This document shows positions 1 to 30,667 of a stretch of 30,667 nt of DNA, in pieces. Position 1 is the first letter of the stretch. Every line of letters begins with the position of its first letter. Source of the stretch: a virus (taxonomy: Duplodnaviria; Caudoviricetes); the IMG/VR virus record IMGVR_UViG_3300032232_000969, positions 1 through 30,667 of that record; one strand, given 5' to 3'. The notes beneath the pieces were generated by a model. The model made no database searches and had not been told where the DNA came from. It worked only from the letters and a program-made list of their open reading frames with translations. Position numbers and translations under genes: made by a program.

Positions 1-2
1 CT

Positions 3-398
3 ACTAAAGGCGCAGCCGCTGCTATTACTACAAATGTAACACCAAGTATGTCATACGCTCCATCTGTATCCATTCAACAGTTGTCACCTGAAGCTCAGAT
101 GGCAAAGCTTGAAATGGAAAAGAAGCAGATGGATATTGATAATGCAAAACAGGATGAACATTGGGCCAAGGCATATTGGCGCCCAGCAATGGGTTGGTTG
201 TATATGCTTATATGCTTGGTAGACTTTGTTGTATTCCCAGCAATCGCAATGTTCTTACCAATCGTAACAAAACTACAGTATGTCGCATGGCAGTCACTAT
301 CACTATCTAATGGTGGTTTGATTCATATGGCATTCGGTGCTATTCTTGGAGTTGCTGCTTATGGTAGAACTCAAGAAAAGGTAGCCAGTAAGCAATAA
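3..398 (+). CDS. Putative 3-TM holin-like membrane protein (GTA holin 3TM-like); probably 5'-truncated by the window edge
   Basis: WRPAMGWLY...DFVVFP motif, hydrophobic helices and a GILGVAAYGRTQEK C-terminus. The frame is open from position 3 through the ATG at 48, so the real start may lie upstream. Confidence 0.6.
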   Translation, partial: TKGAAAAITTNVTPSMSYAPSVSIQQLSPEAQMAKLEMEKKQMDIDNAKQDEHWAKAYWRPAMGWLYMLICLVDFVVFPAIAMFLPIVTKLQYVAWQSLSLSNGGLIHMAFGAILGVAAYGRTQEKVASKQ

Positions 399-401
399 CA
401 C

Positions 402-430
402 TTGACTTTTGCTGTAACCTATTATATAAT
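402..430 (+). promoter_or_regulatory. sigma70-type early/middle promoter for gp43
   Basis: TTGACT (402-407), 17-nt spacer, TATAAT (425-430); GGAGG RBS at about 443-447 before ATG 452. Confidence 0.85.
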
Positions 431-451
431 TAATGATATTTTGGAGGTATT

Positions 452-2935
452 ATGGCTTTTTACACTAGTGTTTTTCAACGTGGCGATAAAATTTATATGC
501 GTGGCTTCGATAAAGGGCTGCGCATATCAGACATTGATTATTACAAGCCGTATATGTTTATACCGAAACAAGGCGGTAAGTATAAAACATTAGACGGTAG
601 GGATGTTGGTCGTATTGACTTCGATAGTATCGGAGACGCCAAAGATTTCGTAGAGAAGTACAAAGATGTTTCAAATATGGAAATATTTGGCATCAATACA
701 TTCGCATATCTATACATTTTTGATAAGTTCAAGGGTGATATTGATTATGATCCGCAGCTGGTACGCATTGGTACATTGGATATTGAGTGCGCAGCTGACG
801 AAGGCTTTCCTGATATTCAGAAGGCAGATAAACCGATCACTGCTATCACTGTGCGTTTCAATAAGAGAAACTATGTGTTTGGTTGCGGTAAGTTTAAGAC
901 AACTGATGAGAACACTCATTATATGGAGTGTAAGGATGAACATGAATTAATTCAGAAATTCCTTGCTTGTTGGCAAGCACTTGACCTTGATGTTGTTACT
1001 GGCTGGAACATTGAGTTTTTTGATATTCCCTATTTGGTTAACCGTATCAAGTTGTTGTTTAATGAGAAAGAAGCAAAGAAACTCTCGCCCTGGAAAATAC
1101 TTGATGAGAAAATGATTGAGTTCAGAGGTAAGGAAAATCAAAGCTACAATCCATTTGGTTTGGCTGTTCTTGATTACTATCAGTTGTACCGTAAGTTTAC
1201 ATTTGGCAATCAAGAGAGCTATAAGCTAGACTTCATTGCTCAAATGGAATTGGGCGAGAAGAAGCTAGATTATTCTGAATATGGTAATCTATTAGATTTG
1301 TACAAAAACAACTACCAAAAGTTTATTGAGTATAACATTCATGACTGTGTACTCGTTGATCGTCTTGATGATAAGTTGAAGTTTCTTGAACAGGTTATGG
1401 CGCTTGCTTATGATGCCAAGGTGAATTACCAAGACACAATGACGACTGTACGTACATGGGATATTATAATCCACAACTATTTACTTTCAAACAATATTGT
1501 TGTACCACAATTTAAGAAGCAACACGATCATGATGCATTGATTGGTGGCTTCGTTAAAGAAGTACGACCTGGCTTAAGTAAGTGGGTTGTTAGTTTCGAT
1601 CTTAACAGTTTGTATCCACACTTGATTATGCAATATAACATTAGTCCTGAAACTTTTGTTCGTAGAAAACAAGGATTTCGAACTATTGATAATTTGTTAA
1701 CAGGAGCTTTCGAAGGCGCTACGTTTCAAAAAGAAATAATGCAAGATAATTATTGTATCGCTGCTAATGGTTGTATGTATCGCAAAGATAAGCAAGGGTT
1801 TCTTCCTGCGCTAATGGAGAAAATGTATAATGACCGTGTTGTTTTCAAGAAAAAAATGATCGAGTCAAAACAAAGCTATGAAAAAACGAAGAGCAAGGAA
1901 GATGAAAAACTCATCGCTCGCTATCATAATATGCAAATGGCTAAAAAAATTCAGCTTAACTCAGCTTACGGTGCTTTGGGGAACCAGTACTTCAGATGGT
2001 TTAATTTCAATCATGCCGAAGCCATTACAACTTCAGGCCAACTCTCTATTAGGTGGATCGAACAGAAAATGAATCAGTATATGAACAAGATATGTAAAAC
2101 AACTGATGTTGATTACGTTATCGCTGCTGATACTGATTCTATCTATGTTACATTTGAGAAGTTGATTCCTGATGGTAGTGATGAGTTACACGCTGTTGAT
2201 CTAATTGATAAGTTTTGTGAAACTAAAATTCAACATTACATTAACAGCTGTTATGATGAGTTGGCTGGTATGATGAACGCTTATCAGCAGAAGATGCAGA
2301 TGAAGCGCGAAACAATTGCCAACAAAGGCATTTGGAAAGCAAAGAAGATGTATATCCTTAATGCTTGGAATGTTGAGGGTGTACAATATGATAAGCCGAA
2401 GCTAAAGATTCAGGGAATCGAGGCTGTTCGTTCATCAACTCCATATGCCTGTCGTGAGAATATTAAAACTGCTCTTAGTATTATCATGAACGAAAACGAG
2501 GCAGCTCTTCATAGGTTTATTCAGGAGTTTCGTGAGAAATTTATGTTGCTGCCGTTCGAGGATGTAGCGTTTCCCCGTGGTGTTAAGGGATTAAGTAAGT
2601 ACCGAGATGCGAGTGCTATCTATAAGTCAGCTACTCCAATTCAAGTTAAAGGTTCGCTGATTTTCAATCATATGTTGAAGCAGTATGATATCAAATCTAT
2701 TCCTCCGATTATGGATGGCGATAAGATCAAGTTCGCTTATCTCAAAACACCTAATCCAATTGGTGAAACTGTTATCGCAACTGCTGATTATATACCGACT
2801 GAATTTAACCTTGATAAGTATATCGACAGAGATATACAATTTGATAAGGCATTCTTGGACCCACTCAAAGCTATTACAGAGGTGATCGGATGGCAGGTAG
2901 AACAAAAGGCAACGCTGGAGGGATTTTTCAGTTGA
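452..2935 (+). CDS. 43: T4-like family B DNA polymerase (gp43)
   Basis: Exonuclease motifs LDIEC, GWNIEFFDIPY and YNIHD; polymerase motifs SFDLNSLYP, KIQLNSAYG and DTDS; C-terminal clamp-binding-like TLEGFF. Confidence 0.97.
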   Translation: MAFYTSVFQRGDKIYMRGFDKGLRISDIDYYKPYMFIPKQGGKYKTLDGRDVGRIDFDSIGDAKDFVEKYKDVSNMEIFGINTFAYLYIFDKFKGDIDYDPQLVRIGTLDIECAADEGFPDIQKADKPITAITVRFNKRNYVFGCGKFKTTDENTHYMECKDEHELIQKFLACWQALDLDVVTGWNIEFFDIPYLVNRIKLLFNEKEAKKLSPWKILDEKMIEFRGKENQSYNPFGLAVLDYYQLYRKFTFGNQESYKLDFIAQMELGEKKLDYSEYGNLLDLYKNNYQKFIEYNIHDCVLVDRLDDKLKFLEQVMALAYDAKVNYQDTMTTVRTWDIIIHNYLLSNNIVVPQFKKQHDHDALIGGFVKEVRPGLSKWVVSFDLNSLYPHLIMQYNISPETFVRRKQGFRTIDNLLTGAFEGATFQKEIMQDNYCIAANGCMYRKDKQGFLPALMEKMYNDRVVFKKKMIESKQSYEKTKSKEDEKLIARYHNMQMAKKIQLNSAYGALGNQYFRWFNFNHAEAITTSGQLSIRWIEQKMNQYMNKICKTTDVDYVIAADTDSIYVTFEKLIPDGSDELHAVDLIDKFCETKIQHYINSCYDELAGMMNAYQQKMQMKRETIANKGIWKAKKMYILNAWNVEGVQYDKPKLKIQGIEAVRSSTPYACRENIKTALSIIMNENEAALHRFIQEFREKFMLLPFEDVAFPRGVKGLSKYRDASAIYKSATPIQVKGSLIFNHMLKQYDIKSIPPIMDGDKIKFAYLKTPNPIGETVIATADYIPTEFNLDKYIDRDIQFDKAFLDPLKAITEVIGWQVEQKATLEGFFS

Positions 2936-3135
2936 ACGAAGAACATGATGATTTCGGATTTACATTTTTAGACTCTAATGATGCAACAGATAAGGTGCAA
3001 GGATTGAGGGATATGATTATGCCTCTGTTAAACAATCTAATGAAGAATCCTGAGAAGGATACTATCGTTTGGCCCAACAGAGACAAAGCAATTAAATCAT
3101 TCATTCAAAAAATGGATGATTATATTAACAGTTGA
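2890..3135 (+). CDS. Small conserved T4-like hypothetical protein (start could be TTG 2932)
   Basis: DFGFTF...IMPLLNNLMKNPEK..I.WPNR pattern; fills the gap between gp43 and the uvsX promoter. Confidence 0.7.
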   Translation: MAGRTKGNAGGIFQLNEEHDDFGFTFLDSNDATDKVQGLRDMIMPLLNNLMKNPEKDTIVWPNRDKAIKSFIQKMDDYINS

Positions 3136-3160
3136 CTTCCCTTATGAAATAAGGTATACT
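3132..3160 (+). promoter_or_regulatory. sigma70-type promoter for the uvsX-gp41 operon
   Basis: TTGACT (3132-3137), 17-nt spacer, TATACT (3155-3160); same -35 hexamer as the gp43 promoter. Confidence 0.8.
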
Positions 3161-3237
3161 AAATTATGTTACGAGATTGGTTCTTTCACAAAAGTCCATT
3201 TAATGAAGCTCAAAACCCATTTAATAGAGGATACGGT

Positions 3238-4281
3238 ATGTCGCTTAAAGATCGTTTGATTAAGAATTCCACAATTGATTTGACCTCAACTCTCACAGAT
3301 AGCAAGATCTTCACCAAGAAGGATATGATCCCAACATCTGTTCCTATGATCAACGTTGCATTGTCTGGGTCAGTTGATGGTGGTATTACTCCTGGCTTGA
3401 CTATGTTGGCTGGTCCTTCTAAACATTTCAAGACTGGTTTTGCTCTTCTCCTTGCTTCCTCTTTTCTAAAGAAGTATCCTGATGGCATCATTTTGTTTTA
3501 TGATAGTGAGTTTGGTACCCCACAGTCTTATTTCCAAACCTTTGGTATCCCGTTTGATAGTGTGGTGCATACACCGATCACTGACGTGGAAGAGCTGAAG
3601 TTCGATATTATGCAACAAATGAAGCAGTTGACTCGTGAAGATCACGTTATGATCATCATCGACTCGATTGGTAATCTTGCTTCAAAGAAAGAAGTAGAAG
3701 ATGCGCTCGATGGTAAGAGCGTAGCGGATATGACTCGAGCCAAGCAGCTTAAGTCGCTCTTCCGTATGATTACGCCTCATCTGTCTCTTAAGGACATTCC
3801 TATGGCAGTTATCAATCATACGTATAAGGAAATTGGCTTGTACCCCAAGGACATCGTCGGTGGTGGTACTGGTTCTTATTATGGTTCAGATAACATTTGG
3901 ATCCTTGGTCGTCAACAGGAAAAGGATGCCGATGGCATCAGTGGTTATCACTTTGTAATCAACGTGGAGAAGTCTAGATATGTCAGAGAAAAGTCAAAGA
4001 TTCCAATCACCGTATCATTCGAGGGCGGTATTAACCGCTGGAGTGGTTTGCTTGATGTTGCTCTTGATGGTGGTTATATTGTGAAGCCAAAGAATGGCTG
4101 GTACGCTACAGTAGATAAGGAAACTGGCGAGGTTCGTCAGCCTTCTATGCGTGCTGGTGATATTGTAGACAATAAAAAGTTCTGGATTGATATGTTCAGC
4201 AATACTGACTTCGCCAAGTATATTGAGAACAAGTATAAGATGGCTACTGGCGCAATTATGGAGACCGAAGATGACGAGTAA
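3238..4281 (+). CDS. uvsX: UvsX RecA-like recombinase
   Basis: Walker A variant GPSKHFKT, YDSEFG, IIIDSIGNLASKKE and GGGTG. The likely start is ATG 3238 (MSLKDRL) after an AGAGGA RBS, not 3166. Confidence 0.95.
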   Translation: MSLKDRLIKNSTIDLTSTLTDSKIFTKKDMIPTSVPMINVALSGSVDGGITPGLTMLAGPSKHFKTGFALLLASSFLKKYPDGIILFYDSEFGTPQSYFQTFGIPFDSVVHTPITDVEELKFDIMQQMKQLTREDHVMIIIDSIGNLASKKEVEDALDGKSVADMTRAKQLKSLFRMITPHLSLKDIPMAVINHTYKEIGLYPKDIVGGGTGSYYGSDNIWILGRQQEKDADGISGYHFVINVEKSRYVREKSKIPITVSFEGGINRWSGLLDVALDGGYIVKPKNGWYATVDKETGEVRQPSMRAGDIVDNKKFWIDMFSNTDFAKYIENKYKMATGAIMETEDDE

Positions 4282-4507
4282 TGTTGGTTGGAAAAACATA
4301 TCAACATTTTGGAGCGATGATCACAGCAAGAAAGCAACTGTAAATGTTGATAAATCAACATGCTGCTATTTTGTTGATTACTACATGAACGATTGTCATG
4401 TTAATTCTAAATCCTACCCAGGCAAAAGCTTATACTGGGTTGAGGACGCAGCTGAAAATTATACTCACGGCATTTTGTACCCAGACGACAATGTCAAAGC
4501 TTCTTAA
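4271..4507 (+). CDS. Hypothetical protein between uvsX and gp41
   Basis: ATG 4271 overlaps the uvsX end; 78 aa containing GKSLYWVEDAAENY. Confidence 0.65.
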   Translation: MTSNVGWKNISTFWSDDHSKKATVNVDKSTCCYFVDYYMNDCHVNSKSYPGKSLYWVEDAAENYTHGILYPDDNVKAS

Positions 4508-4594
4508 TTATACAGCACCATTAAGACCCTCGGTGGAAATAGGTTCACCGAGGCTGGCGAAGTTTGCGAAAGACGTAACGGAGAATAGGTGGAC

Positions 4595-6001
4595 ATGGCG
4601 ATTGAAAATGCGATTTTTGGGAACCTGGTATACAATGAAGAATACGCTCGCAAGTGCATACCCTTTCTCAAAGAGGAATATTTCTCTACGCAGGATCAAA
4701 AAGCGTTATTCAGACTCATTAAAGGATATGTAGACAAGTATAATGCATTTCCTACTAAGGAAGTTATGGCAATTGATCTGGCCAATACAGAGGGCATCAG
4801 CGAAGATACCTTTAAGAATTGTAAGGAATTGATCAATGGTCTCACACATGACAAAAGTACCAAAATCGATTGGCTCTTGGAACAAACAGAAAAATTCTGT
4901 CAGGACAAGGCGATCTATAATGCGATTATGGCGTCAATCGGGATTCTTGATGATAGCTCTGGTAAAACCTCGAAAGGGGCAATACCGCAAATCCTTACCG
5001 ATGCGCTTGCAGTATCCTTTGACACACACATTGGTCATGATTTCCTTGAAGATGCGGACTCACGCTATGACTTCTACCACACCAAGGAAGAAAGAATCCC
5101 CTTCGACCTCGACTTCTTTAACAAGATCACGCAAGGTGGGTTGCCTAAGAAAACGCTGAACATTGCTCTGGCAGGTACTGGTGTCGGTAAATCGCTGTTC
5201 ATGTGTCATTGTGCCGCTGCTAATCTAATCAAGGGATATAATGTATTGTATATCACACTTGAAATGGCAGAAGAGCGTATTGCCGAGCGTATCGATGCTA
5301 ATCTTCTTGACGTGACTCTTGATGAGCTTAAGTTGTTGCCTAAAGATGCATATGATAAGAAGATAGCACGTGTCAGAGGCAAAACCAATCATAAGCTTAT
5401 CGTCAAGGAATATCCTACAGCATGTGCTGGCAGTGCCAACTTCCGTCATCTATTGAATGAGTTGAAGATCAAGAAAAACTTTATGCCCGATGTTATCTAC
5501 ATCGATTACCTGAATATCTGTATGTCATCGAGGATTAAACATGGAGCCAACGTCAATTCTTATACCCTTATCAAAGCAATCGCAGAAGAGCTACGAGGGT
5601 TGGCAGTTGAATTCAATGTACCTATCATCTCCGCAACTCAGACAACTCGAAGCGGATATTCGAACAGCGACGTGGGATTGGAAGATACATCAGAATCCTT
5701 TGGACTCCCAGCCACAGCTGATTTTATGTTTGCACTCATTAAGCAGTCCGAGGAGTTGGCGGACCTCAATCAAATTGTGGTTAAGCAGCTTAAGAATAGA
5801 TACGGCGATCCCAATCTTAATTCTCGGTTTATCGTTGGGGTGGATCGCAGCAAGATGCGTCTCTATGATGTAGAAAATTCGGCTCAGGAAGATCTACTTG
5901 ATGGTCCTGTGATGGATAATACTAAATTTGGTAATGAAGACAACGAGCGTAGTAAACCTAAGAGTAAGTTTGATAGAGCTAAGTTTGCGGGGTTCAAGTG
6001 A
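4595..6001 (+). CDS. 41: T4-like replicative DnaB-family helicase (gp41)
   Basis: Walker A AGTGVGKS, YITLEMAEE, IYIDYLNI, SATQTTRSG, SESFGLPATAD and KQLKNRY. Start is ATG 4595 or GTG 4589. Confidence 0.96.
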   Translation: MAIENAIFGNLVYNEEYARKCIPFLKEEYFSTQDQKALFRLIKGYVDKYNAFPTKEVMAIDLANTEGISEDTFKNCKELINGLTHDKSTKIDWLLEQTEKFCQDKAIYNAIMASIGILDDSSGKTSKGAIPQILTDALAVSFDTHIGHDFLEDADSRYDFYHTKEERIPFDLDFFNKITQGGLPKKTLNIALAGTGVGKSLFMCHCAAANLIKGYNVLYITLEMAEERIAERIDANLLDVTLDELKLLPKDAYDKKIARVRGKTNHKLIVKEYPTACAGSANFRHLLNELKIKKNFMPDVIYIDYLNICMSSRIKHGANVNSYTLIKAIAEELRGLAVEFNVPIISATQTTRSGYSNSDVGLEDTSESFGLPATADFMFALIKQSEELADLNQIVVKQLKNRYGDPNLNSRFIVGVDRSKMRLYDVENSAQEDLLDGPVMDNTKFGNEDNERSKPKSKFDRAKFAGFK

Positions 6002-6228
6002 CAGAAAAAGTAATTAAAGGTTTCGTGATTGTTCCTCCTGGCGATCTGGCCTGGAAGTTAGGATATTGGACATTTGCTCCTACTCCTGAGGAAGCATGGT
6101 ATAGAAAGCTTGGTCATGAGGTAGCCGATATCGATCGTCCTACTCGCATTCAGGCTTGGCACGACAGAGGCCATAGGCTCAGAGAAGCAACTTTAACTAT
6201 TCATGAGGGTGAAGATGAGCAAGCGTAA
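5998..6228 (+). CDS. Hypothetical protein
   Basis: GTGA start/stop overlap with gp41; 76 aa. Confidence 0.6.
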   Translation: MTEKVIKGFVIVPPGDLAWKLGYWTFAPTPEEAWYRKLGHEVADIDRPTRIQAWHDRGHRLREATLTIHEGEDEQA

Positions 6229-6439
6229 GATGAATTACAATCTGGTTGAAGGCAAGGATAAGAGCATGTATGATGTTCTTGAAGAAACAACTAATCAGGT
6301 TATCAAGTCATTTCCTGGTGATAAGTTCCTTGAAGCACGTTCATTGATGCGTCATTTGAATTTAGGTGGTGGATTTGATGGATTTACTCCAACTTTTTTG
6401 CTAAAAAACTTCAAATCTTATATAAATAAAACTACGTAA
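6215..6439 (+). CDS. Hypothetical protein (HLNLGGGFDGFTP motif)
   Basis: ATG 6215 follows a GAGGG RBS and overlaps the previous ORF end. Confidence 0.65.
   Translation: MSKRKMNYNLVEGKDKSMYDVLEETTNQVIKSFPGDKFLEARSLMRHLNLGGGFDGFTPTFLLKNFKSYINKTT
6421..6428 (+). promoter_or_regulatory. T4-type late promoter
   Basis: Exact TATAAATA (gp55 consensus) immediately before a structured non-coding region. Confidence 0.75.
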
Positions 6440-6570
6440 TGAACATGTATGCGCAGCTATAGCTGTTGCAGAGGCACGAGTCCAATAGGAGACTAAGGAA
6501 TAGTTGAGAGCAAACGGTGGGGTTCCGCTCAACCATGTCTACGTTAAGGAGAGCTTCGGCTCTCCTTTTT
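6434..6570 (+). ncRNA. Candidate structured ncRNA of about 135 nt, family unassigned
   Basis: Bounded by a late promoter and an intrinsic terminator. It has a closing stem, three internal hairpins and a possible pseudoknot (see findings), and no credible ORF. Confidence 0.55.
6546..6570 (+). terminator. Rho-independent terminator
   Basis: AAGGAGAGC-TTCG-GCTCTCCTT stem with a UUCG tetraloop, followed by a T run. Confidence 0.9.
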
Positions 6571-6584
6571 CATTTACCGAGTAT

Positions 6585-6592
6585 TATAAATA
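6585..6592 (+). promoter_or_regulatory. T4-type late promoter
   Basis: TATAAATA directly after the terminator and about 25 nt before ATG 6618. Confidence 0.8.
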
Positions 6593-6617
6593 TAATAAAA
6601 CTTCTCAGGGAATAATT

Positions 6618-7280
6618 ATGATTAAATTCAGCCAATTCGTCGTTGAAGATAAAACCAAGCCAGAAGGTATGCATTTATTTGACATGGATGAAACATTGTT
6701 CGCTCATGATCACCACAAACTCAGAGTGCATGTTACTGATCCTTCTGGTAATAGAGTTAGAACTCTAACCAATCAAGAGTTCAACACTCATCAGCTTCCC
6801 CCAGGTCATAAGTATGACTTCAGCGAGTTTAGAAGCTCAGATATATTTACACAGTCAGCAAAGCCAATTCGTAAAATGATCGCAAAGTTGAAAGCGATTC
6901 AAAAAAATGGTGGCAAGACAGCTATTCTTACTGCCAGATCAGATATGGACGATAAAAATAAGTTTGCTCGTCATATGGGCAAATATGGTATTGATATTGA
7001 TAAGACGCATGTATATAGAGCTGGTAATCTTGAAGGCAAGCCAGCCGATACTAAAGCAATGGTTGTTAGAGATTTAATGAGTAAAAATGGACACAAAAAG
7101 TTACATTTATATGATGATTCTATGGATAATTTAAATGGGTTTCTTAAACTAAAGAAAGATTATCCAGAAACAGAATTTCATGCGCATCATGTTGCACATG
7201 ATTCTAAAACCGGAGATGTTAAAGTTACAACTACATCATTGAAAGAAAAGCCTTCAGATAAAGAAAAGGTAAAGAAATAA
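6618..7280 (+). CDS. HAD-superfamily phosphatase with a capsid-targeting-like N-terminus
   Basis: HAD motif I LFDMDETLF, motif II ILTARS, a Lys in ADTKA and motif IV LYDDS; N-terminus MIKFSQFVVE. Starting at ATG 6618 avoids the terminator. Confidence 0.8.
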   Translation: MIKFSQFVVEDKTKPEGMHLFDMDETLFAHDHHKLRVHVTDPSGNRVRTLTNQEFNTHQLPPGHKYDFSEFRSSDIFTQSAKPIRKMIAKLKAIQKNGGKTAILTARSDMDDKNKFARHMGKYGIDIDKTHVYRAGNLEGKPADTKAMVVRDLMSKNGHKKLHLYDDSMDNLNGFLKLKKDYPETEFHAHHVAHDSKTGDVKVTTTSLKEKPSDKEKVKK

Positions 7281-8371
7281 TGTTGAATTTTATCGATTTG
7301 TATCTAGAAGAAAGTGTTATGAATGACACTGTAGGTCATGACACTGGTGAACGACATAGAAAACAATATTATAGTCCAGAGATTTTCGACCAGTTAGACG
7401 GTCGTTATATTTTAAAAAAGGATCATCCTGATTTTGGAGCCGAAGGTACTGAAGTTAAATTAAGTAAAATTGGCGTTAAGACAGATGCAAAGGGCAAAAT
7501 TAGATACCATGGTATGGTTGGTAGAAAATCTATACCAATGTCTATGTTTAAAAAACCACCTATTGGTAAAGCTGGTAGAACAGATCAATTAAAATTAGAA
7601 GACAATCAAATAAAAGAACTACATTCGTCGATTAAAAGCGAAATTAAAAAGAATGGTGGTAAACCTATTCGTATGCGCCTCCATAATAAAATTGTTACAA
7701 TTGCTGGTATAAAGAAAGTCCCTGGCACTCCTAAAGCTGATGCTTATCTTCACGATGAACATGGAACCCCTGTACATTATATGTCATTAAAAGGAGATAA
7801 ATTTCAACAGTGGGGTGGACATAAAAACATAACTGAACATCCAGTAATGCAAAAAGCAATTGCCAAATTAAAAGCTATAAAAGATTCTATAAATCCTGGT
7901 GAAAAATATTTACCAAAGGCTTCTGCATATCATGTTTCTTTAGATTCGAATAATCCTGAACATAGAGACCTATTAATGAAATCTATGTATGGACATGAAC
8001 ATGGTGGAGAATATGGTATCAATAATGTTCATGCGATTTACAGCGGTAACACTATAGGCATTAAAAAAACAAAACATAAAACTGGTGACGTTTTTGAGTT
8101 TGATCCTAATGCTCTTTATAGAAATACAAACGATCATAAATCAGATACTGTAGATTCAAAGATTCTTGTTACCAATAGAGCTGGCATGAATCAATTGGGT
8201 ACTGGTGGGCGTGTTATGGTTATCCATAAAGATTCGAATGCCAACTCTAAAGAAGCACCCGAACCATCTAATAAGAAAAAACCAAAACCTGCATCCGCCT
8301 CAACTAATGTTTCTTCGAATGAAATGTGGGGTAAAAAGTTCCATGCAGACCACGAAAGAAAAACATCATGA
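7280..8371 (+). CDS. Hypothetical protein, possible PD-(D/E)XK-like nuclease fold
   Basis: GTPKAD...YMSLKG..FQQWGG pattern; N-terminus MLNFIDLYLEE; TAATG coupling to the upstream gene. Confidence 0.55.
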   Translation: MLNFIDLYLEESVMNDTVGHDTGERHRKQYYSPEIFDQLDGRYILKKDHPDFGAEGTEVKLSKIGVKTDAKGKIRYHGMVGRKSIPMSMFKKPPIGKAGRTDQLKLEDNQIKELHSSIKSEIKKNGGKPIRMRLHNKIVTIAGIKKVPGTPKADAYLHDEHGTPVHYMSLKGDKFQQWGGHKNITEHPVMQKAIAKLKAIKDSINPGEKYLPKASAYHVSLDSNNPEHRDLLMKSMYGHEHGGEYGINNVHAIYSGNTIGIKKTKHKTGDVFEFDPNALYRNTNDHKSDTVDSKILVTNRAGMNQLGTGGRVMVIHKDSNANSKEAPEPSNKKKPKPASASTNVSSNEMWGKKFHADHERKTS

Positions 8372-10299
8372 TAAATTTCAAAGAATATCTAACCGAACAA
8401 GAAGATAAGCCAGCTGAAGGTCAAAAGCTTAAGCATCTTACTCATCTTGAAGACAATGTTATTCATGGCGGTCATGAAGGCGTAGGCACTGCAGCGCAGC
8501 ATTTAGATGATGTTCATGATACATTGCTTGGTAAAAACTCATCAACTCACGTTTCAACAAAGTATGATGGTGCACCTTCTATTGTATTTGGACAGCATCC
8601 ACAAACTGGCCAGTTCTTTGTTGCCTCTAAGTCCGCATTTAATAAAACACCAAAGATAAACTATACACCAGAAGATATTGATGCTAATCATGGGCATTCT
8701 CCTGGTCTTTCTCAAAAACTAAAAGATGCTTTGCAACATTTACCTAAGATTATGCCAAGAAACGGTGGTGTGTATCAGGGTGATATGATGTATTCAAAGC
8801 CAGATATCGAAAAGGGCAAAGGACAATATAATTTCACACCTAATGCTATTACCTATTCTACTCCACAGGATAGTGCACATGGTAAGGCAATTAAAAATTC
8901 AGAATTAGGTTTGGTTGTTCATACTCAATACGGCGGTAGTAATGATTTGGCTGGTATGTCAGCTAGTCCTCTTGGTGCAAAACAGAGAGATAAGTTCGAG
9001 CGTCATCCGGATGTACATAACATTGACCCAACTATTAAATCTAATCCTTCGAACTATACACCTGAAGATCAGCGTGAATTTCTAACCCATAAAGAGTTAG
9101 CAAAACAAACATATGGTAAGATGAAACCAGAGGCTATGGACGCTCTAGCTGGTCATGGTACTACACTTGAGGGTCATGTCAATCAGATGGTGCGAACAGG
9201 TGGTATACCTTCAACAGAAGGATATATGGATCATCTAACAACCAGACATCTTAAGGATGTTGAGAAGGTAAAAACTCAGGCGGCCAAAGATAAAAAAATA
9301 CAGGCACATGCTGCGATGATGCAGCACATTACTGATAACAAACCGCACTTTGACAAGGCTCTTGAATTACATGGCCATTTGCAAAGAGCAAAAGATGTTC
9401 TCACTCGTGTAATGGCAAAGAATAGTGAGTTTGCTCATAGTATTGCTGGTCAACCAACTGGCCCAGAAGGCGCAGTTGCTGTTGATAAACAAGGTAATAT
9501 GTCTAAGTTTGTTGATCGTGCTGAGTTCTCAAGACAAAACCTATTAGGAATGGGGCGCTTTCAAAAGCAACCAGTAAGTGAAAGTTTTTTAGCCGAAGGG
9601 GTTGAGCCAACACACGTTATGACGTTTATGCGTGCCAACCCCCCAACAGCTGGCCATGAAAAGGTTGTTAGTAAAGTATTAGATGTTGCTAAAGATACAG
9701 GTGGATCCCACAGCGTTGTTCTTTCACATTCACAAGATGCAGCGAAAAATCCACTACCTCCGTCAGTTAAATTAATGCACGCTAAACGTGCATTTCCTAA
9801 TGCAAACGTAGAAGCTTCATCAGAAGAACACCCATCACTTCTTCATCATGCAACTAGACTATATAACCAGGGTGTTAAAAACTTGCACTTAGTTGTCGGT
9901 CAAGATAGAGTTGGACAATTTAATTCTCTATTGAACAAATATAATGGTGTTGATAGCAAACACGGAATGTATAAATTTGATAATATTAATGTGCACTCGG
10001 CTGGTGATAGAGACCCTGATGCTGAAGGTGTCGAGGGTGTTTCTGGTACAATGATGCGTAAAGCTGCCAAAGAAGGTAACAGAGCATTATACCATATGGG
10101 TGCTTCTTCTGCTATGTCAGAAAAACATCGCGATGACATGATGAAGGACACTTTAAAACATTCTGAAATTAAAGAAGAAACTGTTCCTGTTCCTAATCAA
10201 GGTAATTCTCCATCTGTTGCTGAATTATCCGCTGCTGGTGCTGCGCAAGAAAGCGGGCCAAAAAGAATCAAGTTTAAAGAATTTAAAAAAGCTAAATAA
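8368..10299 (+). CDS. Fusion of an N-terminal ligase-like nucleotidyltransferase (KxDG) and a C-terminal cytidylyltransferase/NMNAT-like domain
   Basis: TKYDGAPS (K at 8560), YQGD, PEGAVAV and KFVDR resemble ligase motifs I/III/IV/V. FMRANPPTAGH (HxGH-like), VVGQDR and SGTMMR are cytidylyltransferase-superfamily motifs. N-terminus MINFKEYLTE. Confidence 0.75.
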   Translation: MINFKEYLTEQEDKPAEGQKLKHLTHLEDNVIHGGHEGVGTAAQHLDDVHDTLLGKNSSTHVSTKYDGAPSIVFGQHPQTGQFFVASKSAFNKTPKINYTPEDIDANHGHSPGLSQKLKDALQHLPKIMPRNGGVYQGDMMYSKPDIEKGKGQYNFTPNAITYSTPQDSAHGKAIKNSELGLVVHTQYGGSNDLAGMSASPLGAKQRDKFERHPDVHNIDPTIKSNPSNYTPEDQREFLTHKELAKQTYGKMKPEAMDALAGHGTTLEGHVNQMVRTGGIPSTEGYMDHLTTRHLKDVEKVKTQAAKDKKIQAHAAMMQHITDNKPHFDKALELHGHLQRAKDVLTRVMAKNSEFAHSIAGQPTGPEGAVAVDKQGNMSKFVDRAEFSRQNLLGMGRFQKQPVSESFLAEGVEPTHVMTFMRANPPTAGHEKVVSKVLDVAKDTGGSHSVVLSHSQDAAKNPLPPSVKLMHAKRAFPNANVEASSEEHPSLLHHATRLYNQGVKNLHLVVGQDRVGQFNSLLNKYNGVDSKHGMYKFDNINVHSAGDRDPDAEGVEGVSGTMMRKAAKEGNRALYHMGASSAMSEKHRDDMMKDTLKHSEIKEETVPVPNQGNSPSVAELSAAGAAQESGPKRIKFKEFKKAK

Positions 10300-10369
10300 G
10301 AACGTTAGTGCAGTATAGGCTATGGCAGACCTGCTCGATGTTCTTGGATAAGCCTAAAGGGAAACTCCA
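10292..10369 (+). promoter_or_regulatory. Late-promoter-like CTAAATA plus a structured (pseudoknot-like) 5' UTR
   Basis: CTAAATA at 10292-10298; stem 10298-10313 pairs with 10331-10345; loop TAGGCT pairs with AGCCTA next to the RBS. Confidence 0.5.
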
Positions 10370-11377
10370 ATGGTAAAAAAGTTTAAAACATTTGATCCTC
10401 AGCTAGTATTTGCAGAACATATTGCAGGATCTGCTATAGCTCTCACTAACGAAGCTAAACTATCACTATATAAAAAATCTCAAAAATCAGGTATACCTAC
10501 TAATGTACTGGAAACAGTATATTATCGTGGGTACAAGATATGGAACGAATCATTTGGCCAAACTCCAGAGCAGTTTGCCTTTGATCGTGTAAACTCATTC
10601 ATTGCTGGTGGATTCGCAGCAGATTTAGATGATGATCTACTAGAAGACGCCAAGGGTTATAAGAATCCAACTGGTGGACTTACTCAAAAGGGTAGAGATC
10701 ATTATAACAGAACTACTGGCAGTAACTTAAAGGCGCCAGTAACTACTCCTCCATCAAAATTAAAGGCTGGTTCAAAACCAGCTAATCGCCGTAAGTCATT
10801 TTGTGCCCGTATGGGTGGTATGGAAGGACCAATGAGAAAACCAAACGGCGAACCAACTCGTAAGGCATTGGCATTGCGTAAGTGGAACTGTGAAGAAACA
10901 CAGATCGACGAAAAGCGTGGTCTATGGGATAATATCCATGCTAAGAGAGAACGTATTAAGAATGGTTCTGGTGAACATATGCGTAAGCCTGGATCTAAGG
11001 GTGCACCAACTGATGCTGCATTAAAAAATTCACAGAACGAAGAACGAACTACATTAAGCACTATTAAAAGTGTAATAAGAGAAGAAGCTGCTTCTGACAG
11101 CGACAAGCTATCAAAGTTCAGAAAAGATTTGGCTGACAATAAAGCAAAAATACAAATAGACATGGCTGAAAAGGGTGAGAAACATCCTGCAACACAACAG
11201 CCTGCAGATTTTCTAAGTAGAAAGAGACATGCTGAAAAGTATACTCCTGATGGCATTGAAAAGCCAACAAAAGCAGGAGATGGTTTTGGTAGTGTACAAC
11301 AACACCTGAGAGGCACTTTGCAACAGCAAGTTCAAAGCAATCAGGGTGGTAAATTTAACATTCAAAGAAATAAATAA
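10370..11377 (+). CDS. Modular basic protein, probable internal virion protein
   Basis: Distinct small modules (KKSQKSGIP...AFDRVNSF; GGLTQKGR...RRKSFCARM...LRKWNC; GLWDNIHAKR...GAPT) separated by acidic LLE, IDE, NEE and IREE linkers. Confidence 0.7.
   Translation: MVKKFKTFDPQLVFAEHIAGSAIALTNEAKLSLYKKSQKSGIPTNVLETVYYRGYKIWNESFGQTPEQFAFDRVNSFIAGGFAADLDDDLLEDAKGYKNPTGGLTQKGRDHYNRTTGSNLKAPVTTPPSKLKAGSKPANRRKSFCARMGGMEGPMRKPNGEPTRKALALRKWNCEETQIDEKRGLWDNIHAKRERIKNGSGEHMRKPGSKGAPTDAALKNSQNEERTTLSTIKSVIREEAASDSDKLSKFRKDLADNKAKIQIDMAEKGEKHPATQQPADFLSRKRHAEKYTPDGIEKPTKAGDGFGSVQQHLRGTLQQQVQSNQGGKFNIQRNK
11369..11376 (+). promoter_or_regulatory. Late-promoter-like element
   Basis: AATAAATA upstream of an AAGGAG RBS and ATG 11406. 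Confidence 0.45.
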
Positions 11378-11405
11378 CTAATGATTCATTATAAGGAGAA
11401 ATGAA

Positions 11406-11831
11406 ATGGACGTTTTAATTGGTTTAGGTTTTCTTGGTTTAGTAGTATGGTATATCTATAAGAAGGTTGGCGTAGCAGCTGACGTTAACAATGATGGCAA
11501 GGTTGACGCCGAAGATGCAAAGGTAGGCATGGATATGGCTGCCGGAGCAGAAGTTGTTGTTGCAAAGGCAGTTGAAGAAATTAAGGTTGAAACTGCCAAG
11601 ATTGAAGAAGTTGCAGTAGCAAAGTATAAAGAAGAATTGGCAGCTTTTGTTGAAACAGAAACTAAAGTAGCAAAAGAACTAGTTGCTGAAGTTGAAAAGG
11701 TAGTCGAAGAAGTTAAGGCAGTAGAAGCCAAAGTTGAAGAAAAAGTCGAAGAAATCGTTGCTGATGTCGAAGAAGTTGTTGAAGAAGTAGTACAGAAGTC
11801 CAAAAAGGGTCGTAAGGCAAAGGCGAAGTAA
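11406..11831 (+). CDS. Membrane-anchored Glu/Val/Ala-rich protein
   Basis: N-terminal TM helix, EF-hand-like loop DVNNDGKVDAED, acidic VEE repeats and a basic tail; strong RBS. Confidence 0.75.
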   Translation: MDVLIGLGFLGLVVWYIYKKVGVAADVNNDGKVDAEDAKVGMDMAAGAEVVVAKAVEEIKVETAKIEEVAVAKYKEELAAFVETETKVAKELVAEVEKVVEEVKAVEAKVEEKVEEIVADVEEVVEEVVQKSKKGRKAKAK

Positions 11832-12268
11832 TGAATGAACTTATTCAAGAAATGAAGGTATCGCTTGCGAGCACCTTCACCTTTTATTTAAAGGCTCATG
11901 GTTTCCATTGGAATGTGGAAGGACCAAACTTTCCACAATACCATGAGTTTCTTGGGGATCTTTGGGAAGAAGCATTTGGAGCAGTTGATCCGCTCGCAGA
12001 ACACCTACGTACATTAGATGCATATGCGCCCGCATCTCTTGGACGTTATACCGAGCTATCGATTGTCAAGGATGAAATCAATATTCCTGCTGCTATTAGT
12101 ATGATGTCTAAACTTAGAAATGACAATCAGGCACTTATTGAACAATTGACTAAAACTCAGAAACTCGCCGAACAAAATAAAAAAATGGGATTGGCCAATT
12201 TCCTACAGGACCGCATCGATGCTCATGAAAAACATGGCTGGATGCTTCGTTCAATTACTAAGGGTTAA
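11831..12268 (+). CDS. dps: Dps ferritin-like DNA-protection protein
   Basis: HGFHWNVEGPNF, HEFLGDLWEE, DPLAEHLR and EKHGWML ferroxidase-centre signature; 145 aa. Confidence 0.92.
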   Translation: MNELIQEMKVSLASTFTFYLKAHGFHWNVEGPNFPQYHEFLGDLWEEAFGAVDPLAEHLRTLDAYAPASLGRYTELSIVKDEINIPAAISMMSKLRNDNQALIEQLTKTQKLAEQNKKMGLANFLQDRIDAHEKHGWMLRSITKG

Positions 12269-12272
12269 TTAG

Positions 12273-14108
12273 ATGACAAAGCACGTAAGCCTCGAACATG
12301 CTATTAGAAACGCTGTAAGAGACCAGCAGTATAAGAAGCCAATGAATGAAGATAAAGAATGGGAAAAGGATTCAGCTGCTGTAAAAGCTTCTACAGATAA
12401 AAAATTCGTCAGTAAGATGATCGATAAGTGGGGCGAACGTGGTGGTGCATGGCTTAATCATCCAGCAATTACTGGTGCTGATAAAAATAAACCAGTTAAT
12501 GAAGCCAAAAAAGAAGAAAAAGAAGATGGTGACAGCGATAACTGGGCAACAAGATATGCAAAAGGATTAAAGCAAGCAGTAATAGATATAGGTTCTGGTG
12601 CACCAGAAACAGTATCAAGCTTACGAGGCGCTGAAGCGGCTCATAGAGGCGCAATCCATGGTACTACTGGAAGAGATGCGCCTGTTGACCCTAGCGAAAT
12701 TGGTGATATATCTCGAGTTGGTGTTGAGGCGAGTCGTAAACTTGGTGGAAAATATGGTCCAGCTGCTAAAAAAGATAAAGATACTGAAGTAAAAGCATCA
12801 GTAGATGCATATACACCACAATACGATAAAGAAAAAGAAAACGTAGAAAAATTAAAACAGGAAAAGCCAGATGCATATAAAGCTGGTGTTGCTTTGGGGC
12901 AGTACGCTCCGGATTTTACCAGCATTTATAGTTTAGGTAAATGGGGGCTTTCAAAATTAAAATCAAAGCCTGCTGTAGAACCATCAGCTGCACCTAAAGC
13001 TGTTGAACCTACATCTACACCAGCGCCTAAAGCTGTTCCTGAGCCATCAGCGCCTAAAGCTGTTGAAGCTCCAACACCTGCATCTACAGCAAAAGAGTTA
13101 GTTCCTTCTGAATTTAAATCTACAAAGGCGCCAATTCCAGCAAGTGATAATATTCCTGGTAGTGCAAAACCAATAGCTGAACCAGTAACACCTAAATCTG
13201 CTCCCCCTGAACCAATTCAACCAGGTGGCAAAAAGCCACCTGCTAATCAAAATCTTGAACCTGAGGTAAAGGGTACAGGCACAGAAGGTTTGGCTCCAAA
13301 CCCAAAAGCTGCAGAACCTCCAAGACCACAAAAACCATATGATACGGGTGTAAAAACAACAAAAGAAGCTCCACCAACGCCTGCTAATGTCAACAAACCT
13401 GATGTTGTTCCACAAGGCACACCATCACCAGGAGGCGCTACTCCTCTTCCTGGCGTAAAGATAACCAATAGACCTGTTGGCCCAAAACCAGCTAATGTGC
13501 CAGAACCAGCTACTGCACCAGTTCCAGCAAAGATGCCTGTAGCAGCACCAAGACCAGCGCCTGTAAGAGTGCCAGAACCAGCTACTGCACCAGTTCCAAA
13601 AATAAGACCACAACCAATTAGACCAGGAGCAGGTCCTAAACCACCTCCTCGCCCCCCTCGCCCAATTCCTCGCCCTCCTCGCAGATTATTACCAATTCCT
13701 CTTCCATCTCTAGGTCGTAGCGATTACAAAGCGCCAGCAGGAAGTAATGAATATCATGATGTTCCAGTTAAAACATCTGTAAGTCAAGCACGTGGTCATA
13801 GAAAATTTGGGTCAACCTCAGTTTCTCGTTTTAAACAGTTCAGAGAAGAAACTGGTCCTGATAACACACGTCGTAAGGATTCATCAAAGGAACTAGTGGG
13901 TCGTCCTGACTCGGCTGGTGTTAAGGATCCTAAGTCAGTACTTGCTAGAAATGGTTCAATCAAAACTAAAATCATTGATGAAGAAAAGAAACTAGCAGGT
14001 GTTGTAAAGTCTGTTGTTAAAAAGAAAAAAGAAGAAAAAGAAAGTGGTCCAAATCCATTGGTTGATTTTGAGCCAAAGCTTAATCATAAATACGATAACG
14101 AAACCTGA
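12273..14108 (+). CDS. Large Pro/Ala/Lys-rich low-complexity protein, probable internal virion protein
   Basis: 611 aa with a long PAPKAVEP/PRP-rich middle and KPMNE, KPVNE, FKQFREE and IIDEE motifs. Confidence 0.7.
   Translation: MTKHVSLEHAIRNAVRDQQYKKPMNEDKEWEKDSAAVKASTDKKFVSKMIDKWGERGGAWLNHPAITGADKNKPVNEAKKEEKEDGDSDNWATRYAKGLKQAVIDIGSGAPETVSSLRGAEAAHRGAIHGTTGRDAPVDPSEIGDISRVGVEASRKLGGKYGPAAKKDKDTEVKASVDAYTPQYDKEKENVEKLKQEKPDAYKAGVALGQYAPDFTSIYSLGKWGLSKLKSKPAVEPSAAPKAVEPTSTPAPKAVPEPSAPKAVEAPTPASTAKELVPSEFKSTKAPIPASDNIPGSAKPIAEPVTPKSAPPEPIQPGGKKPPANQNLEPEVKGTGTEGLAPNPKAAEPPRPQKPYDTGVKTTKEAPPTPANVNKPDVVPQGTPSPGGATPLPGVKITNRPVGPKPANVPEPATAPVPAKMPVAAPRPAPVRVPEPATAPVPKIRPQPIRPGAGPKPPPRPPRPIPRPPRRLLPIPLPSLGRSDYKAPAGSNEYHDVPVKTSVSQARGHRKFGSTSVSRFKQFREETGPDNTRRKDSSKELVGRPDSAGVKDPKSVLARNGSIKTKIIDEEKKLAGVVKSVVKKKKEEKESGPNPLVDFEPKLNHKYDNET
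13497..13598 (+). repeat. 30-bp exact direct repeat inside the Pro-rich CDS
   Basis: GTGCCAGAACCAGCTACTGCACCAGTTCCA at 13497-13526 and 13569-13598 (VPEPATAPVP). Shorter CCTAAAGCTGTT repeats occur at about 12990-13065. Confidence 0.9.
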
Positions 14109-14119
14109 TCGGGAAAGAT

Positions 14120-15793
14120 ATGAGCAAAGATCCAAAAGATCCAATTAACGAAGTATTAAATCAAGTTCCACGTGGACCACGTGTACCTAACTATAGACCA
14201 TTTGGTAGTTATAATCCACAGTATGGTGGCGCACGAGGTATGGATAATGGTATTTTACCAGCCATATCTGCTGGTTTGAATGTGGCTTCTGGTATAAGTT
14301 CAATGGCTTCAAGATTTATGCCTCGTCCAAATTACCCATCGCAGCAATCAGCTCCTTCAGTAGCTCCTCCTGCACCACGTCCAGCTGCAGCCTCGCCAGC
14401 TGGTGGTAGTAATCCATATGGTTTTGCTGCTTCAGGTTCTGATGAAGATACAGCTGCTAATTTCTTTGCTGCTGACAAGCGTATGCAACAAGCACAGGCT
14501 GCTAGACCAGCTCCAACACCAAAGCCAGTTGCGGCTCCTGCACCAGCTCCAATGCCAGCTCCAATGCCTGTTCCTAGACCAGCTGATACGAATAAAATAG
14601 ATCCAGAAACTATAAAGAAAAATACTACGGGAATGGATGTAAGGGATGAAACAGGGATGTTATCCAATTTAAGAAGAAATCCAGAAACTGGAGATCTATA
14701 TGATCCAGGAACAAAACCAGTAGCACCCGTAAAAGATACAAGTATTCCAGCAAATCTTCCTGCTCAAGGCAAAGAAGAAAAAGAATCAGGACCAACTAAA
14801 AAGGGCAATAAGATGTCAGAATCAAAAATTATCGATGCATTTCTAAGACTACAAGCAACAGAACATTCTAACATCTTCGAGGCAGCCAAGAAGGCCAAGA
14901 AGGATTGGGACAAAGACGGTAAGGTTGAGTCTGGAAAAGACGAATACCTTGGTTCAAAGATTGCTGCTGCCAAGAAGGCTGGCAAGATGGAAGAAGAACT
15001 AAAGGGCGATCAAGACAAGATTGATGCCAATAAAAATGGTAAAATTGATTCCGACGACTTCAGAAAACTACGTTCAGGAAAGAAGTCTGAAAAGATGAAA
15101 GCCTATCGTGCTGATAGAGACAAGCATGGTGAAATGGAAGAAGAAGTTGAGTTCTCCGAAACAGAACTAGCACACTTCGAAGCAGTTATTGCTCGTAAGG
15201 ATCAGAAGGGTAAGGAAAGAGGTATCGGTGATACTGTCGCCTCTGAGGATCTTACTGATGAGTATATTGGTGAAGCAGCAAAGGTAACAAAGTTAGAACC
15301 TGGTAGAGCAAAAGGTCTTCCTGCCACTTCACAAATTCCTAAGAAGCGTGGTGTTAAGGCTGGCACTAAACGTGGTTCTTATAAGGGCAAAACTCATCGT
15401 GGCGGTATGTCTAAAGCAGAAACATCAGAGCCAGCAGAAGAGCCAAAGGGCGTTCCACATGTTCTAGATCAGATCCGTCATGGTCATGAAGACGAGCATG
15501 GTTTCAAGTCAATCACACATCCAGCTTCTTCACTCGACGCACCTGTAACTAAGAAAATCCATCGTTCAGAACTACATGGCTTCTATGATAGATACCATAA
15601 TACTGAAAAGCCAGCTGCTAAGGAAAAGGAATACTCATCATTCCTTGGTAAACATTTCGGCGATGAAAGAAGTTCTGCACCAACTCATAAGAGCGTAACT
15701 ACTGATCTTTCAAAGGTTGAGAAGTCAAATCTAAAGGGTGGTGGTGCAAAGCCAACTCTTGGTGGTAGCAAGCTTGTGGGCGGTAGTAAATAA
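14120..15793 (+). CDS. Low-complexity modular protein with EF-hand-like loops, probable internal virion protein
   Basis: Pro-rich N-terminal part; DWDKDGKVES and DANKNGKIDSDD loops; Lys/Glu-rich segments; PINE, IFE and MEEE motifs. Confidence 0.7.
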   Translation: MSKDPKDPINEVLNQVPRGPRVPNYRPFGSYNPQYGGARGMDNGILPAISAGLNVASGISSMASRFMPRPNYPSQQSAPSVAPPAPRPAAASPAGGSNPYGFAASGSDEDTAANFFAADKRMQQAQAARPAPTPKPVAAPAPAPMPAPMPVPRPADTNKIDPETIKKNTTGMDVRDETGMLSNLRRNPETGDLYDPGTKPVAPVKDTSIPANLPAQGKEEKESGPTKKGNKMSESKIIDAFLRLQATEHSNIFEAAKKAKKDWDKDGKVESGKDEYLGSKIAAAKKAGKMEEELKGDQDKIDANKNGKIDSDDFRKLRSGKKSEKMKAYRADRDKHGEMEEEVEFSETELAHFEAVIARKDQKGKERGIGDTVASEDLTDEYIGEAAKVTKLEPGRAKGLPATSQIPKKRGVKAGTKRGSYKGKTHRGGMSKAETSEPAEEPKGVPHVLDQIRHGHEDEHGFKSITHPASSLDAPVTKKIHRSELHGFYDRYHNTEKPAAKEKEYSSFLGKHFGDERSSAPTHKSVTTDLSKVEKSNLKGGGAKPTLGGSKLVGGSK

Positions 15794-15975
15794 TGACTGA
15801 CAATACTGAGGGGGATTCTATTCCCCCTTCTACCCCTGAAGCAGATTTTAAGCATAAAGATGCTATTATAATTACCACAGAAAAATACATTATTGTTAAA
15901 GATGAAAGCTTAGAAAAGCTTTATAATAAGAAATCATCATATCTATCGGATATGATTTCAATAGATTCAGATTAA
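15793..15975 (+). CDS. Hypothetical protein
   Basis: TAATG coupling to the upstream gene; 60 aa; ends at the next late promoter. Confidence 0.5.
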   Translation: MTDNTEGDSIPPSTPEADFKHKDAIIITTEKYIIVKDESLEKLYNKKSSYLSDMISIDSD

Positions 15976-15983
15976 TATAAATA
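15976..15983 (+). promoter_or_regulatory. T4-type late promoter
   Basis: TATAAATA followed by an AGGAGG RBS and ATG 16012. Confidence 0.85.
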
Positions 15984-16011
15984 TAATAAATTCTCTAGGA
16001 GGAAAAATCTA

Positions 16012-16500
16012 ATGGCACAATGGGGTAGAAACGATCAGTCTGTTACAGCTAACAGCACTACTACTAAAGAAACTTCAACTGGCGCACCAATCGGTACTTA
16101 CGCACTTGTAAATGGTGGCGCTACTTCAAATATTGCAGCAATTGCTGCAGCACATACACCAAACGGGCACTTTGGTAACACATCTTCTGGATCACGTGCT
16201 GCTATTGATGCTGCTATGTTCGGTAACACAACTCAGAATGCATTTAGATCAGGTGTAGCTGTTGGTGTTTTTGGCGTTGGAGCTAATAGTGGTGGTGCAG
16301 CTGGAGTAGAAGCTGCTGTTACCAAATCTGTAGCACATGCTGGTTGGGTTCTTCGTACAGTTGGATCTGGTGGTCGTGCTGGACGTGTTCAATATGAAAC
16401 GCTTGTAGCTATGGGTTCACTTGGCGCTCAAACAGCATCATATGGTACAGCAGCATCAGTAGCAGACGCAGCAGACGACGCAGTTATTCCTGACGCATAA
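16012..16500 (+). CDS. Probable virion structural protein
   Basis: MAQWG N-terminus and HAGWVLRT..GGRAGRVQYETLVAM C-terminal motif as in T4-like structural proteins; Gly/Ala/Thr-rich; late promoter and strong RBS. Confidence 0.7.
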   Translation: MAQWGRNDQSVTANSTTTKETSTGAPIGTYALVNGGATSNIAAIAAAHTPNGHFGNTSSGSRAAIDAAMFGNTTQNAFRSGVAVGVFGVGANSGGAAGVEAAVTKSVAHAGWVLRTVGSGGRAGRVQYETLVAMGSLGAQTASYGTAASVADAADDAVIPDA

Positions 16501-16515
16501 TATTAGGATTATAAC

Positions 16516-16788
16516 ATGACTGACCAAAGTAAAAAGGTCTCGCAGCTTACAATAGCTACAAGTGCGGCAAACACAGACAGGGTTGTTCTTTTGAGCAACC
16601 CTTCTACTAATGCATCTTTAAAAACTATTGCATTAACAAACTTGTCATTGCCTGTTAATCTATCGAATTCTGTACCAGCAAATTCCACATCAGTTGGAAC
16701 TGCTGGTTCAATACGTTATGATTCAAGTTATATCTATGTTTGCACTGCAAACAACACTTGGAAAAGGTCTGCTCTTACAACTTGGTAA
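16516..16788 (+). CDS. Small structural/fibre-like protein
   Basis: KKVSQL N-terminus and a G.AGSIRYDSSYIYVCTANNTWKR.AL.TW C-terminus typical of phage fibre modules. Confidence 0.65.
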   Translation: MTDQSKKVSQLTIATSAANTDRVVLLSNPSTNASLKTIALTNLSLPVNLSNSVPANSTSVGTAGSIRYDSSYIYVCTANNTWKRSALTTW

Positions 16789-17190
16789 ATGATGAATGAC
16801 AAATTGACTGATAAGAACTTTTTATTATATTGTGCACATAATTATGGAAACTTTCAATATGCCTCTACCGAGGAATTTATTGAAGACATGAATAGACTCA
16901 AGTACATTAAAAAACTGATAACGAGATATGTCGAAAGCGGAGATTTAAAAGAACGATTGATATTAAATCATATCATTATTTTAAACAATTGTTTCGGACC
17001 AGAGGCTTTATGTAAAATACTATATCTGAAACTAAACGCTCAGATGAAGTACATAAAGCCTTTTTTAATTTTATTAAATATACTACCAGATAAAATTATG
17101 AACGTTGGTGAAGAGCAAGTAATCGATACTAATATGATAGATATGGACCATATCATAGTTTCAAGGTTGAGGAAAACTATTAATGGATAA
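16789..17190 (+). CDS. Conserved T4-like hypothetical protein
   Basis: NFLLY...EEFIEDMNRLKYIKKL..RY...GDLKERLILNHIIIL pattern. Confidence 0.75.
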   Translation: MMNDKLTDKNFLLYCAHNYGNFQYASTEEFIEDMNRLKYIKKLITRYVESGDLKERLILNHIIILNNCFGPEALCKILYLKLNAQMKYIKPFLILLNILPDKIMNVGEEQVIDTNMIDMDHIIVSRLRKTING

Positions 17191-17665
17191 GTCCGCCGGA
17201 CAAATTCAACACTTTATTTCTTTTGCTGCAAAGCATTTGAAGCTCACAAAGATGCCCAAAATTCGTTTAGTGGGGCATGCAGAAGACAGTAAACGTACAT
17301 TCGGTCATTCTATTGATAATGAAATTGTTGTGAGATCTATTGGTCGTCATCCTAATGATGTTATGAGAACACTTGCTCATGAAATGGTACATTTTAAACA
17401 TGGCAATACAGGCACATCCCAGGAAAGAGAAGACATGGCCAATGCTATAGCTGGTAGAATTATGCGTTTGTATAATACAAAGTACCCTAATACTTTCAAA
17501 AATAAACCTATCACAGAAGAAGGAATGGTTTCGGCTGTTCCTGCCAATGCTATGGGAGCATCTAGTTCTAGTTCTGGACCCATTCAAACCTATGATCCAA
17601 AACTTAAGATTCCTGGCCCCAAGAGACTCAAGAACATCCTAAGACGCAATGCCCCCACAATCTGA
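17183..17665 (+). CDS. Zinc-metallopeptidase-like (HExxH) protein
   Basis: RTLAHEMVH with downstream EREDMAN; C-terminal tail after PITEE. Confidence 0.65.
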   Translation: MDKSAGQIQHFISFAAKHLKLTKMPKIRLVGHAEDSKRTFGHSIDNEIVVRSIGRHPNDVMRTLAHEMVHFKHGNTGTSQEREDMANAIAGRIMRLYNTKYPNTFKNKPITEEGMVSAVPANAMGASSSSSGPIQTYDPKLKIPGPKRLKNILRRNAPTI

Positions 17666-18020
17666 TCGCATAGAAGCAGCAATTGAGAAATTAACAGCTG
17701 TTTCGGCTGATCTTAAAGCTATGATATCAGTGCATGAACAACGTATAATACAACAAGAAAAAGAAACAAGCTCCCTTGATTTAAAATTTGAAAAACGTAG
17801 AGAATTAATGGATGATAAAATCAATGATATATACAACACTATGAGAGATCAAGATAATAGTATTCTCTCAGAAATAACAAAATTAAGGGCTGAATCATCA
17901 GAACAACACAATATCCTTTCTAGTAAAATTAATCAATTAGAAAAGTTTATGTGGATGGCCATCGGCGGTGGCATGGTCCTTACTTGGGTATTAACAAATT
18001 TAGTCCATTATTTCAAATAA
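17649..18020 (+). CDS. Coiled-coil protein with a C-terminal TM helix
   Basis: Heptad-like helical body ending WMAIGGGMVLTWVL. Confidence 0.7.
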   Translation: MPPQSDRIEAAIEKLTAVSADLKAMISVHEQRIIQQEKETSSLDLKFEKRRELMDDKINDIYNTMRDQDNSILSEITKLRAESSEQHNILSSKINQLEKFMWMAIGGGMVLTWVLTNLVHYFK

Positions 18021-18024
18021 TCCT

Positions 18025-18052
18025 TTGACTTTTCCCAAAAACACGGTATAAT
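18025..18052 (+). promoter_or_regulatory. sigma70-type promoter for the primase operon
   Basis: TTGACT (18025-18030), 16-nt spacer, TATAAT (18047-18052). Confidence 0.75.
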
Positions 18053-18075
18053 AGTGGTGTAATGAGGGAATTAGT

Positions 18076-19101
18076 ATGGATTGGTTACAGCACAAATACA
18101 TTGGACTAATCTCTAGTCGCTTGGAAAAGTTTAAGCGTAAGGGATCTGGTCTATATAACTTCCGCTGTCCGATTTGCGGAGACTCTCAATCCCATAAGCA
18201 TAAGGCGCGAGCCTATATCTACGAGAAGCAGGGAAACATGCTGTTCCATTGCCACAACTGCAATGCGACTATGTCCGTTCCTAACTTCATCAAGGCTATC
18301 GATCAGAGCATCTATAACGAGATGCAGATGGAGCGGCTGCAGGATAAGAAAACTCCTGAGCAGCTGGATTACGAGGCATTCGTTGATAAGATGAAGAAGC
18401 CTGTGTTTATGAAGAGTGGTCCTCTTAAAGGATTGAAGAAGGTTTCACAGCTATCGCCTGATCACAGAGTAAAGAAGTTTGTTGATGCTCGCAAAATTCC
18501 TAACCCATATCATGCCAAACTGTTTTGCTGCCCCAATTTTAAACAGTTTACAAACAATTTGATTCCTAATAAGTTCGATGAGGAATCTATTGAAAGGGAC
18601 GAAACTCGTTTATTGATTCCATTTTTTGACAAAGAAAAGAGGTTACATGCTTACCAAGGTCGCGCATTGGGTAACTCCAAAGTTAAATATATTACGATTA
18701 TTCTTGATGATTCAATCCCTAAATTGTATGGCTTGGATAGTGTCGATTTTACAAAAACTTTATATGTTTTTGAAGGTCCGATTGACTCCATGTTCATACC
18801 TAACTCAATCGCTACTGCGGGTGGTGACTTGGTTAGTTCTCTTGCAATGTACAGTGATAAACAAAATATCGTTATTGTCTACGACAATGAGCCAAGATCA
18901 AAAGACACAATCAAAAAGCTAGACAAAGCGATTATGCAAGGATACTCTGTTTGTATATGGCCAGATAATCTAGAACATAAAGATATTAATGATATGGTAC
19001 TTGCGGGCTTGACTTCTGAGTTTATTCAGTTTATAATTAAGTCAAATACATACAGAGACCTCGCAGCGAAGATGGCTCTGACCAAATGGAGCAAGGTATG
19101 A
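18076..19101 (+). CDS. 61: T4-like DNA primase (gp61)
   Basis: Zn finger RCPICGDS...FHCHNC; QGRAL; TOPRIM motifs VFEGPIDSMF, VYDNE and KDINDM. Confidence 0.95.
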   Translation: MDWLQHKYIGLISSRLEKFKRKGSGLYNFRCPICGDSQSHKHKARAYIYEKQGNMLFHCHNCNATMSVPNFIKAIDQSIYNEMQMERLQDKKTPEQLDYEAFVDKMKKPVFMKSGPLKGLKKVSQLSPDHRVKKFVDARKIPNPYHAKLFCCPNFKQFTNNLIPNKFDEESIERDETRLLIPFFDKEKRLHAYQGRALGNSKVKYITIILDDSIPKLYGLDSVDFTKTLYVFEGPIDSMFIPNSIATAGGDLVSSLAMYSDKQNIVIVYDNEPRSKDTIKKLDKAIMQGYSVCIWPDNLEHKDINDMVLAGLTSEFIQFIIKSNTYRDLAAKMALTKWSKV

Positions 19102-19439
19102 CTACAGAATCTGAAAATAGAATTTTAATTGAGGCTGTTCGAATTGCTGCAGAGCAAATTGAAAACTTGAAAGAAGAGCTTTCTATGACCAGAGCTCAGG
19201 CGCTTATTCGTAAAGATTTGATTGAAAAACTAAAGTCTGGTGCTGGTGGCATCATGGAAATGAAGCAGACTATTTCTGATCGGGAAGCTGAGATTTCTCG
19301 CTTAGAACAGTATGAGTCTATGGTCCATTACATTGCCAATGACTATATCGAGTTGAGTTATGAGAAAGCGCAGTGTCAGCGTGATGATTGGTTGAAGCGT
19401 TGTAATAAACTTATAAAGGAATTAAATAATGGCATATAG
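19098..19439 (+). CDS. Hypothetical coiled-coil protein
   Basis: ATGA overlap with the primase stop at 19098. Confidence 0.65.
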   Translation: MTTESENRILIEAVRIAAEQIENLKEELSMTRAQALIRKDLIEKLKSGAGGIMEMKQTISDREAEISRLEQYESMVHYIANDYIELSYEKAQCQRDDWLKRCNKLIKELNNGI

Positions 19440-19653
19440 TCAAACTGGTAATCCGTTGAAAGATGATTTGCTTTATAAGCTGTTTGAACAGCATGTTAGG
19501 CAAGAGCTTCGAACAGCAATTACACCTGTAATCAATCAGGTTGTTGATGATTGTATTGATAAAGCCATTGATAGTATGGGTGTTACGCTTCATACTTATT
19601 ACGATCACACTGGTCTTGGCCAGGTAGTCAAGATTATTACGGAGAAAAAGTAA
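19429..19653 (+). CDS. Hypothetical protein
   Basis: AAGGA RBS; overlaps both neighbours in operon fashion. Confidence 0.65.
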   Translation: MAYSQTGNPLKDDLLYKLFEQHVRQELRTAITPVINQVVDDCIDKAIDSMGVTLHTYYDHTGLGQVVKIITEKK

Positions 19654-20009
19654 TGGCTGGGTATATATCAAAAAAGTTTCTTGCCGAAAGCCGTGATCCT
19701 GATTTCGGCTTCGATATGGTACCAGAACTCAGCTATCATAACAGAGAGACAAGTGATATGATTATGGAAAAAGCAAATTCGAATTTGTTCTACAATCTTC
19801 GTCATTTGAAGATGTTTAAAGAACGTACTAATATGCAAACTGCTCGTTGGTTTATTCGCTGGGACGATGGTAAGAACATCGTAGTTTACGACAGCAACAA
19901 CAAAACTATTTGCGAACTCGATGATATTGTTATGGCGGAGTATATTTGCTCACTACATAATATGTCTAATCTCATGATCAAAGAAGTGGAATCAAAATAT
20001 GCTGGTTAA
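19653..20009 (+). CDS. Hypothetical protein
   Basis: TAATG coupling; GGAG RBS. Confidence 0.65.
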   Translation: MAGYISKKFLAESRDPDFGFDMVPELSYHNRETSDMIMEKANSNLFYNLRHLKMFKERTNMQTARWFIRWDDGKNIVVYDSNNKTICELDDIVMAEYICSLHNMSNLMIKEVESKYAG

Positions 20010-20211
20010 GTTGACTAATAGTAATGAACAATTGAAGGGTATGCCTCTCTATCTTATGACAGAGCATATTTTGTCTATATTTGAAATGCCGACAGAAGGT
20101 GGTAGTTTAGTTACTTCTATCTATGGTATCCGTGGTGATACATGGTATGTTGAGGAAGGGTTGAATGAAGTTGTTGATATTGTTAATGGGAGAATGATTG
20201 ATGTCCGCTAA
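19999..20211 (+). CDS. Small protein resembling the FlbD family
   Basis: MLVKLT...YL...I.SI.E.P...T.I......VEE...EVV pattern; 70 aa. Confidence 0.5.
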   Translation: MLVKLTNSNEQLKGMPLYLMTEHILSIFEMPTEGGSLVTSIYGIRGDTWYVEEGLNEVVDIVNGRMIDVR

Positions 20212-20914
20212 GATTATTGCTGTTACACAACCTTTGTTGCATAATGGCGGCACTATAATCTATGATGAATCGGGTAATGAGATTGGTTATGATGATCCTC
20301 TACATATGACTGTAGATGAGTTTATCGCTTATGTTGCTCGTGTATCTAATCCAGGTAATCAACATAACACCCTGACTGCACCAAAGCTACTTCGTTATCT
20401 AGCAAAGCATAAGCACTGGTCGCCGTTCGAGATGGTCAATGTGGTTATGGAAATAAATACTACACGTGACATTGGTCGTCAGATTCTTCGTCACCGTTCC
20501 TTCACTTTTCAGGAGTTCAGTCAACGCTATGCAGATCCGACCAAAGACATGGGGTTCGTCACTCGTGAAGCCCGTTTGCAAGATACAGCCAATCGCCAGA
20601 ATTCCATCGAAACTTCCGACGAAGGAACAAAGCTCGAATGGTACAAAATGCAAGTCCACATCGCACAAGTCGCTGGCGATTTTTACACTAATGCAATCGC
20701 AGCAGGAATAGCAAAGGAGCAAGCACGTGCATTACTACCTGAAGGACTTATTCTTAGCCGCATGTATATGGCTGGCAGTCTTCGCTCTTGGATTCATTAT
20801 TGCCAACTAAGATCTGGTGTTGAAACTCAGAAGGAGCATCGTGAAATTGCTCTTGATGCTTGGTATCAGATCACAGAAGCATTTCCGTCTTTGAAAGACG
20901 CCCTCGATATATAA
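20201..20914 (+). CDS. thyX: Flavin-dependent thymidylate synthase ThyX
   Basis: ARVSNP, HWSPFE, the RHRSFTFQEFSQRY signature, KEQARALLP, GSLRSWIHY and TQKEHR. Confidence 0.95.
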   Translation: MSAKIIAVTQPLLHNGGTIIYDESGNEIGYDDPLHMTVDEFIAYVARVSNPGNQHNTLTAPKLLRYLAKHKHWSPFEMVNVVMEINTTRDIGRQILRHRSFTFQEFSQRYADPTKDMGFVTREARLQDTANRQNSIETSDEGTKLEWYKMQVHIAQVAGDFYTNAIAAGIAKEQARALLPEGLILSRMYMAGSLRSWIHYCQLRSGVETQKEHREIALDAWYQITEAFPSLKDALDI

Positions 20915-20917
20915 ATA
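20910..20917 (+). promoter_or_regulatory. T4-type late promoter for the csg operon
   Basis: TATAAATA overlapping the thyX stop, then a GGAG RBS and ATG 20937. Confidence 0.8.
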
Positions 20918-20936
20918 GTGGGTAACGGAGATTAAC

Positions 20937-21374
20937 ATGAAGAAATTAGCGTTCATATTCTTTCTAATTTCTTCTGTTTCTTTTGCTGGTGAAATTCAAT
21001 TTGGATTCAAGAGTCCTGCGTTCAGTGGCAATGGATACTCTTCTCATGTTCTTACTATTGAAAACTTAGAAGCAACAAGAAAGCAGAAGATATTCGACGA
21101 TAGAAAATCAGCTGCTGAAAAGGCTGCTTCTGATGCTAAGAATACAAATCTTGTTAAGTTTCTTAATAACTTAGAGAGCCGTATATACGCTACTATTTCT
21201 CAAAACATTGCTTCTGAGTTATTCAAGGACAATGGTAATACATCAGGTTCGTTTGATATCCAAGGTAATAATCTACAATGGGTATCAGATGGATCTACAA
21301 TAACATTAACTATTACTGATCCAGGTGGAAGTGTGACGCAAGTGGTTGTTCCCTATGGGAGTTTAGCATGGTAA
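20937..21374 (+). CDS. csgF: CsgF-like curli assembly protein
   Basis: Signal peptide ending SFA; mature N-terminus GEIQFGFKSPAFSGNG resembles CsgF F.F.NP.FGG; C-terminal G.F...ITLTITD..G.VTQVVVP; adjacent to csgG. Confidence 0.8.
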   Translation: MKKLAFIFFLISSVSFAGEIQFGFKSPAFSGNGYSSHVLTIENLEATRKQKIFDDRKSAAEKAASDAKNTNLVKFLNNLESRIYATISQNIASELFKDNGNTSGSFDIQGNNLQWVSDGSTITLTITDPGGSVTQVVVPYGSLAW

Positions 21375-22180
21375 AATATGCTGTTATTGCATTGGCTCTG
21401 TTGCTTGGTGGTTGTTCTGGAAAAGGATTAACTACACAAGCAGCTATTGAAAAAGAAATTGATGAACCAGAAATACTTACTCGTAAGCGTTTCAATGAAA
21501 TTGTAAATTTACCAGCTCCCTCTGGTGAGGTAGTACCAATTGCAGTTTATCGTTTTCAGGATATGACTGGCCAGCGTAAACCTAATAACAACTACGCTAG
21601 TTTAAGTTCGGCAGTTACACAAGGTTCAGATGTTTTCGTTATCAAGGCATTACAAGACGCTGGCAAGGGTAAGTGGTTTCAGCCAGTTGAGCGTGTTGGG
21701 TTAGAGAATTTAGTCAAGGAACGTCAGCTTATACGTTCACAGAGAGAAACTTATGAGAAGGATCAAGCAAAGCCACTTGTTCCTCTTATTGTAGCAGGGA
21801 TTATGATAGATGGTGGAATTGTCGGATACGATAGTAACATTGGGACTGGTGGTGTTGGTGCAAGGTTTTTGGGTGTGGGCGCTGATCAGCAATATCGCAA
21901 AGACGAAGTAACAGTTATGCTTCGTCTCATTTCGGTTAATACTGGTGAGATATTGCTTTCGACTGGTGCGTCTAAAACTATCTACAGTTCTGGTATCAAT
22001 ACAAACATTATGAAGTTTGTTGATGCTGGTACTAAATCGTTTGAGTTCGAGGCAGGTTCATCTATTAACGAACCTACTACATATGCTGTAAGAGTTGCTA
22101 TTGAGGCAGCAATTGTTGATATGATCAAGGAAGGCGTTAATAAGAAACTCTGGGCTTATAAGAAGGAAAAGAAAAAATGA
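21368..22180 (+). CDS. csgG: CsgG-like curli secretion pore lipoprotein
   Basis: Lipobox LGGC; AVYRFQDMTGQRKP, SSAVTQG, WFQPVERVGLENLVKERQLIRS, GGIVGYD and LRLISVNTGEIL. Confidence 0.92.
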   Translation: MVKYAVIALALLLGGCSGKGLTTQAAIEKEIDEPEILTRKRFNEIVNLPAPSGEVVPIAVYRFQDMTGQRKPNNNYASLSSAVTQGSDVFVIKALQDAGKGKWFQPVERVGLENLVKERQLIRSQRETYEKDQAKPLVPLIVAGIMIDGGIVGYDSNIGTGGVGARFLGVGADQQYRKDEVTVMLRLISVNTGEILLSTGASKTIYSSGINTNIMKFVDAGTKSFEFEAGSSINEPTTYAVRVAIEAAIVDMIKEGVNKKLWAYKKEKKK

Positions 22181-22851
22181 AAACACTAACAAGAATGATT
22201 GCGTTTTTGTCATTCTTTGTTATGATTCAGTATGCATATGCGGCAGGTAATAAAATATACGTTGACCAAATTGGTGATGGTTCAAATATAACTATGACGC
22301 AAACTGGAAGTGATAACGGTATTGGTTCTACATCAACCCGTAGTTCGTTTAATGGCAATAACTTAACAGTAACAGTATCTCAAATAGGCAATCAAAACAA
22401 CCAACTAATCAATGTAGTTGGTGATGGCGTAACTTTGAACTCAATTATCACTGGTAATACAAACCAGGTCGATATTGATTGTACAACATGTACAGCATCT
22501 AGTATAACCAGTACAGTAACTGGTAGTAGTAATTTGGTAACGATAACCAATGATGGTTTGAATAATACAGCTTTAACAATTGACTCTGATAATAACACTG
22601 TCACATTAACTAATAACTCATCAAATGTTGCTGGCGTAAATAACGTCATCAATATTTCTGGTGGTAATGGTAATCAGTTAATTCTTGATCAAACAGGAGT
22701 TGCTGGTACACTTGGTCATAAGGTTGATTTGGCAGTAACTGGTGCGCTTAATAATGTTCAAATAGGACAAGGCGGATCAGTTGATTCAATCGTTAATAGT
22801 ACGATTACTGGCTCTAGCAACACTCTTATTATTAAGTCTAACCACCAGTAA
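22177..22851 (+). CDS. Curlin-like (CsgA/CsgB-like) secreted repeat protein
   Basis: Signal peptide ending AYA; Asn/Gly/Thr/Ser-rich imperfect repeats with Q-x-G-x-x-N and T-G-x-x-N motifs. Confidence 0.7.
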   Translation: MKTLTRMIAFLSFFVMIQYAYAAGNKIYVDQIGDGSNITMTQTGSDNGIGSTSTRSSFNGNNLTVTVSQIGNQNNQLINVVGDGVTLNSIITGNTNQVDIDCTTCTASSITSTVTGSSNLVTITNDGLNNTALTIDSDNNTVTLTNNSSNVAGVNNVINISGGNGNQLILDQTGVAGTLGHKVDLAVTGALNNVQIGQGGSVDSIVNSTITGSSNTLIIKSNHQ

Positions 22852-23887
22852 TGGTGAAGTAGGCAAGGTCACAGAGCAATCTGGACCTACTGAAATACGC
22901 AGAGACAAAAACTCAGTAGCTAGCTCTATCTCATCTGAGGTGGAGATGAATGACATCATAACTACGGCTAACAGTAAAACTGGTATTACATTTAAAGATG
23001 ACACAAAAGTACAGATAACAGAGCAGTCAAAACTTGTTATTGACACGTTTGTTTATGATGGTGAAAAGAAAACAGGTAAGCTTGCTATCAAGATGGCTCT
23101 TGGTACTATTAAATATGCAAGTGGTCAGATAGCTAAGAATGACCCACAGCAAGTTGTGGTAGAAACACCAACAGCAACAATTGGTGTAAGAGGAACAGAT
23201 TTTTCGGGGACTGTAGATGAAACTGGACGTTCAACAATCATATTGCTTCCATCATGCCCAGTGGGTTGGAAAAATATTGAAAGAGATTGTGTTACTGGCA
23301 ACATTAGTGTCACTACTATTATGGGGACTGTCTGGTTAACTAAACCATTCGAAGCAGTTGTTGTTAATACTGTAATAGCACAACCTAAGTCAGCTATATT
23401 GAATCTCAGTTTAGATCAGATTAATAATATGCTGATCGTTACGCCTCCTAAAGAAGTTAGAGAAGAGCGTACAAGAGATAAAAGTAAAGCTTTCAATTTT
23501 CTTGATGAAAATGCTCTTGATAAAGATCTGTTAAAATTTGATGGTTTAGATAACAATGCATTAGATAAACCAACTGGTTTAGAAAGAAACTATCTAGATT
23601 CAGATTTCTTACTTAACTATCTAGATATTCAAAACAGTCAAATGTTGAGTAATGAGTTAGACCAGTTCAATGGGCTTCTACCTAAATACGATAAGTCGAC
23701 TGGGTTAAAATATACTGTTGATGATACTACATTAACATTGTATAGAGAAACATTTTCTAGCTATTTTGAATTAAGAGTTGATACTACAAGAAGTTTAACG
23801 TTAAATATTAATCAAGATAATCTAGCAATTAAACAGATAGTAAATAGTTCTGGATCAACAACAATAACAATTAACCAGAGTAACTGA
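22781..23887 (+). CDS. FecR-domain exported protein
   Basis: TTG start with a signal peptide; D.I.T...ITFKDDT.V.ITEQSKL.ID and TPTATIGVRGTDF FecR motifs; long Leu/Asp-rich tail ending TTITINQSN. Confidence 0.8.
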   Translation: MIQSLIVRLLALATLLLLSLTTSNGEVGKVTEQSGPTEIRRDKNSVASSISSEVEMNDIITTANSKTGITFKDDTKVQITEQSKLVIDTFVYDGEKKTGKLAIKMALGTIKYASGQIAKNDPQQVVVETPTATIGVRGTDFSGTVDETGRSTIILLPSCPVGWKNIERDCVTGNISVTTIMGTVWLTKPFEAVVVNTVIAQPKSAILNLSLDQINNMLIVTPPKEVREERTRDKSKAFNFLDENALDKDLLKFDGLDNNALDKPTGLERNYLDSDFLLNYLDIQNSQMLSNELDQFNGLLPKYDKSTGLKYTVDDTTLTLYRETFSSYFELRVDTTRSLTLNINQDNLAIKQIVNSSGSTTITINQSN

Positions 23888-23888
23888 T

Positions 23889-24167
23889 ATGTCATTACTT
23901 CGTATAGCAATATTATCGTTTTTCGTTAATTTGAGCTGTTATGCTAATGCTCAAACCGTAAACAATGCAACCGTGAATATACAAGGAGCAAATCAAAGTG
24001 TATCTATTACTCAGTCTGGTGCTGGTCATTCTGCTAATCTTAACTTTATTGGCGATAGCATCAATGCAATTATCTCTCAAACTGGAAACACACCTCAGTC
24101 GTTTAGCCTTTCTGTTACTTGTGGTTACAGTTGTCCTGTCTCCCCTTATATTGTTAATCAGTACTAG
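23889..24167 (+). CDS. Small curlin-repeat secreted protein
   Basis: Signal peptide ending ANA; IQGANQSVSITQSGAGH and ISQTGN repeats; C-terminal CGYSC. Confidence 0.65.
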   Translation: MSLLRIAILSFFVNLSCYANAQTVNNATVNIQGANQSVSITQSGAGHSANLNFIGDSINAIISQTGNTPQSFSLSVTCGYSCPVSPYIVNQY

Positions 24168-24169
24168 CG

Positions 24170-26227
24170 ATGGAAAAGATAGGCTTATACCTCACAAGCA
24201 CATGGGCAGCTGCTATCAGCGTTATTCTCCTGTTGACGTTGTATGTGGCCAATCCCAGTACTATTCAAAAGCTACAATTGAATACGTTCGACCACTTCAT
24301 AACTTCTCTGGAGAAGAAACAATCAGAAGAAATTGTAATTGTTAACTTTGGTGAGAAGTCAGTAAAGCAATTTGGTCAATGGCCATTTGACCGCAGAGAT
24401 ATTGCTAAGACAATTGATAAGTTGAAAGAACATGAAGCAGCTGTAATTGTTGCTCCTATACTATTTTCTGAAAAGGACAGAGCAGGTGGTGACGATGAAC
24501 TGGCAAAAACTCTTGAAGGTGTTATCGTTGCTCAACAGCCCACTACTCAAAATATTCCACCTGATTCTGTACGTCGCGGGTTTGCTGCAATCGGTCCTGT
24601 TGATCCTAGCAGCTATGTCTATCGTTGGCCTGGTGGATTACGTCCTATTAGTAAGTTGGCAGAATCTGCTTCGGGCGTCGGCGTTCTCGCCACTATCCCT
24701 GAACTCGATGGTGTTGTTCGCCGTGTCCCTCTACTTGTTAATATTGCAGGGGGCTTGTATCCTTCTCTTCCCTTGGAAACACTACGTGTCGCTGCTGGGG
24801 ATCCTTCCTATCAAATTAAAACAGGCGACTCTGGTCCTGAGTTTGTTCGTATCCCTGCGTATCCGCCAATTGCTACTGATGAACGAGGTAGAGTTTGGAC
24901 GACTTGGAATACTAAGTTTGAACAGGTGGAAGCAACCGAAATTGATGATCGTGTCAAGGGCAAGGTAGTAGTTCTTGGCTTGACTATTGAAGGTGTTGGG
25001 GGTATAATAGCAACGCCAGTTGGCGAAAAGTGGGCGCACGAAATACAGGCTGCTACACTTCAAACTCTTATAGATGGAACTTCTATTACTCGCCTATCCG
25101 TAGCAAGGCTATTAGAAGGAATACTGATACTAGGAACGCTGCTCCTATTTCTGTATACAGTCCCAAAACTGTCTGTAAAGACGTCAGTTCCATTTTATGC
25201 TCTTTTCGTTGGGAGTATATCTTATGGCTCATATTATTTATTCCAAACACAGCTCCAGTTATGGGATCCAAGTTATCTGATATTATCAGGATCAATACTG
25301 TTTTCTCACCTAATATTCAATAACTTTGCTCGTGAGTTTAGATTAAAGCAACAAATCAAGAAGCAATTTGGAACTTATCTTTCTCCTGCGCTTGTTGAGA
25401 AACTGCAAAAGAATCCAGAACTATTAAGATTAGGAGGAGAAACTCGTGAGCTATCTATTATGTTTACTGACGTTAGGGGTTTCACGACTATTTCTGAACA
25501 TTATGGTAGTGATGTACAAGGTCTTACGCAAATAATGAATCGCTATATGACAGCGATGACTGCGAAGATTATTCAAAACGAAGGTACATTAGACAAATAT
25601 ATCGGTGATGCTCAGATGGCGTTTTGGAATGCACCACTAGATGATGAAATGCACGCTAGACACGCAGTTAAAACAGCATTGGAGATGTTAGGTGACTTGG
25701 AACGATTCAACAAAGAAATTGCTGAAGAGGGTGTTCCTGCTTTTGGCATGGGTCTTGGTATCAACACAGGTTCTGTTGTTGTCGGAAACATGGGATCAGC
25801 CCAGCGTTTTGATTACACTTGCTTGGGTGACACTGTTAACCTTGCATCTCGTCTTGAAGGACAATCAAAACCATACCATGTGAAGATGGTTATAGGACCA
25901 CAAACATATGAGTATGTTAAGGATGAATATCTATGTCTAGAGCTTGATTGTCTTGCTGTTAAAGGTAAAACAAAAGGCGTTAACATATACACTATCGTAA
26001 ACAAGAATGGACTCAACATAGCCGCATCTCGCTCTCACGCAGAATTTTTAATGCATTATCGTGAACAAAATTGGGATAAAGCTCTTGAATATATACCGTA
26101 CATTGAACAAGCATTCGAAGGCGATATGATAGAATACTATGAAATGATGAAAGAGAGAGTAGAGGACTATAAGAAGAATCCTCTATCAAAGGATTGGGAT
26201 GGCGTATACAGGACAAACTCAAAATGA
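24170..26227 (+). CDS. CHASE2-domain class III adenylate cyclase
   Basis: N-terminal TM; CHASE2 motifs (GQWPFDR, DGVVRRVPL, YPSLPLE); three TMs; cyclase motifs FTDVRGFT, LDKYIGDAQMAFW, GINTG and FDYTCLGDTVNLASRLEG. The Lys/Asp pair suggests ATP specificity. Confidence 0.92.
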   Translation: MEKIGLYLTSTWAAAISVILLLTLYVANPSTIQKLQLNTFDHFITSLEKKQSEEIVIVNFGEKSVKQFGQWPFDRRDIAKTIDKLKEHEAAVIVAPILFSEKDRAGGDDELAKTLEGVIVAQQPTTQNIPPDSVRRGFAAIGPVDPSSYVYRWPGGLRPISKLAESASGVGVLATIPELDGVVRRVPLLVNIAGGLYPSLPLETLRVAAGDPSYQIKTGDSGPEFVRIPAYPPIATDERGRVWTTWNTKFEQVEATEIDDRVKGKVVVLGLTIEGVGGIIATPVGEKWAHEIQAATLQTLIDGTSITRLSVARLLEGILILGTLLLFLYTVPKLSVKTSVPFYALFVGSISYGSYYLFQTQLQLWDPSYLILSGSILFSHLIFNNFAREFRLKQQIKKQFGTYLSPALVEKLQKNPELLRLGGETRELSIMFTDVRGFTTISEHYGSDVQGLTQIMNRYMTAMTAKIIQNEGTLDKYIGDAQMAFWNAPLDDEMHARHAVKTALEMLGDLERFNKEIAEEGVPAFGMGLGINTGSVVVGNMGSAQRFDYTCLGDTVNLASRLEGQSKPYHVKMVIGPQTYEYVKDEYLCLELDCLAVKGKTKGVNIYTIVNKNGLNIAASRSHAEFLMHYREQNWDKALEYIPYIEQAFEGDMIEYYEMMKERVEDYKKNPLSKDWDGVYRTNSK

Positions 26228-26925
26228 TTTCATTTATAATTCCATGTTATAACGAAGAAAAACATATTAAAGAATGTATTCGTTCTATACGTAAAAACGT
26301 ATGGTATGTTCCTTATGAAATTATTGTTGTTGACAATAACTGCACTGATAGAACAGCTGAAATTGCTGAGTTAGAACTTGCTAAAGTTGTTAAGGAACCA
26401 CGCAAAGGTGTAGTGTATGCAAGACAAGCTGGTTATGAAGCTGCTACCGGACGACTGATTGCAAACATTGATGCTGATTCACAGATAACTGATGGTTGGG
26501 TTTGGGAAGCATTGAGTTGCCTATCAAATGACCATGTTGTTGCTGTAACTGGACCTCTTGAATATAATGGTGCTAGTTTTAAGCTTCGTATGCTAACGAA
26601 GTTCTATTACTTCCTCGCTAAAATCAGCAACGATTATATCGGTGTGTTCCTTCAAGGAGGAAACGCTATGATTAAAAAGAAAGCACTAGATGACGTTGGT
26701 GGATATGATCTATCCATTGCTTTCTATGGCGAAGACACAATGACTGCAAAGCGTATTCAGCATCTCGGTAAGATTGTGTTCAATATGTACATGGTCACCA
26801 CAACTTCCCCAAGAAGAATTGAAGAGCAAGGTTTAATTAAAACAACCTGGCTTTATATGACTAATTATTTTTCTGTGACGTTCAAAGGCAAATCTACAAC
26901 GAACGATTACAAGGATTTTAGATGA
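26224..26925 (+). CDS. GT2-family glycosyltransferase
   Basis: ISFIIPCYNEE, IIVVDNNCTD, ARQAG, DAD, GEDT and TSPRR; ATGA overlap with the cyclase stop. Confidence 0.9.
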   Translation: MISFIIPCYNEEKHIKECIRSIRKNVWYVPYEIIVVDNNCTDRTAEIAELELAKVVKEPRKGVVYARQAGYEAATGRLIANIDADSQITDGWVWEALSCLSNDHVVAVTGPLEYNGASFKLRMLTKFYYFLAKISNDYIGVFLQGGNAMIKKKALDDVGGYDLSIAFYGEDTMTAKRIQHLGKIVFNMYMVTTTSPRRIEEQGLIKTTWLYMTNYFSVTFKGKSTTNDYKDFR

Positions 26926-27650
26926 AGTCATACAAAACAGTATTCATATCAGATATTCATTTGGGCACAAAAATGAGCAGTGCTGATAAGCTGCTTGAAT
27001 TTATGAAAACATTTGAATGTGAAAAAATATATCTGGTTGGTGATATTGTTGATTGTTGGGCTATGTCAAAGAAAACTATATGGTCTCAATTTCATAATGA
27101 CGTGATTCAAAAGCTGCTTCGTAGAGCCAGAAAAGGTACTGAAATTGTTTATATACCCGGAAACCACGATGATGTTATGCGCAACTATTGTGATAACGAA
27201 TTTGGTCATATTATTATGGTTAGGGAAGCCATACATGTGGGAGTCGATGGCAGGATATATCTTGTTACTCATGGTGATCAGTTTGATGTTGTAATTCGAA
27301 ATGCTGAATGGCTTTCTCATCTTGGCTCATGGGCATATGATCTTAGTATCGACATGAGTCTTTTCATTAATAAAATTAGAACAGTATTTGGTATGAAATA
27401 CTGGTCACTGTCTGCTTACCTTAAAGGCACAGTAAAAGAATCGGTTAACTTCATTGGCAACTATGAAGAAACGCTATGCAACTATGTCAAAGGTAAAAAG
27501 CTAGATGGTATCATTTGCGGTCATATTCACCATGCTAATATTCGTGATATTGGCGGCATTAGATATATGAATTGTGGCGATTGGGTAGAGTCATGTACCG
27601 CCTTGGTAGAAAACAATGACGGTACATTTGAAATAATCAATTGGAAATAA
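26922..27650 (+). CDS. Metallophosphoesterase, PlcP/LpxH2-like
   Basis: SDIHLG, GDIVD, HNDVIQKLLR, PGNHD, HGDQFD, YWSLS, CGHIH and NCGDWVESCTAL; ATGA overlap with the GT2 gene. Confidence 0.85.
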   Translation: MKSYKTVFISDIHLGTKMSSADKLLEFMKTFECEKIYLVGDIVDCWAMSKKTIWSQFHNDVIQKLLRRARKGTEIVYIPGNHDDVMRNYCDNEFGHIIMVREAIHVGVDGRIYLVTHGDQFDVVIRNAEWLSHLGSWAYDLSIDMSLFINKIRTVFGMKYWSLSAYLKGTVKESVNFIGNYEETLCNYVKGKKLDGIICGHIHHANIRDIGGIRYMNCGDWVESCTALVENNDGTFEIINWK

Positions 27651-27651
27651 A

Positions 27652-28005
27652 CTATTTGTGTTTGGCTGCTAACTCTTCGGCAGCTTTGACTTGTTTATCA
27701 GCAGCCTCTAATTCACGTCTCTGTGCTTTAGCGGCTGTTTCTACGTCATGGAGATGACGCTCTGATTCAATCTCTTTACCACGTAGCTGTAAAACAATAT
27801 TAATTTTTTGATTCAAACGGATTAAATCATTGTCTAACATGCGAATACGATCTATAAGTGCTATAAGTACAGTACTGGCTTCGCTTGTAACGGGTTTGAT
27901 TTCTTTAGTTGCCCATGTCCAAACATAATAAATCATATAACCCATACCGCCAGCGGCAACAATAGGAAACCCGTACTTATTGATTAATTCTGCAATTCCA
28001 CCCAT
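27652..28005 (-). CDS. Small membrane protein (single TM plus coiled coil), paralog of the neighbouring gene
   Basis: YGFPIVAAGGMGY TM segment, then ALIDRIRMLDNDLIRL. Confidence 0.75.
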   Translation of the reverse strand: MGGIAELINKYGFPIVAAGGMGYMIYYVWTWATKEIKPVTSEASTVLIALIDRIRMLDNDLIRLNQKINIVLQLRGKEIESERHLHDVETAAKAQRRELEAADKQVKAAEELAAKHK

Positions 28006-28008
28006 TTA

Positions 28009-28290
28009 TCAATCCCTTCTTGCGTCGTTTTTACCATCGGCGCGAGCGATACGATCTGTATCAGGTTTCACACCAAGTGCATTCGAAACCAATGTATCAA
28101 TTCTGATAACATCATGATTCATTGTTTTAACTCTATTATCCAAGGCAGTGATAATGCCCGACAAACCTTTGACAGAGCTCATAACACCAGCCAGAATAAA
28201 CTTCATAGTAAGAAACACAAAATAACCACCAGCACATGCTGCAGCAATTGGAAATCCTACTTCTGCGACTAATTTAAACCATTGATCCAT
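28009..28290 (-). CDS. Small membrane protein (single TM plus coiled coil)
   Basis: VGFPIAAACAGGY TM segment, then ALDNRVKTMNHDVIRI; AAGGTG RBS. Confidence 0.75.
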   Translation of the reverse strand: MDQWFKLVAEVGFPIAAACAGGYFVFLTMKFILAGVMSSVKGLSGIITALDNRVKTMNHDVIRIDTLVSNALGVKPDTDRIARADGKNDARRD

Positions 28291-28305
28291 GTAGCACCTT
28301 TTCAG

Positions 28306-28334
28306 TTGACTAATTAATAAAAATATAGTATATT
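28306..28334 (+). promoter_or_regulatory. sigma70-type promoter for nrdA
   Basis: TTGACT (28306-28311), 17-nt spacer, TATATT (28329-28334); AAGGAG RBS downstream. Confidence 0.6.
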
Positions 28335-28338
28335 TAGA
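28331..28338 (-). promoter_or_regulatory. Late-promoter-like element for the minus-strand gene pair
   Basis: Reverse complement reads TCTAAATA, about 40 nt upstream of ATG 28290. Confidence 0.5.
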
Positions 28339-28357
28339 TACAAGGAGAATTTAGCAA

Positions 28358-30649
28358 ATGATGGCCAGTATTCAAGTAACAAAAAGAAACGGTAGAAAAG
28401 AACCCCTTGATCTAAACAAATTCCATAAAGTTGTGGCTTGGGCTTGCGAAGGTATCAACTCTGTTTCCGAATCAGAGATTGAGCTCAAGTCGCATATCCA
28501 GTTTTACAATGGTATCAAAACAACAGACATTCAAGAAACTCTGATCAAAGCAGCAGCTGACCTAATTAGCGAAGAATCTCCTGGTTACCAGTATGTTGCT
28601 GGTCGTCTTATCAACTATCATCTAAGGAAACAGGTTTATGGAGACTACAACGTTCCTCATCTTTCTGATCATATTGGGCGTGTTATTGACGCTGGATACT
28701 ATGACCGTGATATTAAAGAATATTATTCTGATTCTGAGCTTAACACTCTTAATTCATATCTCGATCACAAACGGGACTTTTCAATCGCTTATGTTGGCAT
28801 GGAACAGTTTCGTGGCAAATATTTGATCAAGAATAGAGCAACTGGCTATATATATGAAACACCACAGTTTTGTTATATGCTAATTGCGATGGTGTTGTTT
28901 AGAAATTATCCCAAAGAAACCCGCTTGAAGTGGGTAAAGGATCTCTATGACGCAACATCTACTTTTGAAATTTCATTGCCGACTCCTATTATGGCAGGTC
29001 TCCGCTCGCCTCAGAAGCAATTCTCTTCGTGCGTCCTTATCGAGACAGATGACAGCCTTGATTCCATCAATGCTTCAGCTTCCGCAATTGTTAAGTACGT
29101 TTCTCAAAAAGCTGGTATTGGTATTAATGCTGGTCGTATTCGTGCTCTCGGCTCTCCTATTCGCGCAGGTGATACTACGCATACTGGAGTGGTGCCTTTC
29201 TTCAAGCACTTCCAAAGTGCGGTTAAGAGTTGCTCACAGGGAGGTGTCCGTGGCGGTGCAGCAACTTTATACTACCCTATCTGGCATTTGGAAGTCGAAG
29301 ACCTCCTGGTATTAAAGAACAACAAAGGTACAGAAGATAATCGTATCCGTGGTTTGGATTATGGTGTCCAATTTAATAAGGTGATGTATGAAAGACTACT
29401 TTGTGGAGGTAACATCAGTTTGTTTTCGCCCAATGACGTTCCTGCTCTTTATGATGCTTTCTTTGTGGACGTGGATAAGTTTCGAACTCTTTACTTGGCA
29501 GCAGAAGCAGATCCAACAATCAGAAGAAAGTCAATTCCAGCAGTTGAACTCTTTTCAGCTTTCATGCAAGAGCGCAAAGACACAGGGCGAATTTACCTGC
29601 AAAATGTCGACCACGCAAACGACCATGGATCATTCATCAAAGAACTAGCTCCTATCCATCAGTCTAATCTTTGCTGCGAGATTGATCTTCCTACCAAGCC
29701 ACTAAATGATATTAATGATCCCGATGGTGAAATTTCTCTTTGTACATTAGCTGCTATCAACTGGGGTAAAATCCGTGAACCTTCTGATTTCGAGCGTCCT
29801 TGCACTCTTGCTGTACGTGCCCTTGATGAGTTGCTTGATTATCAAGAGTATCCAGTGGTGGCAGCGAAAAACTCTACGATGGCAAGACGCCCTCTGGGCG
29901 TTGGTATTATTAATTTGGCTTATTGGCTTGCTAGAAATGACCTTGGTTACCAAGATATCGATCACGATGGATTGGCCAAACTACATACTTTTGCGGAGGC
30001 TTGGTCTTATTATCTAATCAAAGCATCAGTTGATCTAGCAGAGGAGAAGGGTGCCTGTGAAAAGAGTAATGAAACAAAATATAGTCAAGGTGCGTTCCCC
30101 ATACACACCTACAAGAGAGAACTGGACGAAATCGTATCGCCGACGTATCGGATGGACTGGGTTTCATTGGGCGATAAAGTTCAGCGTGTCGGCATCCGCA
30201 ACTCAACTCTTATGGCTCTCATGCCATCAGAAACATCAGCACAGATTAGCAACGCAACGAATGGTATCGAGCCACCAAGGTCGCTTGTCTCTGTTAAACA
30301 GTCTAAGGACGGTGTGCTCAAACAAGTGGTTCCTGAAGTCCGCAAGCTTAAGAAGAAGTATGACCTACTTTGGGACCAGCAATCCCCCGAAGGTTATCTC
30401 AAAATCTGTGCCGTACTACAGAAGTTCATCGATCAAGGAATATCCGTTAACACCTCGTACAATCCAAAGTTCTACGAAGATGAAAAGATACCGATGAGTG
30501 ATATGATTGGGCATCTGTTGATGTTCTATAAGTATGGTGGAAAACAATTATATTATTTCAACACCAATGATGGTGCTGGTGAATATGAAGAAGCACCTTT
30601 GGCAGCTGGCGTAGATAACGAAGAGGATTGTGAGTCGTGCAAAATATGA
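28358..30649 (+). CDS. nrdA: Class Ia ribonucleotide reductase large subunit
   Basis: N-terminal ATP cone (VTKRNGRKE); PTPIMAG, QFSSCVL, SQGGVRGG, catalytic SNLCCEI, MPSETS, LYY and C-terminal CESC. Confidence 0.97.
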   Translation: MMASIQVTKRNGRKEPLDLNKFHKVVAWACEGINSVSESEIELKSHIQFYNGIKTTDIQETLIKAAADLISEESPGYQYVAGRLINYHLRKQVYGDYNVPHLSDHIGRVIDAGYYDRDIKEYYSDSELNTLNSYLDHKRDFSIAYVGMEQFRGKYLIKNRATGYIYETPQFCYMLIAMVLFRNYPKETRLKWVKDLYDATSTFEISLPTPIMAGLRSPQKQFSSCVLIETDDSLDSINASASAIVKYVSQKAGIGINAGRIRALGSPIRAGDTTHTGVVPFFKHFQSAVKSCSQGGVRGGAATLYYPIWHLEVEDLLVLKNNKGTEDNRIRGLDYGVQFNKVMYERLLCGGNISLFSPNDVPALYDAFFVDVDKFRTLYLAAEADPTIRRKSIPAVELFSAFMQERKDTGRIYLQNVDHANDHGSFIKELAPIHQSNLCCEIDLPTKPLNDINDPDGEISLCTLAAINWGKIREPSDFERPCTLAVRALDELLDYQEYPVVAAKNSTMARRPLGVGIINLAYWLARNDLGYQDIDHDGLAKLHTFAEAWSYYLIKASVDLAEEKGACEKSNETKYSQGAFPIHTYKRELDEIVSPTYRMDWVSLGDKVQRVGIRNSTLMALMPSETSAQISNATNGIEPPRSLVSVKQSKDGVLKQVVPEVRKLKKKYDLLWDQQSPEGYLKICAVLQKFIDQGISVNTSYNPKFYEDEKIPMSDMIGHLLMFYKYGGKQLYYFNTNDGAGEYEEAPLAAGVDNEEDCESCKI

Positions 30650-30667
30650 TGAAACAATATGCTGGAA

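What the first reader, a model, noticed from the sequence alone, without database searches (positions are those of the whole stretch)
6421..6570. Stand-alone late ncRNA candidate with multi-stem and pseudoknot potential
Seen: TATAAATA (6421-6428) and a UUCG terminator (6546-6570) bracket about 135 nt with no credible ORF, and a second late promoter restarts transcription right after. Possible pairings: ACGTA 6434-38 with TACGT 6540-44 and ACATG 6443-47 with CATGT 6534-38 (closing stem); palindrome CAGCTATAGCTG 6454-65; AGTC 6479-82 with GACT 6491-94; GTTGAG 6503-08 with CTCAAC 6528-33, whose loop GTTCC 6522-26 can pair with GGAAT 6497-6501. The region is more GC-rich than its flanks. Inference: a discrete structured RNA such as an sRNA, protein decoy/antitoxin mimic or ribozyme. 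I cannot assign a family.
Basis: partly seen in the sequence, partly recalled or inferred. Interest (0 to 1): 0.7.

Follow-up and report, generated by a model that had tools for sequence, protein, structure and literature searches.

The report
Conserved four-helix late phage RNA
Next to the helicase gene, this uncultured T4-like phage and about 160 related sequences keep a small non-coding unit, flanked by late-promoter and terminator motifs, whose four helices are preserved by compensating mutations around a near-invariant G-rich core; it matches no Rfam family and likely acts as a free RNA that binds a protein or small molecule, a job that is untested.

Summary
The element is real. 162 distinct relatives in uncultured T4-like phages share one layout: TAAATA promoter (157 of 158), four helices around a junction, terminator (155 of 157). 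Helices covary strongly (23 of 24 pairs), and G-U but never A-C pairs fix the + strand. What stays fixed is unpaired: G-N-GG-C, GGAA and the loop UGGGGUU (UGGUGGUU in a minority), i.e. four GG doublets. The unit stays beside gp41 in both orientations, so it is no leader. No Rfam hit, none in 8 cultured phages; one GTDB hit, on a 1.8-kb gp41-bearing contig. Best reading: a late, trans-acting, aptamer-like RNA (decoy or sponge), possibly with a two-tier G-quartet core; function and expression are untested. This scan probably met the family before on other DNA (e1-5882521). It may be among Fremin 2023's candidates, whose alignments I could not read.

The parts
6421..6428 (+). T4-type late promoter TATAAATA (inside the 3' end of the 73-aa ORF)
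   Evidence: TAAATA upstream in 157 of 158 members with enough flank, background 7.9% per 105 nt
6434..6572 (+). predicted transcript, about 138 nt including the terminator; start inferred at A6434
   Evidence: A at the sixth base after TAAATA in 84 of 110 members; family length 131-182 nt, median 148; not observed as RNA
6434..6544 (+). P1 closing stem: 6434-38/6540-44 (outer, variable) and 6443-47/6534-38 (inner)
   Evidence: 8 of 8 pairs with changes on both sides, 91.5% paired (alignment fitted to the model)
6450..6470 (+). P2 hairpin (6450-52/6468-70 and 6454-57/6462-65); variable sequence and length
   Evidence: 93.6% paired; hairpin in 64 of 64 de-duplicated members, 61 better than shuffles at p<=0.1
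6471..6476 (+). junction strand J2/3, G-N-GG-C-(A/U); first GG doublet 6473-74
   Evidence: G, G, G, C in 97-98 of 98 rows; 70 of 72 protein-selected members, the other two carry GGAA there
6479..6494 (+). P3 hairpin, weak and of variable length
   Evidence: 60 of 64 fold, only 31 of 64 better than shuffles; 54% paired in the model alignment
6497..6502 (+). junction strand J3/4, GGAA-N-(A/U); second GG doublet 6497-98
   Evidence: GGAA 98 of 98 and 72 of 72 protein-selected members
6503..6533 (+). P4 (6503-08/6528-33), 5' bulge 6509-14 (a hairpin in one clade), P5 (6515-17/6525-27)
   Evidence: P4 100% and P5 99.7% paired; 14 stem variants of P5; RNAalifold finds P4 and P5 unaided
6518..6524 (+). 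loop L5 UGGGGUU; third and fourth GG doublets
   Evidence: 69 of 72 protein-selected members, UGGUGGUU in the other 3; one more UGGUGGUU member
6546..6572 (+). intrinsic terminator, UUCG loop
   Evidence: terminator-like hairpin with T-run in 155 of 157 members
6585..6592 (+). second late promoter for the downstream gene
   Evidence: TAAATA 30-170 nt downstream in 112 of 157 members
6218..6439 (+). usual upstream neighbour, 73-aa ORF of unknown function, weakly FlaG/YvyC-like; not an obligate partner
   Evidence: adjacent in 65 of 78 RNA-selected loci; absent from G007, which has the RNA
4589..6001 (+). gp41 helicase, positional anchor of the RNA gene
   Evidence: within 1.5 kb in 70 of 78 RNA-selected loci, inverted relative to the RNA in 15

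Best explanation
This is a conserved, promoter- and terminator-flanked four-helix RNA unit of uncultured T4-like phages that is likely transcribed late as a free 130-180-nt RNA and likely folds its invariant G-rich junction and loop into a compact, aptamer-like surface that would bind one conserved partner in trans (a protein or a small nucleotide), acting as a decoy or sponge. Shown by sequence comparison: the helices P1, P2, P4, P5 (P3 weaker), the strand, the flanking signals, the invariant unpaired core, independence from the downstream gene. Inferred: late transcription by the gp55 sigma factor; docking of loop L5 on the junction strands. Predicted, untested: the eight invariant unpaired G (four GG doublets: 6473-74, 6497-98, 6519-20, 6521-22) form a two-tier G-quartet or similar Hoogsteen core; the partner is unknown.
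For: Covariation: 23 of 24 pairs change on both sides, score 0.79 against 0.24 in shuffles and <=0.13 in slid registers; P4 and the first P5 pair covary on columns anchored by motifs alone. 25 G-U, 0 A-C cells in P4/P5. Promoter 157/158, terminator 155/157. Orientation flips against gp41 in 15 of 78 loci and the downstream gene varies. Helix sequences and lengths drift freely, a hairpin is inserted in the bulge or at the 5' end, yet the short unpaired strands do not change in 72 protein-selected members: the pattern typical of ligand-binding or catalytic RNAs (own knowledge). The only loop changes seen are U insertions: between the second and third G (UGG-U-GGUU; L017/L022/L612 and, on a separate though long and unsure gp41 branch, L530) or before the G run (L411, L440); all four G are kept. 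G-quartets embedded among duplexes with long loops are known from selected aptamers (PMC7962482, passages).
Against: No RNA data: transcription, ends and abundance are not observed. No partner is identified. In most members the two loop doublets are contiguous (GGGG), which needs a zero-nucleotide connection or non-contiguous stacking; invariant G can as well serve base triples, metal sites or catalysis. L5 lies nine base pairs from the junction and must bend back at the bulge, which is not shown. Part of the invariance is built into the pattern scans; only the 72 protein-selected members are free of that bias, and they are related. Sister clades with the same upstream ORF lack the RNA (11 of 81 and 24 of 80 loci without a hit, some of them truncated), so it is dispensable in related phages.
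Confidence: 0.5

Rival explanations
1. Small ribozyme (self- or trans-cleaving or ligating); the invariant junction is an active site.
For: About 18 near-invariant unpaired bases among freely varying helices; four-way junction of 110-nt core size.
Against: No ribozyme family matches at any E-value up to 10. The unit has its own promoter and terminator and so needs no self-processing; no substrate strand is apparent.
Confidence: 0.13
2. tRNA-end binder: loop UGG(G/U) pairs with the 3' CCA of tRNA or tmRNA as the 23S P-loop or a T-box antiterminator does, shielding tRNA ends during late infection.
For: 3-bp stem plus 7-nt loop UGGGG-- resembles GAC-UGGGGCG-GUC of E. coli 23S rRNA (its CCA-binding role is recalled). 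Two long carriers encode 30 and 22 tRNA calls and a two-piece tmRNA.
Against: Five shared bases only; UGGGG occurs 13 times in E. coli rRNA. It does not explain the GNGGC and GGAA strands. T4 has tRNAs without the RNA.
Confidence: 0.12
3. Base-pairing small RNA using L5 (or GGAA) as a seed against host or phage mRNA or the anti-Shine-Dalgarno sequence.
For: Exposed invariant loop, own terminator with U-tail.
Against: Seed of only 7 nt, interrupted by a central U in some members; two further invariant strands buried in the junction are unexplained. No target search was run because the host is unknown.
Confidence: 0.1
4. Cis-acting riboswitch or attenuator controlling read-through into the downstream gene.
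For: Aptamer-like conservation directly followed by an intrinsic terminator; riboswitches are reported in the T4-like phage Melnitz (PMC9004378, passages).
Against: A fresh late promoter follows in 112 of 157 members; the downstream gene varies, and in 15 of 78 loci the unit faces the gp41 operon, with no gene to lead.
Confidence: 0.07
5. RNA half of a small ribonucleoprotein with the adjacent 73-aa protein.
For: Adjacent in 65 of 78 RNA-selected loci, also in the inverted clade.
Against: G007 (152 kb, 87% complete) has the RNA and no homologue; the ORF occurs without the RNA; its fold gives only a weak YvyC/FlaG likeness (E 0.074, TM 0.35).
Confidence: 0.05
6. DNA-level or replication-linked element (origin primer, single-strand DNA structure) kept beside gp41.
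For: Strict position beside the helicase gene.
Against: Promoter plus terminator bracket, late rather than middle promoter type, free orientation; core-gene synteny explains the position.
Confidence: 0.03

Closest known systems
T4 stable RNAs C and D (rnaC, rnaD; species 1 and 2)
   Same: Stand-alone, 120-140-nt stable-RNA genes of a T4-like phage, function unknown (annotation).
   Different: No shared sequence motif; model R1 does not hit them or any part of T4; they lie in the tRNA cluster, this RNA beside gp41 with its own promoter and terminator.
Four-way-junction riboswitch aptamers (SAM-I type) and other junction aptamers
   Same: Variable helices around short invariant junction strands, terminator downstream (riboswitch features from own knowledge).
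   Different: No Rfam match; no fixed downstream gene, second promoter after the terminator, inverted orientation in one clade.
In-vitro-selected G-quadruplex/duplex aptamers (Spinach, Mango-III, Sc1, NOX-D20)
   Same: Eight core guanines separated by loops that contain whole duplexes (PMC7962482, passages only).
   Different: Those are artificial and structurally proven; here the quartet is only a prediction from four invariant GG doublets.
23S rRNA helix 80 (P-loop)
   Same: 3-bp stem and 7-nt loop beginning UGGGG.
   Different: Last two loop bases differ, the stem sequence varies freely, a U can be inserted, and no other rRNA likeness was found.
DNAVirus_n candidate structured RNAs of Fremin, Bhatt and Kyrpides 2023 (PMC10690425)
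   Same: 8,495 covarying intergenic candidates mined from IMG/VR (passages), the collection that holds these relatives.
   Different: Whether this RNA is among them is open: the alignment and position files could not be read.

Membership tests
Any Rfam 15 family | covariance-model score at or above the gathering threshold | tested here: not met
   0 hits in the window; at E<=10 only 4 weak hits, 14-22 bits, none covering the core
tRNA / tmRNA / tRNA-like | cloverleaf with conserved D and T loops, CCA end | tested here: not met
   ARAGORN 0; P2 loop is variable; the identity of 6516-6526 with bases 1-11 of E. coli tRNA-Tyr is lost in members with compensated P5
T4 RNA C / RNA D | sequence and structure homology, place in the tRNA cluster | tested here: not met
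   0 of 26 rows with changed CC keep Watson-Crick pairs with GGAA, 24 keep them with P5; fifth pair broken in 12 of 96; a 2-bp AA/UU contact is not excluded
Riboswitch | 5' position on a functionally coherent gene set with an expression platform | tested here: not met
Riboswitch | specific ligand binding | not testable with these tools
   needs in-line probing
Self-cleaving ribozyme classes | match to a known catalytic core | tested here: not met
Self-cleaving ribozyme classes | site-specific cleavage in vitro | not testable with these tools
   needs an assay
Two-tier RNA G-quadruplex | eight core guanines conserved | tested here: met
   four GG doublets in 72 of 72 protein-selected members (L017/L022 read)
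Two-tier RNA G-quadruplex | K+-dependent Hoogsteen quartets | not testable with these tools
   needs probing, NMR or a structure
Stand-alone T4-type late transcription unit | TATA-box late promoter about one turn upstream, intrinsic terminator downstream | tested here: met
   geometry from PMC2988020 (one passage); the TATAAATA letters are recalled; a sigma-70-region-2 protein beside uvsY in G006 is taken as gp55 (inference)
Stand-alone T4-type late transcription unit | observed late transcript | not testable with these tools
   no run was listed

The most novel reading that the evidence does not exclude
A natural phage RNA whose conserved core is a two-tier G-quartet set in a four-way junction and which works as a free aptamer: an RNA sponge for a host nucleotide signal (immune second messenger or alarmone) or a decoy for a host defence protein, made late in infection.
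Probability: 0.15. Interest if true: 0.9.

Novelty: new variant of a known kind. Interest (0 to 1): 0.62.

Why it matters
A single-copy RNA kept across phages whose gp41 proteins are only 58-92% identical to the window's, with a fixed tertiary-looking core and no cellular counterpart found, must do something these phages repeatedly need late in infection. It is small, has a covariation-backed fold and natural variants for every helix, so probing, ligand screens, cleavage assays and structure work can start at once. If the quartet or sponge reading holds, it would be a natural counterpart of folds known from selected aptamers and an RNA counterpart of protein anti-defence sponges.

Tried and rejected
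Rfam at gathering and at E<=10, ARAGORN (4): nothing. Single-sequence folding: not significant, and the MFE fold misses P3-P5. blastn against 50,697 phage records: nothing at E 1e-5, only the terminator or 17-20-base chance matches at E<=10. Models R1/R2 on whole records of T4, S-SM2, Melnitz, DLP6, vB_OspM_OC, phiM12, HTVC008M, Cr30: 0 of 8; two weak hits (E 0.17, 0.85) lack the core. GTDB pattern scan: 10 hits, 9 chance, 1 real on a 1,756-bp contig with a gp41-like ORF. R2 on 151 genomes of the class of a Roseomonas genome: not found in those searched, 23 candidates scored in each genome listed. Two loose pattern scans were mostly chance (5 real of 100 searched, of 121; 2 distinct real of 120). 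T4 rnaC/D homology, tRNA-Tyr 5' mimicry, the drawn pseudoknot, RNase P, group I, HDV-like and c-di-GMP likenesses (recalled motifs, compared by eye and by Rfam) were rejected. The look-up of sequencing runs: none was listed; no evidence either way. 73-aa ORF: no Pfam hit (63), ESM look-alikes FlaG at 0.85-0.87, leads only (64), no fold match at E<=0.001 (81). gp41 tree: quick tree only, 144 columns, poorly resolved; L530 is on a long branch. Paper searches listed no description of this RNA; Fremin 2023 alignments and positions could not be read.

Full report
Setting. The window is a 30.7-kb virus record of a T4-like myophage: gp43, uvsX, gp41 (4589-6001), primase, thymidylate synthase, nrdA. 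The best cultured matches are distant (gp41 62% to Stenotrophomonas phage DLP6; gp43 50% to cyanophage S-SM2). The element lies after gp41 and two small ORFs and before a HAD-family gene (6618-7280).

Observation. The promoter motifs (6421, 6585), the terminator (6546-6567) and the listed stems are at the stated places, and GC is 48% against about 31% in the flanks. Alone this would be weak: the fold has z -1.35 and Rfam and ARAGORN give nothing.

Relatives. Loci fetched by the flanking proteins, without any RNA motif, carry the element: model R1 (built from 77 of 108 distinct members) hits 70 of 81 viral loci and 56 of 80 metagenome loci; many loci are duplicates, and the misses are distant homologues of the 73-aa ORF or truncated contigs. 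Pattern scans added more. In all, 162 distinct members were parsed: TAAATA upstream in 157 of 158 with enough flank (background 7.9%), a terminator-like hairpin in 155 of 157, a second TAAATA downstream in 112 of 157, predicted length 131-182 nt. The sixth base after TAAATA is A in 84 of 110, which puts the start at 6434, in line with a late TATA box about one turn upstream of the start (PMC2988020, one passage). In 78 true RNA-selected loci (80 examined, 2 chance), gp41 lies within 1.5 kb in 70 and the 73-aa ORF in 65; in 15 the RNA faces them on the other strand. The two long carriers searched whole with a confident hit and then annotated hold one copy each (G006, G007).

Structure. P1 closes a four-way junction with P2, P3 and P4; P4 continues through a 5' bulge of 4-7 nt (a hairpin of 15-16 nt in the inverted clade) into a 3-bp stem P5 and a 7-nt loop. 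RNAalifold found P4 and P5 unaided. On 98 diverse members aligned to the model, 23 of 24 pairs change on both sides, 90.5% of cells pair, and the covariation score is 0.79 against 0.24 in shuffles and at most 0.13 in slid registers. That alignment leans towards the model, and my P1 register was chosen by pairing; but P4 and the first P5 pair covary on motif-anchored columns (z 8-17). P3 is the weakest helix (31 of 64 better than shuffles). G-U occurs 25 times and A-C never in P4/P5, so the + strand is the folded one.

The pseudoknot. GGAAU/GUUCC competes with P5 for the same CC. I searched for members with changed P5: 35 distinct true members came out of 129 loci, with stems such as CAG/CUG, UAG/CUA, CUG/CAG, CCG/CGG, CAC/GUG, CAU/AUG, UAU/AUA, all beside an unchanged GGAA. 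In A3, of 26 rows with changed CC (2 misaligned rows left out), P5 stays Watson-Crick in 24 and the pseudoknot in none; 22 could keep it as G-U and 4 break it. The drawn pseudoknot is therefore not the conserved fold, although a 2-bp AA/UU contact remains possible. The same variants dispose of the identity of the loop region with bases 1-11 of E. coli tRNA-Tyr.

The core. What does not vary is unpaired: G-N-GG-C-(A/U), GGAA-N-(A/U) and UGGGGUU. In 72 distinct protein-selected members (75 non-duplicate rows picked) the loop is UGGGGUU in 69 and UGGUGGUU in 3, GGAA is in all, and G-N-GG-C in 70, the other two having GGAA there. Apart from the first G, which may form a sheared pair under P2 (inference), the invariant unpaired G fall into four doublets, eight in all, and the central U insertion splits GGGG into GG and GG. 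It occurs in the L017/L022/L612 group and in L530, which the quick gp41 tree places apart, on a long and unsure branch. This suggests a two-tier G-quartet or similar core formed by docking L5 on the junction; such cores, with duplexes as loops and non-consecutive guanines, are known from selected aptamers (PMC7962482, passages). It is a prediction: contiguous GGGG is awkward for it, and triples or an active site would conserve G as well.

Range and host. No member in 8 cultured T4-like genomes, none by blastn in 50,697 phage records, one real hit among 185,579 prokaryote species, on a short gp41-bearing contig, none in 151 sampled genomes of one class. G006 (173 kb, complete) encodes 30 tRNA calls, an alphaproteobacterial-type two-piece tmRNA and CsgF/CsgG; this points to proteobacterial hosts but does not fix them, as Melnitz has such a tmRNA and infects OM43 (PMC9004378, passages).

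Mechanism. A cis role is unlikely (second promoter, variable neighbour, inversion). The 73-aa protein is no obligate partner. A base-pairing seed of 7 nt with a tolerated central insertion is unlikely. I commit to a free late RNA with an aptamer-like core that binds one conserved protein or small molecule as decoy or sponge (0.5); ribozyme (0.13) and tRNA-end binder (0.12) follow. Nothing beyond the secondary structure, strand and context is shown.

Novelty. Not in Rfam 15; seven paper searches (listings and abstract starts) showed no description. Fremin 2023 (PMC10690425; passages, three supplement files searched, part 1 of a fourth) mined the same collection; its alignments and positions were unreadable, so it may be a numbered candidate there. 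An earlier report of this scan (e1-5882521) describes, on another genome, a four-helix late RNA after the helicase gene; by description it is the same family, though sequence look-ups returned nothing. It is not independent evidence. Verdict: a new family among stand-alone phage structured RNAs, interest 0.62.

Noticed in passing
L069:3245-3345, L075:3215-3315, L080:3250-3350, L562:1045-1140, L564:520-620: A sister clade with the same 73-aa ORF but without this RNA carries, at the same place, a different long GC-rich hairpin of about 80 nt (outer arms like GCTGGA/TCCAGC, -39 to -54 kcal/mol on either strand) followed by repeated AATCAA...CACTTAGC motifs; arms vary between members. Possibly a second structured element or a terminator/promoter array.
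   Followed up: partly
window:6218-6439: Conserved 73-aa protein (145 relatives) with invariant FDG-x-TP-x-F motif and a three-strand, two-helix fold; weak FlaG/YvyC likeness; function unknown.
   Followed up: partly
L506, L510, L511, L526, L553, L554 (5' of P1), L537, L372: Subgroups add an extra 5' hairpin between the promoter and P1, and the first five change GGAAUA to GGAUU-GGAAUU.
   Followed up: no
L017:2456-2576, L022:1720-1840, L612: Divergent subtype: P3 is replaced by a purine-rich strand (GAGUAG), P4 has 5 bp, loop UGGUGGUU.
   Followed up: partly
G006 (L346-L354): Complete 173-kb carrier with 30 tRNA calls, permuted tmRNA, CsgF/CsgG/curlin repeat, DctP, OmpA-like barrel, ferritin/Dps, Bax1-inhibitor, peptide deformylase, WYL_2 (Sm-like) genes.
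   Followed up: no
window:20937-26227: Run of genes with PHROG matches of unknown function (35372, 20175, 37870, 35576); in G006 the genes after thyX are the curli-pore module, so these may be its counterpart; not checked.
   Followed up: no
window:27652-28290 (-): Two tandem small genes on the minus strand, both phrog_18771, the only minus-strand genes annotated in the window.
   Followed up: no
L207 (G012:C218): A 1,756-bp contig in a Pseudobdellovibrionaceae MAG carries the RNA and a gp41-like ORF; likely a mis-binned phage fragment, not host evidence.
   Followed up: partly
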